Of a stretch of 64,000 bases of DNA, positions 1 through 64,000 are shown in pieces (within the stretch, counting starts at the first letter, position 1; the number at the start of each line of letters is the position of its first letter). Below the pieces are notes generated by a model. That model was not told where the DNA came from. It did no database searches and saw only the letters and a program-made list of their open reading frames with translations. Where the stretch lies: positions 1 through 64,000 of IMG/VR virus record IMGVR_UViG_3300050821_006672. One strand, given 5' to 3'. The DNA comes from a virus. Made by a program: the position numbers and the translations under genes.

Positions 1-1
1 G

Positions 2-148
2 CCTCCGCCGCCTCCGCCTCCGCCCCCGCCGGTTCCCTCGACAGTGACGCCTCCGGTTGTGGCAACGCCTCCGATCACTGCTCCGAATGCATCTCCTCCG
101 AGCACTCCTCCGGCGACCGCTACGACTGCGCTCGGTTCTCGGCGTTAA
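2..148 (+). CDS. 3' end of a proline-rich protein (partial)
   Basis: Frame 2 reads PPPPPPPPPPVPSTVTPP...LGSRR and stops at TAA 146-148; truncated by the window edge. Confidence 0.6.
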   Translation, partial: PPPPPPPPPPVPSTVTPPVVATPPITAPNASPPSTPPATATTALGSRR

Positions 149-167
149 GTGTTACGACCCAGTACTG

Positions 168-203
168 GGGTGGAGCCTTTCTTGGTTCCACCCACTTTCT
201 TTT
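168..203 (+). terminator. Rho-independent terminator-like hairpin
   Basis: GGGTGGAGCC-tttctt-GGTTCCACCC stem followed by ACTTTCTTTT. Confidence 0.6.
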
Positions 204-223
204 GGGAACAGGAGTAAGGACTA

Positions 224-706
224 ATGACAGACTTAGCGCCGTACTATTCGGTTTTCAGGAGTGTGGCAATCTATGGTTCGGGTCTTGCCACAGCGTTTGG
301 ATTTATGACTGCCAGTGAGTCCGGGGATATTGCGGCCGGCGTTGATCACATCATAGCTGGCACGAAAGAAATTGTTGTCGGTGTAGGCATGATTGCGCCG
401 GTCGTTATGACTGCGTGGGGCGCCTGGACTCATACAAAGGCGTCGGTCCTTACCCGAGTTGCAACAATGCCAGGTGCTGACAAGCTAATCGCTTTCCAAG
501 GCATTTCAGACAGCGCTAAGCTTGCGGCCGTTGAGGCTATTCCGCAGGTGCAGAAGATTGTTGTCGATCGGACGGCTACGGATGGCGTGGCTGATGCCGC
601 GCAGGACCCCAGTAGGCCGAAAGTGGTAGTGACAGAGATGCCTTCCACAAGACCACCCACAAGACCATTCGAGCAAGGCCGAGTTTCTGACGGTAGCCGT
701 TTATAA
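224..706 (+). CDS. membrane protein, putative holin
   Basis: Two hydrophobic segments in the N-terminal 70 aa; upstream AGGAG/AAGGA RBS; lysis-module context. Confidence 0.5.
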   Translation: MTDLAPYYSVFRSVAIYGSGLATAFGFMTASESGDIAAGVDHIIAGTKEIVVGVGMIAPVVMTAWGAWTHTKASVLTRVATMPGADKLIAFQGISDSAKLAAVEAIPQVQKIVVDRTATDGVADAAQDPSRPKVVVTEMPSTRPPTRPFEQGRVSDGSRL

Positions 707-733
707 TTTCGACCATCAAAGGCGAGTACAAAA

Positions 734-1480
734 ATGTTGAAGCTTGGTAAGAAGCCAGCGCGAGTAGGGTCCATAAGGTTTGGATTTGCTCAGTTCTTTA
801 ATGCCTCTGACCTGCCTAAACCTCCGCTGGTATTCGGGCGAGTAGGTCTTATTCGCGACTGGGGTATGTTGGGGAATGATAAAGTCTCGGATTGCGTATT
901 CGCTGGAGCCGCACACGAGACGATGCTGTGGCGAGCGTGGGCCGGCGCTCCAGTCCCGACGTTCACCGACCAGAATGTGATTTCTGACTACGCTAAAGTG
1001 ACGGGATACGACGGCTCCGAGGCCAGCGACCAAGGCACTGATATGCAAGCCGCTGCTGCGTACCGGAAGCAGGTTGGCGTGGTAGACGATAGCGGGACGC
1101 GTCACCAGATCGACGCCTACGTTTCACTGCGTCCGGGCAATCTAGATGAACTGGCTCTTGCCACTTACCTATTCGGCGCTGTTGGTCTCGGTTTTGAAAT
1201 GCCTTCCAGTACACAAGACCAGTTTGATAACGCGGAGCCGTGGACGCCGGTAAAGAGTTCGCCCAATGACGGCGGGCATTACGTAATGTGCTGTGGCCGC
1301 AACTCAGCCGGCAATTTTCTTGTAGTAACCTGGGGTAGGTTACAAGCAGTTACTCCCGACTTCATCCTTGACAAGATGGACGAGGGTTGCTGCTATTTAT
1401 CGTTTGAACAGATGCGAGGAAACATCAATCCGCGCGGTTTTGACGAGGCGGGACTACAAAAAGCGTTGGCGGAACTGTGA
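734..1480 (+). CDS. papain-like (peptidase C1-type fold) cysteine hydrolase
   Basis: GNDKVSDCVFAG (Cys), GGHYV (His) and TWG motifs. Confidence 0.55.
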   Translation: MLKLGKKPARVGSIRFGFAQFFNASDLPKPPLVFGRVGLIRDWGMLGNDKVSDCVFAGAAHETMLWRAWAGAPVPTFTDQNVISDYAKVTGYDGSEASDQGTDMQAAAAYRKQVGVVDDSGTRHQIDAYVSLRPGNLDELALATYLFGAVGLGFEMPSSTQDQFDNAEPWTPVKSSPNDGGHYVMCCGRNSAGNFLVVTWGRLQAVTPDFILDKMDEGCCYLSFEQMRGNINPRGFDEAGLQKALAEL

Positions 1481-1650
1481 CCGACGAGTGGCGATGGGGC
1501 GGCAATCCTGCGGACGATCGCTGCTGGCGGGTGACGAGGGTAAGCCATCCGTCGCCAGCTTCGAGAACGGGAATACTCCACAAGGATACGACCGAGCGCT
1601 GTGACTGCGACGCTTACACAAACGAACGCTGCGTGAAAAGGAGTTTAACC

Positions 1651-1842
1651 ATGCCAGTAAAGGGCAAGCAGATCGACCCCGATGAGATACAAGTTGGAAT
1701 CATTGCGGCAAAGGAAGCTGCATCCCATATCACTTATATGGGGATCGATGTAGGATCACGCATTACCGACGATCAGTACCGCAGCATTGTAACAGCAATC
1801 GTTACAGCAGTAGAGAACTACCGTTCTGGCACTAGCATATGA
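1651..1842 (+). CDS. hypothetical protein
   Basis: AAGGAG RBS before ATG 1651 (MPVKGKQ...). Confidence 0.55.
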   Translation: MPVKGKQIDPDEIQVGIIAAKEAASHITYMGIDVGSRITDDQYRSIVTAIVTAVENYRSGTSI

Positions 1843-1970
1843 GAGCCCTGCTTCTCGTTGTGCTAGTCGCCTTAGCGTTGGGCACCTCAGCGGTAGCCGA
1901 GCGTATCGCTTACGAGCTGGGATGTCAGATGGGAGCTGATTGGCGCTGTCTAGGGGTTGTGCGTAGATGA
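1839..1970 (+). CDS. small secreted or membrane protein (43 aa, absent from ORF track)
   Basis: MRALLLVVLVALALGTSAVAE...; ATGA overlaps with both neighbours. Confidence 0.55.
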   Translation: MRALLLVVLVALALGTSAVAERIAYELGCQMGADWRCLGVVRR

Positions 1971-2302
1971 GTAGCATTGGTGGGTTCTTCGATGTCCTGC
2001 TACACAATCGCGCAGACTTAGAAGATGTAATCCAAAGACTTGGTGGGCTCGACGCTACCGTAAGATTTGCGGCTGGTGCCGGGCCGGACCTGATCCGCAT
2101 CCTGCAAACATTTGCAAAGCATCAGGACCCAGTAGCGGCCGTTGCAACGGCGCAAAGCGTTCTCACTTACAATCAAGAAACCGAAGACCGTGTTAAAGCC
2201 TTCCAAGCTACGCATGGGTTAGTAATGGATGGCATCGTCGGAGATAAAACTTGGAGCAAAGTAGAAGAGTTGATACAACCTACGAAAGGAATGGAGATAT
2301 GA
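1967..2302 (+). CDS. stand-alone peptidoglycan-binding domain protein (PG_binding_1)
   Basis: C-terminal RVKAFQATHGLVMDGIVGDKTW. Confidence 0.75.
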   Translation: MSSIGGFFDVLLHNRADLEDVIQRLGGLDATVRFAAGAGPDLIRILQTFAKHQDPVAAVATAQSVLTYNQETEDRVKAFQATHGLVMDGIVGDKTWSKVEELIQPTKGMEI

Positions 2303-2661
2303 AGAAGATCGCTATGCTTACTCTCGCAGCGACCCTCAGCCTAGGCAGTTGCGCTGGCACTACCAGCATCACGCCAGCCACTATCCAATCAGCAGTTACT
2401 CAAGTACAGCAGGCTACTGTGGCAATTTGTGGCGTATTGCCCTTCGCTAACGTTGCGCTAGCTACTCTATCTACCGTTGTGCCTGGTGCGGCTTCTATCG
2501 ACGCGGCGATCGCGGCCACCGCAAATCAATTGTGCATGACTGCAGTTTCGCGCGCTCCTTCGCTTGGCGTTTCTGCAAGAACGACACTTCGTGCGTCTGC
2601 TCCGATTGGGAAGATTGTCGATACTGCAAGATGGAACCAGTACTTGAAAAGCTCGCGTTAG
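2299..2661 (+). CDS. lipoprotein, possible spanin
   Basis: MKKIAMLTLAATLSLGSC: signal peptide with lipobox; GGAG RBS. Confidence 0.65.
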   Translation: MKKIAMLTLAATLSLGSCAGTTSITPATIQSAVTQVQQATVAICGVLPFANVALATLSTVVPGAASIDAAIAATANQLCMTAVSRAPSLGVSARTTLRASAPIGKIVDTARWNQYLKSSR

Positions 2662-2683
2662 AGGCCCTTGGGCGGTTTGTGTG

Positions 2684-3172
2684 CTAAGTCACGCTGGGGA
2701 CGGGAGGCGCCGCGGCAGGTTCCTTGGCGAGGGCGCGGAGCCGATTACATACGTCGAGGGCACCATAAGCGCGACCGCGCGCCAATTCATCTCCTGGTGC
2801 CCCTTCTTGCCATGCCACGGCGACGGCTTCACCAATTGCGATGCACCGCTCGATCGTCGCGGCTTCGATGGCGTCGCGCTCTGCCAGCACCTCGTAAATC
2901 GTCCTCATCGCGCTGGTGTTCTCCAACTCCCGCACGCGGGCTTCGGCAGCCTCGGCCCGATGTAGCCGATCCCCCGATAGTCGCTCTGCATTGAAAAGCA
3001 TGCGTTTCGTTTGCTCGATCTCCTGCGCCTGCGCGGCGACTCTCGCCTCTGCAGCTTCTGCGCGTGCGCCCAATTGGTCGATCAGTTCGTGCGGATCATC
3101 CTGAGATTCGCTACTGAGCGCATCAACTGCTCGCTGGACCAAGTCCGAGATCGGTTCTGCGGTGTCGGTCAT
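2684..3172 (-). CDS. hypothetical coiled-coil protein
   Basis: RAEAAEARV repeats typical of small phage accessory proteins. Confidence 0.6.
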   Translation of the reverse strand: MTDTAEPISDLVQRAVDALSSESQDDPHELIDQLGARAEAAEARVAAQAQEIEQTKRMLFNAERLSGDRLHRAEAAEARVRELENTSAMRTIYEVLAERDAIEAATIERCIAIGEAVAVAWQEGAPGDELARGRAYGALDVCNRLRALAKEPAAAPPVPSVT

Positions 3173-3418
3173 TTGGCGTTCTCACCATAGCCGTCCGATA
3201 CCCACACCCAGGCATAGGTGCTCCAAGGCCACGCATACCAGCGGGGTCTTCGATGCGTCGGTCATGTTGGCGGTTCCTCGTTGGGCCTTCTCTTGTGCGC
3301 CGCGCGTCATTGGGGGGCCCTGTACTGGTTTCTCGTCCATAAGCTTCGCGTCCTCTGTGAGCCTCACCACCTCGCACGTCGCTTAGGGGGTGTACCGGCA
3401 TCCTTAAGGGGAGTAGCG

Positions 3419-3613
3419 CTATAAACCCCGTCCTGGGTTTTGTAGCGTTACTACTCCACCGGGGGATTTTACCCGTCTGCTTCGAATGTATTCTTCCAAC
3501 GTTATAACCGGACCAGCATAATATTGCATGAACTTATTGTACTCGTCGCGATAGCGAGCAAGATCGCCCTGCGTTATGTGAATAGTCGGCTCTTCGATGA
3601 TTTTGATACTCAT
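3419..3613 (-). CDS. hypothetical protein
   Basis: ORF coupled to upstream gene. Confidence 0.5.
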   Translation of the reverse strand: MSIKIIEEPTIHITQGDLARYRDEYNKFMQYYAGPVITLEEYIRSRRVKSPGGVVTLQNPGRGL

Positions 3614-3861
3614 GATTCCTTCTCCATCGTAACTTTGATTACGTCGCCGATTTCCAGCCCTTCCGGCTTCTCCTTCCCCACATACAGCGCTTCGTAGCTG
3701 CCTTCCAGCGCAAGGAACCAGCCTAGCTGTTCTGTGCGTAGTTCCACGTTGTCCGCGGTCGCCGACTTGTTGCGATCGAGGATGCGTCCTGAGGCTATTC
3801 GCTCGCGCGGCTCTAGTTTGACGACGCGGGTGTGAAAGACTATTGGGGGCATAATGTGCAC
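3610..3861 (-). CDS. hypothetical protein
   Basis: ORF in operon orientation. Confidence 0.5.
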   Translation of the reverse strand: MHIMPPIVFHTRVVKLEPRERIASGRILDRNKSATADNVELRTEQLGWFLALEGSYEALYVGKEKPEGLEIGDVIKVTMEKES

Positions 3862-4022
3862 CGCGGATAGCCGAAGCCGTCGTCTTCTTTATGTATGCAG
3901 GTTTGGCGATAGCTCATATCCATTGCGCCGCATTGTGGGCAGGGATCAAGATCGTCGAAGCACTGGCTCAAGGAGCGCTGTACTAATTCTAGCTTCCTCG
4001 ATTACGTCTTCCCATCTATCTG

Positions 4023-4340
4023 TCATTTTTTGCTCACTCTGTACTTTCCATAACTGTCGTGTATCAACACGCCTCTTCGTGTTAGGTACCCCACTGCATT
4101 ATATATCGCTTTTGTTGGGGCATCTGGGTAGCTTTTCAGTAATTCTTCTATAGTAAGTTCCTCTCGTCCACTGAGGAAGCGAATTACAGAGTGCGCCGCA
4201 GTACCGAAGCGCTTGCCTGCAACGAATGGTGGCAAGGAATCACTCAACTCGCCGACAAGTTGATATCGGGATGTCATTGACAAAGTACGAACTAGGGTTC
4301 GTATCAAAATCATAGTTTCCCGATCTTGCTGCTGGTCCAC
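4023..4340 (-). CDS. winged-helix-like hypothetical protein
   Basis: C-terminal AIYNAVGYLTRRGVLIHDSYGKYRV. Confidence 0.5.
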   Translation of the reverse strand: MDQQQDRETMILIRTLVRTLSMTSRYQLVGELSDSLPPFVAGKRFGTAAHSVIRFLSGREELTIEELLKSYPDAPTKAIYNAVGYLTRRGVLIHDSYGKYRVSKK

Positions 4341-4342
4341 GC

Positions 4343-4693
4343 TTACTTTCTCACCTCCGTAGGCTTGAGTCCCTTTCTCAAGGGGACTCCCGCTTGTTGG
4401 CAGATAACCCAGACTGTTTTGCGATCAACGCCATGGTCGTCGCAAATATCTTTGATTTTTCTACCGCTCCTATATTCAATCTCGACTGCCTTCCTTGTTT
4501 CTGGCGAGTTCCCCGGCCGTCTCTTTTTGCATCCCATATGTCTTGCAATTCTTGAGATACCTCCAATGCTCATCTCATACTTTGCGGCGATCGCATTGGT
4601 TGGCAGTCCTGCGTTGTAGTCTCGCAGGATAGCGACGTTTCTTGTCCATCTGCGCTCATAGTCGCGCTGGATCGAAAGATAGCTACTTTTCAT
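4343..4693 (-). CDS. tandem helix-turn-helix protein
   Basis: Two repeats: DYNAGLPTNAIAAKYEMS and EYRSGRKIKDICDDHGVDRKTV. Confidence 0.65.
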   Translation of the reverse strand: MKSSYLSIQRDYERRWTRNVAILRDYNAGLPTNAIAAKYEMSIGGISRIARHMGCKKRRPGNSPETRKAVEIEYRSGRKIKDICDDHGVDRKTVWVICQQAGVPLRKGLKPTEVRK

Positions 4694-6527
4694 CGTACTT
4701 AATCATACTCTCTTGTTTCTTATTTTTAACGACAGTCGTTACGGACGAAAAGTCTGAGGACTGGACGGCCATATGATCGACCAAAAATACAATCTTGTTG
4801 TTAGCCCTTGCTCGCTCGGCAAGGAAGGGAAGAAGATCGCGTACGCCTTCCTGGGAGAGATGTGACGTCGGTTCGTCGAGTATTTCTAGGTTGGTCGTTA
4901 CCCCCGCATGATTTAGCAGCACGTCGGATAGGGCTAAAGCCCCAACAAGGCGTAGACGTTGGCCCTCCCCTCCCGACCAGCATTTCCATCGCACGGGCTT
5001 GTCATTGCTCGGTGATAGGATAGTAACGTGCAGTCCGGATTGCAAAGTGCCGGCCTGGGTTTCCTTCTCGATCGAAAATTTGATCTGCCAATCCTCTAGG
5101 CCGATATCGGCCAGCATCGCATTGCTTACGAACTCCAACTCTTGTAGAACCTCGGTAATGACGTACAGTTGCACATCTTTGAAGCCTTTGATCCAAAACC
5201 GCGTCCGTTCGATTTTACGCCTTAGCGTCTTTTGTTCTTCTTGCATTTCTTCTCGCTCTTTGAACGCCTTGCCCCGCTGCCGAACGAAATCGCGAACCTG
5301 TTCCAGGTAGGTATTTCGGCCGCTGGAAAGTTCTGTGATAAGGTTCTTGATCGTAGCAATCTTGATTTTGAGGTCGTTGCAGTCGCGTCCGTAAAGGCTG
5401 ACTTGGGAAAGGGCTTCCTCGTGCTTTGACTTGAAATCTTCGTAAGCTGCCTGCGCTATCTTGAGTTTTTCTACGTCTTTGGCTGGGTCGATTCCGGCCA
5501 TTTTTGTTTTAAGCTCGGAGACTTGCCGGCGCTTGCCTAGGAAGTCCTTCTTGATCTCAGCGACGTGCTCTTTCAGATTGATGGGCTTGATGTTTTGTCC
5601 GCAAGTCGGGCATGTTTTGCTCTCTGCGATAAAGTGGCGCTCTTTGTCAAGTCTCTTAATTTCAGTAGCTAGGTATCTAATCTCAATAGTGCAGTTGCTG
5701 CGCTCGCTATTGGCTTTGTTGATCGCACTCTTTAGGTAATCAATCTCTTTTACGAGCGCTTTGATCTCAGTCGCTTTACCTTCCTCACTTAGCGTAGCAG
5801 TGTCGAGTAGTTTTTGCTTTGTCTTGAACTGCTTTTCTAAGGTGGCTAGCTCAGCTTCTTGCTCTTCCAAACGCTCCTTACGAGCCGCAGCCCATTCGTC
5901 AGCCTTCTTATTGGCTGTGGTAATCGTAAGTTCCAGGTGATCCAAAAGCCCATCGAGTGCGGATACCTCGCCAGACTTGTGATCGTATTCGCTTTGTAGT
6001 TCGTTTGTACGCTCGGAAGCGATCTTGGATCGAGCGGCCCAACGCTCCGAATTGAGCGCAGCGGCGAGGATACGCATTGCGTCGCTTGGGGCAAGATCGA
6101 AGAAGAGTGGCTGTCCTTGCCCGAGTAGGATTGTGTGGGAAAACAACTCGAAGCTGACGCCAATTAATTTTTCGATATCTTCAGGACCGGTGACCTTATC
6201 GTTGATGAGAAGCCTGTTGGGACTTATGGTACGCGTAATTTCATCTTTGTTTAGCTTGAGGGTGACTTGAGTTTTGCCAGAATGAACCCAGGGGCTAACG
6301 TCGGTGTTGCGCCGGCCGTCTATCGTCTTGCCAAAAAGACACCAGGACATCGCGTTGAACAGAGTTGACTTGCCGCTGCCGTTTGCGCCTAACTGCGGCT
6401 CATACTCATTTCGGCCTTGAAGGAAATGGAGGCCTGGTCCGTACTGATAAAAAACAAAGTGCTGTTTGACAAAGCTGCCAAAGTAGGAAATCTCTAGGGA
6501 ATTGAAATGTAGGTTCAAAAAATACAC
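4683..6527 (-). CDS. Rad50/SbcC-like (gp46-type) SMC ATPase
   Basis: Walker A GANGSGKS, zinc hook CPTC, signature SGGEGQR, Walker B ILDEPT, H-loop; GTG start at 6527 preferred. Confidence 0.9.
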   Translation of the reverse strand: MYFLNLHFNSLEISYFGSFVKQHFVFYQYGPGLHFLQGRNEYEPQLGANGSGKSTLFNAMSWCLFGKTIDGRRNTDVSPWVHSGKTQVTLKLNKDEITRTISPNRLLINDKVTGPEDIEKLIGVSFELFSHTILLGQGQPLFFDLAPSDAMRILAAALNSERWAARSKIASERTNELQSEYDHKSGEVSALDGLLDHLELTITTANKKADEWAAARKERLEEQEAELATLEKQFKTKQKLLDTATLSEEGKATEIKALVKEIDYLKSAINKANSERSNCTIEIRYLATEIKRLDKERHFIAESKTCPTCGQNIKPINLKEHVAEIKKDFLGKRRQVSELKTKMAGIDPAKDVEKLKIAQAAYEDFKSKHEEALSQVSLYGRDCNDLKIKIATIKNLITELSSGRNTYLEQVRDFVRQRGKAFKEREEMQEEQKTLRRKIERTRFWIKGFKDVQLYVITEVLQELEFVSNAMLADIGLEDWQIKFSIEKETQAGTLQSGLHVTILSPSNDKPVRWKCWSGGEGQRLRLVGALALSDVLLNHAGVTTNLEILDEPTSHLSQEGVRDLLPFLAERARANNKIVFLVDHMAVQSSDFSSVTTVVKNKKQESMIKYDEK

Positions 6528-6529
6528 CC

Positions 6530-6817
6530 CTAGTCCTTTACAAAGGCAATGACTGCCTTTGCATATTCCGACCATTGGGCGATGTTACGTAGAGCTGTAA
6601 TTAGTGCCGCCTTCTCGACTTCGAGCTCTACTATGTAACTTTGCGCAGCGCCGACTGCCGATTCTGTTTGCTTCCATCGCTCTGGCACTGACGACCGCAG
6701 TATCCTACTATCCTCCTTAATATCGGCGCGGAGGCGGTCGCGCTCGGCTAGCAGTGCTGTATATTGAGGACATGGGGCGGCACCGTCTGGCATCATGCAT
6801 CCAGGATGATCGTTCAT
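6530..6817 (-). CDS. hypothetical protein
   Basis: Coupled ORF between the nuclease subunit genes. Confidence 0.55.
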   Translation of the reverse strand: MNDHPGCMMPDGAAPCPQYTALLAERDRLRADIKEDSRILRSSVPERWKQTESAVGAAQSYIVELEVEKAALITALRNIAQWSEYAKAVIAFVKD

Positions 6818-7851
6818 ATTTCCTCCAACAGAGACAATCCCGTTTTCAGCACAGGCTCGTCTACCTTGCGCAGTCTTCCGTAGTCCTTGAGTGCTTGAGA
6901 ATCAGAACGTGCGGCGCTTACTGCCTGCTTCGAAGCCATACTCGATTTGGCTTTTAGTAAGGGCTGGACGATGTGCGGAACCAATCCCTGCTTTGTGCAC
7001 CACTCCCTGATCGCTTCCCGCGTCTCGGGCCAGCGCTCGATACTGTCTACTGCAATTCTTATTTTGAGAATGTCGCCGCTCGTCGCAACTTTTTCGCACT
7101 CGCGCTTCGCCCCTTCAAGGGATATTGCCTCAATAAGGCGTTTCTGAGGACCGTCGCAAGGAATTGCTTTGAATGAATGCGCGTTGGACCAACCACGTTC
7201 TGTGTCTAAAAGCAAGACGCGAGGAAAGTAATTGTCTCCAAAGTCTACTGTGTAGGGAGCCCCTACATATGTAACCCGTCCGAACGTCTGAGGAACATGT
7301 ATATCCCCAGAGATTATCTGAGCCTTCCCTGGCAGCAATTCATCTGGGTCGATCCCTTCCAGCTTGCGTGGACCGATGCTAGCGCCATTGAAGGTCTGGT
7401 GGGCGAAGATCAGTTCTGCTCCCTTTGTATCTATCCCGGCCCACTCTTTTTTGGGGTTGTTCGTGTGGGGTAACCAAAGGGAAGGCCTTGTAAAAACGCC
7501 AGAGCCGCTCGTAGACACGTTTTTTTCGGTTGTAGGCTGGTTGATATAGCGAATTCCTCCTACACGTCGTAGCAACATGAAGAATGGATGCGCTTCACTA
7601 ACATAGTCGTGGTTGCCGCGCAGAACAATAACGTGTTCGCAAATTCCAGCGAGTTTATAGAAGTGGTCTACAATCTGATTTACCAACCATGACGAATGTC
7701 TGTCCTTGGCATCCGTTATATCACCAAGTATTATGGCAGTATCTACTTTGTGCTTGCGACATAGGTCACGGAAAGTGCGCAGGAAGAGGTGTCTGTAGTG
7801 ATCTCTTACTTGGTCGTTCAAGTGAAGGTCGGCGGTCACAAGAGCGCGCAT
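6814..7851 (-). CDS. Mre11/SbcD-like (gp47-type) metallophosphoesterase nuclease
   Basis: ADLH, LGD, GNHD, AHQ and SGDIH motifs; next to the Rad50-like gene. Confidence 0.9.
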   Translation of the reverse strand: MRALVTADLHLNDQVRDHYRHLFLRTFRDLCRKHKVDTAIILGDITDAKDRHSSWLVNQIVDHFYKLAGICEHVIVLRGNHDYVSEAHPFFMLLRRVGGIRYINQPTTEKNVSTSGSGVFTRPSLWLPHTNNPKKEWAGIDTKGAELIFAHQTFNGASIGPRKLEGIDPDELLPGKAQIISGDIHVPQTFGRVTYVGAPYTVDFGDNYFPRVLLLDTERGWSNAHSFKAIPCDGPQKRLIEAISLEGAKRECEKVATSGDILKIRIAVDSIERWPETREAIREWCTKQGLVPHIVQPLLKAKSSMASKQAVSAARSDSQALKDYGRLRKVDEPVLKTGLSLLEEI

Positions 7852-7871
7852 GTTTCTGCCGACCTCTTGCT

Positions 7872-9113
7872 TTACTTCTTGCCCATTCCAGAAAGCCAGT
7901 CAGTCAAGGCTGATGGTAGCCACCACAAAGATACCTGACTGGGAAGTTTGCCGTCCCAACGGTTAGCGGTAGTGCGCGTCGCTTCGGCTGTTGCCAGGGC
8001 CTGCACGGTCGGAGCAGACGCCTCTAACTGCTCTGCAATCTCTTTCTCACGGTCGGCGATGTACCGCCGATTGATTGCATCTTGAACCCGAGTGTCGAAC
8101 GAGAAAGTATCGGCCCAACCTATGTAGTCGAGAGTGATACCCCGCGAGGCAAGATATGTCGCGACCGTTCCTTGTATAGCCAACATGATCGTTGTGGCGT
8201 CTGAATTGACCCTATCCAAGGGTCGCGCAGCAATTTCGTTGCATACCAGTGCTTGCACCTTTCCCCGACCGACGCCATCCATAACCTGAGCTAACGATCT
8301 TCCAGAGAAGACCGAGGTAAATATTACCTCAGGCTTGCTGCGGTCGCCTTGCGGAGGATTGACCCCAAACCAGTAGAGAAACTTAGCTGCATCCTGTTCC
8401 GTCACAAATGCACTGATGCTTATTCCAACAGTTACGTCCAGCCCCTCAGCACTTTGGCAGGGAAAGGATTCATCCTTAGCCGACGTGCCCCGATGTATTG
8501 AGGCAACCCACTCCCGATTGTAGGGGGTGCGGTCGACGATGATTAGGCGGCCTGTCGGCACAAAGTAGTCAGCCCAGAATGCTGATCCTGCTAGCTTGGC
8601 GTGCGGTATCTGAAAGCGCTTGGCCGGTATCTTGTTTGCGTTGAGGTAATCGACCGAGCCGAAGGACGATTGATTGTCTTTATTGGCACCGGCATCCGGT
8701 ACAAAGAAAGCCGACTCATTGGGTAGGACAAAGTAGACCTCGGCGTAATCCGTCTTGTCGTAGTAGGCTTGGGGTCGGTCTGCACCAAACAGGCATAATA
8801 GAAGTAGAATCGCCAAGTTGGTTTTGGCTAACTCAACTAGTGCCTTAAGAGGTCGCCACCAAATTGCTATCAGAACTAGAACGAAGAAAATTGTCGTTAC
8901 TGCTCCCAATCCGCGAAACATTGACGTAATCAAGGATGGGATCACAAAGCCTTCGTTAGTGTTGTCGAATTGCTGTCCTGCGATTTGCCCTGTAATGAGA
9001 GTTGCTGGAACGTTGATAATGAAGCTGGCTGCGCTCCACATTAAGAATGCAACCGCCGTTAGAAAACCTCTCCAAACATAGCTTGCCATTTTTACCCTCC
9101 TGCTTTTGCTCAA
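7872..9113 (-). CDS. membrane protein with SPFH/band-7-like domain
   Basis: N-terminal TM helices; SAEGLDVTVGISI...RGITLDYIG...VQDAINRR...RWDGKLP. Confidence 0.65.
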   Translation of the reverse strand: MSKSRRVKMASYVWRGFLTAVAFLMWSAASFIINVPATLITGQIAGQQFDNTNEGFVIPSLITSMFRGLGAVTTIFFVLVLIAIWWRPLKALVELAKTNLAILLLLCLFGADRPQAYYDKTDYAEVYFVLPNESAFFVPDAGANKDNQSSFGSVDYLNANKIPAKRFQIPHAKLAGSAFWADYFVPTGRLIIVDRTPYNREWVASIHRGTSAKDESFPCQSAEGLDVTVGISISAFVTEQDAAKFLYWFGVNPPQGDRSKPEVIFTSVFSGRSLAQVMDGVGRGKVQALVCNEIAARPLDRVNSDATTIMLAIQGTVATYLASRGITLDYIGWADTFSFDTRVQDAINRRYIADREKEIAEQLEASAPTVQALATAEATRTTANRWDGKLPSQVSLWWLPSALTDWLSGMGKK

Positions 9114-9610
9114 TAAGGGAACTTCGTCTTCAGCACGTCTTCCAAGTACCGAACCTCTACAGAAGATGTCGTAACGCGGGGAGGTTCTAGACAGAACATA
9201 CGTAGCCCCCTATGTCGGCAGATTACCAAGGGCTTGCGATGGTTCTCCTGCGCTATCAACAGTGGTTGTCGCATATGATCTCGTGCCTGCTTACACGCCA
9301 CCTTCCAGAACTTGGTTAGTATCCCCTTGTCGCCGTCTAGAAGGAATGAAGCAATATCGAGCTTTTTGACATGCTTGTTCTCAATAAAGAATTTATTGGT
9401 GAGTACGTGACCTTCGGGAGCTACCGAGCAGACATCGCCTGCTTGACGGACATCACGTCCGGCACGTTTATGAATGGTGGCTCGACCTCCGCTCATGGCC
9501 GCTCGCCAAAACAAGTCTTGTTTGGTTCCTCCTGAAACCCACAACGAGAGTAAGACGCAGAGCTTACGTTCTGCGGCTGCGCCTTTACTTTTGCCACCGC
9601 CTCTGCGCAT
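9110..9610 (-). CDS. Holliday junction resolvase (Hjc-like PD-(D/E)xK)
   Basis: SKGAAAERKL...GD...FIENK. Confidence 0.75.
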   Translation of the reverse strand: MRRGGGKSKGAAAERKLCVLLSLWVSGGTKQDLFWRAAMSGGRATIHKRAGRDVRQAGDVCSVAPEGHVLTNKFFIENKHVKKLDIASFLLDGDKGILTKFWKVACKQARDHMRQPLLIAQENHRKPLVICRHRGLRMFCLEPPRVTTSSVEVRYLEDVLKTKFPY

Positions 9611-9611
9611 T

Positions 9612-10610
9612 TTATGCGTACTTTTTTCTGGTAGGAAGGAACTCTTTCTCGACAACGTACCAGTGCTTTTCCAACACGTCATATATTTTGTCCACGTGAA
9701 GCCAGTAGTCGTTGTCCTTTAGCTTGTCCAAATCATTGATGTAGTCCTTGACCCCCGTCGCTTTGATTCCCAGACCATTGAGTCCTTTACTGAGCTTCAA
9801 CCATTCAAGGCAGGACTCGATGTCATTCACACCATAACCGAAGTCAATTCTAAACTCGGCTTCCCTGAACGGCAACGAAATTTTATTCTTATCTACCTTG
9901 GCCTTCACCTTGATGGCCACAGGACGGGTCACACCCGACCGTGTACGGGAAACACGTCCAAGCTGTGCTAAAATGATAATTTGGCTGGCATAGAAATTAA
10001 GAGCTTTGCCACCTGATCGCTCAAACTTACGTCCAAATGTAACTCCTATCTTGTCGCGTATTTGCGACACGATAAGCAAGGTCACTTTCGACTTTGCGAG
10101 CTGCCCAGTCAAGCGCCTGAACAACTGCGACATTTGCTTGGCTTTACCGGCACCGTAAGTTCCTTGATCAATATCGCGCCCCATCTCCGAACGATCTGAC
10201 AAAGCGTCAAGGGAATCCAGGATGTACAATGTCGGATGCTTTGCTTTGGCACAGCATTTTGTCAAGTCTTCGTGAAGGTCTTCCACTGTCTCCAAGGGGG
10301 CGTCGCCAAAGTCAATATAGTCAATTGGCATTCCGAGAGCCTTTGCGTAGGGCTTGTCGAAGGCTGACTCGGCTTCGCGGTATTTGACTTCGCTTTTGTA
10401 TTTCTTGATGAAGTTTGCAGCGGCTTCGATCATTAGCAATGTCTTGCCAGTGCTACTATCTCCGATGATATTGGCTATACGTTGCTCGGCCCAGCCCCCA
10501 CCGAGGGCCAGGTCGAGCAATTTGCTGCCAGACGAGAAGAAGGCAATGTTTGACTTTGGGGAGGAAAAGTAGTTCCCCCCGTTGGTTTTCGATTTGACCC
10601 GCTCAACCAC
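9612..10610 (-). CDS. recA: RecA/UvsX-like recombinase
   Basis: LDLALGGG, GDSSTGKT, ILDSL, SQIRDKIG, SGGKALNFYAS. Confidence 0.9.
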   Translation of the reverse strand: MVERVKSKTNGGNYFSSPKSNIAFFSSGSKLLDLALGGGWAEQRIANIIGDSSTGKTLLMIEAAANFIKKYKSEVKYREAESAFDKPYAKALGMPIDYIDFGDAPLETVEDLHEDLTKCCAKAKHPTLYILDSLDALSDRSEMGRDIDQGTYGAGKAKQMSQLFRRLTGQLAKSKVTLLIVSQIRDKIGVTFGRKFERSGGKALNFYASQIIILAQLGRVSRTRSGVTRPVAIKVKAKVDKNKISLPFREAEFRIDFGYGVNDIESCLEWLKLSKGLNGLGIKATGVKDYINDLDKLKDNDYWLHVDKIYDVLEKHWYVVEKEFLPTRKKYA

Positions 10611-10615
10611 GGATT

Positions 10616-11623
10616 CTACCTACGCCGTTTGGTTTTGCTGGGGCGTTCTTCTTCCTCATCATCTTCGAATGGAGGTTCTTCTTCATCTTCGTCTACGCGG
10701 CTTTTCGCGCGAGTTGTGGGCTTCTTCTTGGCTGGACGTTCATCCTCTTCTTCAACATCTTCCTCAGGCTCGTCATCCTCGTCGCGCCGACTTCGTGAGC
10801 GTTTCGGACGTTCATCTTCCTCTTCATCTTCGTCGCGTGCAGGACGTTTACGTGGCGTATTTTCCTCGTCAGCATCCTTGGTCTCGTCGGTCTCGTCGAG
10901 TTCTTCGTCCTTGTCTTCGGTAGCGCCGGTGACGACCTGTTTCAGATGCTCATAGGAGTAGAACTTGAGTTGGTCCGGGATGGGATTCTCCGTAATGAAC
11001 TCCCGGATATCCTCCAGTTTCTTGTCGTCGTCGATCAGGGGAGACGACTCGTGGTCGATCTGGAAACCGAAGTACTTGGTCTTGATGTCAGCGCCCTTCC
11101 GGGTGAAAGAGACATCATACCCTTCGTAGGGATGATCGATGAAAAGGATTTTGCCTGTGCGTTTGTTCTTGCACAGTGCCGCGATATCGCGATCGACCGT
11201 CCACGACATCGAGTATATCTGTGGGTCGGGATCGCGGTCGCCGCGATCAAGAATCCAGCAGATGAAACGCTTAGTGGGAGAGAGCTGTTTCGCGTCATCC
11301 TCTTCGCCAGCGCGTTTTGCTTCCAGTTGCGCTTCGCAGATTGGGCACGGCTTCTTCTTCATCTTGTTCAGACAAAGATAACTGCTGTTGTCGGCGCCGA
11401 CGCGGTTGTGGATGAAAATCTCGTAGCCGTAATGACGGTGATCATCCCAGGTTGGTTCGAGAAACCTGATGGTATTCTCCCCCTGCTTTGGGGACCAGGT
11501 ATCGACGTTCTGCTTGAAGATCGAGTCGAAATTGCCGCCTGACTGATTGGCGTGTTCGTCCACGTCTTTCTCGGAACGTGGAACGTATTTTCTCACGTTG
11601 GACTTTGAACTACTCTTGGCCAT
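10616..11623 (-). CDS. gp32-like single-stranded DNA-binding protein
   Basis: NTIRFL, CLNK..CPIC, EGYD motifs; long acidic tail. Confidence 0.75.
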   Translation of the reverse strand: MAKSSSKSNVRKYVPRSEKDVDEHANQSGGNFDSIFKQNVDTWSPKQGENTIRFLEPTWDDHRHYGYEIFIHNRVGADNSSYLCLNKMKKKPCPICEAQLEAKRAGEEDDAKQLSPTKRFICWILDRGDRDPDPQIYSMSWTVDRDIAALCKNKRTGKILFIDHPYEGYDVSFTRKGADIKTKYFGFQIDHESSPLIDDDKKLEDIREFITENPIPDQLKFYSYEHLKQVVTGATEDKDEELDETDETKDADEENTPRKRPARDEDEEEDERPKRSRSRRDEDDEPEEDVEEEDERPAKKKPTTRAKSRVDEDEEEPPFEDDEEEERPSKTKRRR

Positions 11624-11789
11624 TGGCTTCTCCTTGTCTTGGATTGAACTTTGTCATCTCGGATGAGATACGTCGGAAGTGGTTTAACTTGTGCTCAAAG
11701 TACATCTTACAAGCGTAATCGATCCAGATCATACCAAAGAAAAAGACGAACAAACCGCAACTTACAAACATTACCAGCCAATCAAACAT
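11610..11789 (-). CDS. small membrane protein (59 aa, absent from ORF track)
   Basis: MFDWLVMFVSCGLFVFFFGMIWIDY...; GAGG RBS; fills the gap between genes. Confidence 0.55.
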   Translation of the reverse strand: MFDWLVMFVSCGLFVFFFGMIWIDYACKMYFEHKLNHFRRISSEMTKFNPRQGEANGQE

Positions 11790-11797
11790 TTTGGTTA

Positions 11798-12301
11798 TTA
11801 CCTCTGTCTGCGCAATCGGTCCATCTCGCGGCGATTATTTTCGGCATCATGTTCTTTCATACGCGATGTCGAGCTATCCAGGTTGGCGCCAAAATACCCG
11901 GCAACGTAGAGGTCACACATGGCCTTCAGCATGTAGCTGCGTTGCATGAATGCTTCTTTGAGCGCTTGCCACTGTCCGACCTGCTTGTTGAGTTCCAGGA
12001 GTCTGTCGGTGGCTTTGATGACATCCTTGTCCCGACGCTTGTCGCTCTCGATCTGACGTTCTGTTGTCTTAGTATCCGTGACTTCGGCATCGTGACGGAG
12101 TTGCGCGTCAATACGCGCCTCGATCTCTTTCTTCTCTTGGTCGGCAGCATCGCGTTGAGAGATCAGTAGCGTGAGTTGTTTAGTTACGCGGTAAAACAGA
12201 TCAGGATGGATCACGAGCTCATCATCCAATGAGTTCTCGTCGATATGTAATCCTTTTTCCAGGTCTGCGATACTAGGTGTTGTGATTGATCTGATGGTCA
12301 T
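11798..12301 (-). CDS. UvsY-like recombination mediator
   Basis: Helical protein (LHIDENSLDDEL...EAFMQRSYML) next to SSB and RecA. Confidence 0.55.
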   Translation of the reverse strand: MTIRSITTPSIADLEKGLHIDENSLDDELVIHPDLFYRVTKQLTLLISQRDAADQEKKEIEARIDAQLRHDAEVTDTKTTERQIESDKRRDKDVIKATDRLLELNKQVGQWQALKEAFMQRSYMLKAMCDLYVAGYFGANLDSSTSRMKEHDAENNRREMDRLRRQR

Positions 12302-12615
12302 TTCTGCTCCCCTTGTATCTCGATGCAGTCAAACTCAACAATTTCCATGTCTTCCTTCTTCCGGTGATGCTGCTTTTCAGGGACGGCCCAAGTCCCCTCA
12401 TCTGTACCTTCATAGTTAATATGAGTTTCGTTCTTGAAAATCCCTTGTAGCCAGTTGGACAGGAAGGCCCGCGCTGCCTGCTTGTTGTGGAAGATGCGTG
12501 GCTCGCGTTCGTTAGAGGGTTCCAGCCAAGAGCCGCCGCGTCGCTTACCTGTTTCCAGGCGCGGGATGAATAGGCCCGTTGATTTCTGGCGGACGGCATA
12601 GACTTTCATTATCAC
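12298..12615 (-). CDS. hypothetical protein
   Basis: Coupled ORF. Confidence 0.55.
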   Translation of the reverse strand: MIMKVYAVRQKSTGLFIPRLETGKRRGGSWLEPSNEREPRIFHNKQAARAFLSNWLQGIFKNETHINYEGTDEGTWAVPEKQHHRKKEDMEIVEFDCIEIQGEQK

Positions 12616-14600
12616 CCTTCCGTAAACAGTACTCGTCCGATTGCGGTAATCAATGGTGCCAGCTTATCAGACTGATTGAAGGGCTGTGAGAATGCATCAA
12701 GAATTCCCAACGCATGACAGGCGGCACGATCGGTCTTCGCTCCTTTGGCAACGCTCGCCATGTAGTTAGCCACCACAATGCGGATTGACTCTGGGTTTTC
12801 GCCATCGAGTTGTTCGAGTAGTCCCATTGCCTTCATCCATGATCCCCCCTTGACCAGGAAGCGGCAGAGTTCGATCATGGCATCGGACTGAGAAGCAGTG
12901 TGGAGTAGTTCGCTGGCTTCTTTACGAGACCTGGCGTTTCGACACAACTCGAGGTTGACAAGGAGTTGGCGTGGCGAGCCACGGGCTTCCTTGATGATGG
13001 TATCGCCGACATCTCCAGGGAGTTCCAGGTCCTCAGCTTCGGCAACTTTGTCATACAATTTGCCAAGGTCGGTATTGGGAACATCACGCAGAGTGTAGCT
13101 GGCAGCACGGGTCTTGATTGTATCTGGCACTTTCGATGGTTCGGTTGTGCAGAAGAACCAAAAAGCATGTTCCGGGGGTTTCTCAGTGATCTTCAATAGT
13201 GACTGCCATGCATTTTTCGATAAACTGTGACAGTTGTGTACAATAACATTGGCGACGCTAAATGATGGGTGCTCTTTTATTTCTAAGTCATAGAACTCAA
13301 ATAGCGCTTCACCGTCCAGACTACCGCACGGGAATTGCCCGATATTTGTGAGTTCTTGAAGCGAAGGATGGTCCACCCCAATGACTGTAGTCGCTCGTCC
13401 TTGAGCTTGTCTATTTGGCGTTGTTGTCGAGAGTTGTGTGTTCCACCATCCACCTCGATACCCAATCGCTGCTTCGGAAAACCGATGTCGATTTTGTAAC
13501 AGGATGGCCATCCCTTTAGCCTTCGACCATGCCCAAACGTAACAACATGTTCCAACTGCCCACCAACTAAGGAGTGTAGTAACGTTTGTTCCCGAGTTGG
13601 TCCCTTGCCATTCCCACCGCGTTCGCCTGTCCATATGTGAAGCGTGCCATTGGTATCTTTCACGCGTAGCATCTTTTCTACTGTCGCTTGATTGCGCATT
13701 GGGTTGTTGTGACGCATTCGAATACTGCATCGTTTGGCAATGCCAGCCCACATCTCTGGTTTTTTGTGTTTGCTTCGAAGCACTCCCGCACGTTGATTGT
13801 TTTTTCTTTGCTGGGAGTGAGATCGTCCAACTCGTTTCAAACCACCAAGTTTGGCTCCGCATTTTCGTGAACACGTAGTTACAGGGGATGTTGGCCGCGC
13901 TCGAAAGTATTCTCCACAAATTACGCATTTTCTCTTCAAGCACTCTGGACAGAATATTGATCCACTTTTTTTGCTCGTATACCGGGTCCCACATTGACGA
14001 CAAGTGTTGTGGTATATTGGAGGCGTTAGTGGGTAACCTTTTGGCATGTAAATCCCTCGCGTTGATCCAACCGCCAAATGTCAGAAATGGATGTTCTTGC
14101 GAGGAGATTATATGATGCCCGCTTTCCAGGCGCAATCTAACAATGTGTGATAAAGGAACTAGTCGTTTGCTCACTGATGCGACAGTTTGCTCGCCGTGAG
14201 CGCCTAGTACTTTGTCTCCTGACAGGAGCTGTTCAATGGGAACATCCCCGTTAGGAGTGTTTACTAAGGTGCCTTTAACAAAGCATTCGTCCAAGATGAC
14301 GGCGCGTTTCGTTCCCTGCCCGAATGGTTTGTAACGAAGCATCTCCTGGATTGAGCGCATATCGTCAACGCCAGTACGAGATGCGGCGTCAATCTCGGTG
14401 ATGTTGGCATCGAGACATCCTGCTGTTCGCGCAGATATCCTTGCCAAAGTCGTCTTTCCACATCCCGATGGCCCACAGAAAAGGAAGGTTTGCGCTCCCC
14501 CTCTTAAGATAATGGCTTTCAATGATTTGATAATAGTTGTATGACCAATGACCTCATCAAAGGTTCTAGGTCGATACTTGTCGTGCAGTACCTCTGTCAT
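12612..14600 (-). CDS. dnaX: DnaX-like clamp loader ATPase, intein-containing
   Basis: LHDKYRPRTFDEVIG, GPSGCGKTT, EIDAAS, ILDE|C, LLKITEKPP; ATG 14600 overlaps the upstream stop. Confidence 0.9.
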   Translation of the reverse strand: MTEVLHDKYRPRTFDEVIGHTTIIKSLKAIILRGGAQTFLFCGPSGCGKTTLARISARTAGCLDANITEIDAASRTGVDDMRSIQEMLRYKPFGQGTKRAVILDECFVKGTLVNTPNGDVPIEQLLSGDKVLGAHGEQTVASVSKRLVPLSHIVRLRLESGHHIISSQEHPFLTFGGWINARDLHAKRLPTNASNIPQHLSSMWDPVYEQKKWINILSRVLEEKMRNLWRILSSAANIPCNYVFTKMRSQTWWFETSWTISLPAKKKQSTCGSASKQTQKTRDVGWHCQTMQYSNASQQPNAQSSDSRKDATRERYQWHASHMDRRTRWEWQGTNSGTNVTTLLSWWAVGTCCYVWAWSKAKGMAILLQNRHRFSEAAIGYRGGWWNTQLSTTTPNRQAQGRATTVIGVDHPSLQELTNIGQFPCGSLDGEALFEFYDLEIKEHPSFSVANVIVHNCHSLSKNAWQSLLKITEKPPEHAFWFFCTTEPSKVPDTIKTRAASYTLRDVPNTDLGKLYDKVAEAEDLELPGDVGDTIIKEARGSPRQLLVNLELCRNARSRKEASELLHTASQSDAMIELCRFLVKGGSWMKAMGLLEQLDGENPESIRIVVANYMASVAKGAKTDRAACHALGILDAFSQPFNQSDKLAPLITAIGRVLFTEG
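13233..14285 (-). mobile_element. intein (351 aa) in DnaX, directly after Walker B
   Basis: Starts CFVKGTLVNTPNG (block A), SSQEHPF (B), FYDLEI (F), ends VHN followed by Cys; splicing restores ILDECHSLS. Confidence 0.92.
13283..14047 (-). CDS. DUF559/Vsr-like endonuclease with zinc fingers, overprinted in the +1 frame inside the DnaX intein
   Basis: CRQC, CPEC, CVIC, CSRKC; YKIDIG...IEVDGGTH...DKLKDERLQSLGWTILRF; GAGGGA RBS before ATG 14047. Confidence 0.85.
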   Translation of the reverse strand: MPKGYPLTPPIYHNTCRQCGTRYTSKKSGSIFCPECLKRKCVICGEYFRARPTSPVTTCSRKCGAKLGGLKRVGRSHSQQRKNNQRAGVLRSKHKKPEMWAGIAKRCSIRMRHNNPMRNQATVEKMLRVKDTNGTLHIWTGERGGNGKGPTREQTLLHSLVGGQLEHVVTFGHGRRLKGWPSCYKIDIGFPKQRLGIEVDGGTHNSRQQRQIDKLKDERLQSLGWTILRFKNSQISGNSRAVVWTVKRYLSSMT

Positions 14601-15019
14601 TTCTTTTCCCATGGAAATACTAGCCAAGTATCTTGTTCGACTTTTACAGAGAATGTATCAATGAATTGTGTTTCCGTAGGTTTTGCGTACACCACTGCAT
14701 AATGAGCAGTAAGCACTTTTTGTACGCTTTCTATCGTTTTTCCTGTACTAATAGTGTCATCAACTACTAATACGGGACTAGGCATGAGACGGGGAAACTT
14801 GGTGATGTGAAGAAGACTGCCTCGTTGTTTGTTTTCGTCGTAGCTTTCTATGCATAGGGTTTCAATCATACGAATGTTGAGTTCGTGTGCAATTATTGTG
14901 GCTGGAACCAAGCCCCCTCGGGATACTGCAATAATTGATGCGAAGCCCCGTGGCAGTTGTTTGATGAGTGCTCTGGTGTCCTGATGAAATCGTTCCCAGG
15001 TGATGTTGATGGTATTCAT
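14597..15019 (-). CDS. gpt: xanthine/guanine phosphoribosyltransferase-like
   Basis: AVSRGGLVP, PRPP loop VVDDTISTGKT, C-terminal WLVFPWE. Confidence 0.85.
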   Translation of the reverse strand: MNTINITWERFHQDTRALIKQLPRGFASIIAVSRGGLVPATIIAHELNIRMIETLCIESYDENKQRGSLLHITKFPRLMPSPVLVVDDTISTGKTIESVQKVLTAHYAVVYAKPTETQFIDTFSVKVEQDTWLVFPWEKK

Positions 15020-18000
15020 GATCGCTTATGTCCCCAAATTTCTACGGAACTGAACTTGCCAATCTCGGTCAGGTCACACCAGTTTTCTCCAACTGAGACT
15101 TCCACCCCTAGAGGAACATTTACCCATGGGAACTCTACGCGGGTCATCTCACGTACTACAATTTCCAAGTTCTTGTCGATTTCGTGCTTGGGCCAGATGA
15201 AAGTCAAATCATCATGTATCTCCATATTGGCTTGGAAACGTAATTGTTCATATTCGGACAATCGCGCCATAGCAGAACATACAATTTTCGATTCAAGTGC
15301 TTGGATAGGGCTGTTGATTCTTTGGTTAGGTGAGATTGGTGCACGACGCCTGAAACCGGACAGTCCCGTGATGTACCCTAGTTTGTAGTACATCTTTTCT
15401 AAGTCGTCATGCCACTTTTTGATATCAGGAAACTTACTCCAGAATGTCTCTTGTAGTTTGACGCCGATGTGTTTCGGAACACCCAACCCTCCCGATACAT
15501 TTTCTGCCTGCGCGCCGAAGAACGAGGGAAATACGAACTTGTTCTTCGACTCCTGCCGGAGTTCCTTTGCAAGTTCCTTGTCTTTGAGTGATTTTCCACG
15601 CAACCATTGCGGATACATTTTGGCGAGCCGATACATCCAGTCCGAATGAATGTCATAGTTGTTCCAGAATGCATCTACCAAAGCTTTATCACATGACTCC
15701 ATAGCAACATTACGTGCTTGAATACCTGAGAAATCAACTGTGACAACACGCAAATCCCCTCCCGGCTTAACCTGCTTTCGCAACTTACGGTTAGGCCCAT
15801 GCTTTACTATGTTTTGGCTATTAGGATCATTACTACTCGTTCGCCACGTGCGAGTACTATGCGTGCTAATGTGAGGATGAACGCAGCCATCCGAGTATAA
15901 AGTATCCGAGCCCTTCTTGAAGGGAAGTATATACGTGGAATGCATCTTGTTGGCTTCGCGCCAATCCAAGACCAAGTTTACAAAAGGATGTTTGATCTGT
16001 TTGAGTTCGTTTTCATCCACGCTCTCGACGGGATGATTGAGTATCTTCTCAATGACGAACTTGACATCCTGATTGGCTGATGGTCGAAATTCTGTCTTTT
16101 TTATCCGAGCAAACTTCTTTACGACGTCGAGTTGTGTCAGGTCTTTCTCTATCTTGCTACGACGTTGCGTAAATTCCTTGTCAAACTCGTTAACGACATC
16201 CTGGTTTGCTGGAATGCCTTTCAATTGGGTGAGAACCATCGTTGGGATGCGCCGCAACTGATGCTCGTACACACCCATCAAATCTTCGTCACGCAGACGT
16301 TTACGCTGTGGGAAGTACAAGTAGCGATGGGCTTTGCTATCGAGTGCGTTGTAACGTAGGACTTGGTCTAATGGTTCCTTGTCCAGGTTGTTCTTATCGA
16401 GCTTCCCAAACAACGCTTTTACGTCCAGCCCAAAGTACTGGATGCAAAGGAACTCGAGGCTGTGGCATCCGGGGTTGCCTCCCATACGTTCATCCAGGAT
16501 GTAGGCTTGTGAAAGCGTGTCTTCCCAGGGTTGGGCGCGGAGTACCTTCCTGCCATAGAAATATGCTGACCACTCCATTTCAAAGGAGAGTGAATGTACC
16601 ACCTTCTTACAAGGAGCGGTCAGGAGAAACTCTAGCAGAGTATCTTCTACGCGTTCGATCTGACGATCAGACCAGTCACATTCTGGATGATACAAGGGAA
16701 ATGATGCGGCAACCTCATATCCCGCCATTGCCACTGTGAGTATTTTTGAGGTCTTCTTGTATGGGCGTAATCCTTTTGTTTCGTAGTCATAGCCGACGAT
16801 CTTTTCGTTATGCATCGCCTTGATGAACTTGATTGCGGCATCGGGATTTGTAATGATCTCTACGTCACGTGAGAGGTCCTCGACGGTGAAAACCTTGGGT
16901 TCGGGGAGTTTGTCAACGATGGCAAATGCATTACGCAGATCATTAGCAAATGCGAACTCGATGTCCGAGCCATAGCTGTTTTTATCCCTTGGCTCAAACT
17001 TGCGGGACCGTCCTACGTAGGACGGATGCATCATGGGGAAGAACCAGCAAATGTGATTCCCTACCTTGATGGGAACATGTCTGCCATTCCACTTGGTAAT
17101 GCCTTGCTGCTTGAGCGCCCATTGAAGGGGCACGTTTCCAAAACCGAAGATTGCTTTTGGCTTTGTCTTTTCTACGTCGGACGTAATTGATGGACGGCAG
17201 CACTCCACTTCTACCTGGGTAGGTTCACGGTTCTTGGGTGGTCGAGTGTTGCTTACGACATGATTTTCCGCTACATACCAACCTTCGTCGGTTTCTAAGT
17301 TGTATATAAATCCTTCAAAGGGTTGGGTATCAATATGAATGACATTGTCAAACTGTATAAGAGTGGGGTTAGTTTGTGTCAACTTGAAGAGCAACTCGGA
17401 ACCTCCAAGTTCTTGATTAAGAAAATCCTCCTTTCTAATGGGGTGCGAATGCGTACCCATAGAGAGTCCAGAAATATTGAAGCGGCTAAGCCCTTGTGGA
17501 GACCTCCATCCGTTAAGGAAGTCTGTGATAGGTACGTCGCCGGTGAAAGCACGGAAGAACTCGCTAAAATTTATCATGTCCGCCCGCGTACTGTAAGTAG
17601 TTTTCTCAAACGGAACGGTATTAAAATCAGAAATGTTAGTGAACAGCTGCGTGTTTGGGCAAAGCGAAATCCCAGTGTTATCGATAGGAAACGTCGCTTC
17701 GGTCAGGGTATTAGATTGGGGGCCAATCTCAGAGAGGTTTGTACTCGCGAGGCACGTGCTAGAAGACTTCAACAAACACTTTCTGTTGCCTCTGATATTG
17801 AGCTGCTGTTGATTCCCGAACTTAAGCGGAGAAGCATTCGATTTATCAGACAGTACCCAGTTGGGACTTACAACCTCGACTTCGCCTGTTCCAATATCGC
17901 CGTGGAAATTGAAGTTAGTGTCAACCATCCGTTGGCTATGCCCCACAAGAGATTGCGCTGCAAAAAGCTCATCGAGGCGGGATGGTTTGTTTTGTTCGTG

Positions 18001-18537
18001 TGGATAAATTCCTCCCATCCATTGGTTCCTGCTACCGTAGTTAACTATTTGATCTCCAAGAGAAAGTTGATACGCGAAAAGCCATCCTTGGGATGTAAGT
18101 ATTGGGTGGTGCGGGGTACAGGGGAGTTCGTCTCCAAAACGCGTCTTGACTATTATAAGCTCACCCACGAAGTAGCGGCGGAATAACTTCTTTATTCTGG
18201 ACGGTGTTGTTACTTTTACTGAACCAGGAAAGCAGCGCACTACATTGGTCCATCGAATCTTATCATTCCATTTCTCAGGAATGCGAAAGCGTAGTATCTG
18301 GCCCGTCTTCCCGACAAACTGCTTTCCTTGCTCGTCTTCCGAGGCCCCAGGGGCTTCCCCAATTACTAAAATTGTAGGATGATCGGAACCAGTTGGCTCC
18401 ATGTGTGGATGTTTTAGCCCGCGCTGATGGTTGAGCGGACAGACCGCGCAGCCATGGCGATGAAGGAAATCTACAGATAGGTTTTTGGGAACCAGTGATT
18501 CATTGTTGCGAGCTGGGGACGTTGGAAGGAAACCCAT
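15016..18537 (-). CDS. family A DNA polymerase with N-terminal family-4-like uracil-DNA glycosylase domain, 3'-5' exonuclease and intein
   Basis: CAVC, GEAPG, FVGKTG, HPSY (UDG); YDYET, YNALD (exonuclease); RTSSNDPNSQN, DFSGIQAR, RQESK, IHDD (polymerase). Confidence 0.9.
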   Translation of the reverse strand: MGFLPTSPARNNESLVPKNLSVDFLHRHGCAVCPLNHQRGLKHPHMEPTGSDHPTILVIGEAPGASEDEQGKQFVGKTGQILRFRIPEKWNDKIRWTNVVRCFPGSVKVTTPSRIKKLFRRYFVGELIIVKTRFGDELPCTPHHPILTSQGWLFAYQLSLGDQIVNYGSRNQWMGGIYPHEQNKPSRLDELFAAQSLVGHSQRMVDTNFNFHGDIGTGEVEVVSPNWVLSDKSNASPLKFGNQQQLNIRGNRKCLLKSSSTCLASTNLSEIGPQSNTLTEATFPIDNTGISLCPNTQLFTNISDFNTVPFEKTTYSTRADMINFSEFFRAFTGDVPITDFLNGWRSPQGLSRFNISGLSMGTHSHPIRKEDFLNQELGGSELLFKLTQTNPTLIQFDNVIHIDTQPFEGFIYNLETDEGWYVAENHVVSNTRPPKNREPTQVEVECCRPSITSDVEKTKPKAIFGFGNVPLQWALKQQGITKWNGRHVPIKVGNHICWFFPMMHPSYVGRSRKFEPRDKNSYGSDIEFAFANDLRNAFAIVDKLPEPKVFTVEDLSRDVEIITNPDAAIKFIKAMHNEKIVGYDYETKGLRPYKKTSKILTVAMAGYEVAASFPLYHPECDWSDRQIERVEDTLLEFLLTAPCKKVVHSLSFEMEWSAYFYGRKVLRAQPWEDTLSQAYILDERMGGNPGCHSLEFLCIQYFGLDVKALFGKLDKNNLDKEPLDQVLRYNALDSKAHRYLYFPQRKRLRDEDLMGVYEHQLRRIPTMVLTQLKGIPANQDVVNEFDKEFTQRRSKIEKDLTQLDVVKKFARIKKTEFRPSANQDVKFVIEKILNHPVESVDENELKQIKHPFVNLVLDWREANKMHSTYILPFKKGSDTLYSDGCVHPHISTHSTRTWRTSSNDPNSQNIVKHGPNRKLRKQVKPGGDLRVVTVDFSGIQARNVAMESCDKALVDAFWNNYDIHSDWMYRLAKMYPQWLRGKSLKDKELAKELRQESKNKFVFPSFFGAQAENVSGGLGVPKHIGVKLQETFWSKFPDIKKWHDDLEKMYYKLGYITGLSGFRRRAPISPNQRINSPIQALESKIVCSAMARLSEYEQLRFQANMEIHDDLTFIWPKHEIDKNLEIVVREMTRVEFPWVNVPLGVEVSVGENWCDLTEIGKFSSVEIWGHKRS
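17248..18234 (-). mobile_element. intein (329 aa) in the UDG domain of the polymerase
   Basis: Starts CFPGSVKV, CTPHHPILTSQGW (B), FIYNLET (F), ends VVSN followed by Thr; splicing restores TNVVR-TRPPKNREP. Confidence 0.88.
17335..18186 (+). CDS. HTH-repeat plus DUF559/Vsr-like endonuclease encoded antisense inside the polymerase intein
   Basis: Two HTH repeats (LYKSGVSLCQL, RYVAGESTEELAKIYHV); SDIE...RQYPVGTYNLDFA...IAVEIE...LIEAGWFVLFVW. Confidence 0.8.
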   Translation: MNDIVKLYKSGVSLCQLEEQLGTSKFLIKKILLSNGVRMRTHRESRNIEAAKPLWRPPSVKEVCDRYVAGESTEELAKIYHVRPRTVSSFLKRNGIKIRNVSEQLRVWAKRNPSVIDRKRRFGQGIRLGANLREVCTREARARRLQQTLSVASDIELLLIPELKRRSIRFIRQYPVGTYNLDFACSNIAVEIEVSVNHPLAMPHKRLRCKKLIEAGWFVLFVWINSSHPLVPATVVNYLISKRKLIREKPSLGCKYWVVRGTGEFVSKTRLDYYKLTHEVAAE

Positions 18538-18635
18538 ACAAGCCCCGAAATCTCATTGTAGAAACGCCAGAGCCGCTCGTAGAAACGCTTTTCGGCAGAA
18601 ACCATGGGTTACCATAGGAGACAAATCAAACATTG

Positions 18636-19682
18636 CTATGCCATTGCTGCGACCATGTAGATCGCTCCGCGCGCATTCGTCAGGATCATACATTTGTTTG
18701 TAATGAGCATCTTGGTGTAGGTGTCGAGGCCGGATTTGATATGACGGCAGTCAATCTTGAGTGATACGTCGGGATGATCCTCTTTGAGTTTCATCGAGTC
18801 CATCATTTCACCACGCAATTGTGAGTTCGTTTCCATCCTGAGACGACCATCCCCAATCGTAATCGTCGTATAGTTCTTTTCTGAAGCTACATCAGCGATG
18901 ATGATTGCGCGCTCGATCATTTCCTTGAGACGTACAGGAATAACGATCGCGGACTTCTTGATATCCTGCGGGACATTGTGGTTGACGATCTTATGGAACT
19001 CGATGGGTCTATCGGTTTCGATCAGTTTCCCGAACAGGGTGACGTTACCTGAGGTGAGCAGACTGTACTCGTCATTGATCTCGATCTTGCTTGCTCCTGA
19101 CTTGGCAATCTTGACGGCCTGCTTGCAGAACTCTGTCGACAGCGTCACGCGGTTCTTGATGGGAGGTACGCTGGTCAGATTGAGTGGCACGTAGGTCAAT
19201 GTCAAATCGTTGGTCCCGAACATCGCCAGGAACTTTTCGGTGCGGACCAGGGTCACACCAAGTTGCTCGGGTTTTGATGGATCGGTTCCTGCCGATTGTA
19301 GGCATAGTTCGAGTCCTTCGAAAAACGTATCGGGGAAATTGGTAGTATCCTTCGCCGGCTTGGGCATCTCGAAGATGAAGGACGACGCAGGCATCGTGGG
19401 GAATGCTATGTTTACCCCACCTGCTTTTAGACGTAGATTGTTCTCGTCTTGGGTGAGATTGACCTCCTCGGCACGAAGCGTCTTGACCAGACTGGTAAAC
19501 GTGTTCCCCTGGATCGCGCATTCGAAATCTGTCTTGAGGCGTGTAGAAACCGCAATGGCATCGTTGTAAGCCATTATGCCGGCCCCAGTGAACCAGATGT
19601 GGTTCAGGATGGGAATAATGTCGTGATTGGCAAGGGCTGGACTGACGAGATCGACGCAATCGACTAAGTCTGTTCGGCGCAT
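18636..19682 (-). CDS. dnaN: DNA polymerase sliding clamp (beta subunit-like)
   Basis: 348 aa; VSPALANHDIIPILNHI N-terminus; next to polymerase and clamp loader. Confidence 0.75.
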   Translation of the reverse strand: MRRTDLVDCVDLVSPALANHDIIPILNHIWFTGAGIMAYNDAIAVSTRLKTDFECAIQGNTFTSLVKTLRAEEVNLTQDENNLRLKAGGVNIAFPTMPASSFIFEMPKPAKDTTNFPDTFFEGLELCLQSAGTDPSKPEQLGVTLVRTEKFLAMFGTNDLTLTYVPLNLTSVPPIKNRVTLSTEFCKQAVKIAKSGASKIEINDEYSLLTSGNVTLFGKLIETDRPIEFHKIVNHNVPQDIKKSAIVIPVRLKEMIERAIIIADVASEKNYTTITIGDGRLRMETNSQLRGEMMDSMKLKEDHPDVSLKIDCRHIKSGLDTYTKMLITNKCMILTNARGAIYMVAAMA

Positions 19683-20719
19683 AATTCAATTTCCTTCATG
19701 TGCTCGACAAAATCATGATAGCGTCGAATGACATAACTCTCGTTATTCCAATCATACACACTACGCCGCATTTTGCATTGAACCAATCCTGATGTCATAT
19801 ACTTTTCGAACCGCTCTTGTTTGGTCTCGCGGAGTTCAAAGTAAGACAACAATCTAAAATTTGCGCCACGTCGTGTCAGCGAAATGTTCTGCGGGTTAGT
19901 TTTTATCATGGTGGCAAATACTACGTTGAAATCATCTGTTTTACGCGTTTCCCGAACGTGTTTTTGTAGTCCTTGATAGTAGATGATGTTTAGGTCTTGT
20001 CGTGTGTGTGGCGTGTTGCATACGCTCTCAATGGGGAGGTCGAGTTGATCTCGGACGTACTTATTGAGTGAATGCCTGAGTCCCGCGTCAAGTCCGAGCA
20101 TCCCATAAGAAATGCCGGAGGCAGTTGTTATGCGTGGTGAAAAACGTACTGAGGTTGGGCGTGAGAAATCTGGTTCTTTGTTTCCCAACGCGGGGATGTA
20201 AACCTGCCCAAAGCCTCCTTTGAGTGCCCAACTCGTTGAGTCCACAGTTGTCCAGGGATAACGCAAAAGTAGGTTGGGTCCAGTTGCGCCGAACCCGTGT
20301 GTTTTGATTGGTTTCTTCCCCTGACGTTTTGCCAGTATTCCGAAGCAGCGATCCAGCCAGCGATGAAGCTCGTTGGGATGGGAGCGTAAGTAGGGGGAAA
20401 TCCCAATGTAGGATTCTTTGTCATCGATCAGGCGTTCGAGCCAATCAAAGTTTTCTCCCTGATGAAACACGGGGATGGGATTCAACCCTTTGTCTTTAAT
20501 GCGCTGTAGATTCTCGTAGGAAAGGCGTGCGGAGCGTTCGACAGATTCGTGGGTCCGGATGAGCTTTCCCTTTGATCCAGGGATAACGTCCATGTTGACG
20601 TAGGCAAAGATCAACTCCTTGTTGCGTTTGATGAACTCGACGTATTCGTCGATGCTGATGGAAATGTCACGACGCCACGCCGAAAATGCGCCGCTGTCCA
20701 AAAGGAGAGTAATCATCAA
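19664..20719 (-). CDS. TGT-fold DpdA-like deazaguanine DNA transglycosylase
   Basis: LLDSGAFS, MDVIPG, PVFHQGE, THGFG, VDSTSW; next to folE, queC and queD. Confidence 0.7.
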   Translation of the reverse strand: MMITLLLDSGAFSAWRRDISISIDEYVEFIKRNKELIFAYVNMDVIPGSKGKLIRTHESVERSARLSYENLQRIKDKGLNPIPVFHQGENFDWLERLIDDKESYIGISPYLRSHPNELHRWLDRCFGILAKRQGKKPIKTHGFGATGPNLLLRYPWTTVDSTSWALKGGFGQVYIPALGNKEPDFSRPTSVRFSPRITTASGISYGMLGLDAGLRHSLNKYVRDQLDLPIESVCNTPHTRQDLNIIYYQGLQKHVRETRKTDDFNVVFATMIKTNPQNISLTRRGANFRLLSYFELRETKQERFEKYMTSGLVQCKMRRSVYDWNNESYVIRRYHDFVEHMKEIELCAEQT

Positions 20720-21291
20720 TCACCATTGGAACTGTTGACCAGCGCCATGAATTCAGCGCGGCATTCCGGCTCATCTTTTATACAGCCTCGCAAAGCAGAC
20801 GTCGTCGTCGTAGTGCCTTGGCGTTGGACGCCCCTTGATTCGAGGCAAAGATGTCGAGCACGGATTACAACGCCAACGCCTCTTGGCGTGAGTTCTGCAT
20901 TTAGGGCGTTAGCAATTTGTGTACAAAGACGTTCTTGAACAGTCAAGCGCCGCGCAAAAATGTCAACTACACGGCTCAGTTTGGATAGGCCCACAATCTT
21001 ACGGCCACGAGGAATGTAACCAATACACGCAGTACCAAAGATTGGCGTCATGTGGTGACAGCAATGCGAGTAAATTGGTATTCCTGCTTGGAAGATCAGT
21101 TCGTCAACAGGAGTTTCCTCCTCGAACAACTTGATTACATCCTCAACATTCTGTTGGTAGCCGGACATCCAGAAACGCCAGGCACGTATGACGCGCGCCG
21201 GCGTTTCTCGAAGCCCCTCACGGTCGACATCTTCACCCAGGCGCGAGAGGAGTTCTTTAATCAACTCTTCGTCAGTAACGTGGGTGAGCAT
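20716..21291 (-). CDS. folE: GTP cyclohydrolase I
   Basis: REGLRETPARV, SHCCHH, GLSKLSR, QERL, HLCLESRGV. Confidence 0.95.
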   Translation of the reverse strand: MLTHVTDEELIKELLSRLGEDVDREGLRETPARVIRAWRFWMSGYQQNVEDVIKLFEEETPVDELIFQAGIPIYSHCCHHMTPIFGTACIGYIPRGRKIVGLSKLSRVVDIFARRLTVQERLCTQIANALNAELTPRGVGVVIRARHLCLESRGVQRQGTTTTTSALRGCIKDEPECRAEFMALVNSSNGD

Positions 21292-21301
21292 GGGTTTCCC
21301 C

Positions 21302-21943
21302 TTACAGTTCGATCTCGAGAAGACCTGCGTCGACCAGGGCCTTCATGGTGTCACGCGTATCGGCGCGCATCGAACCGATGGTCATTTCGGTCCCCTTGTA
21401 ACCCTCGTCCTTGAGTTTGGACATCAGGTCTTCGACGCTGATACTGGGCTTCTTGATGACGATCTGCTTGAGGCGGCGGCGCATCGAAAGTGGCTTCTTC
21501 TCGCCACTGCCGTTCTTCTTTGAAGCCGCCGTCTTCTTCGCGGCAGGCTTATCAGCAGCCTTCTTTGCCGGTGTCTTCTTGGTGGCAGCGATTTTCTTCG
21601 TCTTTGTCTCCATTACCTCTTCTTCTCCTGGTTCATCGTTGGTATCATCTTCGGGTTCTTCTTCCCCACGTTCGTCTTCCCCGTCTTCGACTACTCCGTC
21701 ATCTTCGTCGGGGAAAGGAGGTACGTCATCGGCACTCAACTCGAGAATTTCGCCGTCGGCATGTTTCTTGCCGGCCTCGATTACCGAGTTGTAGAACTCT
21801 TGGGCTTCGGTGCTTAGACTTTCCCAGCCCTCCTCATCAAGCGTTTCCGCCTTGCTGATCAGTCTCTTGATCAGGTCGGCGTCGACCTCGTTCTTTTTGG
21901 GCTTTACGCCCGTCGCTTCGAGTAGCATTTCACGGATTGACAT
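21302..21943 (-). CDS. protein with acidic and Lys/Ala-rich (histone H1-like) tracts
   Basis: DE-rich middle region, KKTPAKKAADKPAAKK, small C-terminal domain. Confidence 0.6.
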   Translation of the reverse strand: MSIREMLLEATGVKPKKNEVDADLIKRLISKAETLDEEGWESLSTEAQEFYNSVIEAGKKHADGEILELSADDVPPFPDEDDGVVEDGEDERGEEEPEDDTNDEPGEEEVMETKTKKIAATKKTPAKKAADKPAAKKTAASKKNGSGEKKPLSMRRRLKQIVIKKPSISVEDLMSKLKDEGYKGTEMTIGSMRADTRDTMKALVDAGLLEIEL

Positions 21944-21958
21944 GTAGCATTGTCCCCG

Positions 21959-22645
21959 TCAGTTTGCATAGCCTGTCGGATCGGACACGCCTGCTTTGGC
22001 GAATCCCTCTTTACGAGCACGGCATGTGGGACAAGCGCCACAGTGCTGCTCTCCCCCGGCGTAACAGGACCACGTTAATGACCAGTCTACACCGAGTTCT
22101 TCACCAAGTTTGATAATGTCGTGTTTAGCCAACCACTCTAACGGTGTGGCCAGACGAATCGTGTGATAGGTGCCGATGTAGATGGCGTTTGCCATCGCGC
22201 CAATCCACTCCGGCGTGCAATCGGCGTAGGCCCAATTTTGGGCATCCTCGGCATGGGCACCAAAGTAGATTGTCCATTCCGTTCCTTGTTGCAGCTCAGC
22301 TTTTACGTAATCGCCGACCACTGTGGATGTAATGGCTGAAAGAATTAAGCCGTTTCGAAATGGAACGTAGGTTGGGGAGATGCCCTTGATATCGTTGTAG
22401 GACATATTGGGAATTTTTACGTTTGGGTCAGTCAGCATGGTTGGTGGAATAATTGACGAAAGGTCTCGTACCCGATGGGGAATGTCAAGGGCTTGGCAAG
22501 TCATTTTCGCGTGTTTGATCTCTTTCTTATGGCGCTGCCCGTAATCAATACTGATTGCTTCTATGGGTTCGTGGCGTGTGTGTGCCAAATATAAACACGT
22601 CGTACTGTCAATCCCTCCGCTGAGGAGGACGTAGGCTTTTGACAT
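21959..22645 (-). CDS. queC: 7-cyano-7-deazaguanine synthase
   Basis: LSGGIDS, YGQRH, YVPFRN, YADC, SCY..CGACPTC. Confidence 0.95.
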   Translation of the reverse strand: MSKAYVLLSGGIDSTTCLYLAHTRHEPIEAISIDYGQRHKKEIKHAKMTCQALDIPHRVRDLSSIIPPTMLTDPNVKIPNMSYNDIKGISPTYVPFRNGLILSAITSTVVGDYVKAELQQGTEWTIYFGAHAEDAQNWAYADCTPEWIGAMANAIYIGTYHTIRLATPLEWLAKHDIIKLGEELGVDWSLTWSCYAGGEQHCGACPTCRARKEGFAKAGVSDPTGYAN

Positions 22646-22651
22646 GGAAGA

Positions 22652-23149
22652 TCATCCTCGATGATTGAAGTCAGATAACCTTACATACGCGGAATTACCG
22701 GCGTGCTCGCGTACCTCTAGTTTGACCAGTCGCACTCTTGGGGAATGGCCTTTCAAATCCAACCAACTTTCCAGGCGTTCAAACGTGAGTAATGCAATTG
22801 CCTCACATCCGGTGTTCTCTACCGTGCGAATGTCCAGTGCGTTGCCTTCCGTGGCTTTGACAAACAAGTCAAACATTGGGTCGTCTTTGGCGACCAGTGT
22901 TGTGTGATCGAACATGACTTCCAACCACTGTCGAAAATCTCCCAATCCTCCGAAGTCAATTGTCCAGTTGTTGTCGTCGAGTTCTGTAGCTTCGAACGTC
23001 GCTGAGAACTCCAACGCATAGCCATGCAAATGCTTGCAATGAGAAGAGGCCCGCCACTGGCGGAACGCCGTGGATAGTCCAACGCTAGATGTGTAAGTCT
23101 TGGTCGATCCAAAAACAATGTCGGTCCGATCGGTGATCTTACGAGCCAT
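22652..23149 (-). CDS. queD: 6-carboxytetrahydropterin synthase
   Basis: SHCKHLHGY, IDFG, FDH, GCE, EVRE. Confidence 0.9.
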   Translation of the reverse strand: MARKITDRTDIVFGSTKTYTSSVGLSTAFRQWRASSHCKHLHGYALEFSATFEATELDDNNWTIDFGGLGDFRQWLEVMFDHTTLVAKDDPMFDLFVKATEGNALDIRTVENTGCEAIALLTFERLESWLDLKGHSPRVRLVKLEVREHAGNSAYVRLSDFNHRG

Positions 23150-23306
23150 GGTTCATTCCATTGGAAATGAGTAACTCTGCCACCCTCTTGCTGATGGGAA
23201 GTGCAAAGCAATTTCCTTCTGGGTCTTCGCTGACGATAGAATACACCTTCTTGCCGTTTTGGCGTTCCAGCCGGATTAGAATGCGTCGTGGCTTCTTATT
23301 TTTCAT
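23139..23306 (-). CDS. small hypothetical protein (55 aa, absent from ORF track)
   Basis: MKNKKPRRILIRLE...; fills the gap; GGAG upstream. Confidence 0.45.
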   Translation of the reverse strand: MKNKKPRRILIRLERQNGKKVYSIVSEDPEGNCFALPISKRVAELLISNGMNHGS

Positions 23307-23307
23307 C

Positions 23308-23826
23308 TTACTCTCCCAAGCAGTGCTTTATCTCTGCTACCAGGTCAATCATACTAGGATCACATCCAGTAAGTGTGCACAGCTTCTCGTTCGTAGTCTG
23401 GCGCTTGCCATCACTGTAATGGCGTGTTGGCGCGCGGAGTTTGTCAGCCTGCTCTACAAGAGCACAAATGGCATTACGCACAGTCGTTGCTGCATGGGCG
23501 AGACCGTACAAGTCACTGACGCTGACATCGTTGCGTTCGATGAATGTCGCTTCGGTTTCTTCTGAAGACACGCAGTCAGCGATTGGCAAGTCGAGTTGGG
23601 CCGTGCGTTTCTTGGATAAATCATGTACACGGCTTGTAAAGGTCCTTTGGAATAAACGCATCACGTGAGGGCGATCAACTGCGTCGGGATAGTGGCGTAT
23701 AACGTATAACCAGCATTCGTATCCTTCTTGCACAAGATCATCGAGTTCGTACCATGAAGCGACACGCCAATAGTTTTTGTGTGCGTATTTGAACATCCAA
23801 CGCTGAGCGCTCTTATCCATATCCAT
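23308..23826 (-). CDS. sigma-70 region-2-like phage transcription factor
   Basis: WYELDDLVQEGY...FQRTFTSRVHDL. Confidence 0.6.
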   Translation of the reverse strand: MDMDKSAQRWMFKYAHKNYWRVASWYELDDLVQEGYECWLYVIRHYPDAVDRPHVMRLFQRTFTSRVHDLSKKRTAQLDLPIADCVSSEETEATFIERNDVSVSDLYGLAHAATTVRNAICALVEQADKLRAPTRHYSDGKRQTTNEKLCTLTGCDPSMIDLVAEIKHCLGE

Positions 23827-24085
23827 GATTTGATCCCCGCGTGTTGAAAGAGGTTGGTTGGCCTTGCTGGCATCCGCCACCAATCCCGCGTTCGCGGTTT
23901 CTCATTCGGATTAGAATGACAGGCCCATAGAAAGTTAAGTGGGCGGTTGGCATTTAGGGGACCGCCCGGCTCCCATAGGAGAGTGATCGGAGTGCTACGC
24001 GGGGACGAGGGCGCTCGCGATCTCCTTGTTGCCTCAAGGAACTGTGTTTGTTCCCGCTGGGTCAGAATCAATATACCCTTAGTTT

Positions 24086-25084
24086 CTACATCGCAACTGC
24101 CTCTAAAAGTTCCTTGTGTGACGTGAGTTCTCCTGGGTCTTTTGTCCCTTGCGATAGCCTACTAATTTGGACGTTGAGATCACGTAGCTGTGCTGTGATT
24201 CTCATTGCCACATGTAATGTGCCCCGATCTAGCAGAAGAACTCGTCGCTTGAATCTTGGTAGAAGCTTGTGCAAAAGATTAACTTGCTGCCCACTTGGGG
24301 CGCTTGTAAAAAAGCATGTGCTACAAATGCCATATCTCTGACCGAGTACATTTACTTTAAGGCTATCGAAAGGTCCCTCACAGAGAACAATGGTATTACA
24401 ATTACTGGTATTTAGATCGTCGAACCAAAGTAGGTAGTTAGAGATGGGACCAACTGCGATAGGAACACCGGCTTTGTGAGCCTGCTCACTATCTATCGTC
24501 AGGCTCTTGTAGCGTATTGTCAAACGAGATGAAATCGTGCGACCTGTCCAGGACACGAGTTCCCCATTGAAGTATACAGGAAAGATAATACGTCCTTTGA
24601 ACGCACCTGAAACGCAGTAATGAAGATCGTAGTCGCGTGTGAGTTTTTCAGGTGAGGTAAACCCACGTCGATGAAGATAGCTAATGTAAGGTCTGGCTGA
24701 GGGTAGTTGTCGAAACGGGCGAAACGTGTCGGGGAGTTCCAGTGGGATCGGGATTGGCTTCTCTGGTGGGTCCAGAGCTTGTTGGACTCGTTCCAGAAAA
24801 TTACTTGGGATGTTGGTCGATGTTACTCCTGTAATTGCCAACGCTTGTTGCCACGAGCAGTTAGTGAGTACCTGCACGAGTCGTGCTGGGTTCCGGCCAC
24901 GATGGTCGGGATTGCGTAGACAACGATATCCCGGTTCGCCAATGGCGAGATGTTGGGATGGGTCTGCGTTGCCACACCAAGGACATTGAATTGCCACAAG
25001 GTCGCGGCGAGGCAGGTTCGGACTTTTGGTCACGAACGCAATGCCCCGCTGCGATAGAAAGTTGATCCAGTCGAATGAGGTCAT
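24086..25084 (-). CDS. DNA primase
   Basis: CPWC zinc finger, GRIIFP, WTGR, TOPRIM LCEGPFD, KDPGE. Confidence 0.85.
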   Translation of the reverse strand: MTSFDWINFLSQRGIAFVTKSPNLPRRDLVAIQCPWCGNADPSQHLAIGEPGYRCLRNPDHRGRNPARLVQVLTNCSWQQALAITGVTSTNIPSNFLERVQQALDPPEKPIPIPLELPDTFRPFRQLPSARPYISYLHRRGFTSPEKLTRDYDLHYCVSGAFKGRIIFPVYFNGELVSWTGRTISSRLTIRYKSLTIDSEQAHKAGVPIAVGPISNYLLWFDDLNTSNCNTIVLCEGPFDSLKVNVLGQRYGICSTCFFTSAPSGQQVNLLHKLLPRFKRRVLLLDRGTLHVAMRITAQLRDLNVQISRLSQGTKDPGELTSHKELLEAVAM

Positions 25085-25088
25085 GGAC

Positions 25089-26423
25089 TCAGTTTAATTC
25101 GATGCATTCCCCGAATGGAACTGAATCCATTCGATGGCACAACTGTTTGATGAACATAGGCTGTTCATACCCAGCCCATAGGACCCGGTAGGGAGGTTCT
25201 GATCCGAACGAACTTGAGTCGAGATCAGTAAGGTAAACGACTCCAGCCACATCCGGAGCATTTTCAGTGAACCATGCAAATGCCGGATCGAATCGTGTCC
25301 CGCCTCGGCCTTTGGCCTTCAAGTCGATGATCTCGCCCATTACGTACTCGGTGACGCTCTGGACACGATCATCGCAGAACACGACGGTGAGCTTGTCGAT
25401 CTTGCCGTCGTCGAGTGCTGCCTGCGCCTCACTCGCGAACTGTTGCAACATTTCTGACGATACCGACGCCGAATCATCGACCGCGATACCAACGTGATGG
25501 ATGCCGTCAGTTGTAGTGCCCGGTGCGATGATACCAAAGGGCAACATGCGTCGGTTCGGTCTTGCCCATGTGTAATCCTTGGTCGAGGACGGCTCAATCC
25601 AGGAACGTAGTACATCCCGCCAGTCGACTTTGGGTCGATTGAGGTTGGTGATGATTTCCTCGATAAACCCAGGAAGTCGACCTTCGCCCTGACGACGTGC
25701 AAAGTTTGTAGCCTGCCGGACTGCGACATTCCATTCTTCAGCTACGTCGTCCAGAGTCGATTGGTCGTTCTGTGGAGCGGCGTCGATGACGGCGCCGCAA
25801 TCGCCCGGGTCTGATATTGGCGCGTTTGTGCCGTTCGCTGAATCATCCCCAGCATTACCAGAGTTGCTCCCATTAGCAGGGCTATCAGCGTCATCAGTGC
25901 CCTGACCTGTGCTTCCTGTTTCTGCGTCCACATCGTCGTCATTCCCATCCTTGTCGCCGCTTTGGTTTTGTCCATCATCCTCACCATCACCTTCTTGGTC
26001 ATCGCTCTCTTCGGGCTGTTCCTGCTGCTGGGTCTTAAGGATGCGATATACATCGTCGGCATGCATCCCCTTGAACTGAACGTCGCAGTACGCTTCTTGT
26101 GGAACAACGAATCCGGCCTCTCGCAGGGAAAGGTTCACGACGTGATCACATGCGACGTTCCACAATTCAGGATCGCGGTTACCACGCCGTGTAGTGTGGT
26201 TGAGGGCGCAGTGAAGAACCTCGTGCGCCCCCACGAATAGCAGCTTTGGATCATTGCAGCGATCGAGAAACGCTGGGTCGTAAAGCCAGCGTTTGCCATC
26301 CGTCGCCATCGTGCCAATCCCGGGTGCCGACATCAGTTGAAGTCGCGATGCCAGGAACCCGAAGAAGGGATGGTGTACTATGAGCTGCGAGCGCAGCCTT
26401 GTCATTCGTGGGTCGATGTCCAT
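25089..26423 (-). CDS. HExxH metallopeptidase plus VWA domain protein (DUF2201-like)
   Basis: TMATDG, HEVLH, MIDAS DDSAS, GRGGT, LTD. Confidence 0.85.
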   Translation of the reverse strand: MDIDPRMTRLRSQLIVHHPFFGFLASRLQLMSAPGIGTMATDGKRWLYDPAFLDRCNDPKLLFVGAHEVLHCALNHTTRRGNRDPELWNVACDHVVNLSLREAGFVVPQEAYCDVQFKGMHADDVYRILKTQQQEQPEESDDQEGDGEDDGQNQSGDKDGNDDDVDAETGSTGQGTDDADSPANGSNSGNAGDDSANGTNAPISDPGDCGAVIDAAPQNDQSTLDDVAEEWNVAVRQATNFARRQGEGRLPGFIEEIITNLNRPKVDWRDVLRSWIEPSSTKDYTWARPNRRMLPFGIIAPGTTTDGIHHVGIAVDDSASVSSEMLQQFASEAQAALDDGKIDKLTVVFCDDRVQSVTEYVMGEIIDLKAKGRGGTRFDPAFAWFTENAPDVAGVVYLTDLDSSSFGSEPPYRVLWAGYEQPMFIKQLCHRMDSVPFGECIELN

Positions 26424-26432
26424 TATGTCCCC

Positions 26433-27482
26433 CTAGATCAAAACATGCTGATTGCGAACGGCCCACTCCGTGTAACCCTTCGCGACCTTCAAGGAAGGAT
26501 CACGCTTGGTTGCAGACTGGGCGACGATCACTTGATATTCCTCAGGCAGACGCGCCAGGTACGTGAAGATCGGTCCTGACGTTTTGGCGGTCATTAGATT
26601 ACCCAACATCCCTGCTACGGCATACTGAACATCGGGTTGCGCCCCACTTGGCACTCGAGCTGCTTTGGGATCAGAGATGATATCGTCGATAGAGATCATA
26701 TTGGAGTAGACTCGCCAGAACGCTTCGAACTCGTCGGCCGCAGCCGGTCCGACGTAGCCCGAGAATATCTTACGGCGCATTGCGGGAGCTTCGTCGATGA
26801 ACTGGAACGCATTGGTCCAGGACCGGGCCGATGGGAACGCTGTCTCGTCCTTGCCAACCGAGAATGCCGTCTGTCCCGCGATGCCGATTGTCTCGCCCGG
26901 CATGACGTGGAACAGTGCGGGGCGGAACCGGAGGAAGGCGACACCGCGATGATCGACATGTTCCAACGCGTACTGTTCAAGCCACGATGTAAGATCGGGC
27001 TCGACGCACTGCACGTTGAAGCGATTGGCGAGCGCGGTTGACATGCGCTGGGCCGCTGCACGATCAGCGACGTTGTTGCCAGATGCCATTGCAACCCAGC
27101 CGCCAGGCATTGTCCAAGAACCAATCCGTCGCTCCTGAATGATGCCGTAGGCCGTAGCCTGCATCAGTTGACTGACCACGTTGATCTCGTCGAACAGCAT
27201 GATGCCATCAGGACCGTGCTTCTTCTCGTCGGGAAGATCATCGGGACAGAACCAACGCAGCTTGCCAGTCTTGGCATCGGGAATGCGGATGCCACCGACA
27301 TCGACTGGGTCCCGCAACGTCAGTCGAAAGTCGATGAATCCGATCTCCATGGTTTGGCATGTCTTCTCGAACAGCGAGGTCTTACCCATGCCGGGCTTGC
27401 CGAGAAGCATCAAGGGGCGGCGTTTACCGTAGTGACTTTTGATCATCGCCGCTGCGTCGAGCATTGAGATTGAGTGTGTCAT
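26433..27482 (-). CDS. MoxR-like AAA+ ATPase
   Basis: GKPGMGKT, LFDE, ASGN, ALANRF, PSARSW. Confidence 0.85.
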   Translation of the reverse strand: MTHSISMLDAAAMIKSHYGKRRPLMLLGKPGMGKTSLFEKTCQTMEIGFIDFRLTLRDPVDVGGIRIPDAKTGKLRWFCPDDLPDEKKHGPDGIMLFDEINVVSQLMQATAYGIIQERRIGSWTMPGGWVAMASGNNVADRAAAQRMSTALANRFNVQCVEPDLTSWLEQYALEHVDHRGVAFLRFRPALFHVMPGETIGIAGQTAFSVGKDETAFPSARSWTNAFQFIDEAPAMRRKIFSGYVGPAAADEFEAFWRVYSNMISIDDIISDPKAARVPSGAQPDVQYAVAGMLGNLMTAKTSGPIFTYLARLPEEYQVIVAQSATKRDPSLKVAKGYTEWAVRNQHVLI

Positions 27483-27682
27483 GTTTCTCTCCTATGATTC
27501 CGTAGTCTACCTTCCGCCTTTGCGCGTTCACGTCCACGCTGTTCGTGAGTAAATAAAGCGTGGCGTTCCTTTTCTCGCCGCGTTAGTTCTTCGCGTAGTT
27601 TGAATTTGTACGTGTCAGTAGTCGCAATTTTGATCAGGTTGCGAATTTGACGCGTACTGAGTTGTTGGAGTAACTCATTCAT
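27479..27682 (-). CDS. hypothetical protein
   Basis: Coupled ORF. Confidence 0.5.
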   Translation of the reverse strand: MNELLQQLSTRQIRNLIKIATTDTYKFKLREELTRREKERHALFTHEQRGRERAKAEGRLRNHRRET

Positions 27683-28578
27683 GACATGAACGCCGCGACA
27701 TCGGTGAGAATCTTGTCCGCAGCTTTGGCGACTGCGCCACGGACACTATCATTCTCGCGGAGCGTATCGGCGTCATTCAGACACAACTCCGATTCGATCC
27801 GCTTTGTCAGGGCGGTGAGCTTTGCATCGCCCGTCAGGTTGAAGGCCGGCAACAACGCAACCAACTCGCGCACGTTTTCGACGAGTGAATCACGGAACAG
27901 GCCCTCGGCGCGATTGTCTTCGTCGCCGGGTTTGTAAGCCTTGAGCCGCTCCGCCATATGCCCGACCAACTTGGTGATACGCTCCTTGACGTCCTGCATT
28001 GCCGAGTCTAGTGCACCCCTCATGCGCTCTTCGACGTCCTGTTGGACCATCGAGAGATGTTCTTGCGCGATATCAACGCGGAAGTCCTTCGCATCTGGAC
28101 AGGGCATGACCTTGATGTCAAAACCAAAGTGGTTCCGGATCGAGTTTGGCGAGGGGTAGTCATCCTCGTTGAACATACCGTTGAGCCGCGACTTCGCACG
28201 CTTGATGATGCCTGCGTAGTTCTTCGCGAAGGTGTCGGCCGCTGCATCGTACTCTACCTTGAGCTTTCGCATCTCATCGACGTAGCTCATGTAGAGCGCT
28301 GCCGGCAAAAGACGACTACCATCATCCAACCAGGGTTGGGTCAGCATGTAGTGACGTTGGCGGGCCGCTGTCCTGATCTGGTTGAGTTCCTTGATGTCGA
28401 TTTTGTCGACCAGGAGCTTGTTGTAGCGCCCGGCATCGGGCGTCGCATGATTGCGGCGATTGGTCTCCTCGGTGACCGATGCATCATATCGACGCGCGGT
28501 CCACATTGAGACGTTGACAGCGGCGAGGACCGCTTTCTGCGCCAGTAAATTTGGCGCGGTTGTTTTTGACTTGGACAT
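27679..28578 (-). CDS. DUF3150-like protein
   Basis: NVSMWTARRYD, YNKLL, DYPS, FNLTGD; usual neighbour of MoxR/VWA genes. Confidence 0.65.
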   Translation of the reverse strand: MSKSKTTAPNLLAQKAVLAAVNVSMWTARRYDASVTEETNRRNHATPDAGRYNKLLVDKIDIKELNQIRTAARQRHYMLTQPWLDDGSRLLPAALYMSYVDEMRKLKVEYDAAADTFAKNYAGIIKRAKSRLNGMFNEDDYPSPNSIRNHFGFDIKVMPCPDAKDFRVDIAQEHLSMVQQDVEERMRGALDSAMQDVKERITKLVGHMAERLKAYKPGDEDNRAEGLFRDSLVENVRELVALLPAFNLTGDAKLTALTKRIESELCLNDADTLRENDSVRGAVAKAADKILTDVAAFMS

Positions 28579-28579
28579 T

Positions 28580-28756
28580 TCATCCCTCCTTTGAGACCAG
28601 CCACAGGCCAAACCCCGCGTTTGAATCCGTGCCGGCGCGATCCGGTCCAGGCCCCCATCGTTTGATCATTGCCTTACGCCGCGCCTCTTTCTCGGTCGCG
28701 GCTTCGACGATGGTCACTTCATCTTTCGGGCCGTTAAAGGTCCAGGTTGGCATCAT
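28580..28756 (-). CDS. small early protein (58 aa, absent from ORF track)
   Basis: AGGAGG RBS; MMPTWTFNG... Confidence 0.5.
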   Translation of the reverse strand: MMPTWTFNGPKDEVTIVEAATEKEARRKAMIKRWGPGPDRAGTDSNAGFGLWLVSKEG

Positions 28757-28998
28757 TTCCCTCCTATGAGTTGATCGTAGTGATCCCAGCGTGACCGAGG
28801 GAGCATCGTTGCATGTCCTTCCTGGGTCACGGCGTAGACCATTTTGGTGATGTCATTTCCGGCCGCGGTCTTGGCTTCCCACCATGACAAGCAATACTGC
28901 TTTACGCGGGTGCTCGGCGTGTGCCCTGAAACGACGGTGAAGTAGGACGCGCTCTTGACGATCGCGTCCTCCCATTCTTCCTGTGTGGGGACTGTCAT
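28753..28998 (-). CDS. hypothetical protein
   Basis: Coupled ORF. Confidence 0.5.
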   Translation of the reverse strand: MTVPTQEEWEDAIVKSASYFTVVSGHTPSTRVKQYCLSWWEAKTAAGNDITKMVYAVTQEGHATMLPRSRWDHYDQLIGGK

Positions 28999-29141
28999 AC
29001 TCGTCTGCCGTGCCAGATGATCTTGATCCACAGTATTGCGTAGCGATTGCCACGTGCTGCGTCGAGGATCATTTCAGCGGCTTTGAAAGGTGGGTGTCCA
29101 GCCGCTTTGAGCATGGCGTAGATTCTCGGATATCGTCTCAT
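28995..29141 (-). CDS. small early protein (48 aa, absent from ORF track)
   Basis: MRRYPRIYAMLKAAG...; ATGA overlaps at both ends. Confidence 0.5.
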   Translation of the reverse strand: MRRYPRIYAMLKAAGHPPFKAAEMILDAARGNRYAILWIKIIWHGRRV

Positions 29142-29959
29142 TTCTTCTCCCCGATCGTGATGAATTTGTGCTCGGTGTCGTACCGAAGCAGGAAAGGACC
29201 GCGAGGCCCCGCCTTCTTTAGGTACTCGGCGACCGTCATCTTCGGCTTGTACATTGCGAAGAGATCGTAGGCAGCCGAACCGGGCTGCTTGGGATTCTTC
29301 TCGCTGACGACCGTGATGACGTGCTCGGGAGGGAAGTGCTTCCCGCGCTTGCGTCCCTTTTCCTTTGGAGCTGGTGCTTCGTCGTGCGCCTTGCCGTTTG
29401 CAACTGGCTTACGCTTTTCTTGCTGAGCGCGGAGAATCTCGCGCCCGGCCGGCTCGATGTTCTTGGGAAGGCTGAAGTCACGCACCTCGTTACGTTCCTC
29501 CTTACCGAGCGCCTTGCGTTGGTTCTCTTCCAGCTTGGCTTTCTGCTCCGGTGTCAGTGGCTTGCGGTTTTCGACTTTGAGAAAGCCGGGAATGCCGTTG
29601 TCGACGGGCTGTAGGTGCTTGTTAAGGCAGTTTACCATCTGGCCCCAAGGTGCCGGCTTGTCCCATTTGACCTCAGAGACAGTAGGACCGACAACTAGCA
29701 CCGTCCCGTGAATGTCGGGGCGCAGGACGCCATCCACTTGATCGTGAATGTTGTGGACCCGATCCTTGACGTTGGGCTGGTATGCGGGCTGGTCGAGTTT
29801 ATTCCACTGATATCGCGTGACGGTCTTCTGTCCCGAGGTTGTCAGTATCTTCTCCAATTCGAAATCGGCGCCTTCCTTGGCGTCGGCTCCGAGCGTGGCG
29901 AGTGCGGCTTTGATTGCGCGGTCGCGCTTGTCGAACGTCTTGGGTTGAGTTGCTAGCAT
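29138..29959 (-). CDS. hypothetical early protein
   Basis: ATAGGAGAG RBS; C-terminal KNPKQPGSAAYDLF domain. Confidence 0.6.
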   Translation of the reverse strand: MLATQPKTFDKRDRAIKAALATLGADAKEGADFELEKILTTSGQKTVTRYQWNKLDQPAYQPNVKDRVHNIHDQVDGVLRPDIHGTVLVVGPTVSEVKWDKPAPWGQMVNCLNKHLQPVDNGIPGFLKVENRKPLTPEQKAKLEENQRKALGKEERNEVRDFSLPKNIEPAGREILRAQQEKRKPVANGKAHDEAPAPKEKGRKRGKHFPPEHVITVVSEKNPKQPGSAAYDLFAMYKPKMTVAEYLKKAGPRGPFLLRYDTEHKFITIGEKK

Positions 29960-30138
29960 GTTTGTCTCTCCTATGCAGAGCGCGTTTCTGATCGCTCCCA
30001 ATAACGCCGGGATTAGCCGGCGCTACCAGCAACGAGTTCAGCTTACTTTTATGATGACACGATCTTGCCGAGATATTCCTCTCCTATGTTCCGCATGAAG
30101 CGGCTGGGACCCTCTCTTGCGAAAGGGTCCGGGTCGCG

Positions 30139-30333
30139 TCAGGTTTTCGCGTTCTCGCGTTCATTCATTTCGTCGCGTAGGTCGTTTGCTGATTTAAGCG
30201 CTGCCGTAGCTGTGATCTTTGCTTTTTTATCAACGTTGAAGTACCTGAACACTGCGCCGGCATCATAGCGAACGTAATAGCCATAAATGCGTCTGCCGCT
30301 TGCGTCAGCAGTTACATAGAAGCGCTTTTCCAT
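30139..30333 (-). CDS. hypothetical early protein
   Basis: GGAGG RBS. Confidence 0.55.
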   Translation of the reverse strand: MEKRFYVTADASGRRIYGYYVRYDAGAVFRYFNVDKKAKITATAALKSANDLRDEMNERENAKT

Positions 30334-30345
30334 AGCTAGCCTCCC

Positions 30346-30831
30346 TTAGGCTCGGCTCAGGTAAGCCGTCGTAGCAGCCCGTGTAATCAGGTAGATCAGT
30401 GCGGGAATAACTGCGCCGAGCACCGCGGCGGGGTAGACCATCCAGCCCGTCGCCTGGCAAGCAAATGCCAGCGCATTCATTACCGCCGAACCGGCCAGCG
30501 TGCCGACGATAGCGGGTCTGGCGTGCTTGGATATCTTGCGGCGAATGACCTCGCTCACCGCGGTAACTAACAGCAGTTCCAGGGAAATGAAGCCCAGGTC
30601 GATGCCGACTGCCATCGCCCAGCTTTCCCAGATGGGGCACTCGGTCATAAGCTTGATGCCCGTCGCGAGATGGTGCAGCGACAACGCAGTCAGCGTTGCC
30701 GCTACCAGCCCAGCTGTGACCGCCATCGTCGCCTGCCGCCGTACCGCCTTGGTCGCCCGGGCAACTGCCCGATGCTTGCGGGCCTGCGAGTTAGTGCGAG
30801 GCAAGTTCACCACGTTTGCCGTCATAGTCAT
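30346..30831 (-). CDS. multi-pass membrane protein
   Basis: About 4 hydrophobic helices; AGGAG RBS. Confidence 0.65.
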   Translation of the reverse strand: MTMTANVVNLPRTNSQARKHRAVARATKAVRRQATMAVTAGLVAATLTALSLHHLATGIKLMTECPIWESWAMAVGIDLGFISLELLLVTAVSEVIRRKISKHARPAIVGTLAGSAVMNALAFACQATGWMVYPAAVLGAVIPALIYLITRAATTAYLSRA

Positions 30832-30891
30832 GTTCTCTCTCCTATAGGGCATTGACGCCCGATATGCGGCCCGTAAGCGGCACGTCGCGGG

Positions 30892-31128
30892 TCAAGACGG
30901 ATGCTTAATACGGACCACGCGGAGTGTAACTGCCGTCTCTTGGCCCAAGGGCGTCATTACCCGCAAGTGCTCAGAAGCTATGAACTCCAGGTCATCAAGA
31001 CTGCGAATATCGACGCATCCGCTATGTCCGTTGTTCACAAACACGCGGTAATTCGGGGGCAAGTCCTTGGTCTTGTCGGCTTGCGCTTCTGCAGAAATGG
31101 CGCGAATAAGCGATCCGGTATGCTTCAT
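30892..31128 (-). CDS. hypothetical early protein
   Basis: AGGAG RBS. Confidence 0.5.
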   Translation of the reverse strand: MKHTGSLIRAISAEAQADKTKDLPPNYRVFVNNGHSGCVDIRSLDDLEFIASEHLRVMTPLGQETAVTLRVVRIKHPS

Positions 31129-31467
31129 TTTCCTTCTCCTATAGCCTGTCATCTTTCAGGACTGCGCGGGCTAATGCGCAATCGACGGGCGGCAACTTTA
31201 GCCGCTCCGTTTCGACTTTTTCATCTAGAAGCTTGCGCCTCACTAACCATCCCCCGGCGCGCCCACATCCCCGGATTATCTTTCCGGCGGTCATCGCCTT
31301 TGTGGAGGACTATGCCGATGCCTACCCGGCTTGGCGTTACCTCGGGGCGGATGGCTGGCTCTTGGCTTCAGGCCATGTCCCCTCGGGCTCTCCCGCTTCG
31401 ACCCCCAGGTCGTTGGCCTCGGGCCGTTCTGATTTCCCCGATCCCATCTCCCCGTTCCAATGATCAG

Positions 31468-31496
31468 AGTGTAGTCATAAATCATACATATGACAA
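31468..31496 (-). promoter_or_regulatory. strong sigma-70-type early promoter
   Basis: TTGTCA-17 bp-TACACT with A-rich UP-like tracts at 31500-31540. Confidence 0.7.
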
Positions 31497-31634
31497 CTGA
31501 TTTGTTGCTTTTTTCTGACTTTTTCTTACTTATTTTTAGTTATCCCCAGGGAAAAGTAGTCATTGGCTAGTCTACGCGACTAGATGACTAGGGAATTACT
31601 CTGTTGTAGGGTTAGGTTCCTACTTGCGTAGGGA

Positions 31635-33182
31635 TTACTTCCTACCACGTAGAATGGACTTGAGCAGGTCTTCACCGGCCGATAACGCATTGAAGATACG
31701 CTGGTCATAAGTGCCGGCTACTACCAAGTCGTAAATGAATACGCGATCGTGCTGCGAGCCCTGGCGTTCGACGCGTCTACGTGTCTGCTTGCGCATGGAC
31801 GGTGTCACAGGGGATTCGTAAAATATCCCGTACTTGGAAATCTGAATGTTGAGGCCCAACCCCGAGTTGTTCTGCAACAGCATCACGCGACAGGACTGAT
31901 CATTGGCAAAGCGTTTGCGCATCTTGTCATGATCTTTGGTCTTGCCGTAGATGCGTACATGATTGATGCTGCGCTCCGACAATTCACGAGATATCATGTC
32001 GGCCGAGTAGTTGAATTCGTAGAACACGATGATCTTGTGCTCGGGACGAATGCTCTCGATGAGACTCAGCAACATGTCAAGCTTTGGGTGATCCTCGAAC
32101 TCGAACTGTGCTTTGGTGCCTTCATCGTCATCGTAATAACCCAGGTAGCCGGATGAAATCTGTCTCATGCGGAGAAATGCATTCTTCATCAAACGATAGT
32201 CGCCACGCGCATTGAGCAACGCCTGTTCCGTGCGTTCAGCGTAAACGAGAGCATCAACAGGAAGCTTGATTGCTTTCTTGATTTCTACGACTTTGGGCAA
32301 GTCGGCGGCGTTTGCTTCATAGCCCAGGCTACGATTAGCCAGCATGCGATTGAGAGTACCATTCATCTTCTCTTTGAATGTGTAGTCAATTCCTCCCCAG
32401 TAATTGGGTTTGCTAACAAAGAACGTCTCGCGGAATAGTCCTAGGGTCTTCCCTAGTGTCTTGCCCTGATCCACTAGGTACATCTGCGACCAGAGATCAA
32501 TGGGATCGTCAAATGGGGTACCTGAGAGCGCGAAGACGATCTCGGCCTTCTTTGATATTTGTCGACAGATACGAAAAGGCAGCTTCCCACGGGTCTTCAC
32601 CATGGTGGAGGCTTCTTCAAGGATGAGACCGTTCACGACCGAAAGAAGCTCTTTCAACTTGCCCTTGTCGGGAATGAGTCCATTCCTGTCTTTTTTATTC
32701 TTGCGTTTGATTACTCCTAACGTGCAGACCATGTGGAGCAGACCAGCGTAGGTCGTAATGGCAATCATGTAATTGCCATCCAGCAGCGCACGCCACTTCT
32801 CTTTTGACGATCCTTCCAGAATGCAGTAAGTGGTTTTTGGGGAATGCTTCTCGATCTCGAGTGCCCACTCGGTCACAACGGACTTTGTGGGAGCAAGGAC
32901 CAACGCACACTTGAGTGTCTTCAGCTTTTTGAAATATCGAACCAACGCTACAGACAAAAGCGTCTTGCCGGTACCCGTGTCACACATGTAGTATAAGCGT
33001 TTGAGTTTCGCGCCAGCGATGAAACACACTTTCTGGTGATGGTACAGCTTGAACCAGATTGGAGGCTGTACGGGCAGCCGATCCATTCGATTGTCGAGCT
33101 GCTCGTCGGAAAGGGCTTTGTATGCATTGCAATCGCGCAGAGGCCTTTGTAGGAACGTTTTGATTGTTCTGCGGGGGATCAT
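31635..33182 (-). CDS. SNF2-like superfamily 2 helicase
   Basis: YHHQ, DTGTGKT, LSGTP, LWSQ, GLGLN; atypical motif II (LEEAS). Confidence 0.85.
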   Translation of the reverse strand: MIPRRTIKTFLQRPLRDCNAYKALSDEQLDNRMDRLPVQPPIWFKLYHHQKVCFIAGAKLKRLYYMCDTGTGKTLLSVALVRYFKKLKTLKCALVLAPTKSVVTEWALEIEKHSPKTTYCILEGSSKEKWRALLDGNYMIAITTYAGLLHMVCTLGVIKRKNKKDRNGLIPDKGKLKELLSVVNGLILEEASTMVKTRGKLPFRICRQISKKAEIVFALSGTPFDDPIDLWSQMYLVDQGKTLGKTLGLFRETFFVSKPNYWGGIDYTFKEKMNGTLNRMLANRSLGYEANAADLPKVVEIKKAIKLPVDALVYAERTEQALLNARGDYRLMKNAFLRMRQISSGYLGYYDDDEGTKAQFEFEDHPKLDMLLSLIESIRPEHKIIVFYEFNYSADMISRELSERSINHVRIYGKTKDHDKMRKRFANDQSCRVMLLQNNSGLGLNIQISKYGIFYESPVTPSMRKQTRRRVERQGSQHDRVFIYDLVVAGTYDQRIFNALSAGEDLLKSILRGRK

Positions 33183-33206
33183 AGGCCTGGAATGGCAAAA
33201 CCGTGT

Positions 33207-33383
33207 CTACGAGCGTCCTTCGCGGGAATTAGGGCGCCGCAATGTCTGTACAATCCTATCTCGCTCCCATAAATTCAATCCGAGAAGAAAACCTCGATAG
33301 TCTTTCCCGGCAATTTCGTGTCGATAGGGTATCGCTTCCAACTTGGTTGCTAGTTCTTCATCTTTTGGGTCTGTTGCTGTCAT
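33207..33383 (-). CDS. hypothetical protein
   Basis: GAGGAGG RBS; short ORF. Confidence 0.4.
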   Translation of the reverse strand: MTATDPKDEELATKLEAIPYRHEIAGKDYRGFLLGLNLWERDRIVQTLRRPNSREGRS

Positions 33384-34824
33384 AGTCATCCTCCTCGTCT
33401 TCGTCGCCACCACTCCCCTTCATATCCTTTAGGAAGTCGAAGTATTTGGGCTCCAAAAGCATCGAGTCAATACAGAATTGTCCAACCTTGTAGTTCTGCG
33501 TAATCAGCACACCAAAGTGATCTTCTTCCGATCGGGCCTTGGCGATGTACATCCTGGCCAGCCCACGTTTGCGTTCTTCATCTGTACATGAATACACGGC
33601 AACCTGATCGGCGCTGTTGGTCAAGGCCCACGCCTCTGAGATTTGCGTCATTGACACCGTAGTTGATAATGCACTGATTCGTCCTGTCTGCTGCGCTGTG
33701 ATACCTGCGACGTTACGTTCTTCACAGAGCCCTTTGAACTCTTCTCCAATACGTCCCAGTGAGTTCGTGTGATCACGTGGGTCGGTCCGGGTTACGCCTA
33801 TATAATCCAAAAGAAGCATGTCCGGGATGAAATGTTCGACGACCTCGAGATGATCCAGGTAAGCCCGCAATCCATTCATGGTCAGCGAACGCATCGGAAA
33901 CTTGCGAATGATGATGTTGTCAAAGCGCGTACCGACATGGCTGATACGTGTTTGCAACTCATCCGAGATCGTCGGGTCCTCCCACGCAAAGTCGGGTTCG
34001 ATGATCTCTTGTTCAGCGCTTTCGAAGCGTCCCAGTTTGTCCACGTTGAGTGTCGTCGATAGAAACTCTTTCTCCTGGCGTTTTGGCATCGAGAACAAAC
34101 GTTGGTAGTAGCGTTGCGCGACTTCATCTTCGGTGAGTTCAAGAGTAATGTGCGCGATCTTCTTGCGTTGGAGGAATGCACGAGCACCCTGATCGATTAA
34201 GTACCAGCTTTTGCCAAATCCCGTAGGCGCCAGAAACAACGTGACGGCTCCGCGTGCCGGTACGAAGCGCCTTCTGTCGAACTGTTCAATGCCTGAAATG
34301 AATTCGACCTGGCGGTTCTGTAGGTTCTCAATGACGCGTTCGTAGTTGCTCAGGTGTAGTCCGGGTTTGAAGTCAATCTCGCGGGTGTGAAGAATATCAT
34401 TCCAGATTTCCTCGACCTCGGCGATTGCCAACTCGTTGTTGGATTCGAGGCGCTGGGCCGAGCGCAATACCGCGTCTTTCAACCGTTGCGTGCGATGAAA
34501 AGAACTGAGCTTGTTTACGACGTATTCCCCGTTGATGCTCTCGGATAACTCCAGCATTGCAACGAGGATGTTGTTATAAGTCTGCGCCTTTCGGTTGTTG
34601 GGATCATCGATGATATCGGCAACGAGGTCCTGCGTGTGCTGTTTGGGTGCCTTACTGTGCTGGCGCCAGTAATCGATACAGCGTTCTACAATGATACGTA
34701 GTTCGCCCTCGAACAACTGGGGCTCGATCAGATTGACAACAATTTTTCCATAGATGTCGTTATGCGCAATGACTGTCGCCAGGTTCTCCTGCAACGTCCT
34801 TGTCAGGAGTTTCTTATCTGCCAT
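33358..34824 (-). CDS. DnaB-like replicative helicase
   Basis: APTGFGKS, ITLE, LLLDY, TAQQ, IAKAR. Confidence 0.85.
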   Translation of the reverse strand: MADKKLLTRTLQENLATVIAHNDIYGKIVVNLIEPQLFEGELRIIVERCIDYWRQHSKAPKQHTQDLVADIIDDPNNRKAQTYNNILVAMLELSESINGEYVVNKLSSFHRTQRLKDAVLRSAQRLESNNELAIAEVEEIWNDILHTREIDFKPGLHLSNYERVIENLQNRQVEFISGIEQFDRRRFVPARGAVTLFLAPTGFGKSWYLIDQGARAFLQRKKIAHITLELTEDEVAQRYYQRLFSMPKRQEKEFLSTTLNVDKLGRFESAEQEIIEPDFAWEDPTISDELQTRISHVGTRFDNIIIRKFPMRSLTMNGLRAYLDHLEVVEHFIPDMLLLDYIGVTRTDPRDHTNSLGRIGEEFKGLCEERNVAGITAQQTGRISALSTTVSMTQISEAWALTNSADQVAVYSCTDEERKRGLARMYIAKARSEEDHFGVLITQNYKVGQFCIDSMLLEPKYFDFLKDMKGSGGDEDEEDDYDSNRPKR

Positions 34825-34825
34825 A

Positions 34826-35494
34826 TCAATCTGTACTTTCCCACGCCGCTATGCAAACAGGCGTAACGCCTCTTGCCAGTTCCTTCATGGCGTCAGCGTA
34901 AACCCTTATTTCATACTGTGCATGGGTGTCACAGCGCAGAGTTAAAAATCGAAGTAGATTGAGTAGATTCACCGTTGCAAACATATGAGAGTAGGTCGCA
35001 ACCGGCAATACCGACCGCGCTAGTTCGCGGGGAACATCCTGCGCCAAAAGAGAACGATACGCTGCAAATGCCGCACGGCAACTGTGATCGATCATGGATG
35101 GGACTAACATGTCGCGTTCAGTAGACAAGTCACGACCTTGTTTGTTCGATTTCGACTGTGATCCAATATGTTCAGGCCTTGGTACGTAGAACACCTCAGG
35201 CAATTCTTTGTATCTAGCACTCAACTCGTTGTAACTGAAAGTTCTGTGGCGATGCCACTGCCGAAAGACAAAGATCGGAGCCATTACCTCGAACGTAAAC
35301 GTCACTGCTTCGAACGGTGTAGTGTGCTTGTGTTTCCACAAGTAGTTGATCAGGCGTGTATCAGATTTCTCATCCTCACCTGCGCGCCACGCAGCATCGT
35401 AAGACACGCGCGCAGCCCGCACTACTGACAGGTCGGAACCCATACTATCGACAAGTCGTACAAAACCGTGATCTAGCACGTCAATTTTTTGCAT
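34826..35494 (-). CDS. thyX: FAD-dependent thymidylate synthase
   Basis: AARVSY, HTTPFE, RQWHRHRTFSYNELSARY, ARSVLP, HAQYEIR. Confidence 0.95.
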   Translation of the reverse strand: MQKIDVLDHGFVRLVDSMGSDLSVVRAARVSYDAAWRAGEDEKSDTRLINYLWKHKHTTPFEAVTFTFEVMAPIFVFRQWHRHRTFSYNELSARYKELPEVFYVPRPEHIGSQSKSNKQGRDLSTERDMLVPSMIDHSCRAAFAAYRSLLAQDVPRELARSVLPVATYSHMFATVNLLNLLRFLTLRCDTHAQYEIRVYADAMKELARGVTPVCIAAWESTD

Positions 35495-35718
35495 TGTTGC
35501 TCTCCAAGTTGGAAATCTCGCGGTTAAGATACCATCTCGCCTTTTTCAGGTCCTCAAGTGCCGAATCTTTCTTTCCGGCTCGGCAGATGTACTTGACACA
35601 GTTCCCAAGCGGGAAATTAAGACCCCACGCCTCGATAACCTTGATCGCTTCGTAAAGGTTGTCGGCACCGCCGTAGTTGTGGAGGATGGTTGATCTTTTC
35701 AGATGGGCTGTCTGCCAT
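35481..35718 (-). pseudogene. DUF3310-like gene with a +1 frameshift
   Basis: INHPP then, after a frameshift, YGG...GNCVKYICRAGKK..LEDLKKARWYL; length 238 nt = 3n+1. Confidence 0.7.
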
Positions 35719-35723
35719 AGCGT

Positions 35724-35888
35724 TTATTCTCTAAACGCCATCTGGAACTGCTCGCGTACTAGCCTTGTAGTTTCGTACACGACACGTTGTGCCTCTGTCA
35801 GCATCTCACGGTCACCCGCTTGCATACTCATAGTCGCGGGGGCGAACTGATGGAGTACGGCAAGAGCCTCGGGGAGAGTCAGTGTCAT
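35724..35888 (-). CDS. hypothetical protein
   Basis: AGGAG RBS, coupled start. Confidence 0.45.
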   Translation of the reverse strand: MTLTLPEALAVLHQFAPATMSMQAGDREMLTEAQRVVYETTRLVREQFQMAFRE

Positions 35889-36358
35889 TTCGTGGTCTCC
35901 TGTCTGACGATAAGCTTGAGTAATCCAGCTTTCGCATATCCGGGGAAGTTCTGGTCGATCACAGCAGGAATACGGTTCAGATTGCGTAGTAAGGTATTCC
36001 CTGTGGTTGGCACACGTTGGCGGGTCATATATTGCCATAACAGGTCAATTGCAGTTGTGAGTAATGCTTCTTGCTCGAGGCGGGTACTGACGGCTTTCTC
36101 GGCGAATGAAATGGCCAGGTTGATCTTGTTAAGCTGCCCAGTCTTGTTGACTGCGAACTTTGGGCATTCGATCCCGCGGGCGTTGAGCACAGAACAAATC
36201 ACATTGACCACAATGTCTGGATCAAGGCCACCATTGACCTTCTTGACAACAGGCTGTGTAGACCCTTTCAAGGCTTTTATCCGTTGGTGTAATGCATCCA
36301 ATTCCCGGGCAGACAGGAACGGCAATTTGGAGATGATCTCATGTAAATCGGAACGCAT
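35885..36358 (-). CDS. hypothetical protein, first gene of the leftward replication operon
   Basis: 157 aa ORF. Confidence 0.6.
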   Translation of the reverse strand: MRSDLHEIISKLPFLSARELDALHQRIKALKGSTQPVVKKVNGGLDPDIVVNVICSVLNARGIECPKFAVNKTGQLNKINLAISFAEKAVSTRLEQEALLTTAIDLLWQYMTRQRVPTTGNTLLRNLNRIPAVIDQNFPGYAKAGLLKLIVRQETTK

Positions 36359-36449
36359 GCATCTTCTTCATACTACGTACAAATACAATACTACATGAGA
36401 GTAGCATAGCAGGCATACCTACCCTACCCGTATCCCCTCCCCTCCCGCA

Positions 36450-36491
36450 GTTTAAGTCTGCGTTTGACGTAGAGCGAAGGCAGACTTAAAC
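36450..36491. repeat. perfect 12-bp inverted repeat
   Basis: GTTTAAGTCTGC ... GCAGACTTAAAC. Confidence 0.7.
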
Positions 36492-36716
36492 GTATATTCG
36501 TAGCTCTTTATCCTGCGTTTATCGCTCCGCCATGTATCGGTGGCCAGCCGCCTCCCCACCCATTACGTATGCCGGGCCAGCATGAGGGGGTAGTACGGGA
36601 TTTACATCCCAGGAGCATTTATCCCTCAGGGCAAGCTACACCCAGTCGGGCCGTCGGGTTAACCGGCGCAGGTATGACTAGAATCTTTGATGGGATGTTT
36701 ATGGGCTTTGGAGGGG

Positions 36717-36745
36717 TTGCAACCAGGAACTCAATCGACTATAAG
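36717..36745 (+). promoter_or_regulatory. sigma-70-like promoter for the candidate sRNA
   Basis: TTGCAA-17-TATAAG. Confidence 0.5.
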
Positions 36746-36751
36746 CCGGGT

Positions 36752-36827
36752 TCCGGTTGGATGCTCGCCGTCGGAAGCTCCATCCAATCAGCCCCGGCAA
36801 GGTCACTCTTGGCCGGGGCATCTTTTT
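36752..36827 (+). ncRNA. candidate ~75-nt antisense sRNA
   Basis: Promoter, then hairpin GGTTGGATG/CATCCAATC, then terminator. Confidence 0.45.
36791..36827 (+). terminator. Rho-independent terminator
   Basis: GCCCCGGC...GCCGGGGC followed by ATCTTTTT. Confidence 0.7.
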
Positions 36828-36868
36828 GTATAGACCCAAATTGATTTGTCGACAACCCTCTGTATGAT
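36827..36868. promoter_or_regulatory. overlapping divergent promoters
   Basis: Leftward TTGTCG-17-TATACA (36855-36827); rightward TTGATT-16-TATGAT (36841-36868); palindrome TTGTCGACAA at 36846-36855. Confidence 0.45.
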
Positions 36869-36896
36869 AGTCATGAATTCAATGGGAGGTTGATAG

Positions 36897-37190
36897 ATGT
36901 ATTCCTTGACCAATGTTCCCAAGAAATCCGACGATCTCGAAATCAAAGGCATCGTTGATGGTGAGAACATCCGCATTGTTTGTGCTAAGCGCCACGCAGA
37001 TGCTAATGATGATTGGTTAGGTATGGCGGATAGCTATCTAGGTGACCACATGCTCACGAAACCCGCTGCTTTGCGTAAGATGTATGCAGACGATTTGGTG
37101 ACTGCTATTCGTCTGGCCCGTGATGCCGGTTATGCACAAGCCCAACACGACATTCGTTTGGCGTTGGGCATTTCTCGTGAAAGGATTTAA
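36897..37190 (+). CDS. hypothetical protein
   Basis: GGAGG RBS. Confidence 0.6.
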
Positions 37191-37192
37191 CC

Positions 37193-37651
37193 ATGGACCT
37201 TTCAGAACTCACCCAACTCGGCAGTGTCAGCGAAATCCCTGAGTCGCCGGATAGAGCAGTCATCGAGATCGTCAACAACCCTTATCCGCAGTTGCCCTAC
37301 ACGTGTCGGTTCACCTGTCCTGAAATGACCTCTTTGTGCCCACGGACGGGTGCTCCCGACTTCGCAACGATCGTCATCGACTACCAACCCAAAGAGTTCC
37401 TGATCGAATCCAAATCCCTCAAACTGTTCATCGCGTCGTTTCGCAATCACAGAGGCTTCCATGAAGTCTGTACCGTCATGATCTGTGATCGCCTCTATCA
37501 AGCAGTTTCACCATGTTGGATTCGTGTCGTCGGTATGTGGATGCCGAGGGGCGGAATTCCTATCGACGTTGTGATCGAGGTCGGTTGTCCTGAAGGCGAT
37601 CAGCTTCCTCCCGAGATGCCAATCGACCTTCGTGCTTATCGGGCAAGGTGA
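37193..37651 (+). CDS. queF: NADPH-dependent preQ0 reductase (preQ1 synthase), unimodular
   Basis: [15 protein letters not shown], QueF motif [16 protein letters not shown]. Confidence 0.92.
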
Positions 37652-37654
37652 GAT

Positions 37655-37954
37655 ATGGCCAACATTGCGGAGTTGATCACACAGATTGAAACTTTTCTGG
37701 AAGATGCTGATCGTTTCGAACTTGCTGATGACAGTGTGGTTGATATCTGGCCGGCTACTAGAGCACTGGATGAGTTGAAACTCGTCCTCGCCGCGCAGGC
37801 GCAGGAGATCGAGCGGCTAAGAGACGCACTAGAGGCCTGTCGCCAACATGTCCGGCATCACAACAATTCGGGAAGTTGGTGGAACGATCCAATAGTTTGG
37901 AAATTAATGCGAGAGAAAATTGACCCAGCACTTGGAATAGAGACGCGAGAATGA
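37655..37954 (+). CDS. hypothetical protein
   Basis: ORF in operon. Confidence 0.55.
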   Translation: MANIAELITQIETFLEDADRFELADDSVVDIWPATRALDELKLVLAAQAQEIERLRDALEACRQHVRHHNNSGSWWNDPIVWKLMREKIDPALGIETRE

Positions 37955-38871
37955 CTCTATCATTCGGGGCAGAGCACGAGTGGGCCGACTTCCCACTCGA
38001 TGGGGTATTTCCTTATGGATTCAAGCATAACAAGAAAGATCACACCGTCGTCAATTCTAATGGCATTGCCAATGACCCGTCTGGTAGGCTCTACAAGTTT
38101 GGTGGTGAGATCAATTCCCCACCGACAGATTCGATAGGCGATCAACTCGACATCACCGAGAGATTAATTGACTACTTGGACATGGCGAAAGTGAACTATC
38201 GCTCCAACTTGCATATTCATCTACGTGTTCCCGGGTTGCGTGATGATCTTGCCATGCTCAAACAGGTCCAGAGATACACTCACACGAACATGCCTGCCGC
38301 GTTGCAACTCATCGAGCCCATTCCCAAGCCTTCTCATCGGGACAAACAATTCGAGAATCATTTCCAAGCTTACGAAGGTGCTCTGCGCCGCTACAAACGC
38401 AGGTGCGTCAGTCATCACACGTTGCTGACGCCTAAACGTCTGGCCTACCAACTCGAGGCCAGGACATGCGATGAGTTCTTCAGGCTAGAAGTTCCTGCCG
38501 CCCCCAATGGACGCGTGCTATGGCATCTCCAACCAAGACTGTGTGTGTCTTTGAGACAAATGCTGGAGACCGATACGATCGAGTTTAGGCATTGGCCGGG
38601 TACGCTTGATATAGACGAGTTATCGACATGTTTCCAATGGTGCAAACGTTTCATCATTGCGGCGATGAATGATCGGCCTATACTCGACTTGTTGGCATGG
38701 GCCAGGAAACAAACGTTCCCGAAGTTCCCGGATTACGTCCACTGGATGGAGTTACGTTATCGTGCCACGGTCCATGATGGGTCCCTGTCCAAGGACGAGA
38801 TCAAGCGTAATATCGCGAGAATACTCGATGGTAAGTTTGATGAACACGGAATAGGCGAGTCATTGCCATGA
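37951..38871 (+). CDS. putative amidoligase (COOH-NH2 ligase, glutamine synthetase/GCS2-like fold)
   Basis: SFGAEHEW, GGEINSPP, SNLHIH, TIEFRH. Confidence 0.75.
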   Translation: MTLSFGAEHEWADFPLDGVFPYGFKHNKKDHTVVNSNGIANDPSGRLYKFGGEINSPPTDSIGDQLDITERLIDYLDMAKVNYRSNLHIHLRVPGLRDDLAMLKQVQRYTHTNMPAALQLIEPIPKPSHRDKQFENHFQAYEGALRRYKRRCVSHHTLLTPKRLAYQLEARTCDEFFRLEVPAAPNGRVLWHLQPRLCVSLRQMLETDTIEFRHWPGTLDIDELSTCFQWCKRFIIAAMNDRPILDLLAWARKQTFPKFPDYVHWMELRYRATVHDGSLSKDEIKRNIARILDGKFDEHGIGESLP

Positions 38872-39320
38872 ACATCCTCGTTGTCTGCCTTGGTAACATC
38901 TGGCGCTCGCCATTGTGCGCAGCGGTCCTGTCACGTGAAAAAGGATTAAGTGTCAAGTCCGTGGCGTTCCTCAAAGGAGGCAGGCGTGCCGCTCCCGGTG
39001 CGAGAGATTATGCACAAAACAAATTGAACGTGGACCTATCCGAACACCGCTCGCAGCAGATTACCGCGGCTGACATTGGCTGGGCCGATATCATAGTATG
39101 TATGAACGAAAGGCACATTCAACGTTTGAAGGCACTCGTCCCGCGTAAACAACTGTGGTGGGTGCGTAATCTCGGGGATTACGCCGATCCTGTAAGATCG
39201 TCAATTCCCGATCCCAACTTCATCTCTGATCCGATCCGCCTTGCGAAAACGTTGGATTTGATCTACAAGGCGTCTACCAACTTGGGAAGGCAACTCGTAG
39301 CCAAGACGGTGTCAAAATGA
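38868..39320 (+). CDS. low-molecular-weight phosphatase (LMW-PTP/ArsC fold)
   Basis: VCLGNIWRSP (CX5R), ADIIVCM, IPDP. Confidence 0.85.
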   Translation: MNILVVCLGNIWRSPLCAAVLSREKGLSVKSVAFLKGGRRAAPGARDYAQNKLNVDLSEHRSQQITAADIGWADIIVCMNERHIQRLKALVPRKQLWWVRNLGDYADPVRSSIPDPNFISDPIRLAKTLDLIYKASTNLGRQLVAKTVSK

Positions 39321-39514
39321 CCGTCGTTATTTTCCGTGATGTTCAGATTGGTGATATGATCTTGGCTATTCGAGCAGCAAAATGGTTGTTGGCGCAGGAC
39401 CTAGGTCAGAAAGATGCTATACTGGCTTATGGTAAAGGTGATGATGAGAAAAGCTTCTATGTCAAACGCAACAAAAGCAGCATTACGGTGAGGTCGTGCT
39501 CCCGATCTTTGTGA
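39317..39514 (+). CDS. hypothetical protein
   Basis: Coupled ORF. Confidence 0.5.
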   Translation: MTVVIFRDVQIGDMILAIRAAKWLLAQDLGQKDAILAYGKGDDEKSFYVKRNKSSITVRSCSRSL

Positions 39515-40239
39515 ACGAGATATTTGGCCCAACTATCCAAGGCGAGGGTCCGTCAGCGGGAATGCCTTGCATGTTCTTGCGGACAGCATACTGCAATTTA
39601 TCTTGCCGGTGGTGTGACACCCCCTACACGTGGAATTGGATTGGTTCGGCGCCAGGAAATCATCCAGACAAGTTCATTCGTGAGAATGAAGTTCATAAGA
39701 TGACGGTTGATGAGGTGCTTACCCAGTTGGGGGAAGTTTCAACTTCAACAATAAGAGTACTTCCTCCTGTTCGTTCTTTGGTGATCTCGGGTGGAGAACC
39801 TATGCTGCAACAGCGCCGACTCATGCCTGTAGTTAGTATGTTGGTGATGGCAGGTTGGTGGATCGAGATCGAGACAAATGGGGCGGTCATGCCCATCGCG
39901 GCATTCACGGGGATGTTGGATCAGATCAATTGCTCCCCCAAGTTGTCCAACTCAGGAGACTCGCTAGAGCGGCGAATCAAAGAAGGACCATTGCAGGCTC
40001 TTGCGAAGGACGATAAGACAATCTTCAAGTTCGTAGTAGGCTCGGAGCCGGACCTGGATGAGGTCAATGCATTGGTCAGACAGTTCTGTATGAGGAACGT
40101 GTGGCTCATGCCGCAGGCGCGGACCAAGGAAGAGTTGGAGAAGAACTATCCGTTGGTCTGTGCATGGGGGAAGCAACTCGGGTACAATGTGAGTTCGCGT
40201 AAGCACATTGAATTGTGGGGGTCAAAACGGGGTGTTTGA
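39496..40239 (+). CDS. queE: 7-carboxy-7-deazaguanine synthase (radical SAM)
   Basis: EIFGPTIQGEG, CNLSCRWCDT, SGGEP, ETNG, CSPK. Confidence 0.93.
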   Translation: MLPIFVNEIFGPTIQGEGPSAGMPCMFLRTAYCNLSCRWCDTPYTWNWIGSAPGNHPDKFIRENEVHKMTVDEVLTQLGEVSTSTIRVLPPVRSLVISGGEPMLQQRRLMPVVSMLVMAGWWIEIETNGAVMPIAAFTGMLDQINCSPKLSNSGDSLERRIKEGPLQALAKDDKTIFKFVVGSEPDLDEVNALVRQFCMRNVWLMPQARTKEELEKNYPLVCAWGKQLGYNVSSRKHIELWGSKRGV

Positions 40240-40433
40240 TGGCAGGATTACTTGAGCCACAAAGACTTGACTACTGTAATTGGTATTACGAATACCCGAC
40301 GTATATGCTACTTGTTCATGAGGTAAGGGATAAAAAGGGCAAGCTGCTCACTACTGATAGCATTAAAATTCAGTGGCGTAAGATTCAGGCTTCATTGAAG
40401 CGCAGTTACAAGCCTAAGAGAAAGCCGCGTTGA
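40239..40433 (+). CDS. hypothetical protein
   Basis: Coupled ORF. Confidence 0.5.
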   Translation: MAGLLEPQRLDYCNWYYEYPTYMLLVHEVRDKKGKLLTTDSIKIQWRKIQASLKRSYKPKRKPR

Positions 40434-40439
40434 AGCCTC

Positions 40440-40468
40440 TTGCAATTTTATTGCGCATCCTCTATTGT
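40440..40468 (+). promoter_or_regulatory. sigma-70-like promoter for the NusG paralogue
   Basis: TTGCAA-17-TATTGT, 9 nt before ATG 40478. Confidence 0.45.
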
Positions 40469-40477
40469 ATTCGACCC

Positions 40478-40969
40478 ATGACAGGCGGACGTTGGATAGT
40501 CGCGGTCACACAACCCAACCGGGAGGGCTGGGCACTCGAAAATATCGAGCGCCAGTCCTACAAATATTACTTCCCGCAAGTAGCCGAACGCGTCAAGACA
40601 TCCCGACATTTGATGGAGTTCCGTGCCCGCCCATTATTTCCCAGACACGTGTTTGTCTACATTGAAGACAAGTGGCATTCGCTCCTGAGTACATTTGGTG
40701 TCAGGAGTATTATTATGTTCGGAGGCAATGTCGCTGTCGTTCCAGAGCGCGACATACAAAGAGTCCGTGCCATGGAAGATCAGATGGGATTGGTAATACT
40801 TCCCAGACTCCGTGAAGGTCAAGAGGTAATCCTCAAACGTGGAGCCTTCTCAGGCCAACGCGGTATCTACCAGGGTCAAAGTTCGAAAGATCGTTGTAAA
40901 GTGTTGCTTGCTTACCTGGGTCGTGTAGTTCCGGTTTTGGTTGATAGTGACATACTCAAAGCAGCTTGA
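40478..40969 (+). CDS. NusG/RfaH-family transcription antiterminator
   Basis: WIVAVTQPNRE, RPLFPRHVFV, STFGV, KOW-like GQEVILKRGAFSG. Confidence 0.85.
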   Translation: MTGGRWIVAVTQPNREGWALENIERQSYKYYFPQVAERVKTSRHLMEFRARPLFPRHVFVYIEDKWHSLLSTFGVRSIIMFGGNVAVVPERDIQRVRAMEDQMGLVILPRLREGQEVILKRGAFSGQRGIYQGQSSKDRCKVLLAYLGRVVPVLVDSDILKAA

Positions 40970-41240
40970 GTATGATAAGATGCAAGGGGCACCAAACGTC
41001 GGCCCTTGACTGCCCAGCAACCGATTAGGTGCCTAAGCTGGGAATAGTAAGATCGGTCAAGGCCGCCGCGGTCAGGCCTAGCAGTTCTAATAGAACTGCC
41101 CTTGCTGAGGAGGCGTTATCCCAGCACCCGGACGGTAGTGCACCTTCAAAGTAGAGATGTGGGCTGGCCAGACAGGACATACGCCGATGCGCGCAGGGTT
41201 TGGCGACGACGCAGCCCACATCTGTACTTTGGGATGAAAA

Positions 41241-41465
41241 GTGGGAATCCTGATTACGGGTCTCAACAAAGGCCCCTACCCGCGTAAGAGTTGGATCATT
41301 CTAACTTGTGATGCACGCCACTCTGGATTTCTTGGCGTACCAAATCAGAGATTTGATCAGGACGGCTTCATCAAACAGTATTCTGCCGCGATGAAAGCGG
41401 GTTGGAAAGACACATTTCGTAATGGTGACCGTGTATTTCTTTGTCCCGGTTGTTCAGGAAAATGA
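41241..41465 (+). CDS. small zinc-ribbon-like protein
   Basis: TCD...AGW...FLCPGC. Confidence 0.5.
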   Translation: MGILITGLNKGPYPRKSWIILTCDARHSGFLGVPNQRFDQDGFIKQYSAAMKAGWKDTFRNGDRVFLCPGCSGK

Positions 41466-41468
41466 GAG

Positions 41469-42116
41469 ATGGTGAATACGTTCCGTCCAATTCGAGAGCG
41501 TGCAGAGCTGTTGCTTGTTAAGCAAGCCTTGGCCATCAAGGCCGGTTGTGTTTACGCCTTATGCGATAGTAAAGGCTACGCATTCTACGTTGGCAAGACG
41601 ATACGCCCAAAGCGGCGATTTGCTGAACATGTATGGTCTTTGAAAGGAGGTCATGCGAACGTTGCCTTGCACAAGAAGGTAACGGAGCTTGGTGATGATA
41701 TTCGTGTTGCCATATTGACTTACGGTCGGACATCAGAGGAATTAAATAAGTTAGAAAGAGAGAACATTGCCCGCCGTCCCTGGACATTGAATTTGATTGG
41801 AGCGGATCATTGGGCATGGAGTTCCCGTCATGACACCAAGCCTTGGATGGCGGGTACTGGGGTACGAATGCCGTCTCAGTTACTTTTAGAGGGTTGCAGT
41901 AAAGGTTTTCGACAATTCGTTGCTCGTGACCTAAAAAGAATGAATGATGTCGATCGCTGTCGTATGGAAATTGGTATTTTTCAGAAGCTACCATTTTTTA
42001 GACAGAAAAGAGCAGAGAAGTGGTATGCTATAGTATATTGGAAACTCCTTAAATTTGTGGAAGCGGCTGCTAAAGCAGGTATTGGTTATGGCCCAATCAT
42101 TGTTTCTGGGAACTGA
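41469..42116 (+). CDS. GIY-YIG endonuclease-like protein
   Basis: CVYAL...FYVGKT...RRFAEH...LE...N. Confidence 0.7.
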   Translation: MVNTFRPIRERAELLLVKQALAIKAGCVYALCDSKGYAFYVGKTIRPKRRFAEHVWSLKGGHANVALHKKVTELGDDIRVAILTYGRTSEELNKLERENIARRPWTLNLIGADHWAWSSRHDTKPWMAGTGVRMPSQLLLEGCSKGFRQFVARDLKRMNDVDRCRMEIGIFQKLPFFRQKRAEKWYAIVYWKLLKFVEAAAKAGIGYGPIIVSGN

Positions 42117-42120
42117 TACC

Positions 42121-42687
42121 ATGGCGGCTCCGAAAGGGAATAAGTTCGCCGTTGGCAATCGTGGTGGTAGTGGTCATCCGTCACAGTATAAGCCGGCTTA
42201 CGCAGATCAAGCTAAAAAAGCCTGTGAGGCCGGCTTCACTGATAGTGAGTTGAGTCAGTTGTTTGGTGTGTCAGAAATGACTATCAATAATTGGAAGTTG
42301 GCTCATAAAGACTTTGCTTTAGCCCTAAACGCTGGAAAGGGTGTTGCTGACAGCCGCGTCGAGCGCAAGTTATATGAGAGAGCTTGCGGATTTTGGGTCA
42401 AGACTGAAAGGTTGTTTGTGCTCAAGGAAGATACCCTCGATAAGAGGGGGAAGGTTGTTGGATCGAAGCAATACGTGCATCACGAGCCAACAAAAGACTA
42501 TTATCCTCCAGAGGTAAGTGCCATGATATGGTGGCAGAAGAACCGCCAGCCCGATAAGTGGCGAGACAAGCACGAGATCGACGGCACGATCCGCAATGAG
42601 CATGTCTTCACCTTCAATATATTTGAGAACGATCTAAGCGCCGGTATGAAGACGATAGAAGGTAAGAAATCGGAGCGCAGACCGTGA
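42121..42687 (+). CDS. terminase small subunit
   Basis: MAAPKGNKFA, HTH, VERKLYERACG, WWQKNRQPDKWRDK. Confidence 0.85.
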   Translation: MAAPKGNKFAVGNRGGSGHPSQYKPAYADQAKKACEAGFTDSELSQLFGVSEMTINNWKLAHKDFALALNAGKGVADSRVERKLYERACGFWVKTERLFVLKEDTLDKRGKVVGSKQYVHHEPTKDYYPPEVSAMIWWQKNRQPDKWRDKHEIDGTIRNEHVFTFNIFENDLSAGMKTIEGKKSERRP

Positions 42688-42950
42688 GTGAATTTGAGCA
42701 GGACGCAAAACGCTGGCGTGAGTTCTGCCGCCTTGCATCGTTTCAGCGCGAGGGCTTCAACAGCCGCGACGAAGAGGGATTTACTATTCGTGTCAAGGTT
42801 CCATTGGATTGGGACTTATCGTTCGTCCAGGCAATTGATGCTTCGATAAGAGCGCAGATCGTGAAGAGGATTCTAAATGAAACTGTTGTGGTGGGAACAG
42901 ATAGGGCAGCAACTAGGCCGTCCGATGAAGATGCTGCCGCAGGAACTTGA
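42684..42950 (+). CDS. hypothetical protein
   Basis: Coupled ORF. Confidence 0.45.
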   Translation: MSEFEQDAKRWREFCRLASFQREGFNSRDEEGFTIRVKVPLDWDLSFVQAIDASIRAQIVKRILNETVVVGTDRAATRPSDEDAAAGT

Positions 42951-43083
42951 AAAGGGAGAGGCGCAGTTCAGGCGCTTCCTGGAAGATCAGGATCAGGCTT
43001 TCCAGATAGCGCTAGCCGATGCGGTGCGGAAGGGATTAGAGAATACGCCCAAGTGCCCGAGCCTCGACGAAATATTAAGCTAA
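42877..43083 (+). CDS. hypothetical protein
   Basis: GAGGA RBS. Confidence 0.4.
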   Translation: MKLLWWEQIGQQLGRPMKMLPQELEKGEAQFRRFLEDQDQAFQIALADAVRKGLENTPKCPSLDEILS

Positions 43084-43484
43084 ATCCGATGCGCGTCTTA
43101 GTCTGTGGGGGTCGCAATTTTAATAACAAGGATTTGGTTGTGCAAACTTTGAATGCGATAGCGGATGAGTTCGAGCTTTGGGCGCCTCCGGACGAATACG
43201 GCAATACGCTTCCTTTAGGCTTAACGATTATTGCTGGAGGGGCTTCTGGCGCCGATCGACTTGCTGCTGAATATGCCGCAGTAAATTGGGCGGGGTATAA
43301 GGAATTTCCTGCCGATTGGGTTAAGTATGGGCGATCGGCCGGTCCCGTCAGAAACCAGCAGATGCTGTTTGAAGGCAAGCCCGATATGGTTGTGGCTTTT
43401 CCAGGAGGACGGGGGACTGCCCATATGGTTACGGTAGCCCGACGAGCAGGCGTCCCCGTTCGTGAGATTGGGACCGATGGCTAG
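43053..43484 (+). CDS. SLOG/YspA-like (DUF2493) protein
   Basis: RVLVCGGRNF, GGASGAD, PADW, AGPVRN, AFPGGRGT; alternative start at ATG 43089. Confidence 0.8.
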   Translation: MPEPRRNIKLNPMRVLVCGGRNFNNKDLVVQTLNAIADEFELWAPPDEYGNTLPLGLTIIAGGASGADRLAAEYAAVNWAGYKEFPADWVKYGRSAGPVRNQQMLFEGKPDMVVAFPGGRGTAHMVTVARRAGVPVREIGTDG

Positions 43485-43674
43485 CGAAGCTGAGGTTGAG
43501 GCGGCTGCGAAGATTATTGAACGGCTTCTGCCTCGCGATCTTGGTCGTGCAAGGCAATATGCCTCTGCTGTTCTCGAAGCTGCCGAGCGAGTGCGTGAAG
43601 AAGAATTTGCCCGCAAGACTGATTGCGATGAAGCGACTGAGCGTGTTCGCAAGGTGCGCGCCAAGTTTGGTTAA
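43477..43674 (+). CDS. hypothetical protein
   Basis: Coupled ORF. Confidence 0.5.
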   Translation: MASEAEVEAAAKIIERLLPRDLGRARQYASAVLEAAERVREEEFARKTDCDEATERVRKVRAKFG

Positions 43675-45005
43675 TGCCAGAACCGCGCCGTAATATTAAG
43701 CTGAGCTACACTCAGCCCTATCTCTATCCGAAGCAGAAAGCGGCGATATTTGATGCGCACCGTATCTCCGTTATCGAAGCTTCCACGAAGTCGGGCAAGA
43801 CCTCGGGATGCATCGTTTGGCTGCTTGAACAGGCTTTCGCAGGTAAATCAGGACAGAATTATTGGTGGGTAGCGCCGATCTCCCGAGTAGCACGTATCGC
43901 TTTTACCCGAGCCATGCGGGCTATGAACAAGGACCTGTACGTTGCCAACCTGGGAGATCACACTCTTACTCTTGTTAATGGGGCCATCGTTTGGTTTCTT
44001 GGCGCTGACAATCCTGATTCCCTCTTTGGTGAAGATGTTCACGCGGCGGTCATTGACGAAGCCTCCCGAATGAAGGCAAGCGCCTTCCATGCTATTTACA
44101 CGACGCTTACGGCGACCCGAGGCAGGCTGAGAATTATCGGAAACGTGAAAGGCCGGCAGAACTGGTTCCACGAAAAGGCGAGGTACGCCCAGCAAGGGAA
44201 AGACCCAGAATATGCCTACCACAAGATCATCTCGCACGACGCAATCGAAGCCCACGTCCTTACCGAGGACACTGTCGAAGCAGCAAAGCGTTCCTTGCCT
44301 GACTCAGTATTTCGTGAGCTCTACCTCGCGGAGGCTAGTGATGATCAGGGAAATCCCTTCGGAATTGAGGCAATCCGAAAATGCATTGGTCCTATGTCTA
44401 CGGCCAAGCCTGAAGTGTGGGGTTGGGACTTAGCCAAGAGCCACGATTGGACGGTGGGGATTGGGCTAGATAGTGAAGGTCGGGTATGTCGGTTCGAGCG
44501 CTGGCAGTCTCCTTGGGAAGCTACCCATCTACGTATAACTGGCCTTACGATGAGAGTGAGGGCATTGGTCGATAGCACAGGCGTAGGAGATCCCATCGTG
44601 GAACGCCTCCAGAAGGTTGTTGGATCGAAATACGAAGGCTACAAGTTCACGGCAGGTAGCAAGCAGCAGCTTATGGAGGGGTTAGCGGTCGCGATTCAGA
44701 CTAAGGCGATTACGTTTCCTCCCGGCCCGATCGTTGAAGAACTAGAGGTTTTCGAATACACCTACACGGGGCACGGTGCTTCTAGGAATGTGAATGATGA
44801 AGAGTTTGAGCCAAAAGGCCACGGTATTCGCTATAGTGCTCCTGATGGTTATGACGATGATTGTGTTATGGCGCTTGCCCTTGCTGTCTATCATCGCTCT
44901 CATTCCGTGCCGCGCTTGCATGTGACGCGCGATATTGTCAATAAGTCGAAGCTGCGGGTATTTGGTAATCAAGGCTTTCATATCTCTCAGATGGGGAGAT
45001 GGTAA
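43674..45005 (+). CDS. terminase large subunit
   Basis: ASTKSGKT, VIDEA, GWDLA, VDSTGVGD, DDCVMALALA. Confidence 0.92.
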   Translation: MPEPRRNIKLSYTQPYLYPKQKAAIFDAHRISVIEASTKSGKTSGCIVWLLEQAFAGKSGQNYWWVAPISRVARIAFTRAMRAMNKDLYVANLGDHTLTLVNGAIVWFLGADNPDSLFGEDVHAAVIDEASRMKASAFHAIYTTLTATRGRLRIIGNVKGRQNWFHEKARYAQQGKDPEYAYHKIISHDAIEAHVLTEDTVEAAKRSLPDSVFRELYLAEASDDQGNPFGIEAIRKCIGPMSTAKPEVWGWDLAKSHDWTVGIGLDSEGRVCRFERWQSPWEATHLRITGLTMRVRALVDSTGVGDPIVERLQKVVGSKYEGYKFTAGSKQQLMEGLAVAIQTKAITFPPGPIVEELEVFEYTYTGHGASRNVNDEEFEPKGHGIRYSAPDGYDDDCVMALALAVYHRSHSVPRLHVTRDIVNKSKLRVFGNQGFHISQMGRW

Positions 45006-45169
45006 TGTCAGAAATCTGGCTAGCGGATTTGGAAGCCCGGTTAGTACAGCAGGAGAGAATTACAGAGCAATTGTTGACCACGATTGAATACCTGAATATA
45101 AGCGTAGCAAATTTGGACAAAGCCTTGCAGCTGTTGCTGAAGCGGCAAACTGCTGATCTGCCTAACTGA
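45005..45169 (+). CDS. small coiled-coil protein (54 aa, absent from ORF track)
   Basis: MSEIWLADLEARL...; coupled to the terL stop. Confidence 0.45.
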   Translation: MSEIWLADLEARLVQQERITEQLLTTIEYLNISVANLDKALQLLLKRQTADLPN

Positions 45170-45183
45170 AGGAAACTTTGGAT

Positions 45184-45975
45184 ATGACCTACAGACTTCG
45201 CCAACTCGATCGCGATCCCGGTAAATCTGTATCTCCGATAGGAGGACGTTTCGGCGGACGTGCGAGCGAGAAATCTGGCCAGCGTGATAGTGCAGTGGCG
45301 ATGGATGAGTGGTCTCCTGAGGCAAGGGAGGCTGCTGCAAAGGCTCGTGGGTCAAAGTCGAATTTTTCAACCCGACATCCCGAGGCAGTTAGCCATTCTG
45401 AGCATCAAGCGATGGTTCAGAAGATGAATCGGGAAATGTCTCAGCGTAAAGCCTTGAAAGCTGGAGGCAAAGATGCCCAAGGCTCCTCCGAACTCGAAAA
45501 CGAATACAACGAGGGCACCGACGAATACCGCGACGAAGCTGCCGAAGCCGCTGCGGAATCTCGCGGCCGTCAAGATGATCGTGAGCAGGTAGCGACTGGT
45601 CCCACTAACGAATTCAGGGAACCAGTAGGTATCGCCGATGCGCGGACAAGGCGCTTTGGTGGTCGCGGCTCGGATAAGGCGGGTGGGAGGGATGTAGAGT
45701 TTTCAAGGGAAACCCACGCTAAGCTTGCCAAGCATTTTGAGGAAATGGCCGCAAAGTCGCAGAACTATCCAGACGCGCAGAAGAGGCATAAAGAGTTAGC
45801 TGAGCATAATAGGAGAAAAGCGGAAGAATTGGGTCGCGATCTTGCTATGGACCCGCTGGAGAAAGGCTCTGGCAAAGAAACGATTTCGCACAACATTAGC
45901 GAGATGGTACACAGCGGCCATCCACAGAACCAGGCTATTGCTGCCGCGATGCATTCTGCGGGCAAGTCGCGCTAG
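45184..45975 (+). CDS. charged modular head-associated protein
   Basis: Modules WSPEAREAAAKAR and PLEKGSGKETISHNISEM...QAIAAA separated by x-x-D motifs. Confidence 0.6.
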   Translation: MTYRLRQLDRDPGKSVSPIGGRFGGRASEKSGQRDSAVAMDEWSPEAREAAAKARGSKSNFSTRHPEAVSHSEHQAMVQKMNREMSQRKALKAGGKDAQGSSELENEYNEGTDEYRDEAAEAAAESRGRQDDREQVATGPTNEFREPVGIADARTRRFGGRGSDKAGGRDVEFSRETHAKLAKHFEEMAAKSQNYPDAQKRHKELAEHNRRKAEELGRDLAMDPLEKGSGKETISHNISEMVHSGHPQNQAIAAAMHSAGKSR

Positions 45976-46637
45976 TGACTATTTCAATTACTGCTATCGG
46001 TACCGGAACCACCTCCATCTCCATAGGCGCGGGCGGTGTGCCTGCCGGATCGCAAATTGTTCTTTGTTGCTGCGATGATGGAAACGGGAGCATTGCGCAA
46101 GCTACCGTTACAGACACAGCAGGGAACACCTACGTCTCGGTTACAGGCTCGACGCTGGCTGCTCCTTACGTTGATATCATTCGTGCCCGCACAGGTCTCG
46201 CTCTAGTTAACGGCAATACGATAACCTACACGCGTAGCAGTGGCGGAACGCATTCCAACATTGAAGCCTTCTACGCAACTGGCCTCGCTAATGTCGTTGC
46301 TCAGGCTCAAGCTACGAATAGTGGAATAGCTGGAGCGTCGCCTACAGTGACTTCAGGAACTCCTAACGATGTAGGCTTCTTGTTTGTGGGAGTAGTGGGT
46401 GGTTCTGCTGCTATTTCATCCTTCACTCAAGATAGTACAAATGCGGCTTGGGGCTCTCCCCCAGGACAAGTATCGATTGCATTGCCCCCGCTGGGGGGCG
46501 GTACTGTGATTAATAGCAACAAGTCGGCGTTGACATATAATCCTGCTTTTGGAACGCCTACGAATTGGGGTGCGGTGATCACCGCTCTGCGCGGCGAGTT
46601 TACAGATATGACCAGCCGCGCTTTAATGATGTCCTGA
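45975..46637 (+). CDS. putative virion structural protein
   Basis: G/T/S/A-rich beta-type sequence. Confidence 0.55.
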   Translation: MTISITAIGTGTTSISIGAGGVPAGSQIVLCCCDDGNGSIAQATVTDTAGNTYVSVTGSTLAAPYVDIIRARTGLALVNGNTITYTRSSGGTHSNIEAFYATGLANVVAQAQATNSGIAGASPTVTSGTPNDVGFLFVGVVGGSAAISSFTQDSTNAAWGSPPGQVSIALPPLGGGTVINSNKSALTYNPAFGTPTNWGAVITALRGEFTDMTSRALMMS

Positions 46638-46638
46638 G

Positions 46639-48273
46639 ATGCTCGACCGCGTAACTAAGCCAAAACCCATACGTAACGCTTCACCTAAGAGGGTGAAAGT
46701 TACTCCATGGATAGTCGCGCGAGATAGGCTCCACGCTAATCTGCTTAAGCAGCGCGAGCGCAGGCAGTCTAGTCAAACTAAGTTATTCGAGCCCGCACCT
46801 AACATCTTTCCTCCCGAGGTCGGACCAAAGGTTGCTCCCAATATGCCTAAGCTGGCGATGGACGACAATATGTCGTCTACGCTGTCGTGGGCGCAGAATG
46901 CGATACAGTCTACATTTGCGGAAGGCTTGACATTCCTCGGCTACGCTTTCCTTGCACAGCTTGCTCAACGTCCAGAATATCGCCGAGCCGCCGAAATCCT
47001 TGCGGAGGAGATGACTCGCAAATGGATCAAGCTGCAATCGGTAAGCGACGATATCGACAAGACGGATCGCATCAAAATACTCACCGATGTCATTGATAAG
47101 TTCAAGATCAAAGATCATTTCCGCAAGCTCGCCGAACAAGATAACTATTTTGGTCGCGCGCATCTCTACGTTGATCTTAAAGGAGCGAAAGACGACCACG
47201 ACGAGCTGAAGACCTCGATTGGTACGGGCCGCGACGATACATCTAAGCTCAAAGTCGGTCAGGGGAGTTTGCTAGGCTTTAAATGCGTTGAGGCTGTGTG
47301 GTGTTATCCGACTACTTACGACTCCTACGATCCACTAGCGGGCGATTGGTACAATCCCACTCTGTGGTACGTAATGGCGAGGCCTATTCATGCCACCCGA
47401 CTTCTCAAATTTGTCTGCCGAGAGGTCCCCGACCTCCTCAAGCCCGCTTACGCTTTTGGAGGGTTGTCGCTTTCGCAGATGGGCAAACCTTATGTCGATA
47501 ATTGGCTTAGAACGAGACAGAGTATTGCCGATCTTATCCACTCATTCTCCGTATTTGTTCTTAAGACCAACTTATCTTCGTCTCTCCAAGACGGAGGCGA
47601 AGAGTTCTTCGAGCGATTGAACCTCTTCGTATCCAACCGCGATAACCAAGGCGTGATGGCGATCGATAAGGATACGGAGGATTTTGGTAATGTCTCGGCC
47701 TCGATTGCTGGCCTCGAAGGACTGCAGGCGCAGACGCAGGAACATCTGTGCGCGGTTTGGGGTATCCCCGCTATCAAATACCTCAACATCCAGCCAGCGG
47801 GCTTTAATGCAAGTTCCGAGGGTGAAATCCGAACGTTCTACGATACCATCTTGGCTTTGCAAGAGCGTTTCTTCCGACCTAACTTGACGCGGGTACTCGA
47901 TTTCATAATGCTCCATCTGTGGGGCGAGGTCGATCAGGAGATTACATTTGCGTTCGAACCGCTATGGTCGCTCGATGAAGAGCGTATGGCGGCTAAGCGC
48001 AAGACAGAGGCGGATACGGATGTAGCGCTTATGGATGCGTCCGTACTTTCTCCGGAAGAAATACGTAAGCGCGTAGCGGCTGATCCCAATTCTCCTTACT
48101 CGTCGATTGACGTAGACGACTTGCCTGAGCCGCCTGCTGAGGAAGGGATGGGAGGCGAAATGGAGGGAGAAGGTGGTGAAGAAACCGAAAACTCTGAGGC
48201 CCCTTCATCCGAACACAGGGATCGAGGCGGCGTATCGCAAGAAGATAATGGCCCTAGTAGAAGAGATGAATGA
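46639..48273 (+). CDS. portal protein (DUF1073-type)
   Basis: FLGYAFLAQLAQRPEY, HATRL, GFNASSEGE; follows terL. Confidence 0.85.
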   Translation: MLDRVTKPKPIRNASPKRVKVTPWIVARDRLHANLLKQRERRQSSQTKLFEPAPNIFPPEVGPKVAPNMPKLAMDDNMSSTLSWAQNAIQSTFAEGLTFLGYAFLAQLAQRPEYRRAAEILAEEMTRKWIKLQSVSDDIDKTDRIKILTDVIDKFKIKDHFRKLAEQDNYFGRAHLYVDLKGAKDDHDELKTSIGTGRDDTSKLKVGQGSLLGFKCVEAVWCYPTTYDSYDPLAGDWYNPTLWYVMARPIHATRLLKFVCREVPDLLKPAYAFGGLSLSQMGKPYVDNWLRTRQSIADLIHSFSVFVLKTNLSSSLQDGGEEFFERLNLFVSNRDNQGVMAIDKDTEDFGNVSASIAGLEGLQAQTQEHLCAVWGIPAIKYLNIQPAGFNASSEGEIRTFYDTILALQERFFRPNLTRVLDFIMLHLWGEVDQEITFAFEPLWSLDEERMAAKRKTEADTDVALMDASVLSPEEIRKRVAADPNSPYSSIDVDDLPEPPAEEGMGGEMEGEGGEETENSEAPSSEHRDRGGVSQEDNGPSRRDE

Positions 48274-48961
48274 CTCTATCCGACATTGGCTTGAGGCTTC
48301 TTATCGCAAGAATGAGCCAATACTGGCGCAGGATGCCTTGCCGGCAAACAAGCTGCGCAAGACTAGGCAAGAGTTGCGCAAGCGCTGGGAGAAGCGTTTC
48401 GATGATATGGCGCCGAAGCTGGCTGAGTATTTTGCGAAGACTGTTTCACGTCGTTCGGATTCGACGCTCCAACGTATCTTCAACCAAGGCGGCGTGTCCG
48501 TTAAGTTCAAGGCAACAAAGGCGCAGAACGATGTATTACAAGCCTCGGTACATGAGAATGTATCTCTTATCCGATCGATACCAGCGCGACATCTGGACGA
48601 GATTGAGGGCTTGGTAATGCGTTCGGTACAGCAAGGCCGTAACCTGGGCGAGTTGAGCAAGGAGCTAAACAAGCGTTTTGGAGTAACGAGGCGTAGGGCG
48701 GCTCTTATCGCGCGAGATCAAAACAATAAGGCTAGCGCCAGCTTCCATCGTGTAAGACAGCTTGAGTTAGGAATAACTCGCGCTTTGTGGGTTCACAGCG
48801 GCGGTGGTAAGCATCCTCGTCCTACTCATGTAAAAAATAATGGCAAATCTTTCGACGTAGCCAAGGGATGGCTCGACCCTGCTATCGGCAAGCGCATATG
48901 GCCTGGTACTGAAATTCAATGCAGATGCGTCAGCCGCGCAGTAGTTCCTGGATTTAGTTGA
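48173..48961 (+). CDS. head morphogenesis protein (Mu gpF/SPP1 gp7-like)
   Basis: RAALIARDQNNK, RPTH, PGTEIQCRC. Confidence 0.88.
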   Translation: MVKKPKTLRPLHPNTGIEAAYRKKIMALVEEMNDSIRHWLEASYRKNEPILAQDALPANKLRKTRQELRKRWEKRFDDMAPKLAEYFAKTVSRRSDSTLQRIFNQGGVSVKFKATKAQNDVLQASVHENVSLIRSIPARHLDEIEGLVMRSVQQGRNLGELSKELNKRFGVTRRRAALIARDQNNKASASFHRVRQLELGITRALWVHSGGGKHPRPTHVKNNGKSFDVAKGWLDPAIGKRIWPGTEIQCRCVSRAVVPGFS

Positions 48962-49770
48962 TGCCTGGCGGCTATCCCTTTGGTATAGAGTGCTGTAATG
49001 CGCAGGACGTGGGCACGATATCCAGCGGCTCGGTTGGAACGTCCGTTACTTGCGGTACGGCAAACGTCAAGGGCGGCTGGACACAGCTTATCTCGTCTTT
49101 AGGCGCCGATTGTTGCTGGACAGTAGTAGAATTGGCCTGCTTATCGCTTGCCAAAAGCGTGTTGGTGGACATCGGTATTGGCAGTCTTAATAATGAACAG
49201 CCTGTAGTAAACAATTTATGGTTTAGAAGCCCGGCTGGGGTTGGATCAATTGATGTTGTTAAGTACTGTTTCCCTCTACAAATACCCTCGGGCTCTCGGA
49301 TATCTGTAAGAGGTCAGTCGAATACTGCGGCACAGGTATTTACAGCGAAGATGTCCTGCTATGATGGCGCTTTTACTATGATGGAGGGCGCTGCTAGGAT
49401 CGATATGGTAGGGGTCAGTACCGCCACCAGCAGTGGTACTGCAGTTATGCCAAACGCAACGGCTAACACGAAAGGGAGCTTTGCCCAATTAATCCTTTCC
49501 ACAACTAAGGACTATTGTGGACTAATTGTGGTAGTAGGTTTGATAGGTACAGTATCAACTGATTACCTTTTCGATATTGCTATTGGAGGGGCTGGTAGCG
49601 AACAAGTAATTATTCCAAATATACACGGAATGCCGCAGACCTCTGCCCCTATGATGACCGTTTTTGTGCCAATCCCTGTACCGAGTGGGTCGAGACTATC
49701 GGCTAGAGCCCAGGCAAATGGAGCTTCTGCTGCCAACTGTCAAATTGCGGCGGGAGGGATTTATATATGA
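48961..49770 (+). CDS. putative virion protein with two internal repeats
   Basis: Duplicated unit ANxKG...DIxIG...EQ...PSGSRxSxR. Confidence 0.6.
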   Translation: MPGGYPFGIECCNAQDVGTISSGSVGTSVTCGTANVKGGWTQLISSLGADCCWTVVELACLSLAKSVLVDIGIGSLNNEQPVVNNLWFRSPAGVGSIDVVKYCFPLQIPSGSRISVRGQSNTAAQVFTAKMSCYDGAFTMMEGAARIDMVGVSTATSSGTAVMPNATANTKGSFAQLILSTTKDYCGLIVVVGLIGTVSTDYLFDIAIGGAGSEQVIIPNIHGMPQTSAPMMTVFVPIPVPSGSRLSARAQANGASAANCQIAAGGIYI

Positions 49771-50096
49771 CTTGGACACTCTCCCAAAGCGGTACTACAT
49801 CGGCGCTTTCCATAGGCGTCGAAACAACTTTGGCTACAGATACCAATAACGCTACATTTGTGTTGGAGGTGGATACGAGCAATCTGACGCTTGGGGATGA
49901 ATTGGAGATACGTATTTACACCATTATGTTGGGTGGGGGTTCTCTTACTCAGGCGTGGAAGGGTGCGTACCAACACGCACAGATAAATAACCACAAGATC
50001 AGCCCCCCAGTTGCTAGTGACCAGTCGATTAAGTGTACGCTTAACCAGACGGCTGGGACTGGACGAACGTTTGCTTGGAAGATGTTGAGAATATAG
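49767..50096 (+). CDS. putative virion protein
   Basis: Coupled ORF. Confidence 0.55.
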   Translation: MTWTLSQSGTTSALSIGVETTLATDTNNATFVLEVDTSNLTLGDELEIRIYTIMLGGGSLTQAWKGAYQHAQINNHKISPPVASDQSIKCTLNQTAGTGRTFAWKMLRI

Positions 50097-50241
50097 CGAA
50101 GATGTTCAATTTACAGAATTACGGACTGACTACGGAATTGCCAGCTGCTAGTACTTCTTCGAATACTTACGCTCAGGGATTTTTCATGGTCCCATGCTTA
50201 ACTTGGTTTGTGTTGTGGATTAGCGTCGTGGGTGCGGGCGT

Positions 50242-50898
50242 ATGGCTCTGATATTTAGAGGAGGGGGTTTTATTCCTCCAGCAATTGCGGGTGGCCTTGT
50301 TGTATTAGATGCTGTCGGTACTGTAACTCAGCATACAACAACTTATACTGGAATGACAGTTGGTTCTGGGTTAGTTGGTGGTGCACTGGTAATTGTGATA
50401 AATACTGCGACAGCTCAAACGGTTACGTCTGTCCCTGTGTGGGGTTCACAGACAATGACGTTGATAGGCTCCGTAAATCTTGGTAATGTTGGGGTAACTG
50501 GCGCAACAACATACATGTATGGATTATTAAATCCCCAGTCTGGTAATCAAACTGTGACGTATGCATTAACTGGTAACAACGCTAGTGTTTGTGGCATCTC
50601 ATTCAGCGGAGTCAATTCGGTATTTGGAACAGCGTTCCAACACTATAATTCTAACGGTGCTATTGCGTCGTCAATTTCTACGTCCATTGTGAGTGCTACC
50701 AACCATATGGTTTTGGGTGTGGCTGGAGACCCGCAAAACAGCATCAACACCATTTCTGGTACGCAAAAATGGCTTAGCAATGCTTTCATTGTTGATACTG
50801 CAGGCTGTATCAATCCGGGTGCGGCCAGTGTCAATGTTTCAGCAACATTCAGTGCGGCAGATCAAGTCGGCGTAGCTGGTGTGGACATAAGCTTCTAG
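50242..50898 (+). CDS. putative virion protein
   Basis: G/T/S/V-rich. Confidence 0.55.
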   Translation: MALIFRGGGFIPPAIAGGLVVLDAVGTVTQHTTTYTGMTVGSGLVGGALVIVINTATAQTVTSVPVWGSQTMTLIGSVNLGNVGVTGATTYMYGLLNPQSGNQTVTYALTGNNASVCGISFSGVNSVFGTAFQHYNSNGAIASSISTSIVSATNHMVLGVAGDPQNSINTISGTQKWLSNAFIVDTAGCINPGAASVNVSATFSAADQVGVAGVDISF

Positions 50899-50899
50899 G

Positions 50900-53800
50900 A
50901 TGTCACTCGACGCTGAAAATGTTTCAGGCCAAGGTGGCGGTTCCAATCTTGTGTATAGGAACCTGCGTTCTTCTGCCTTTGGGGATTTTCCATCCTATAA
51001 CACAACTGACAGGCCGGCGCGTAGTTCTGCCGATTGGTTGCATATGGATGGGTTACTATTGTGTTATCCTTACGACCTCACTGCGATGGGGACGTGGGGA
51101 ACTAACATATCGACAGCGAAGGGTTTTCGTTATGTATGGTTCATAGCCCCTGACCATGATTCTGAATATGCGTGGGGCCTTGACGCGGAAATGATTTATC
51201 GTGGGTTCAGTAATGACCCAACAATACTGCCTGATCCCTCGACGCTTGTTCCTATCGTTTCAGTGCTCGGTACCACGCAGACGGGCACGGCTGCTAGTTT
51301 TACGGCGTCTATTGCTGGCGATGGAGTAACATTGAATGTATCTGGAATCTCGTCGGGCATTATTGCTTTAGGCTATCAGATTGCTGGTACAGGTATTACC
51401 GGATCACCCCATATTGTGTCTATGGGAACTGGGATGGGAGGTACGGGTACTTACGTCTTATCGGTTAACCAGGGTGGAGCTATTGGTAGCGAGGGGATGA
51501 CGGCCACTGTGACAGGCAGTGGGCTATTTAATGGCCACTTTTTTCCGTGGTTTGTGTTCAATGCAGATACCAATCAGGGTCATCTCTATCTCCAATGCAT
51601 CGTCACGTCCGGCATCAATGATAACGCTTGGAACGAAGGCTGTTGGACGACAACAGATATTGATAACTACACTTTCCAAGGCATTGCGTTTACTAACAGT
51701 CTAAACCCCGGTTTCGGCTTTGCCTCGGGGATGACGGTGTATCGTCTCGGCGTCAATAATTGGATAGCTTTTGGGTCGGCGGACACGGGTTCTAACGACG
51801 GCAAAAAAGGCTACTGGACATCAACAGATGGCCTGCGCTTTACGTTCCAGGGGCAGATAACCGGCAAGGTTGGGTCTAGTGTTTATACTATCCAGGGGGC
51901 GCCTAAGTTCACGGTCGGGGGGCAGGATTATGTTCTGACGTGGGAGGACGCGAGGGGCAATGCATGGAGTAGTTCGACGACTTATGCTATTGGAGATCGC
52001 GCAAATATTATAACTTACAGCGGACCTCGCAACGAGCATTATTACGAGTTTCAGACTTACCAGTCGTTGACTAACGGTAATCTGAATAACAACCCATCTA
52101 CTAGTCCGGCGAATTGGGTCACTGTGACTGATGGTGGGCAGTTTCTCGCGCAAGTCGTAATCGATTCACATGGCAACGTTTTAGCCTCTCCTGCTCCGGT
52201 TAGACAGTCGGCTATGTATACGGGAACGTTTCCTGGCCCTACTTACGTCAGCTATGTTAGCGGCATCATGGAGAGTGGTTTTTGCGTTGCGCTCGTTCTT
52301 CATGGATTTTACCCAGCACTGAATCCAGCGACACTTCCTGCGCCCTATATTCAGGGCGGTGGGTTGAGTGAAGAATACCTAGACGTATATCCGGTTATTG
52401 TGGACGCAACAGCAGCACCTAACGCTGCTCCATTTGGAGTTAGGTGTTCATGCGCTGGTGGCAACATCCTGATCCGTTGGTTTGATATCAGCCCTGGACA
52501 CAATTACCGCGTCAAGCGTGCGACGAGTCTTGGGGGCACCTACGCGAACCTCGCTGACGTGACAGTTGGACAATACATTGATACGACTGGGACGCTTGGG
52601 ACGGTTTACTATTATAAGGTCGTGACGCTCAATGGTGGTGTTGAAAAAGATTCGCGTACTGTCAGCACTTATTGCGGTCAGTATGACAGCTTCACTTGCG
52701 CTCATGTGACGCGCGCTCTGGCGGCTGGTGCGGATGCGACAACGATATCTGAGTGGCGCATTGCCAAGGTGGTGCGGTGGCTCATTGAGCATGATAAGCT
52801 CAAGCACCTCCGTGTGGGGACGGCTGCTTGGATGGGCGTCGTTCAGGATGGCAGTCACAACATCAGCAGGATATTCGATCTCGGCACTACTCTCTTGCCC
52901 CGGATGGGCGACCTAACACCAACAACGGCTACGGGGACGACTTACAGTGCGACAGCGATCAATTCAGTAACACCGGGATGGATTAACGCCAACAATAACT
53001 CATTTGGAATGTACGGTAATTTTGGCAAAGGGACAGGATCGCAGGGGCGTTTGAATAATATCCGTAAGTGGGATGCCTGCACGTTCTTTGCCAGCTACCA
53101 AAAGTCAAATGCTAATCAGACAACATTCGTGTCCACTGGGGAATTTAACAGCGGCTTGACGCTTCGAGTCGCAGCAGGTTCACCCGGCACGCCGCAATTC
53201 CTGATGGCAGACAAGGTGACGAGCCACACTGCAACGGGGCCGGCGTTGTCTGGCGCAACACCCCACATCATTGCCGGCACTTACGACGGGAATGGTACGG
53301 CCAAGTGCTATACAGAAGGTGTGGCCGGCACTCCTGTTACTGGGATTGCAGACAATTCGGTATTGCTTGGGCAGACAGGTGTGGCGGTTCTTAATTTTTT
53401 CTTAGGGACTGGGACTACGAGCCTAAAGTTTGGTGCCAATTCCTCTCCCCCAGGGCCAGGGGGAACCTATGTATTTGAGAACAACGAAGCTCAGTATAAC
53501 GGGCATGCGAATTTTGGATTCGACGTACTGTTTACCGATCCCGAGATTGCTTCGTTCACCCAACTACTTCGCGACGATACGACGGCCACTATAGTTGACG
53601 ATATTAAGGCCACCTACGGCGCGAAGGGTGATGGCCAGAAACTGCTGTCTACCTGGACTACTAGCGGGATGACGCTGACGTGCAATGGCACCAGCCCATT
53701 TGTTTCCGGCGACACTGGCAAGTATTTTGCGTTGAGTGGTGCTGGCACTGCTGGCGGCATATTAAGTGGAACGCTGACTTTTGTTAGTTCCACTCAGGTA

Positions 53801-55702
53801 ACAATGAGCGTCAGCGCTATCACGCCTTTGACTTCTTCGTCGCAGACATTAGAATGGGGAACGAACGATAGCGCCACTTTTGCTGCTTTTAATACTGCGA
53901 GGGCGGGCAGCACATCTCCGGTTGAATTGGATATTCCTGCTGGGCGGTATTGCTTCATGGGGGCTGGGTTGGGGATTGGTTTTACTTGGAACGTAAAAAA
54001 TCTTCGCGTTGTTGGTAGCGGAACTGCGGTGTTCACGGATATGTCCGGAACAGGGAGAGGATGGTTCTTGGGCGGTTGCGCGGGAGGTCAATCGAATAAT
54101 AACACGAGTCAGGCTCGTACCAGTACCGCGAACGCCGGTAGTTCGATGATCACCCTGAAGAACTCCTCCGATGCCTCGCGGTTCTCTCCGCCATGTTGGG
54201 CATTGATGACCGGATTAGATATACAAGGATTCGGATATCCGAGTAACCAGCAATTTTATGAGTGGGTATACGTTACGTCGATTGTTGGCGCGGCTGTTAA
54301 TCTGCAGTCGCCGCTCGTCAACACTTACAAAGATACGTGGCCGGTATTCAACGCCGGCAATGCTAGTAATGTAGACTGTGGGGGTCCTGCTACGCTCTAC
54401 GCGATCGAGGCGGGGTGGGATTGTGACCATGAATACGTCAACATCCAGCAAGAATCGACTGGGCAAATAAATAGCATCGGCCGTAACGTCACTTATACTG
54501 GAGGTGGTTCCATCGCCGGCAACAGTGCGGGATGTTGTGTCTACCCTTCGAGAAATAAGGTGTGGACGTGCAATGGCGTGGACACGACGGCTGGTAGTTC
54601 TGAGATCGATAAGTTGATTGCCAACGTGGTCGTGAATGGTGGTCATTGGAGTAGACCAAAAACCCAGAGTCCATCCCCAGATAGTATGACGTTTGAGAAC
54701 GTTGTCATGAACAGCAATATGCTGGGGTCACCGAAGAATACGAGTCTCAAGGGCTGCTACCTCAACGGCGGCGCGTCATTTGGGCCAACTGCTTTTGGCT
54801 ACGGAACGTCTGTTTATTCCGAGGCGTGTTCTTTTGCTAATGTGGGTGCCAGTAGCGGTTTTATCGGCGGAGTAGCTGAGAGCGACGTGTTGGGGGCTGG
54901 GGCGTACCAATTCATTGGCGGCGGGATCATCAAGAGACTTAAGTCTGGTGGATCAGGATCGCCCCCTCAATGGGGAACTTCTAATGGAATTTGTTTCATC
55001 GGCACTAATTCTCTGACCACAGAATATATATTTCAAGTCACAGATATTTACGAGGATGGGACTTATATTTACATTCGAACTACACTGGACGGATTTCCGA
55101 CTATTCCTGGCCCCACGTGGAACATTCACACTCACCCGTGCCCGCAGCTTACTATGGTTGCGTGCGTAGGCTGCGTTGATGCAATCGATATGTCGGGGGC
55201 ACCGACTGCTAGAGCACCGATATACTCATACACCAAGCGGACGTTCTCAAACTGGGCTGCTCAGCAGCAGAGCACATCTTGGATTTGGGGAAGGTTGGTA
55301 TCGTATACGCTTGGCGGATATCCAGGAGATACACCTTATACGGGTGTGTTAGGTACGCTAAAGCTGGAGCCTGCAGCACAGTTGGGAGCGGCCTGCGTTT
55401 CTCCTACGGGAGGAGCCTCTATATTCTATGATCCAGTGTTAAACATGATAGTTGGAGGGCAGCGTATTCTACTACCTGGGTCTGTTTCTGCACAATCAGG
55501 CGATGTCCTTGGCGCAGCTCCAGGAGCATTATGGTTTACCAAGAGCGTGTCTCCATTTCTAGACAGTAGCATTTCGGGAGAATCCTCTTCTGTTTGGCCA
55601 ACGATTACTATTGAGCTAGTAACTGATCAGACTGTTATTCAAGTTCCTTACCAAACTAATCTACCTAGCAGCCAGCGTGGTTTTTTCCGTCATGTCGTCT
55701 AA
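50900..55702 (+). CDS. large multidomain fibre/spike-like protein (1600 aa)
   Basis: CBM-like WSSSTTYAIGD, FN3-like YRVKRATS...YYYKV, LamG-like HIIAGTYDG, beta-helix-start-like YGAKGDG. Confidence 0.65.
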   Translation: MSLDAENVSGQGGGSNLVYRNLRSSAFGDFPSYNTTDRPARSSADWLHMDGLLLCYPYDLTAMGTWGTNISTAKGFRYVWFIAPDHDSEYAWGLDAEMIYRGFSNDPTILPDPSTLVPIVSVLGTTQTGTAASFTASIAGDGVTLNVSGISSGIIALGYQIAGTGITGSPHIVSMGTGMGGTGTYVLSVNQGGAIGSEGMTATVTGSGLFNGHFFPWFVFNADTNQGHLYLQCIVTSGINDNAWNEGCWTTTDIDNYTFQGIAFTNSLNPGFGFASGMTVYRLGVNNWIAFGSADTGSNDGKKGYWTSTDGLRFTFQGQITGKVGSSVYTIQGAPKFTVGGQDYVLTWEDARGNAWSSSTTYAIGDRANIITYSGPRNEHYYEFQTYQSLTNGNLNNNPSTSPANWVTVTDGGQFLAQVVIDSHGNVLASPAPVRQSAMYTGTFPGPTYVSYVSGIMESGFCVALVLHGFYPALNPATLPAPYIQGGGLSEEYLDVYPVIVDATAAPNAAPFGVRCSCAGGNILIRWFDISPGHNYRVKRATSLGGTYANLADVTVGQYIDTTGTLGTVYYYKVVTLNGGVEKDSRTVSTYCGQYDSFTCAHVTRALAAGADATTISEWRIAKVVRWLIEHDKLKHLRVGTAAWMGVVQDGSHNISRIFDLGTTLLPRMGDLTPTTATGTTYSATAINSVTPGWINANNNSFGMYGNFGKGTGSQGRLNNIRKWDACTFFASYQKSNANQTTFVSTGEFNSGLTLRVAAGSPGTPQFLMADKVTSHTATGPALSGATPHIIAGTYDGNGTAKCYTEGVAGTPVTGIADNSVLLGQTGVAVLNFFLGTGTTSLKFGANSSPPGPGGTYVFENNEAQYNGHANFGFDVLFTDPEIASFTQLLRDDTTATIVDDIKATYGAKGDGQKLLSTWTTSGMTLTCNGTSPFVSGDTGKYFALSGAGTAGGILSGTLTFVSSTQVTMSVSAITPLTSSSQTLEWGTNDSATFAAFNTARAGSTSPVELDIPAGRYCFMGAGLGIGFTWNVKNLRVVGSGTAVFTDMSGTGRGWFLGGCAGGQSNNNTSQARTSTANAGSSMITLKNSSDASRFSPPCWALMTGLDIQGFGYPSNQQFYEWVYVTSIVGAAVNLQSPLVNTYKDTWPVFNAGNASNVDCGGPATLYAIEAGWDCDHEYVNIQQESTGQINSIGRNVTYTGGGSIAGNSAGCCVYPSRNKVWTCNGVDTTAGSSEIDKLIANVVVNGGHWSRPKTQSPSPDSMTFENVVMNSNMLGSPKNTSLKGCYLNGGASFGPTAFGYGTSVYSEACSFANVGASSGFIGGVAESDVLGAGAYQFIGGGIIKRLKSGGSGSPPQWGTSNGICFIGTNSLTTEYIFQVTDIYEDGTYIYIRTTLDGFPTIPGPTWNIHTHPCPQLTMVACVGCVDAIDMSGAPTARAPIYSYTKRTFSNWAAQQQSTSWIWGRLVSYTLGGYPGDTPYTGVLGTLKLEPAAQLGAACVSPTGGASIFYDPVLNMIVGGQRILLPGSVSAQSGDVLGAAPGALWFTKSVSPFLDSSISGESSSVWPTITIELVTDQTVIQVPYQTNLPSSQRGFFRHVV

Positions 55703-55988
55703 ATCAATCTTTAACGGCTCCGGCTACTTCCTCAGCGACAACCGCGCTTCGGGTGGAAAGCTCGAAGAAGATGATCTCTTAGGGTGTGGGCACTGCCCCC
55801 GTCCTGTCAAGAAGCGTAAATGGTCTCTTAAAGGGGGAATGTGTTTCGTTTGTGCTAACGCGCTGTGTTTCGAATGCTATTCAAAAGTTCACATAACCGG
55901 TTGTACGGGGCCGGATGTAGACAAACTCCTGCGGGCGGTTAACGAAGAATACCGCAAGCAGCAGAATGCCAAAGTGCTTGGCATTTGA
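55692..55988 (+). CDS. Cys-rich zinc-binding protein
   Basis: CGHC, CFVC, CFEC. Confidence 0.6.
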   Translation: MSSKSIFNGSGYFLSDNRASGGKLEEDDLLGCGHCPRPVKKRKWSLKGGMCFVCANALCFECYSKVHITGCTGPDVDKLLRAVNEEYRKQQNAKVLGI

Positions 55989-56033
55989 AAGAGGCCTGGA
56001 GTGGTGACTAGGCATGACTAAAGGAGCAAGACA

Positions 56034-56507
56034 ATGCCTACGATGACTTCAGGTAACGGTGCTTTCACGCCGAGCACCAGCACCGACAATTGGACTTGGG
56101 ATACCCAAACCGCCAACGTATTTGGCAAAGTGGTCGCGATTGGTTGGGGTGGTCGCCTTACGACCTCGACCGCATATCGTACTCGATGGACCCGACCGAC
56201 CACCGCCGCTGCCGGTACCTTCACGGCCTTGACCTCTGCGTTCCATCAGCCGAACTACACTTCATTCGGTTCTCGCGTTGGTACTTTCAGCAACGCTGCG
56301 ACGCTCGCGTCCGATCCTAGTGGCAATCTTTGGGCGCAAGATTGGAACGCGCAAGGCGGTGTCGGCATGATCGTCATGCCCCTTGCAAACCCCTGGTGGT
56401 GCGTTGGTGCGGCGGGTGCTGGCGCTTTGCAAGGCCAGATTTCATGCCGCAACATCGCTGGTACTGACGCTTCCGGCAGTAGCTATGAAGTCACGATCGA
56501 GGAGTAA
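56034..56507 (+). CDS. putative virion protein
   Basis: AAGGAG RBS. Confidence 0.6.
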   Translation: MPTMTSGNGAFTPSTSTDNWTWDTQTANVFGKVVAIGWGGRLTTSTAYRTRWTRPTTAAAGTFTALTSAFHQPNYTSFGSRVGTFSNAATLASDPSGNLWAQDWNAQGGVGMIVMPLANPWWCVGAAGAGALQGQISCRNIAGTDASGSSYEVTIEE

Positions 56508-56512
56508 TTGCT

Positions 56513-56800
56513 ATGGCAGTCAACATCAAGTTTAGAGGCGTCAATCGCGCCGATGCCTTCGACGAACTGGCACACGCGGATAACGTTCCTTCGGGTCTGC
56601 GCCAACTTGTTCACACTGCAATCGACCAGCTTCCCGAGTCTGAACTGGAAGTCGAGATTGCCTACGATAGAGACGATAGCGGCGTGACGGCGAGTGTTGC
56701 TGTAAAAGTGCTGGGCCTTGCGCGACCGATGCCAGTGACTTTTACGCGTGATCAAGTGGTCGAACAGCGTAATCGAACCGGCACGATTATGAAGGGCTGA
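56513..56800 (+). CDS. hypothetical protein
   Basis: AGGAG RBS. Confidence 0.55.
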   Translation: MAVNIKFRGVNRADAFDELAHADNVPSGLRQLVHTAIDQLPESELEVEIAYDRDDSGVTASVAVKVLGLARPMPVTFTRDQVVEQRNRTGTIMKG

Positions 56801-56802
56801 CC

Positions 56803-57105
56803 GTGCCGGGGTTTAGCTTACAAGTGGGGTCAGGCGCACGTCGCCTGACCATCCATTGTCGTTATTGCGGGGCGACGTTACCTTGTCCTCCTGAAGAAGC
56901 TGATTTGTGGGTTTGGATGAAAAAGGACGATGTAAAGGAATTCTATCGTTCTCACAGAGAGCATGCTGGCGTCTTTGCGGACAAGCTCGTCGGTGCTGAG
57001 ATTGAGTTCGATGAGGATTTGGTTCCCAAGAAAAAAGAGGACTTACCACCTCTCATGAACTTACTGAGTCCTGAAGGCATGCAAGCTATCGCGGCGAATA
57101 AGTAA
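56803..57105 (+). CDS. hypothetical protein
   Basis: CRYC motif. Confidence 0.5.
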   Translation: MPGFSLQVGSGARRLTIHCRYCGATLPCPPEEADLWVWMKKDDVKEFYRSHREHAGVFADKLVGAEIEFDEDLVPKKKEDLPPLMNLLSPEGMQAIAANK

Positions 57106-59186
57106 TGTTTGTTTTATCATCAACTCGCCAGATACCGCAAGATCATCCTCTGCCGCGGATGTTTGCTGGGGTGCAGGGGCCTAATGTCGCTCCGCCCCCA
57201 CAGATTGGCTCGATTGTCCTTAAACAGGAATATCCAGAGCGTCTGAGCTCAACATTTGCGAGTGGTGTAGCTCCGGTGCCGGCAGTTGTGTTGATGAACG
57301 GCATATTTGTTGATGCCGAACAGCCTACTTTGTATACTTCAATACTCAATACTTTAGTAGTAAGCTCTGTAGTACTATCACCAGTAGGAAAGTTGTTTAC
57401 ATCTCAGGAGCAACCTTTCCATCCGCTTCCACGCTTTAATCCAGCCGTTATCCCCGGCAATGTCGCAGCAATACCTCAGATAGGTCGGTTGGTAACAGTA
57501 CAAGAACTGCCTGCTCAGCCTCCATCTATATTGGCGGTCGGTCCTCCCGCCCTACCTTCCTCTGTGTCCCCGGTTGGGGGAATACTTGTACGAGAGGCAG
57601 AAGTCGCTCCTCGACCCGTTCTGAGATTTGTGTTCGGCGTATTTCTGACGACGCCAACTCCACTAGTTACATCTCCTTTACTAGTAAAACAAGAACAGCC
57701 GATTCAGCCCACATCGTCGTTAGCGGCTAGTGGTTCGTTCGTTGCTCCGGCAATAATTCCGCCGGTATCTACTCTAGTATTGACATTGCAAGAGCGACCC
57801 ATTCAATCCCCGTCGTTCGTTGCTCCAGGAAGATTCTTGGGCGCGGCTGCTATTACGTTGCCTAGTGTACTGCCAATTCTGGTTAAGCAAGAATTTCAAG
57901 ATCATCCAATTCCTAAGATATTTAGCGGTCTGCCCCCAGTACCAGCCTCAGTCCTGATGAATGGCGTATTCGTTGATGCCGAGCAGCCTACTTTGTATAC
58001 TCCAATAACTAATGCTGGAGTTCAAACGCCGGTTATTGCGACTTCTCTCAGTCCCGGTTTCGTTTTTGGTAAAGCAGAGGTTCCAACCTACTCGCAACTT
58101 GCGTTGGTGTTTGGTGTTCAGGGCCCAGATGTAGCACTTATTCCCTCTCCGCTGATTTCTGTCCAGGAACAACCACCCCGCTCTTATTCGAACTTGGTAT
58201 CTAGCACTATATTCTTACCTCCGATTACCCTACCACCGTTCCGCGCCCCTATTCTAACTGCGCAAGAGGGACCTTTCCATCCCGCACCTCAGATGCGAGC
58301 TAGCATTCAGGGGCCTAATGTCGCCGCTCCCCCGCAGATCGGTGAAATACTGATAACTCAGGAGCAACCTTGGCATCCGTTGCCTTCGTTGCGAGCTATT
58401 CTGCCGCCCCCCATAGTCCCTGTAATAGGAACGCCAGAGACTAGGGTTATAGTAGTAAAACAAGAATTGCCGTCCCACCCTTACCCGCAAATGAAAGCGA
58501 GTATTCAAGGGCCGAATGTGGCCCAGCTGCCCTTGGTCGGCAGGATACAGATTACACAGGAATTGCCGTTCCATCCCGGTTCAATATTTACGTCTGCGGT
58601 AATTCCTGGCAACGTCGCCGCGCTTCCGCAGGTAGGGCGCTTGGTTACGGTGCAAGAGCTTCCTGACCATCCGAAACCGTCTCTGCGAGCGCCCGCGCCG
58701 CCTTCGGTCGCTCTATTGCCTCAAGTAGGGGCAATAGTCACAACGCAGGAAATACCGTTCCATCCGTCCTCCAAGATAAGTCCTGCTCTTATCCCGGGTA
58801 ATGTTGCTGCGCTGCCCCAGGTAGGTCGGTTGGTAACAGTGCAGGAGTTACCATTCCACCCCAACTCGCAGTTCAACCCAAGCGTATTCCCGCCGCCGCC
58901 TCCGGTATCGCCCGTCGGACGTACGATCGGTTCACAAGAGCAGCCATACCATCCGGGTCCGAGGTCTTGGTCTTATCCGCCGACTTCAGTTCCCTTTACT
59001 GGAACCGGCGGTCAGTTGATGCCAGTGCAAGAATACCCGTACCATCCACCTTCAATGTTGTTCTTTACGGGATACGATCCCGAGTTCGCATCTCCCGGTC
59101 CTAACTTTGCGCGGCTGCTATTCAACACTAAGATTCGCGTTCGTACCCTCGTCAATAAGACCCCGCGCACGATTAGGTACAACTGA
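57105..59186 (+). CDS. proline-rich tandem-repeat protein
   Basis: Repeated [Q/A]E-x-P-x-HP...GPNVA/PGNVA units of about 30 aa. Confidence 0.7.
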   Translation: MFVLSSTRQIPQDHPLPRMFAGVQGPNVAPPPQIGSIVLKQEYPERLSSTFASGVAPVPAVVLMNGIFVDAEQPTLYTSILNTLVVSSVVLSPVGKLFTSQEQPFHPLPRFNPAVIPGNVAAIPQIGRLVTVQELPAQPPSILAVGPPALPSSVSPVGGILVREAEVAPRPVLRFVFGVFLTTPTPLVTSPLLVKQEQPIQPTSSLAASGSFVAPAIIPPVSTLVLTLQERPIQSPSFVAPGRFLGAAAITLPSVLPILVKQEFQDHPIPKIFSGLPPVPASVLMNGVFVDAEQPTLYTPITNAGVQTPVIATSLSPGFVFGKAEVPTYSQLALVFGVQGPDVALIPSPLISVQEQPPRSYSNLVSSTIFLPPITLPPFRAPILTAQEGPFHPAPQMRASIQGPNVAAPPQIGEILITQEQPWHPLPSLRAILPPPIVPVIGTPETRVIVVKQELPSHPYPQMKASIQGPNVAQLPLVGRIQITQELPFHPGSIFTSAVIPGNVAALPQVGRLVTVQELPDHPKPSLRAPAPPSVALLPQVGAIVTTQEIPFHPSSKISPALIPGNVAALPQVGRLVTVQELPFHPNSQFNPSVFPPPPPVSPVGRTIGSQEQPYHPGPRSWSYPPTSVPFTGTGGQLMPVQEYPYHPPSMLFFTGYDPEFASPGPNFARLLFNTKIRVRTLVNKTPRTIRYN

Positions 59187-59497
59187 TGTACTGCGGTCAG
59201 GATTGGGACCCGATCGACGCCAACGAGACGGATGTGTTCTCGATGGATTTTCGTAACGACGTTAATCCCGGTGAGGGCATAGTCTCGGCGAGCTGGTCCA
59301 TTGGTGTCAGCTACGGTAACGATCCCGTGCCTGCTATGCGCCTAGTAGGTAATCCCGGTGTATTAGGTACGATCACGTCCCAAACGCTGACTACGGCACA
59401 GTCTGGCGTCATTTACTGGTTGGCTGCACTTATAGTTACGACTACGGGCCGCAAGCTTGAGTTGTGGGGGCATGTTCCCTGCGTTATTCCGATGTGA
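59186..59497 (+). CDS. putative fibre adaptor protein
   Basis: DPIDANETDVFSMDF...IVTTTGR. Confidence 0.5.
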   Translation: MYCGQDWDPIDANETDVFSMDFRNDVNPGEGIVSASWSIGVSYGNDPVPAMRLVGNPGVLGTITSQTLTTAQSGVIYWLAALIVTTTGRKLELWGHVPCVIPM

Positions 59498-59507
59498 GGT
59501 GAGACAT

Positions 59508-59807
59508 ATGGAAGCCCTAATGCCAAAGATGCGGCCCAATCAGAAATTGATCGAGGCGCTTAAGACGATGCTTGCGAAAGCGCAGTTGGGTGAGATTACT
59601 GACGGCGTTTTGCTTGGAAAAGGCTATGCCGATCCTGGCGGCCAGGAACCTTGGTTTCATCATTTTTCTATTGAGCGCGACGAGGACGTTGTGACGTTCG
59701 TTGGTGAATTGGATATATTCAAGGATGTGATGAAAGCGAATGTTCACAATACTCGCAATCGCGCTGCTGGCGTCGGCCGTATCAAGTCGATTGGTGGTTT
59801 GTCATGA
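59508..59807 (+). CDS. hypothetical protein
   Basis: GAGG RBS. Confidence 0.5.
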   Translation: MEALMPKMRPNQKLIEALKTMLAKAQLGEITDGVLLGKGYADPGGQEPWFHHFSIERDEDVVTFVGELDIFKDVMKANVHNTRNRAAGVGRIKSIGGLS

Positions 59808-60004
59808 ACGAACCCGAGGAATATCTGCTTCAGTTCTTTGCTTACAGCCATCTTAAGCCTGAACTACAAGAGTTCAGCAAGCCATTTGGGGAACTTGCAA
59901 GCTCGCTTGTTGTAATGCTCCCCCGCAATCCCGAGCGAACGACAGCGCTTCGCAAGCTGCTAGAGGCCAAGGACTGCGCAGTTCGGGCTAAATTGTATAA
60001 GTAA
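59804..60004 (+). CDS. conserved small phage protein
   Basis: LQFFAYSHL...ERTTALRKLLEAKDCAVRA. Confidence 0.65.
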   Translation: MNEPEEYLLQFFAYSHLKPELQEFSKPFGELASSLVVMLPRNPERTTALRKLLEAKDCAVRAKLYK

Positions 60005-63000
60005 TGCAACCTGCTTTAAGTACCCTCCCCAACTCTGGTCTTCCACTTGCTAGGAAGCCTGTGGAAGACCAGCTTGTTCGCGCGGCGGGACTTATGGTCG
60101 TAACGCCGAACGGCGAGGCGCTATTTCTGCGATATGCGCCCGACCACGATCACAGCGGCGAGTGGGCTTGGCCGGCAGGAGGGCTAGAAGGCGATGAGGA
60201 AGCACGTGACGCAGCGGTCCGGGAAACCCGTGAAGAAACCGGGTGGATACCAAATGAAGAAATCAAGGAAGTCGATAGCTCTCAAGACGAGATCGATTTT
60301 ACGACGTTTGCGACAACTACAGGCAACCAGTTCATCCCTGAATTGAGCAGCGAACACGATAGCTGGTGCTGGGCGCCTCTTACTAACCCTCCTGAGCCTT
60401 TGCACCCCGGCGTAAAGCAGCTGTTGGCTAACGATCAGGCGCCTATTGCTCATCCCGCCGCTGCAAACATTGCCTCGCGCTCCGAACTTAATTCTATTGG
60501 ACCACCTTCTAAGCAGCCCAAAGAGACGCGCGCCATCAACGTCGCTTACGCGCATGGCGGGACTACTGGGCCCGAAGCTAAGCAGTCGTCTCAGGCAAAT
60601 CGCTACATAGACTCCGGTGGCTTGACGGAACACGACCGCGAGCGAACAGGAAAGAGCAAAGCCGTGTTGGGGAAAGATGCAGTGAAGAAGGAAGCGAGCA
60701 AGGGCCGTTTCTTTGATAGTGCGAGCGATGCTGGCGTTATTAACTACAAAGGCTATGAGATTCGTGCCGTACCTGGTGGCGATTTTCGTGTCTACAAAAA
60801 CGGACGCGAAAAAAAGAATATGTACAGCCTTTCATTAGCTGATGCTAAGCAAGGCATTGATTTTGTTGCTGGCGTCGAGAACGTAGAGCGAGAAGAGGGG
60901 CCGCTTCAACGAAACAAACTTAGCAGAGACGCCGAATACGTCGAAAAGCCTCATATTGGCCGCCTTCCGCCTCGCGAAGCTGAGCGATTGTCGCGGGATG
61001 CGGCTGAGGATGCCTCACAGCAAGTCGAGGCTTACAAGAAAGCTTTGCATGAGGGGAAAATTACTCGAAAGGAATTCGACGGTTTTATGGAAGCTCTCGG
61101 CGAGAAAAATCTGAGTGAGCAGCACAAGGAAGCTTTCAAGAATCGTCCTGCCAAAGACGCTGAGGACTACCGCTCTGAGCGAGGTTTTGTCGCTAAGCTT
61201 ACCGACGAAAAGGGCAGCACAATTGAAACCTCGCCGCTAATGATTTCGCGTAATAGTGCGCAGCGATGGCTCGACGAAAAGGCAGCAAAGTTGAAGCGCC
61301 TCGGCCGCGCGGTGCAAGGTACTATCCGCGAAAGTTTTATGGACCCTGCTTACATTAATGCCGACTCGATTGCCTTCGATGAAGGTTCTGTCCGCACTAC
61401 CGACCCAGACGGCCGCCTTCACGTCTCGACTACCAACATCTCCAAAGCAGTAGTCAATCCTTACAAGGGCAGTGAAATACCGGATTATGAGAAGCTCGGC
61501 TTAGAGCCCGACAAAATTTATCACCTGTATCGCGATCCGGACGAGTTAGCGAAAGCGGCCCCGACGTTCAATAATCTCCCCCTGCTCAAGCAGCATGTCC
61601 CTATTACTGCGGACACCCACAAGCCTGAGCTTGTATTAGGCTCGACGGGGACAGACGCTTCTTTCGAACATCCTTTCCTTAAGAATAGCCTGGTTCTGTG
61701 GAGTAAGGACGGTATTGACGATGTTACGTCCAATAAGAAAAAAGAACTGTCGTCGGCATATCGTTACATAGCAGATATGACGCCTGGTACTTGGGAAGAC
61801 CCAGAGACCGGCGAGCAGAAACCCTTTGATGGAATAATGAGGAATATCGTGGGCAATCACGTCGCCCTCGTAAAGGAGGGTCGTGCGGGTCACGACGTAG
61901 TTGTAGGAGACAGTGCAGCCGGATTGGTGGCCGGACGTAAACGAAAGAGGCGGGTCATGAGCACTATGACAAAAACGGCCGCCAATACGGTACTCGTTCT
62001 GAGTTCGTACATTCGGCCCAAACTGGCCCAGGATCAGAAGGTGAATCTGCTTCCTGTGGTTGAGGGCCTGACGGCCAAAAACTTTGATGAGCGTCGTTCC
62101 GGTATTATCCGCGAGGTCCGGAAATTGACGAAAGGAAAGCTCGCGAACGACGCTTCGATTGGTGAGATCGCAGAAGTACTCGATTTGCTCGAAGCCCACC
62201 CCGATACTGGCGAGGACGCGCCTGTTACGGATGTACAGGAGGCAATGATGTCAGAAATGACGGATGTGCCTGGCGCCTCTAACGTTAGTGGTCAGGGCAG
62301 TCCAGGCGGCGACCGGCGCGCGCGTGATACTCGTCGTGCTCGCGATACTTACGATCGTAAAGCACGGGATCGGAAAGCGCGAGATGCTTTCCCCCCTCCA
62401 CAGGACCGGGAAGATGATCGCGATCAGGAAGGCGAAGATCGTCGCGCGCGCGATGCTGATCCTACTGCCGCAGTCGAGTCCTTCTTGAAGGACAAGGTTA
62501 GCGGCTCCGATCTCCAGCACGTCTGCAATCTCATGCGCGGGGGCGCTACTCAAGACGATACGCTTTCGGATGGGGGTGACACTGAGCCCCATGCCGAGGG
62601 CGAAGAGGTTCTCGAGGAGCTAGGCGCTTCGCATGGTGCAGAGGACAATCCCGATGATGTACCGGATCGCAGCGATATTGATCGCTCTCGCGAATGGCAC
62701 GTCGGCGAGGGCGAGGAACCTGGTGCTGGTCATTCCGGCAAGACGGTTCAGGACCGCAACGCTTACGACAAACGCGGCGCGAAGGATCGCCGCGCAAAGG
62801 ATCGCAAACGGGCTCACGACGAGCCGCCTCCGTTCAAGGGAATGCCGAAAGTGGGTGAAGGTCCCGATAAGCGAGCCATGGATACCGCAGTAAAGATTGC
62901 GGTCGAACAGGCTACCAACAATCAGCGCGAAATCCGCAAGGCCGAGCGCGATGTGCGTCCGTGGGTTGGTGAGCTCGCGATGGACGAGGCCAAGTGCCCC

Positions 63001-63207
63001 GAAGATGTCTACGCCGCTGCTCTCAAGGCGCGTAACATCAAGATCGATGGAGTTCATCCGTCGGCTTACTCTGTCATCCTCAAAAACCTTCCGCTGCCGG
63101 GTCAGGGCGCAACTCGTAGTTCGTCGCCGCGTGTGGCTATGGATGCCGCAACTCGTGCTTCGTTCAACGATCGCTTCCCGAACGTTGGCCGGATTGGCCT
63201 GTTGTAA
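60004..63207 (+). CDS. Nudix hydrolase fused to DUF2213 prohead protease/scaffold
   Basis: Nudix box GGLEGDEEARDAAVRETREETG; DGRLHV, ELSSAYRY, GNHVALVKEGRAG; charged scaffold region. Confidence 0.85.
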   Translation: MQPALSTLPNSGLPLARKPVEDQLVRAAGLMVVTPNGEALFLRYAPDHDHSGEWAWPAGGLEGDEEARDAAVRETREETGWIPNEEIKEVDSSQDEIDFTTFATTTGNQFIPELSSEHDSWCWAPLTNPPEPLHPGVKQLLANDQAPIAHPAAANIASRSELNSIGPPSKQPKETRAINVAYAHGGTTGPEAKQSSQANRYIDSGGLTEHDRERTGKSKAVLGKDAVKKEASKGRFFDSASDAGVINYKGYEIRAVPGGDFRVYKNGREKKNMYSLSLADAKQGIDFVAGVENVEREEGPLQRNKLSRDAEYVEKPHIGRLPPREAERLSRDAAEDASQQVEAYKKALHEGKITRKEFDGFMEALGEKNLSEQHKEAFKNRPAKDAEDYRSERGFVAKLTDEKGSTIETSPLMISRNSAQRWLDEKAAKLKRLGRAVQGTIRESFMDPAYINADSIAFDEGSVRTTDPDGRLHVSTTNISKAVVNPYKGSEIPDYEKLGLEPDKIYHLYRDPDELAKAAPTFNNLPLLKQHVPITADTHKPELVLGSTGTDASFEHPFLKNSLVLWSKDGIDDVTSNKKKELSSAYRYIADMTPGTWEDPETGEQKPFDGIMRNIVGNHVALVKEGRAGHDVVVGDSAAGLVAGRKRKRRVMSTMTKTAANTVLVLSSYIRPKLAQDQKVNLLPVVEGLTAKNFDERRSGIIREVRKLTKGKLANDASIGEIAEVLDLLEAHPDTGEDAPVTDVQEAMMSEMTDVPGASNVSGQGSPGGDRRARDTRRARDTYDRKARDRKARDAFPPPQDREDDRDQEGEDRRARDADPTAAVESFLKDKVSGSDLQHVCNLMRGGATQDDTLSDGGDTEPHAEGEEVLEELGASHGAEDNPDDVPDRSDIDRSREWHVGEGEEPGAGHSGKTVQDRNAYDKRGAKDRRAKDRKRAHDEPPPFKGMPKVGEGPDKRAMDTAVKIAVEQATNNQREIRKAERDVRPWVGELAMDEAKCPEDVYAAALKARNIKIDGVHPSAYSVILKNLPLPGQGATRSSSPRVAMDAATRASFNDRFPNVGRIGLL

Positions 63208-63221
63208 AGGAGGGCCAAACC

Positions 63222-64000
63222 ATGCCTGATTTCCCCAACCAAGTTAACACTGTTCCGGCTCCGGCCGTAGAGGGCGACTTTGCCGACACCAATCCGCGGT
63301 TCACGGCTGCGGCTGGTCCTGGCGGACTGGTCGCGGGTCCTAGTGGCGTTACCATCGGTCGTTTCTGCTGGTTCTTCGGTAGCACTTTCGACCCCGATCA
63401 AACGCCTCAGCAGGTCACGAACACTTTGCAAGGTGTTCAGCCGTTTGGTGGTACCAATGCGACGGCTCAGACTAACGTCGTGGGTCTCGTGGGACGCGCT
63501 CAGCAGGGCCTGATCACTACCTACCTGACGGCCTCGGGAATGCTCATTCCTGCTGGCTTCCCGGTCACGGTGTTCAGCGGTGGCGATTTCTTCGTTAAGA
63601 ATACTGGCACGGGTGCGGCTATCCTTGGAATGAAGGCTTACGCCAACTTCTCCAATGGTGCCGTTACGTTCGCTGCGACGGGTTCTCCCACAACCGGCTC
63701 TTGCACCGGCTCTATCGGCCCGCAGACGGTCTCGTTCACGGGCTCGATCGCCGGTAACGTGCTGACGGTCTCAGCCGTTTCGTCGGGCACGCTCGTCGCA
63801 GGCGCCGTCCTTTCCGGCGGCACAGGTATCGTAACGAACACTACGATCGTCTCGCAGATTTCGGGAACGACGGGAGGTGTTGGAAGCTACGCCGTCAACA
63901 TTCCCGAGCAGACGGTGGCTTCAGCGGGTCTTACAGGCTCCTACGGCCTCCTGACGGTCGCTACGATGACCTCGGGCACCCTTGGGGTAGGCGATACCCT
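63222..64000 (+). CDS. head decoration/cement protein (partial)
   Basis: MPDFPNQVNTVPAPAVEGDFADTNPR...GRFCW; AGGAGG RBS; runs off the window. Confidence 0.7.
   Translation, partial: MPDFPNQVNTVPAPAVEGDFADTNPRFTAAAGPGGLVAGPSGVTIGRFCWFFGSTFDPDQTPQQVTNTLQGVQPFGGTNATAQTNVVGLVGRAQQGLITTYLTASGMLIPAGFPVTVFSGGDFFVKNTGTGAAILGMKAYANFSNGAVTFAATGSPTTGSCTGSIGPQTVSFTGSIAGNVLTVSAVSSGTLVAGAVLSGGTGIVTNTTIVSQISGTTGGVGSYAVNIPEQTVASAGLTGSYGLLTVATMTSGTLGVGDT

Follow-up and report, generated by a model that had tools for sequence, protein, structure and literature searches.

A predicted class-1 intein in a phage clamp-loader gene with a putative Vsr-type nuclease gene overlapping its centre in the +1 frame

Results

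Intein in the clamp-loader gene

The analyzed window comprises 64,000 nucleotides of viral DNA (positions 1 to 64,000 of the IMG/VR record IMGVR_UViG_3300050821_006672). It carries an ORF for a DnaX-like clamp-loader precursor (Table 1), which matches the Pfam family DNA_pol3_delta2 (3e-12) and, in addition, AAA and Rad17 P-loop families. Within this ORF lies an intein extending from the Cys codon at 14285 to the Asn codon at 13235-13233, with the junctions ILDE/CFVKGT and VIVHN/CHSLS (a slash marks the splice point). Its insertion point is the Walker-B site DE/CH of the clamp loader; the host reading frame is kept, and an alignment of the N-extein with 52 other clamp loaders stops precisely at residue 114.

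Table 1. Features of the clamp-loader locus (window coordinates)
Feature	Position	Strand	Remarks
DnaX-like clamp-loader precursor ORF, exteins and intein	12612..14627	-	671 aa; first listed start TTG 14627
N-extein, 114 aa	14286..14627	-	Walker A GPSGCGKT; C-terminal end is Walker B ILDE
Intein, 351 aa	13233..14285	-	Cys1, block B SSQEH, blocks F/G YDLEIKEHPSFSVANVIVHN, then +1 Cys
HINT N-lobe, intein residues 1-85	14031..14285	-	AlphaFold2 pLDDT 91-97 over residues 1-80; aligns to mini-inteins
Predicted RNA hairpin, SD region paired with upstream UAAUCUCCUCGC segment	14051..14109	-	tentative; z-score -0.93
Shine-Dalgarno (SD)-like GAGGGA	14053..14058	-	5 nt upstream of ATG 14047
Putative homing-endonuclease gene, 254 aa and stop	13283..14047	-	+1 frame; ATG 14047, TAG 13283-13285
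Intein-frame spacer, residues ~86-300	13386..14030	-	stop-free, without amino-acid conservation
Nuclease N-terminal Cys-pair (zinc-ribbon-like) region, residues 12-63	13859..14014	-	strands at 12-49, pLDDT ~95
Nuclease catalytic domain, residues 145-254, Vsr/DUF559/EDxHD-like	13286..13615	-	structure match; profile matches 1e-12 and 2e-4
HINT C-lobe, intein residues 301-351, blocks F and G	13233..13385	-	pLDDT 67-95; terminal HN/C
C-extein, 206 aa and stop	12612..13232	-	begins CHSLS

An initial reading of the DNA letters (the sequence-only reading) had proposed a 351-aa intein with intact splicing blocks, and its coordinates hold. The N-terminal features of class-1 inteins are present as Cys1 and as SSQEH with His65, the C-terminal one as VIVHN followed by CHSLS; across 53 relatives, C1 is invariant and H65 nearly so; VHN/C is found in nearly all relatives. 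The suggested HMM search of the intein frame against Hint models returned Hint_2 above its cut-off (32.8 vs 28.4 bits), and a phmmer search of the intein against the PDB gave no match. In the AlphaFold2 model, the two ends (residues 1-85 and 301-351) form a full HINT fold, which aligns over ~125 residues to mini-inteins (Z 16-18, rmsd 1.6-2.0). On sequence and model grounds, the element is thus classified as a class-1 intein of the HINT superfamily, and splicing is predicted. The spacer between the two lobes is modeled as a helix of lower confidence (93-150) followed by disorder, with pLDDT <50 for most of residues 151-296. Intein residues 301-335 double as the C-terminus of a second protein, read in the +1 frame.

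Nuclease gene in the +1 frame

The second reading frame, also predicted from the letters, exists as described, including its start, its stop and the preceding GAGGGA; its TAG sits 16 codons ahead of the terminal Asn of the intein. The proposed DUF559/Vsr-like identity of its product was corroborated by a Pfam DUF559 match (E 9.5e-11, 42 bits, cut-off 20.6), by the presence of the quoted motifs YKIDIG, IEVDGGTH, and LGWTILRF along with four Cys pairs, and by a model with a pLDDT of 92.6. Within the N-terminal region, which yields weak matches to FCS/MYM/YacG zinc-finger profiles, C41 and C44 are invariant in an 8-sequence alignment and C59 and C63 nearly invariant in a 71-sequence alignment. 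A helical domain (residues 61-132) follows the Cys-pair region. In the catalytic domain, D187, E198, D200, H204, D213, and K216 are invariant in the 71-sequence alignment. VIA-align of this C-terminal domain revealed as closest folds the DUF559 protein 3hrl (Z 13.0), the homing endonuclease I-Bth0305I (3r3p, Z 11.6), and Vsr (1cw0, Z 10.2); Foldseek on the nuclease returned nothing at E <= 0.001, with 3r3p in second place at E 9e-3. Taken from sequence and model, the product is a Vsr/DUF559-type nuclease, for which DNA cleavage is predicted.

Regarding its expression, a search for a dedicated promoter or terminator gave the same site counts as for shuffled sequence, with no promoter-like site exceeding chance ahead of the nuclease ORF. 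The ribosome-binding site postulated ahead of the ATG is backed by the relatives, where an SD-like motif precedes the nuclease start in 64% of loci vs 16% of control ATGs. In the window, the SD pairing probability is 0.80, and the predicted hairpin that would mask it is no better than that of shuffles. Across the family, SD pairing averages 0.59 vs 0.46 at control positions (p 1.6e-4), a comparison in which the G-richness of the SD is uncontrolled. The +1 frame of the window stays open over the 33 nt preceding the ATG (from 14080); in several other loci the ATG lies only 3 nt after the preceding +1-frame stop.

Double coding and selection

Over the overlap, the intein frame contains 0 stops and the third frame 14. 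Shuffling the synonymous codons of the nuclease ORF 20,000 times gave ~12.5 intein-frame stops on average and 4 at minimum, and never 0. The same was seen for 71 unique loci, with 0 host-frame stops observed against 1004 expected, in line with the earlier claim that the intein frame is kept stop-free. Each codon of the intein frame combines the last base of one nuclease codon with the first two bases of the next. Because it spans two nuclease codons, host-frame stops can be avoided by placing no T-ending nuclease codon before AA, AG, or GA, and accordingly a third-base T occurs in 0 of the 6161 codons preceding these dinucleotides in the 71 loci, compared with 30.6% elsewhere. Stop avoidance is therefore a purely synonymous constraint on the nuclease, making the overlap cheap.

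Between relatives, the nuclease frame shows 35% amino-acid identity, compared with 20% for the host frame and 21% for the third, and substitutions are most frequent at nuclease codon position 3. Conservation of the +1 frame in homologues had been set beforehand as a refutation test, which the nuclease frame withstood. Amino-acid conservation is limited to this frame; selection keeps the nuclease frame and removes host-frame stops. The host-frame identity, no higher than that of the third frame, together with the low pLDDT of the spacer, bears out the impression that the intein centre resembles off-frame sequence. Only short parts of the overlap specify folded protein in both frames, namely ~6 codons at its 5' and ~35 at its 3' end; along the ~215 codons in between, the intein frame serves solely as a stop-free spacer.

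Relatives and distribution

Neither a blastn search of 50,697 phage records with the entire gene as query nor a single-protein scan of IMG/VR found relatives; these were reached by an alignment-based scan, through which 80 IMG/VR loci were chosen for examination by nuclease similarity alone. In all 80, the nuclease is in the +1 register of a longer ORF, which spans 650-1370 codons. The same layout is found in the cultured Vibrio phages CP-T1, 1.088.O, and 159E43-1b as well as in 32 out of 34 fuller-length matches from bacterial and archaeal assemblies. More than a hundred other sequences thereby show the double coding maintained under selection, and overall at least 409 IMG/VR loci and 489 genome loci were counted. 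Inteins of the relatives are contiguous and sit in clamp loaders (52 loci with both exteins matched) or SF2/SNF2 helicases, almost always with the junctions DE/CF...VHN/CH, and in most loci the nuclease stop precedes the terminal Asn by 16 or 21 codons. The nuclease of the window is a divergent member with at most ~46% identity to any relative found, and recent homing of this copy therefore cannot be shown. In the GenBank records of the Vibrio phages only the helicase CDS is annotated, confirming the expectation that standard annotation misses the nuclease gene.

Using a C-extein search alignment of 5 sequences (a 36-sequence version was too diverse for searching), we found 75 of the 80 closest clamp-loader relatives to be intein-free, i.e., uninterrupted at the insertion point, many of them with a native DECH. 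In two further loci (L215, L216), this insertion point is occupied by a mini-intein of 178 aa, accompanied by a 76-codon nuclease relic in the +1 frame (E 4e-12), and in two others (L112, L116) free-standing nuclease copies, beginning at the same conserved N-terminus, are located directly upstream of intein-less helicases. The identities of exteins and nucleases show a moderate correlation (r 0.48), and some locus pairs combine a nuclease identity of 60-65% with an extein identity of 32-39%. As different proteins evolve at different rates, this comparison is no more than suggestive of horizontal transfer.

Discussion

Comparison with known systems

The hallmarks of a non-canonical intein are found at this locus: a contiguous intein, an unstructured centre, and an intact overlapping endonuclease ORF under purifying selection. 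This kind of layout is already known (Gorbalenya 1998; Gogarten-lab preprints 2025-2026), and the novelty implied by the sequence-only reading overreached, with both out-of-frame and antisense intein endonucleases previously reported. What is new is the form, i.e., a Vsr-type endonuclease encoded on the same strand, for which the searchable literature gave no example.

The closest precedent is the cyanobacterial dnaX intein with its out-of-frame LAGLIDADG endonuclease (Gorbalenya 1998, following the account by Phillips, DeSimone and Gogarten, bioRxiv 10.64898/2026.09.14.751524). It and the present locus share the clamp-loader/DnaX host, a contiguous intein with a disordered low-confidence centre, a same-strand overlapping endonuclease ORF under purifying selection with a relaxed host frame, and the side-by-side occurrence of full, mini, and empty alleles. 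They differ in that the cyanobacterial element is cellular and uses a LAGLIDADG enzyme from a +2 ORF, whereas the present one resides in phages, has a Vsr/DUF559-type enzyme in the +1 frame with Cys-pair and helical N-terminal modules, and also occurs in helicases. The non-canonical inteins of actinobacteriophages, for which Gosselin, Arsenault and Gogarten proposed an origin by entry of a free-standing endonuclease gene into a mini-intein (10.1101/2025.01.02.630785), likewise combine a separate overlapping endonuclease ORF, overlooked by annotation pipelines, with an in-frame centre lacking recognizable structure. In that set, however, Vsr-like endonucleases are antisense, and the sole same-strand out-of-frame case is endonuclease VII-like and in frame 3. 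Its hosts are polymerase, capsid, terminase, and thymidylate synthase genes, without a same-strand +1 Vsr-like endonuclease at a clamp-loader or helicase DE/CH site.

In fractured genes (Dassa et al. 2009, PMC2677866), a free-standing endonuclease gene of the Vsr-like or GIY-YIG type separates the two halves of a split intein. These genes resemble the present locus in their phage DNA-metabolism hosts, in a Vsr-like endonuclease placed between HINT blocks B and F, and in the overlap of the endonuclease 3' end with the beginning of the C-terminal intein part; the HINT model of the window aligns to the gp41-1 intein of this set with Z 16.9. There, the host is divided into two ORFs with an overlap of 6-69 bp and trans splicing. 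Here, in contrast, the host frame stays open across all 765 nt of the endonuclease gene, stop included, and cis splicing is predicted; a stop and restart splitting the host are found neither in the window nor in any of the 80 relatives, all of which have a continuous frame.

Concerning the enzyme, the prototype of EDxHD homing endonucleases is I-Bth0305I (Taylor et al. 2011, PMC3239194; PDB 3r3p), with which the nuclease shares the Vsr-like catalytic fold (rmsd 2.4 over 89 residues) and a family-profile match of E 2e-4. The nuclease His aligns with the mutated H213 of I-Bth0305I, and its conserved Asp precedes the His by 17 residues, the same distance as from D196 to H213. D187 and H204 being invariant in 71 sequences, this equal spacing and the range of the structural alignment suggest D187 as the equivalent of the catalytic EDxHD Asp. 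I-Bth0305I is encoded by a group I intron and has N-terminal NUMOD/HTH DNA-binding repeats, whereas the nuclease described here combines Cys-pair ribbons and a helical domain with an invariant GGNG motif and has the small DUF559 protein 3hrl as best structural match; its N-terminus, composed of Cys-pair short beta-hairpins and helices, gave no HTH or NUMOD match. A hidden out-of-frame HNH endonuclease is also known from the ShiLan insertion in a phage methylase (Arsenault et al. 2025, PMC11855218). That insert lacks a splicing domain and stays in the protein, in contrast to the complete HINT domain found here, which is predicted to remove the insert.

Proposed organization and alternatives

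Both frames are open, the layout is found repeatedly, and alleles are present in three states, namely empty, full, and decayed. With high confidence we interpret the locus as a composite selfish element lodged in the clamp-loader gene of a tailed phage, in which a class-1 intein is overlaid in its middle by an autonomous +1 gene for a Vsr/EDxHD-type homing endonuclease. Ribosomes in the clamp-loader frame would produce the N-extein, the HINT N-lobe, a disordered read-through spacer of ~215 residues, the HINT C-lobe, and the C-extein; the two lobes would then associate and splice themselves out, restoring an intact clamp loader. A disordered insert of this size might slow or lower splicing. Other ribosomes would start internally at the ATG behind GAGGGA and yield the nuclease, which would cut intein-free DE/CH alleles of co-infecting phages, so that repair copies in the whole element.

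Alternatively, the nuclease may not be a homing enzyme, or may have ceased to be one, and be retained for a different function, e.g., cleavage of competitor phage DNA (marker exclusion) or a role directed at the host or in defense, with the intein being inherited vertically. The window copy lacks close relatives, the correlation of extein and nuclease identities partly fits vertical descent, and the DUF559 fold is also common among ordinary cellular proteins (L120-L165). We still regard this as improbable, since the nuclease is found almost solely within inteins that occupy a single conserved site across three families of host genes, since the closest exteins are intein-free and the mini-intein comes with a decayed nuclease, and since the nearest characterized structural relative is a proven homing endonuclease (PMC3239194). 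Even less probable is a programmed +1 ribosomal frameshift creating a fusion of N-extein, HINT N-lobe, and nuclease without internal initiation. It would agree with the open +1 frame ahead of the ATG in the window and with the promoter search, which found no dedicated promoter; against it stand the enrichment of an ATG with SD-like motif at the ORF start, the loci whose ATG follows a +1-frame stop so closely that no space remains for a shift site, and the free-standing copies sharing the conserved N-terminal start.

An assembly artefact, i.e., two indels hiding an in-frame endonuclease, or a split (fractured) gene with separately translated intein halves is contradicted by the data and has a negligible probability. 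Random off-frame sequence would be expected to contain ~12 stops, where none is present, and the same register is shared by all 80 independent loci as well as by the three cultured phage genomes. These stop statistics and this recurrence rule out sequencing error as the source of the layout, including the two compensating frameshift errors considered at the outset. A split intein is ruled out by the continuous host frame, which has no stop-plus-restart and no ATG, GTG, or TTG before block F, unlike the fractured genes of PMC2677866.

Wider implications

Beyond the composite element itself, we tentatively put forward a broader scenario, which we consider possible though rather doubtful as a whole. 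Therein, the +1 overprint, rather than being a passing accident, is ancestral and evolutionarily stable in a large intein family that has so far gone unpublished and occupies the DE/CH Walker-B site of clamp loaders and SF2 and SNF2 helicases in hundreds of phage loci, and nuclease translation is gated by clamp-loader-frame ribosomes melting the SD-masking hairpin. The overprint would be stable because the +1 register costs the nuclease synonymous choices only.

Out-of-frame intein endonucleases, called rare in recent preprints, are the norm in one large family of phage inteins. The need to avoid just T-ending codons before three dinucleotides provides a codon-level reason for the persistence of the overlap. 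Within one gene family, free-standing nuclease, empty site, full composite, and mini-intein with relic represent all stages expected of the invasion of a mini-intein by a free-standing endonuclease gene followed by decay, and bear on how inteins gain endonucleases. Hundreds of such nuclease genes are absent from phage annotations, and the inteins that host them are at risk of being misread as decaying. HINT domains predicted to accommodate an unstructured insert of ~215 residues might be of interest for protein-engineering tools, as might a compact Vsr-type enzyme with a novel predicted DNA-binding module.

Other nested reading frames in the window are 150-216-codon spans antisense to long genes. 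A Pfam search covering most of the long ORFs that hold such spans, the 50891-55702 ORF excepted, gave no intein/HINT match in these containing ORFs. The window contains a second intein, in PolA, which matches the antisense Vsr-like type of the actinobacteriophages (10.1101/2025.01.02.630785).

An intein with an overlapping nuclease gene in the clamp-loader gene

The clamp-loader sequence breaks off after its Walker-B motif ILDE, where CFVKGT follows, and resumes 351 codons on with CHSLS, directly behind VIVHN. These two extein junctions delimit the same span as the intein of the sequence-only reading (14285-13233). Structure prediction of the intein frame was confident at residues 1-85 and 301-351 only and mostly remained below pLDDT 50 from about residue 150 to 296. 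The two ends jointly align to mini-inteins (Z 16-18 over ~125 residues), including gp41-1, the Mtu RecA splicing domain, and the Spirulina DnaX mini-intein. Since confidence is restricted to the ends, and these match mini-inteins, the clamp-loader frame is predicted to encode a complete HINT domain broken by an unstructured read-through of ~215 residues.

In the +1 frame, nine stops over the intein leave one long open stretch containing the 254-aa nuclease ORF, with GAGGGA located 5 nt upstream of its ATG; the third same-strand frame carries 19 stops over the whole intein. The proposal that the +1 product is a DUF559/Vsr-like nuclease was substantiated by profile search (42 bits, cut-off 20.6). 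The structure of the nuclease, predicted from an alignment of 71 relatives, reached a mean pLDDT of 92.6. In this model, residues 12-49 form short beta-hairpins at four Cys pairs, residues 61-132 a helical domain, and residues 145-254 an alpha/beta domain. The alpha/beta domain resembles 3hrl, a DUF559 protein (Z 13.0 and rmsd 1.2 across 85 residues), the homing endonuclease I-Bth0305I (3r3p, Z 11.6), and Vsr (1cw0, Z 10.2). The family profile retrieved 3hrl at 1e-12 and 3r3p at 2e-4. Among others, GNG (145-147), D187, E198, D200, H204, D213, and K216 are invariant in 71 nuclease sequences, and the invariant His aligns with the mutated H213 of the 3r3p crystal construct.

Coordinates of the features discussed
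Feature	Position	Strand	Evidence or remarks
P-loop clamp-loader ORF, 671 aa	12612-14627	minus	Pfam DNA_pol3_delta2 3e-12; AAA and Rad17 P-loop matches
Intein, 351 codons	14285-13233	minus	junctions ILDE/CFVKGT and VIVHN/CHSLS
Nuclease ORF, 254 aa	ATG 14047 to TAG 13283	minus	+1 frame; DUF559 9.5e-11
140-aa ORF	14597-15019	minus	between clamp-loader and polymerase genes
UDG-PolA fusion gene	15016-18537	minus	hosts second intein
Second intein, 329 aa (C...VVSN/T)	17245-18234	minus	within UDG-PolA gene
Antisense ORF, 287 aa	17323-18186	plus	HTH-like motifs; DUF559 E 6e-7
SNF2/DEAD-type helicase, 523 aa	31635-33206	minus	without intein

Selection keeps the intein frame open

Synonymous-codon shuffles of the nuclease ORF produced on average ~12.5 stops in the intein frame, with a minimum of 4 and zero stops in 0 of 20,000 shuffles; shuffling the codon order gave the same result. 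The actual sequence has no intein-frame stop over the nuclease ORF and 14 in the third frame of the same stretch. Given these 0 stops compared with ~12.5 in shuffles, the intein frame is held open by selection. Two compensating indel errors, displacing an originally in-frame nuclease, are ruled out: an off-frame reading of random sequence would run into many stops, and the intein frame has none. The same pattern holds for 71 unique loci, where the host frame (clamp loader or helicase including the intein) contains 0 stops versus 1004 expected and the third frame 1746. Each host-frame codon starts with base 3 of nuclease codon i and continues with bases 1 and 2 of codon i+1. Across the 71 loci, T as third base occurs in 0 of 6161 nuclease codons preceding AA, AG, or GA and in 30.6% elsewhere; thus, the overlap costs the nuclease synonymous choices only.

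Homologous loci compared in 2415 pairs showed conservation of the +1 frame, as expected for a genuine gene: at a nuclease identity of 30-40%, amino acid identity averaged 35% for the nuclease reading, against 20% for the host frame and 21% for the third, non-coding one, with mismatches being most common at nuclease codon position 3. As host-frame identity equals that of the third frame to within a percent and mismatches peak at position 3, the centre of the intein frame is constrained solely to remain open. A true double constraint is confined to the margins of the overlap, ~6 codons on the 5' side and ~35 codons on the 3' side, where in the models the last strand and helices of the nuclease coincide with HINT strands. 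The nuclease ORF terminates 16 or 21 codons ahead of the terminal Asn of the intein in most loci.

Recurrence of the layout

Comparison of the nuclease with phage records (tblastn) revealed homologues of ~30% identity beneath the annotated helicase CDSs of the Vibrio phages CP-T1, 1.088.O, and 159E43-1b (L001-L003, L001 being CP-T1 gp10), each +1 to a contiguous DE/CF...VHN/CH intein with a noise-like centre. As anticipated, annotation misses the nuclease: GenBank lists only a "putative helicase", "P-loop NTPase", or "DNA helicase" at these loci, and neither intein nor +1 ORF is annotated. An alignment-based scan of IMG/VR, selecting by nuclease similarity alone, returned at least 409 confirmed loci, of which 80 were kept. 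In all 80, a same-strand ORF of 650-1370 codons encloses the shorter nuclease ORF (200-350 codons), and the register between the two is the same throughout. Clamp loaders with both exteins matched account for 52 loci and truncated clamp-loader loci for 2 more; their intein occupies the exact site of the window's, with exteins just 25-50% identical. The remaining loci are SF2 (ResIII/DEAD) or SNF2 helicases, also split at DE/CH. Among 34 fuller-length matches in assemblies of bacteria and archaea, 32 were overprinted likewise, and weaker matches were ordinary stand-alone cellular DUF559 proteins.

Nine overprinted loci from bacterial MAGs (L090, L093, L095, L100, L103, L104, L108, L110, and L114) end in ...LVHN/SSILK or ...LVHN/SGILK. 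Because this subgroup has Ser at +1 and a differing C-extein, the same nuclease family is also lodged in the intein of at least one further host gene or site.

Probable route of nuclease expression

At 42 of 66 loci (64%), the first CxxC is preceded by an ATG with an SD-like motif, compared with such a motif at 16% of internal ATGs. At several loci this ATG lies only 3 nt past the preceding +1-frame stop, too short an interval for ribosomes to shift in from the host frame, and free-standing copies share their N-terminal start with overprinted ones. As no promoter-like site above chance was found upstream of the nuclease ORF in the window, the nuclease is likely to be translated by internal initiation on the clamp-loader mRNA. 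In the window, the SD is predicted to pair with a complementary run upstream, forming a hairpin, and SD regions across the family are predicted to be somewhat more paired than control positions; such a hairpin might conceivably be a feature of nuclease translation, an idea we offer tentatively.

A probable mobile life cycle

Scanning with the C-extein family of the window for its closest clamp-loader relatives (39-58% identity) showed 75 of 80 to be uninterrupted at the intein site, many with native DECH. Two related clamp loaders, L215 (mini-intein at 1967-2500) and L216, harbour in this DE/CH site a mini-intein of 178 aa, with an N-lobe 41% identical to that of the window. Its +1 frame retains, behind several stops, a 76-codon relic of the nuclease C-terminus (L215 2205-2432, E 4e-12), having lost the Asp-bearing strand and all upstream parts. 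This mini-intein is thus a deletion derivative of the full element. Free-standing 213-aa nuclease copies occur in Oscillospiraceae and Clostridia MAG contigs (L116 2884-3525 and L112 1564-2205), directly upstream of intein-less SF2 helicases with Walker B DESHH or DECHH; in L116 the 3' end of the nuclease gene and the start of the helicase gene share 26 nt.

Four states were thus seen: the site without an intein, the nuclease standing alone, the complete composite, and the decayed mini-intein. Together they are consistent with a free-standing endonuclease gene invading a mini-intein and then entering the usual homing cycle, an invasion proposed previously (PMC2677866; bioRxiv 10.1101/2025.01.02.630785). 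Transfer between diverged hosts is suggested, though not proved, by the comparison of identities, and no close relative of the window's own copy was found among the relatives searched. Splicing, initiation, cleavage, and homing are what we infer.

Relation to known systems

The concept of an out-of-frame intein endonuclease was published before (Gorbalenya 1998, as related by citing papers). Described examples comprise antisense LAGLIDADG, antisense Vsr-like, and frame-3 endonuclease VII-like genes in actinophage inteins (bioRxiv 10.1101/2025.01.02.630785), a LAGLIDADG ORF in +2 of a cyanobacterial dnaX intein (bioRxiv 10.64898/2026.09.14.751524), and an out-of-frame HNH in ShiLan (PMC11855218). 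Vsr-like endonucleases are also known with split inteins (PMC2677866) and in a group I intron (PMC3239194). In the searchable literature we found no description of a same-strand +1 Vsr/DUF559-type endonuclease in contiguous DE/CH inteins of phage clamp loaders and helicases.

Genome context and a second intein

The parent of the window is a complete virus record of 109,475 bp with direct terminal repeats; the window encodes a terminase, portal, gp32-like protein, SbcC-like ATPase, and SNF2 helicase. Exactly two DUF559 matches exist in the whole genome, the clamp-loader nuclease and the antisense ORF spanning nearly all of the UDG-PolA intein. In the latter ORF, the codons TTA, CTA, and TCA, each of which would place a stop in the polymerase frame, number 0 versus 10.1 expected (P 1.3e-5). 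This intein corresponds to the "antisense Vsr-like" type of the 2025 actinophage preprint (bioRxiv 10.1101/2025.01.02.630785). The window's own SNF2/DEAD-type helicase is intein-free, though relatives of the clamp-loader intein occupy SNF2 helicases elsewhere. The 140-aa ORF, overlapping the clamp-loader start by ~30 nt, presumably resembles a purine phosphoribosyltransferase (VLVVDD.ISTG motif).

Follow-up and report, generated by a model that had tools for sequence, protein, structure and literature searches.

The window, a 64,000-nucleotide stretch of viral DNA (positions 1 to 64,000 of the IMG/VR record IMGVR_UViG_3300050821_006672), contains two replication genes interrupted by inteins, and within each intein lies an endonuclease gene in another frame or strand. 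The first host is a clamp-loader gene of the DnaX/gp44-like AAA+ type (12612..14627, minus strand; Pfam DNA_pol3_delta2, AAA, Rad17, Hint_2 and Intein_splicing), which is interrupted by a class-1-type intein of 351 amino acids (intein 1, 13233..14285, minus strand; junction AVILDE/CFVKGT...VIVHN/CHSLSK). Intein 1 possesses a cysteine at position 1, an SxxH motif in block B (SQEH, a form shared with the gp41-1 intein), a terminal HN and a cysteine at +1. It is inserted at DE/CH in the Walker B motif, and its excision restores DE-CH(S) in frame, giving a spliced product predicted to be about 320 amino acids long. The same extein with the identical insertion site is found in dozens of IMG/VR contigs (e.g. 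L014 and L020). The AF2 model of the intein 1 host frame has pLDDT above 90 at residues 1-88 and 320-351 and mostly below 50 in the segments 152-188 and 220-296; all of its top 27 PDB matches in a fold search are inteins or HINT-type domains, and the gp41-1 intein (6QAZ) is the top match by both fold and profile (E 7e-21).

The first endonuclease gene (13283..14047, minus strand; 254 amino acids) is offset by +1 from the host frame, within a nested orf (13283-14077, minus strand) of which the probable start is the ATG at 14047. A Shine-Dalgarno-like GAGGG (14054..14058, minus strand) can be read 6 nt upstream of this ATG (14047-14045), inside the intein coding sequence and directly past block B, and an equivalent GAGG or AAGG followed by ATG is present at the matching intein position in CP-T1, K391, phi673 and MR14. 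The N-terminal part of the protein has a Cys4 zinc-ribbon-like region and then a GGNG motif, and the C-terminal part is a Vsr/EDxHD-like nuclease (YKID...IEVDGGTH...GW..RF.N) that matches DUF559 with 41.8 bits. The AF2 model (mean pLDDT 91.4) is most similar by Foldseek to the catalytic domain of I-Bth0305I (3R3P; probability 1.00, TM 0.67 on the target), then to 3HRL and Vsr. On the matching restriction-endonuclease-like fold it has D187, E198, D200, H204 and D213, all invariant in its family, and none of the other family-invariant residues is missing.

The second host gene (15016..18537, minus strand; Pfam UDG, DNA_pol_A_exo1 and DNA_pol_A) encodes a fusion of UDG, a 3'-5' exonuclease and a family A DNA polymerase, and its UDG domain is interrupted at NVVR/TRPP by an intein of 329 amino acids (intein 2, 17248..18234, minus strand; junction WTNVVR/CFPGSV...HVVSN/TRPPKN) with a cysteine at position 1, a TPHH motif in block B, a terminal SN and a threonine at +1, residues that fit the class 1 pattern as those of intein 1 do. 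The penultimate serine and the +1 threonine are less common variants; in the MuF-type intein family to which intein 2 is related, a penultimate serine, arginine or histidine is normal, and serine is common. The splicing domains of intein 2 are homologous to those of MuF/minor-capsid inteins (E 1e-11 to 1e-20), and this homology, together with a Pfam Intein_splicing match below the cut-off, is the basis on which it is assigned as a probable HINT domain. The orthologous UDG-PolA genes L094 and L171 carry a related intein 17 amino acids downstream of the intein 2 site. L094 is uninterrupted at the intein 2 site (NIVR-TRPR), and the window's gene is uninterrupted at the L094/L171 site (EVE-CCRPS), so the reciprocal empty sites show the exact boundaries of these inteins.

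The second endonuclease gene (17335..18186, plus strand; 283 amino acids) is antisense to intein 2, codon aligned with codon, in an orf (17323-18186, plus strand) with a probable ATG at 17335. Its product consists of two HTH repeats and a DUF559-like nuclease (YNLD...IAVEI), detected as Pfam HTH and DUF559 matches, the latter with 29.7 bits. The nuclease motif IAVEIEVSVNH deviates from the ExDGxxH pattern of DUF559: judged by alignment, the invariant D182 and E191 appear to be kept, with ExE present and DG absent. Every residue invariant in its own family is present. The C-terminal YWVVRGTGEF reads as the reverse complement of the block B codons ELPCTPHHPIL. The putative leader (17304..17334, plus strand), antisense to the block F codons (GFIYN), includes, about 25 nt upstream, a TATAAAT that resembles a -10 element or a late promoter, and a weak Shine-Dalgarno sequence (AAAGGG/TTGGG) precedes the ATG; a consensus promoter scan flagged nothing at this leader.

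Both DUF559 matches exceed the Pfam gathering cut-off of 20.6 bits, and they are the only two in the whole 109-kb genome, just as these are its only two inteins. The endonucleases have no detectable similarity when compared with each other (E 2.5), and the inteins share block B only (E 0.019). Each intein orf is uninterrupted and encloses a complete endonuclease orf between its splicing blocks, as in the inteins termed non-canonical. Across the two endonuclease genes the host frames contain no stops, versus about 13 and 9 expected. When the first gene was shuffled among synonymous codons (5000 shuffles), 12.8 host-frame stops were expected, against 0 observed; when the second was resampled with the phage's own codon usage, 9.2 were expected, and the codons TTA, CTA and TCA, which it would have to avoid, number zero. 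Unused alternative frames across the same regions carry 9-26 stops. Expected stops vary with GC content from 7 to 23 for the +1 frame and from 3 to 15 for the antisense frame. The alternative frames do not just stay open; they are held open against expected stops. These results confirm the preliminary description in its observations, namely two overprinted intein-endonuclease elements of the extents given above, with the same logic in different geometry, the same broad nuclease family and no overall resemblance of either component between the two.

Six-frame searches turned up homologues in IMG/VR (about 700 contigs) and in GenBank (about 150 phage records), and both families, designated 1 and 2 after the two elements, reach phages of Vibrio, Pseudomonas, enterobacteria and Pasteurellaceae. 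A census was made of the best 80 of at least 388 matches for family 1 and the best 80 of at least 308 for family 2, with exteins identified by Pfam; 144 of these 160 related IMG/VR loci were automatically scored as contiguous inteins. The endonuclease is same-strand +1 in all 74 contiguous elements of family 1 and in one and the same antisense frame in all 70 of family 2, which establishes that out-of-frame nucleases recur in other inteins and that both elements of the window belong to a class, as had been proposed. The ten GenBank phages that were checked agree with this geometry, including six of six in the antisense family. No host-frame stop occurs in any of the 144 elements, whereas 12.2 per element are expected in family 1, and in family 2 TTA, CTA or TCA would be expected 318 times but are found in none of 17,904 nuclease codons. 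The family profiles match 3HRL (1.5e-12 for family 1, 2e-5 for family 2) and I-Bth0305I (3R3P; 1.4e-4 and 2e-3). Of 53 unique family 2 starts, 34 are antisense to the codons of the block F peptide H-V-Y-[ND]-L, a position from which the start of the window's second endonuclease is displaced. Among the 160 loci there is no in-frame or split form, and family members are only 26-40% identical; thus the layout looks stable rather than transitional, contrary to the earlier suggestion that it is an intermediate on the route to in-frame fusions. Three relatives are free-standing: L076 and L084 are family 1 endonuclease genes without an intein, and L154 is a family 2 gene that converges on a MuF gene without an intein.

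As the window lacks a close relative, selection was measured across family members. For the same nucleotides, the comparison of CP-T1 with K391 yields 249 bits in the nuclease frame versus 101 in the host frame, and that of the window with CP-T1 yields 74 versus 24; in both families substitutions are most frequent at position 3 of the nuclease frame, then position 1, then position 2. Over the overlap, the endonuclease frame is under purifying selection and the amino-acid constraint on the intein frame is relaxed. The idea that splicing disposes of a junk translation holds only in part, since the ends of the endonuclease genes overlap functional splicing blocks: the final 33 or so codons of the first gene coincide with the folded C-terminal splicing strands of intein 1, and the second gene runs antisense to block B at its tail. 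The comparison of Hint and nuclease phylogenies that had been proposed was made with distances, which co-vary (Mantel r 0.71 and 0.77, p<0.0005), and the splicing domains of the window are homologous to those of other carriers. An exception is found on one contig with two loci, L071 and L040, where nuclease and splicing domain have different nearest relatives: the nuclease of the helicase intein L071 is nearest the clamp-loader clade (51% identity) and its splicing domain is nearest the helicase inteins. Strict inheritance as a unit is therefore not absolute. No close relative of this phage was found that could show recent gain or an intein-free allele.

The invariant geometry, the selection on the nuclease frame and the co-variation of distances indicate two old composite lineages rather than fresh invasions, and the window is best explained as carrying two composite selfish elements, members of two old and widespread lineages in which the relation between frames is frozen (probability about 0.8). 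Each element would be a mini-intein with a HINT splicing domain, and the DNA of its central loop would double as the gene of a Vsr/EDxHD-type (DUF559) homing endonuclease that is translated separately. In element 1, ribosomes are predicted to translate the clamp-loader precursor right through intein 1, the splicing halves of which would fold together around a largely unstructured linker of about 210 amino acids that arises when the endonuclease gene is read out of frame; splicing at DE/CH would then remove the insert in full, and the endonuclease would be made from the same mRNA by internal initiation in the +1 frame (GAGGG-N6-ATG). Element 2 would follow a parallel logic in the UDG domain of the polymerase, with the endonuclease encoded codon against codon on the opposite strand, for which it would need its own antisense transcript. 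Each nuclease would be expected to cleave alleles that lack the intein when other phages infect the same cell, whereupon repair would copy in intein and nuclease together, and the two would be inherited as a unit. Any indel of a length not divisible by three would ruin the host gene.

The interpretation in the preliminary description is partly supported. It held that free-standing DUF559 genes repeatedly invade mini-inteins in any open frame or strand, which would make the elements of the window recent independent invasions. The three free-standing relatives fit an origin from free-standing homing endonuclease genes, and repeated invasion would accommodate two unrelated DUF559 lineages in two geometries within one genome, the mismatched relatives of L071, and the antisense frame of GC-rich phages, in which as few as 0.5 stops are expected and which could open by chance. 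However, neither nuclease lineage departs from its one geometry (144 of 144), distances among nucleases co-vary with those among splicing domains, carriers have homologous splicing domains, and the chance that the +1 frame would be open at this GC content is about e^-12. Two ancient origins and spread as units explain the data better, and repeated invasion is improbable. Slightly less probable still is that the elements are decaying relics, inteins that still splice around unexpressed or inactive orfs that are open only through recent ancestry. The weak Shine-Dalgarno sequence, displaced start and divergent catalytic motif of the second endonuclease gene would suit such decay, as would the lack of close relatives that could show ongoing homing, but both orfs are full length and retain all family-invariant residues, the first has a strong Shine-Dalgarno sequence and a confident fold, and an orf free of selection would before long pick up stops in its own frame, where the unused frames over these regions carry 9-26. 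A programmed ribosomal frameshift that fuses the N-terminal half of intein 1 to the nuclease, or an assembly or frameshift artefact of a canonical in-frame intein-endonuclease, might be imagined from the shared strand, the one-base offset and the single long host orf given by gene callers, but is very improbable given the same offset in 74 independent contigs and in cultured phages from different sequencing groups, more than 250 out-of-frame codons open in the host frame, the conserved Shine-Dalgarno sequence and ATG, and the loss of the C-terminal splicing half that a frameshift product would suffer.

Beyond the reading as two old composite lineages, it may tentatively be proposed that the overlap is a stable dual-coding design in which each frame locks the other, and not junk that is tolerated until an in-frame fusion arises, that the +1 family is a contiguous sister of the gp41-1-type split inteins, and that the probable origin was in GC-rich phages. 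In the antisense family, the intein block F codons (H-V-Y-N-L-Q) may double as the Shine-Dalgarno sequence and ATG of the nuclease. Block B is co-encoded with a conserved nuclease tail, Y-x-V-V-R-G-x-G, which is also present in the free-standing L154. If the dual-coding proposal is true, the +1 family is a single nonsense mutation away from a split intein, and its origin would lie where alternative frames are most often open by chance.

This phage itself is ordinary: its two selfish elements are ordinary family members in known exteins of essential replication genes, with no sign of a new mechanism. Both layouts are common to hundreds of phages, and ordinary annotation, in which gene callers mark only the long host orf, misses the hidden nuclease genes. 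A collection of 5.8 billion proteins contains only four called homologues of the first nuclease and a single partial match to the second (47% query coverage, over the HTH region). As called homologues are so few and six-frame matches so many, many of the "large inteins without an endonuclease" that interrupt phage replication and head genes are mobile elements whose nuclease has escaped annotation. The two families constitute a large natural data set of protein pairs encoded by the same DNA, each constraining the other, in which three codons or NNT followed by AA, AG or GA are avoided completely, and they bear on how inteins acquire endonucleases and how inteins are split.

The concept of an intein with an overlapping endonuclease has already been published (Gorbalenya 1998, as cited by Gosselin et al.; Dassa 2009; and the preprints of Gosselin et al. 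2025 and Phillips et al. 2026), and the whole model of invasion by free-standing endonucleases had been put forward in Dassa 2009 and Gosselin et al. 2025. The closest known systems are the non-canonical inteins of actinobacteriophages, which have antisense VSR-like, antisense LAGLIDADG or frame-3 endonuclease VII-like endonucleases (Gosselin, Arsenault and Gogarten, bioRxiv 10.1101/2025.01.02.630785). They too are contiguous inteins with a complete endonuclease orf between the splicing blocks in another strand or frame; their VSR-like nuclease is related to I-Bth0305I and has MuF/minor-capsid hosts, and in tblastn the window's second endonuclease has direct relatives in the Gordonia phages Vivi2, Angelicage, Affeca and Fosterous. 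That survey covers actinophages only, its VSR-like endonucleases are antisense only, and it includes neither the same-strand +1 Vsr-like form, with its clamp-loader or DExH-helicase hosts, nor the UDG-PolA host; the +1 form is likewise absent from the architectures listed in the Phillips et al. 2026 preprint. Fractured genes, in which a free-standing Vsr-like or GIY-YIG endonuclease gene lies between the halves of a split intein (Dassa et al. 2009, PMC2677866), share the nuclease family and the setting in phage replication genes, and their endonuclease gene also overlaps the C-terminal intein coding region at its 3' end; the gp41-1 intein is the best of all PDB chains for the family 1 splicing-domain profile (32% identity in the fold match). 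In fractured genes the host gene consists of two orfs and splicing is in trans, whereas both host orfs of the window are continuous and stop-free, which would make splicing occur in cis; a split form is found at none of the 160 loci. The cyanobacterial dnaX intein with an out-of-frame LAGLIDADG endonuclease (Gorbalenya 1998 as cited; Phillips, DeSimone and Gogarten, bioRxiv 10.64898/2026.09.14.751524) resembles element 1 in its clamp-loader host (PolIII gamma/tau), its Walker B insertion (Novikova et al. 2016, PMC4760082), its overlapping endonuclease orf, which has its own Shine-Dalgarno sequence and a low dN/dS, and its intein frame, on which constraint is relaxed; it differs in nuclease type (Vsr/DUF559 here), in an orf called '+2', and in being on a bacterial chromosome rather than in a phage clamp-loader gene, and the Spl DnaX mini-intein matches the family 1 splicing domain more weakly (E 1e-12) than gp41-1 does. 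Finally, I-Bth0305I, the EDxHD/Vsr-like homing endonuclease of a phage recA group I intron (Taylor et al. 2011, PMC3239194; PDB 3R3P), shares its catalytic-domain fold and sequence motifs, being matched by the model of the first endonuclease and by the profiles of both families, and also a modular design with a separate N-terminal DNA-binding region; the likeness covers the catalytic domain, the N-terminal modules here being a zinc ribbon with GGNG and a double HTH, and I-Bth0305I is borne by an intron without overlapping coding.

The phage genome is complete in IMG/VR (109,475 bp with direct terminal repeats, the window being its first 64 kb), and two of its leftward replication genes are interrupted by inteins. 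A clamp-loader AAA+ ATPase gene (12612-14627, minus strand; Pfam DNA_pol3_delta2 and AAA) carries intein 1, of 351 residues (13233-14285, minus strand), within Walker B at the junction AVILDE/CFVKGT...VIVHN/CHSLSK. A UDG-exonuclease-PolA fusion gene (15016-18537, minus strand) carries intein 2, of 329 residues (17248-18234, minus strand), at the junction WTNVVR/CFPGSV...HVVSN/TRPPKN. Between them is a 140-residue Pribosyltran-domain gene (14597-15019, minus strand; Pfam, 40.7 bits), whose start and stop overlap the neighbouring genes. The first endonuclease ORF (13283-14077, minus strand, probable ATG at 14047) is read in a frame shifted one base downstream relative to the host frame of intein 1 and matches DUF559 with 41.8 bits; the second (17323-18186, plus strand, probable ATG at 17335) lies opposite intein 2, codon against codon, with two HTH matches and a DUF559 score of 29.7 bits. 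These are the only two inteins and the only two DUF559 matches in the whole genome, and neither the nucleases nor the inteins have significant likeness to each other. The preliminary description was exact in its coordinates and account of both elements, and in placing the nucleases in one broad family while finding them, like the inteins, mutually dissimilar.

Both nested ORFs appear, from their conservation and from fold or profile matches, to be real proteins. Tblastn located homologues of the first endonuclease, about 30% identical and with E values as low as 3e-21, in 40 GenBank phage records, and homologues of the second in 109; among the matches listed, all fall under an annotated helicase or MuF/head-morphogenesis host gene and never under a gene of their own. 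The first endonuclease was modelled from a deep family alignment with a mean pLDDT of 91.4, and the C-terminal domain of the predicted structure matches the catalytic domain of I-Bth0305I, the DUF559 protein 3HRL and Vsr; the sequence profiles of both nuclease families likewise match 3HRL and I-Bth0305I. When the same nucleotides are compared in both frames, Vibrio phages CP-T1 and K391 score 249 bits in the nuclease frame and 101 bits in the intein frame, and the window and CP-T1 score 74 and 24 bits, respectively. In both families, substitutions are most frequent at the third position of the nuclease frame, then the first, then the second, the opposite of what is expected under host-frame selection. 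In Escherichia phage Snoke (MK931441.1), the MuF intein (273 residues) is annotated but the 250-residue antisense nuclease ORF inside it (L011:2495-3244, plus strand) is not; the nested ORF is likewise unannotated in all ten GenBank records inspected.

The reading of these overlaps as chance ORFs is rejected by stop counts, both in the window genes and in their relatives. Shuffling of synonymous codons in the first endonuclease gene predicts 12.8 host-frame stops, none are observed, and zero was reached in 0 of 5000 shuffles. Recoding the second endonuclease gene according to the codon usage of the phage itself predicts 9.2 stops on the host frame; the codons TTA, CTA and TCA, which are stops on the other strand, are absent from it. 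Among 144 nested elements from IMG/VR, none has a host-frame stop (expectation for family 1, the relatives of the first endonuclease, 12.2 per element), and in family 2, the relatives of the second, these three codons account for 0 of 17,904 nuclease codons as opposed to 318 expected. Since expected stops fall with rising GC content, from 23 to 6.7 in the +1 frame and from about 7 to 3.0 (minimum 0.5) in the antisense frame, a GC-rich origin may be the easiest route to such overlaps.

The geometry is characteristic of each family and not accidental. The nuclease is on the same strand in the +1 frame in all four family-1 GenBank phages (Vibrio CP-T1, Vibrio K391, Corynebacterium phi673 and Pseudomonas MR14), and antisense in the same codon-aligned frame in all six of family 2 (Gordonia Vivi2, Idiomarinaceae 1N2-2, Klebsiella RCIP0054, E. 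coli Snoke, Aaphi23 and Vibrio H2). In IMG/VR, profile scans yielded at least 388 family-1 relatives and at least 308 family-2 relatives. The best 80 of each were classified using HMMs built for the nuclease and for each splicing half, N- and C-terminal. The geometry of the window recurs exactly, in a contiguous intein, at 74 loci of family 1 and 70 of family 2; of the 160 classified loci, not one is in-frame or split. Sixteen loci were left unscored, mostly because a contig end truncates them or the small splicing-domain HMMs failed to detect them, and the six inspected by hand (L045, L069, L080, L140, L143 and L145) have a spanning host ORF with the same geometry. An assembly frameshift is rejected by the identical geometry at 144 independent loci, and fractured genes by the continuity of the host ORFs.

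Truly free-standing nuclease genes number three (L076, L084 and L154). In L154, the nuclease gene (2348-3313, plus strand) is convergent to an intein-less MuF gene (3304-4158, minus strand) and overlaps its 3′ end by 10 nt. This MuF gene ends in HPGCHPRGRCG, the usual insertion motif. The codon-aligned antisense frame of the nuclease has seven stops and no detectable splicing domain, and the nuclease retains a C-terminal YRVIRGSG, a motif that faces block B of the intein in nested copies.

Nuclease and intein have largely been inherited together. The other carriers have splicing domains homologous to the window's (E 1e-10 to 1e-20), the best tblastn matches of the intein 1 N-domain being the same Vibrio phage helicase inteins, and nuclease and splicing-domain distances co-vary in both families (Mantel r 0.71 and 0.77, p<0.0005). 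Family 1 is inserted at DE/CH of Walker B, mostly in clamp loaders among the best matches, with ResIII/DEAD and SNF2 helicases as further hosts; these clamp loaders and helicases have in common the joined-extein nucleotide core GAYGAR/TGYCAY. Family 2 is inserted mostly at HPN/CRC of MuF proteins, and also in UDG-PolA genes; comparison of joined exteins revealed no obvious common target between the MuF (AAY/TGYCGNTGY) and UDG sites. Two loci (L109 and L110) carry a family-2 element at the window's UDG-PolA site, whereas in the orthologous genes of L094 and L171 an antisense-endonuclease intein occupies a second site (E/CCRPS), 17 residues downstream. L094 is uninterrupted where intein 2 sits in the window (VR-TRP), and the window is uninterrupted where L094 and L171 carry theirs (EVE-CCRPS); these reciprocal empty sites confirm the intein boundaries. 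The closest relatives of the splicing domains of intein 2 are those of L094 and L171 (41-43% identity), as though the intein had moved between two positions of one gene. One contig (IMGVR_UViG_3300033144_006696, 123,866 bp) carries two family-1 elements, in a clamp loader (L040) and a helicase (L071). Their nucleases, with 51% identity, rank among each other's nearest relatives, whereas the splicing domains share only 26% identity and each groups with its own extein type; the pair suggests that nuclease modules may occasionally be exchanged between inteins within a genome. A 1202-residue clamp-loader gene (L035:673-4278, plus strand) has two inteins, the upstream one with an in-frame LAGLIDADG domain and the second, at Walker B, with a +1 Vsr-like gene. 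Searches for close relatives of the phage found none. The 6-kb region had no blastn match among GenBank phages, and neither nuclease had one in single-protein scans of IMG/VR; the window's polymerase produced a single relative, truncated at its N-terminus, with 44% identity.

The nuclease genes also run into the splicing blocks. The first, preceded by a conserved GAGG-type SD, begins directly downstream of block B, and since it ends at residue 333 of the 351 of intein 1, its confidently predicted C-terminal helix and the folded C-terminal splicing strands are predicted to have about 33 codons in common. In family 2, the block F peptide H-V-Y-[ND]-L lies opposite 34 of 53 unique starts, and the reverse complement of its codons supplies GGAGG and ATG; the second endonuclease of the window is an exception, its start being displaced by about ten codons with a weak SD. 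The conserved nuclease tail Y-W-V-V-R-G-T-G-E-F corresponds exactly to the reverse complement of block B codons E-L-P-C-T-P-H-H-P-I-L. A consensus promoter scan yielded no convincing promoter for the second endonuclease gene of the window. A TATAAAT at 17304-17310 (plus strand), about 25 nt upstream of the ATG, is a candidate promoter and only a lead; it is the reverse complement of block F codons F-I-Y and agrees at seven of eight positions with TATAAATA, a late-promoter element of the T4 type that Dassa et al. (2009, PMC2677866) reported upstream of the endonucleases of fractured genes. Translation of the nuclease region in the host frame had been described as junk that splices out. This fits the middle of intein 1, where segments 152-188 and 220-296 of the host-frame model are mostly below pLDDT 50 and only residues 1-88 and 320-351, together a HINT domain, are confident; it does not fit the nuclease ends, which overlap the C-terminal strands and blocks F and B, so that the overlap is not only junk.

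Each geometry is thus an old, frozen design, inherited as a unit and held open by selection. The preliminary description is borne out in its observation and in part in its interpretation. Overprinted intein-endonuclease elements do form a class that is real and large, with other out-of-frame nucleases in all ten GenBank phages checked and 144 nested relatives among the best 160 IMG/VR loci. Repeated invasion of any open frame is contradicted by a geometry fixed in each family (74 and 70 scored loci, none in-frame), and the absence of in-frame members among the 160 classified loci gives no sign of an intermediate toward in-frame fusion. On the proposed comparison of Hint and nuclease phylogenies, the correlated distances point mainly to co-inheritance, with the hint of an occasional swap in L040 and L071. 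Both elements presumably splice, express their nucleases separately and home. Phage inteins carry a large class of nucleases that ordinary annotation misses.

Overlapping endonuclease genes in inteins go back to Gorbalenya (1998), as represented in citing papers. Gosselin, Arsenault and Gogarten (bioRxiv 10.1101/2025.01.02.630785) described antisense VSR-like, antisense LAGLIDADG and frame-3 EndoVII-like forms in actinophages, and proposed the same invasion model as the preliminary description. The cyanobacterial dnaX intein of Phillips et al. (bioRxiv 10.64898/2026.09.14.751524) has an out-of-frame LAGLIDADG at Walker B, with a selection pattern like that of the window's families. Dassa et al. 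(2009) found split inteins whose two halves flank a Vsr-like endonuclease gene, and their gp41-1 intein is the best match of the family-1 splicing-domain profile among all PDB chains (E 7e-21). Beyond what those papers appear to contain, the present families seem to add the same-strand +1 Vsr-like architecture, with clamp loaders and DExH helicases as its hosts, UDG-PolA as a host for the antisense type, a spread beyond actinophages, and blocks F and B put to dual use.

Follow-up and report, generated by a model that had tools for sequence, protein, structure and literature searches.

A viral UDG-PolA intein with a putative Vsr-like homing endonuclease gene encoded on its opposite strand

Results

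An intein in a UDG-PolA gene and the reading frame opposite it

The DNA analyzed here, which we call the window, consists of positions 1 to 64,000 of the IMG/VR virus record IMGVR_UViG_3300050821_006672. Its minus strand encodes a UDG-PolA fusion protein (Table 1) with Pfam matches to DNA_pol_A (E=1.2e-44), UDG (E=1.1e-19), and DNA_pol_A_exo1 (E=2.8e-13), as well as NCBIfam and PHROG matches. The first-pass annotation had placed a 329-aa intein without an in-frame nuclease in the UDG domain, and both the coordinates and the split UDG profile agree with this: Pfam UDG matches residues 49-129 of the precursor, while TIGR00758 matches residues 428-513. The upstream extein ends in TNVVR, followed by Cys1, and the intein ends in VVSN, followed by TRPP in the downstream extein. 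The residues of a class 1 intein are present, namely Cys102, T141-x-x-H144 in block B (intein T40/H43), Asn430 (intein Asn329), and the +1 residue Thr431. The penultimate residue is Ser where His is usual, and this Ser is shared with the rest of the relatives at the UDG site. In the relatives L015 and L056, the insertion site is the motif NVVK/CRPP.

Curated intein profiles scored below their cut-offs (PF14890, 22.9 bits against 35.8; TIGR01445, 19.4 against 24.5), PHROG 15127 matched residues 97-432 (E=1.3e-33), and Hint profiles specific to this lineage, which we built for this analysis, matched 80/80 relatives at E<1e-18 and the unrelated DnaX intein at 4.8e-7. The open frame and the essential nature of the polymerase suggest that the precursor splices. 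No recognizable nuclease is found in the sense frame of the intein, and the intein middle in that frame appears to be merely a stop-free linker.

Table 1. Features of the UDG-PolA locus, in window positions
Feature	Positions	Strand	Remarks
UDG-PolA host gene	15016-18537	minus	UDG family-4 domain, intein, 3'-5' exonuclease, family A DNA polymerase; precursor 1173 aa, 844 aa once spliced
Intein	17248-18234	minus	329 aa, precursor residues 102-430
Hint N-terminal lobe	18028-18234	minus	intein residues 1-69, blocks A and B; sense frame better conserved
Intein middle	17362-18027	minus	intein residues 70-291; sense frame open, not conserved
Hint C-terminal lobe	17248-17361	minus	last 38 intein residues, blocks F and G
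Antisense nuclease ORF (putative)	ATG 17335 to TAA 18184-18186	plus	283 aa; in codon register with the intein
Two helix-turn-helix (HTH) modules	17335-17613	plus	ORF residues 1-34 and 60-93; Pfam HTH_58, HTH_28
Vsr/DUF559-like nuclease domain	17782-18141	plus	ORF residues 150-269; VIA-align
Nuclease C-terminal beta-hairpin (KYWVVRGTGEF...)	18097-18141	plus	codon-for-codon complement of block B (..LPCTPHHPI..)
Mirror of block F (sense GFIYNLE)	17293-17313	plus	ancestral GGAGG and ATG site of the nuclease gene

The uninterrupted opposite-strand ORF of about 283 aa that had been described across block B was confirmed from its ATG to its TAA. It lies within a plus-strand open frame of 295 codons (17299-18186) that has TTG 17323 and ATG 17335 as candidate starts and spans intein residues 17-312, block B (T40-x-x-H43) included. 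Codon for codon, the antisense frame is in exact register with the sense frame of the UDG-PolA gene, so antisense stops can arise only from sense TTA, CTA, or TCA codons. The polymerase gene contains 32 of these codons in total, none of them between residues 118 and 414. The length of the ORF is by itself modestly unlikely, with ~0.13 such runs expected among the long ORFs of the window. Its content is a different matter and is not due to chance: it has the nuclease and HTH profile matches given below, the forbidden codons account for 21% of Leu and 30% of Ser codons in the polymerase exteins and for 0 of the 30 Leu and 21 Ser codons of the ORF, and the chance of full avoidance is ~5e-7. All that this register demands is that both genes avoid TTA, CTA, and TCA; since each has synonymous codons, the amino-acid sequence of neither protein is constrained by it in the intein middle. 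The last beta-hairpin of the nuclease and block B of the intein are read from the same triplets, and this overlap is true double coding. A strict pattern for the hairpin motif that mirrors block B was found in 93 of the 110 nuclease-bearing homologues, and close variants occur in nearly all of the other 17. Elsewhere in the window, the gene at 10616-11623 contains an antisense-open run of 247 codons, which proved to be the product of an acidic, Glu/Asp-rich tail rather than a second antisense gene.

The antisense product resembles Vsr and DUF559 nucleases

The proposal that the ORF encodes two HTH repeats and a PD-(D/E)xK, DUF559-like domain held up by both profile and structure. Pfam PF04480 (DUF559) matched the antisense ORF at E=6e-7, its 29.7 bits exceeding the cut-off of 20.6, and a profile of the family matched the DUF559 structure 3hrl at E=1.1e-6. 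REase_MTES_1575 was matched by 20/48 aligned homologues, and HTH families by many. The HTH part has a profile match to 2lvs (E=1.1e-9), and its helices are modeled by AF2 with pLDDT >90. When built from the alignment of 48 sequences, the AF2 model of the whole product has a pLDDT of 89.7; a model made without an alignment reached a pLDDT of only 44 for the nuclease part and was discarded. A Foldseek search with the whole AF2 model gave at best only E ~1e-2, and it was VIA-align that resolved the fold match. The best matches were Vsr itself (1cw0, Z 10.8, rmsd 2.7 over 110 residues; 1vsr, Z 10.4), I-Bth0305I (3r3p, Z 10.3), and 3hrl (Z 10.2), and below this group ranked two mitoribosomal chains (Z 9.1 and 9.0) and other PD-(D/E)xK-type nucleases (Z ~7).

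Within the 48-sequence alignment, N180, D182, and E191 (17872-17907) are invariant, and D182 and E191 align with the D and E of 3hrl. The window copy keeps all four invariant and all 12 nearly invariant positions of the family. E156 and D182 are conserved, the His position of the EDxHD motif is occupied by His or Asn or is shifted, and there is no conserved final Asp; nor is the third position of the classical (D/E)xK triad conserved across the family. Because these positions vary, any assignment of the catalytic chemistry is tentative.

Selection acts on the antisense frame in the intein middle

In pairwise BLASTP comparisons, the intein middle scored 31-119 bits when translated antisense versus 14-46 bits in sense, and the antisense translation was the stronger in 28/28 pairs. 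Column scores in sense were ~0 or negative across the intein middle. The Hint N lobe shows the reverse, with sense scores of 1.1-3.3 versus antisense scores of -0.2 to 0.9. In close phage pairs, changes in the intein middle at sense positions 1/2/3 numbered 102/10/20 and 140/30/83, which places most of them at sense position 1, that is, antisense position 3, whereas in the exteins and Hint lobes the changes fall at sense position 3. Among the 125 differing codons of the Salmonella/E. coli group, 100 were synonymous in the antisense frame versus 17 in the sense frame. These comparisons show that purifying selection acts on the antisense frame in the intein middle. Altogether, three independent lines, namely fold and family, conservation of the frame, and the substitution pattern, establish the antisense ORF as a real, selected gene for an HTH and Vsr/DUF559-like nuclease of the PD-(D/E)xK superfamily.

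The layout is conserved in a large family that tracks insertion sites

Antisense stops in homologous inteins, which the first-pass annotation had named as evidence against its reading, were absent from all 92 related loci. In 12/12 GenBank phage loci and 80/80 IMG/VR loci, the homologue lies within a longer ORF, on its opposite strand and in register with it, and has an uninterrupted frame, and the host of all 92 is an intein of either a MuF head gene or a UDG/PolA gene. The longer ORF encodes the Hint N lobe in 80/80 and the C lobe in 79/80 of the IMG/VR loci. Since a pattern mirroring block B was used to retrieve this IMG/VR sample, it cannot alone show the absence of free-standing members; motif-free searches found no free-standing nuclease, whether among the 110 nuclease-bearing homologues or across 50,697 phage records. 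An antisense nuclease gene is annotated in 0/12 of the GenBank records examined.

A word-indexed protein search returned a single weak match, a scan of viral contigs with the single protein as query returned none, and a megablast of positions 12000-22000 against phages likewise returned none. An exhaustive HMMER search found 2221 representative clusters with a threshold of E<=1e-3 and 670 with the stricter one of E<=1e-10. In a nuclease tree from a quick IQ-TREE run, the window groups with its nearest relative, L013 (SH-aLRT 94), inside a UDG-PolA clade (99). Insertion-site labels require 6 changes on this tree versus a shuffled mean of 14.4, which indicates that nuclease lineages cluster by insertion site.

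Homing is the natural reading of the antisense nuclease and agrees with this site-specific clustering. In the Salmonella/E. coli phages, inteins that are 2.5-4.6% diverged sit within exteins that are 8-28% diverged, a pattern that we read as a signature of horizontal spread. Between the window and L013, the intein and nuclease share 43-46% identity and the exteins 37-51%; with divergences this similar, nothing shows recent homing of the window copy. A search for a close intein-less allele found none, returning distant polymerases only, and one IMG/VR hit (L096) is truncated by the end of its contig. The PolA of Vibrio phage SSP002 (31.5% identity, 884 aa) is intein-free but lacks the CRPP motif. 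With only such distant intein-less polymerases found, the target site is not readable from an empty allele.

The ancestral start of the nuclease gene lies opposite block F

A TATAAAT string near 17305, within the block F codons, had been suggested as a -10-like element. The string is indeed present (17305-17311), but a promoter role was not supported: a promoter scan called no sigma-70-type promoter or terminator around the antisense ORF, and in relatives this stretch holds a ribosome-binding site and start codon. Of 77 distinct ORFs, 53 carry an ATG or GTG directly opposite the His codon of block F, and 51 have a Shine-Dalgarno-like tetramer 5-18 nt upstream, most commonly GGAGG or GAGG. In the window copy, an in-frame TAA (17296-17298) and AAA (17308-17310) stand in place of the ancestral GGAGG and ATG. 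This copy has thus lost the ancestral signals for translation and must start at ATG 17335, which retains the complete first HTH and is preceded by only a weak ribosome-site match, or at TTG 17323. With the ancestral signals gone, the present activity of the gene is less certain than its identity.

Discussion

We consider it highly probable that the locus is a mobile intein of the "VSR -1 ORF" type, in which one DNA segment encodes two proteins, a splicing Hint domain and an antisense homing endonuclease. On the minus strand, the class 1 Hint domain would splice itself out of the UDG-PolA precursor. On the plus strand, the same codon triplets would specify a free-standing homing endonuclease with two HTH modules and a Vsr/DUF559-like domain, presumably transcribed and translated independently. 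This enzyme may cut the DNA encoding the intein-less UDG motif (NVV[K/R]/CRPP) of a co-infecting phage, after which recombinational repair would copy the intein and nuclease gene jointly, and protein splicing would conceal the insertion from the polymerase.

The antisense gene could be genuine in the family and a silent or decaying relic in this phage, with the intein inherited vertically and the frame still open for lack of time. The missing ribosome site and start codon with the in-frame TAA just upstream, the absence of a called promoter, and the similar divergence of intein and exteins from L013, as vertical descent predicts, all point this way. We nevertheless regard it as unlikely, since all 283 codons remain open, the invariant and nearly invariant family positions are all intact, the three forbidden codons are still wholly avoided, and ATG 17335 preserves the first HTH; the authors of a recent preprint (bioRxiv 10.1101/2025.01.02.630785) argue that unused antisense ORFs should quickly acquire stops.

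Two other explanations were weighed. The N-terminal half of the product is dominated by HTH modules, an antisense transcript would overlap the polymerase mRNA, and the classical third catalytic position is variable, as might be expected if the product or transcript had been co-opted away from homing, either as a DNA-binding regulator or as an antisense RNA that controls expression of the polymerase. Such co-option is quite improbable given that a nuclease domain with the invariant Asn-x-Asp and Glu is retained across the family, that nuclease lineages follow insertion sites, and that the Salmonella/E. coli phage inteins bear the signature of horizontal spread. Least credible is that the plus-strand ORF is a mirror artefact of a conserved sense-frame intein domain. 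In-register antisense frames do inherit some conservation through shared second codon positions, and PHROG 15127 covers the whole sense intein, yet this reading is already contradicted by the present data: the antisense translation is consistently the better conserved, substitutions are synonymous in the antisense rather than the sense frame, sense column scores are near zero in the intein middle, and it is the antisense translation alone that finds matches in outside families and in a solved fold.

The module may have a long history. The ribosome site and start of the nuclease are the complement of block F (HVYNL[E/Q]), as its last beta-hairpin is of block B (TPNHP). We see roughly even chances that the nuclease family, rather than having invaded mini-inteins by chance, forms an ancient and obligate module written on two strands, which evolved together with a single Hint lineage, moved between two or more kinds of target (MuF NCRC and UDG CRPP), and is far commoner than the published label "rare" would suggest. 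The locus shows long and stable opposite-strand double coding to be a working design for a selfish element rather than a peculiarity of a handful of actinophages. Where annotation pipelines permit a single gene per locus, such nuclease genes are missed, and these inteins may be classed as degenerate or mini-inteins. The arrangement supports the view of splicing domain and endonuclease as separate partners, and suggests that their partnership can become fixed at the nucleotide level. The family also offers many compact HTH and Vsr-like enzymes whose target can be guessed in each case from the empty site of the host.

Canonical large inteins such as PI-SceI carry an in-frame LAGLIDADG or HNH domain. 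As in the present locus, intein and site-specific nuclease form one homing unit; there, however, the nuclease is a domain of the same polypeptide, whereas here it would be a separate protein from the opposite strand. I-Bth0305I, the prototype of the EDxHD homing endonucleases (Taylor et al. 2011, PMC3239194; PDB 3r3p), likewise places an HTH-type DNA-binding region at the N terminus and a Vsr-like catalytic domain at the C terminus, but it is encoded by a group I intron, and the present family conserves neither the His nor the final Asp of its EDxHD motif. In the "fractured genes" (Dassa et al. 2009, PMC2677866), which occur chiefly among the replication genes of phages, the two halves of a split intein flank a free-standing gene for a Vsr-like endonuclease. 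There too the homing endonuclease is a gene of its own beside the intein, but it is on the same strand and breaks the host gene, whereas here the host frame is intact because the nuclease is written on the complement. Opposite-strand endonuclease genes within contiguous inteins are known from the Synechocystis DnaX intein and a Chloroflexus intein, which differ in encoding LAGLIDADG enzymes, according to the citations in the preprint (Gorbalenya 1998; Gogarten 2002, cited in bioRxiv 10.1101/2025.01.02.630785).

The closest known system means that the novelty implied in the first-pass annotation does not hold, as the arrangement is already in print. Gosselin, Arsenault, and Gogarten (bioRxiv 10.1101/2025.01.02.630785) described inteins with antisense VSR-like homing endonucleases in MuF-like minor capsid genes of actinobacteriophages, and their "VSR -1 ORF" table lists Vivi2 gp14, Angelicage gp15, Affeca gp15, Fosterous gp12, and Malisha gp5, the same five genes that are the best GenBank matches of the window ORF. 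The nuclease family is the same (tblastn of the window ORF against Vivi2 gp14, E=5e-24), as are the antisense strand, the -1 frame, the contiguous intein with an open sense frame, and a sense middle without recognizable structure; even the Vsr match is alike, theirs covering residues 144-267 at Z 10.6. Their examples are all in minor capsid genes, whereas this one is in a UDG-PolA fusion of a 109-kb non-actinophage. The preprint calls the layout rare, with the second ORF typically outside the splicing domain, whereas here the family has thousands of members, and in the window and all its relatives the ORF overlaps block B and starts inside block F. The principle is already known; what is new is an insertion into UDG-PolA outside the actinophages, the extent of the family, and the ancestral ribosome site and start that mirror block F.

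The intein and its opposite strand

The source record of the window is 109,475 bp long with direct terminal repeats, and the window is its first 64 kb. The UDG profile match is broken between residues 129 and 428 of the UDG-PolA product, and the intein found here begins with Cys after TNVVR, ends with VVSN before TRPP and has T-P-H-H as its block B. The sense translation of the 329-aa intein matched no nuclease families. These features bear out the first-pass annotation, which had described an intein in the UDG domain without an in-frame nuclease.

Positions of the features discussed in the window
Feature	Position	Strand	Description
UDG-PolA gene	15016-18537	minus	1173 aa: UDG family-4-like domain, 3'-5' exonuclease, family A polymerase
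Intein in UDG domain	17248-18234	minus	residues 102-430, 329 aa
Antisense open frame	17299-18186	plus	candidate starts TTG 17323, ATG 17335
DnaX-like clamp-loader gene	12612-14627	minus	intein; Hint_2 and Intein_splicing matches at residues 115-228
Nested ORF in DnaX-like gene	13283-14077	minus	264 aa
Gene with long Glu/Asp-rich tail	10616-11623	minus	
Region with HTH matches	4334-4690	minus	

An uninterrupted opposite-strand ORF (17335-18186) covering almost the whole intein, including block B, had also been proposed, and the frame is indeed open, in register, across the whole interval listed. Because its codons share exact triplets with the sense codons, a stop in one frame requires TTA, CTA or TCA in the other. 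Of the 32 such codons in the polymerase gene, none falls between residues 118 and 414. At 295 codons, the antisense-open run is longer than any other such run in the window; about 0.13 runs of such length are expected by chance, so that length by itself is only mildly unexpected, and it is the content of the ORF that carries the case. The same three triplets are absent from the 51 Leu and Ser codons of the antisense ORF and are common in the exteins.

The ORF matched Pfam DUF559 over the cut-off (E=6e-7), and its first 110 residues matched several HTH families. An AF2 model (mean pLDDT 89.7), built with an alignment of 48 antisense-nuclease homologues, has two three-helix HTH units and a long helix, and its residues 150-269 form an alpha/beta domain. 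The top four VIA-align matches were Vsr (1cw0, Z 10.8; 1vsr, Z 10.4), the I-Bth0305I catalytic domain (3r3p, Z 10.3) and a DUF559 protein (3hrl, Z 10.2), followed by mitoribosomal chains (Z 9.1 and 9.0) and other PD-(D/E)xK nucleases at about Z 7 or less. By sequence, the family profile matched 3hrl (E=1.1e-6) and the HTH-repeat protein 2lvs (E=1.1e-9). Gly70, Asn180, Asp182 and Glu191 are invariant in the alignment. The HTH and DUF559-like content read from the sequence was recovered by profile search and by structure prediction, and with it the similarity to PD-(D/E)xK nucleases.

Relatives and their host genes

When the antisense ORF was searched by tblastn against 50,697 phage records, 104 matched at 23-27% identity, from phages of Gordonia, Salmonella, Klebsiella, Pseudomonas, Vibrio, Haemophilus and others. 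At all 12 GenBank loci inspected among these records, the homologue is encoded on the strand opposite a MuF-like head-morphogenesis gene, shares its codon register and is open over 272-371 codons. HMMER, run exhaustively over 1.84 billion representatives, yielded 2221 hits at E<=1e-3, of which 670 reached E<=1e-10. Many of these hits are full length (220-300 aa); 48 of them make up the alignment used here, and scanning IMG/VR with it gave 469 confirmed loci. In each of the 80 loci retained from these, no stop interrupts the in-register minus frame over the matched stretch, which lies within an ORF of 421-1551 codons; scored with lineage-specific Hint profiles, 80/80 have the N lobe of this splicing domain and 79/80 the C lobe. 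Stops in the antisense frame of homologous inteins had been named as evidence against a nuclease gene; the frame is open at the 12 GenBank and 80 IMG/VR loci, and strict codon register holds at 92/92.

The host proteins are of two kinds: MuF domains, alone or portal-fused, and UDG family-4 domains, alone or PolA-fused. No free-standing nuclease was found in the 26 phage records matched by the nuclease core alone, where all matches lie in capsid-related genes. The nearest relative, locus L013, has the same host and site as the window (NNVVR|C...VVSN|TRP), with 44% nuclease identity.

The antisense nuclease gene is annotated in none of the 12 GenBank records, and the intein only in that of phage Snoke; some host genes bear unrelated names, such as 'NAD+--asparagine ADP-ribosyltransferase' and 'capsid maturation protease'. 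An IMG/VR locus, L014:1089-5741 (minus), encodes a UDG-PolA precursor of 1551 codons with two inteins, one matching a general intein profile (about residues 97-408) and the other being the antisense-nuclease intein (464-778). Host ORFs can be large fusions (L049:2244-4973 and L024:3354-7724, both minus): in one, a Zeta-toxin-like kinase domain follows the intein, and in another, portal and NUDIX are joined to a C-terminal part that bears the intein.

Selection on the antisense frame

Across the intein middle of eight divergent loci, BLAST gave 31-119 bits for the antisense translations vs 14-46 bits for the sense, with antisense higher in 28/28 pairs. By column scores, the sense protein is conserved at intein residues 1-65 and 293-329 only, and the antisense protein across about 85-292; the alignment behind these scores was guided by the antisense protein, and the independent BLAST comparison is the fairer test.

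The clearest result on which strand is selected comes from substitutions in close pairs, counted at sense codon positions 1/2/3, where sense position 1 is antisense position 3. The exteins of one typical pair gave 7/4/84 and the Hint N lobe of the Gordonia group 13/2/46. The intein middle gave 140/30/83 in the Gordonia group and 102/10/20 in the Salmonella/E. coli group (L002, L010, L011 and L012: E. coli phage Snoke and Salmonella phages TU03, ZCSE7 and LPSE1). Of the 125 codons of the middle that differ in this latter group, 100 are synonymous when read antisense and 17 when read sense.

Overlap with splicing motifs and start signals

Codon for codon, the final hairpin of the nuclease (KYWVVRGTGEF) is complementary to block B of the intein (LPCTPHHPI). 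More generally, the family motif Y(R/W)V(I/V)RGxGE mirrors TP(N/H)HP(I/V); its strict pattern occurs in 93 of 110 nuclease-bearing homologues, and almost all of the remaining 17 have a near variant. At the opposite end, the ORF starts with ATG or GTG at the complement of the block F (HVYNL) His codon in 53 of 77 distinct cases, and 51 of 77 have a Shine-Dalgarno-like tetramer 5-18 nt upstream; a typical relative reads GGAGGTTGTAAAC then ATG. This conservation of ribosome site and start codon argues that the family's antisense ORF would be translated as a separate gene.

Block F of the window copy reads GFIYNLE: AAA (17308-17310) stands in place of the ancestral ATG, and TTCTAAG, which brings in an in-frame stop, in place of the ribosome site. 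The next start, ATG 17335, lies eight or nine codons further in, still ahead of the first HTH helix, and follows a weak match to a ribosome site. The loss of the ancestral start makes present activity of the window copy less certain. The TATAAAT string noted near 17305 is present, within the block F complement, but no sigma-70-type promoter was called there.

Spread and descent

In a quick maximum-likelihood tree built from the non-overlapping nuclease part, the window copy and L013 grouped together (SH-aLRT 94) within a clade of five UDG-PolA elements (99). The labels for insertion site need 6 changes on this tree vs 14.4 in shuffles, so that the nuclease lineages track their targets. Between the window and L013, divergence is about equal in exteins, Hint lobes and nuclease, and the window copy shows no sign of recent transfer. 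The MuF-gene inteins of the Salmonella/E. coli group are 2.5-4.6% diverged vs 8-28% for their exteins, which suggests recent horizontal spread of the intein-nuclease unit among Guernseyvirinae phages.

Other elements in the window

The DnaX-like gene also has an intein, and in its middle lies the nested ORF, on the same strand in another frame, whose product combines a DUF559 domain (E=1e-10; MTES_1575, E=1.5e-8) with an N-terminus resembling a zinc ribbon. BLASTP found no similarity between this product and the antisense nuclease (E=2.7). The gene with the Glu/Asp-rich tail contains an in-register antisense-open run of 247 codons, a composition effect of that tail, and was ruled out as a second antisense gene. 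Two weak hits to the HTH part of the nuclease-family profile lie at 4334-4690 (E=5e-5 and 3e-4). A TAA interrupts one of them, and the region may encode an unrelated HTH protein or be a remnant.

Comparison with known systems

The reading of the ORF as an antisense homing nuclease was right in substance, given the Vsr-like fold, selection on the antisense frame and the layout at 92/92 loci; its expression and cleavage activity are predicted. The first Vsr-like homing endonucleases to be described were associated with split inteins (PMC2677866), and the biochemistry of such enzymes was studied in I-Bth0305I (PMC3239194). Actinophage inteins with an endonuclease antisense or in another frame were reported by Gosselin, Arsenault and Gogarten (bioRxiv 10.1101/2025.01.02.630785, October 2025 version), who trace antisense LAGLIDADG genes in inteins back to Gorbalenya 1998 and whose model of an 'anti-sense VSR-like HEN' matched 1CW0 at Z 10.6. 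Their table lists a 'VSR -1 ORF' in MuF-like minor capsid genes (Vivi2 gp14, Angelicage gp15, Affeca gp15, Fosterous gp12 and Malisha gp5), and these phages are the best GenBank hits of the window ORF. The UDG-PolA element thus belongs to a known, recently described kind of intein. Relative to the portion of the preprint cited here, our analysis adds the UDG-PolA target, as against the MuF-like minor capsid genes of its VSR cases, the occurrence of the family far outside actinophages, the family's size and strict codon register, and the way in which the start signals and C-terminal hairpin of the nuclease are encoded opposite blocks F and B. That portion also reports an out-of-frame EndoVII-like case; out-of-frame Vsr/DUF559 is not among its cases, unlike the DnaX intein of the window.
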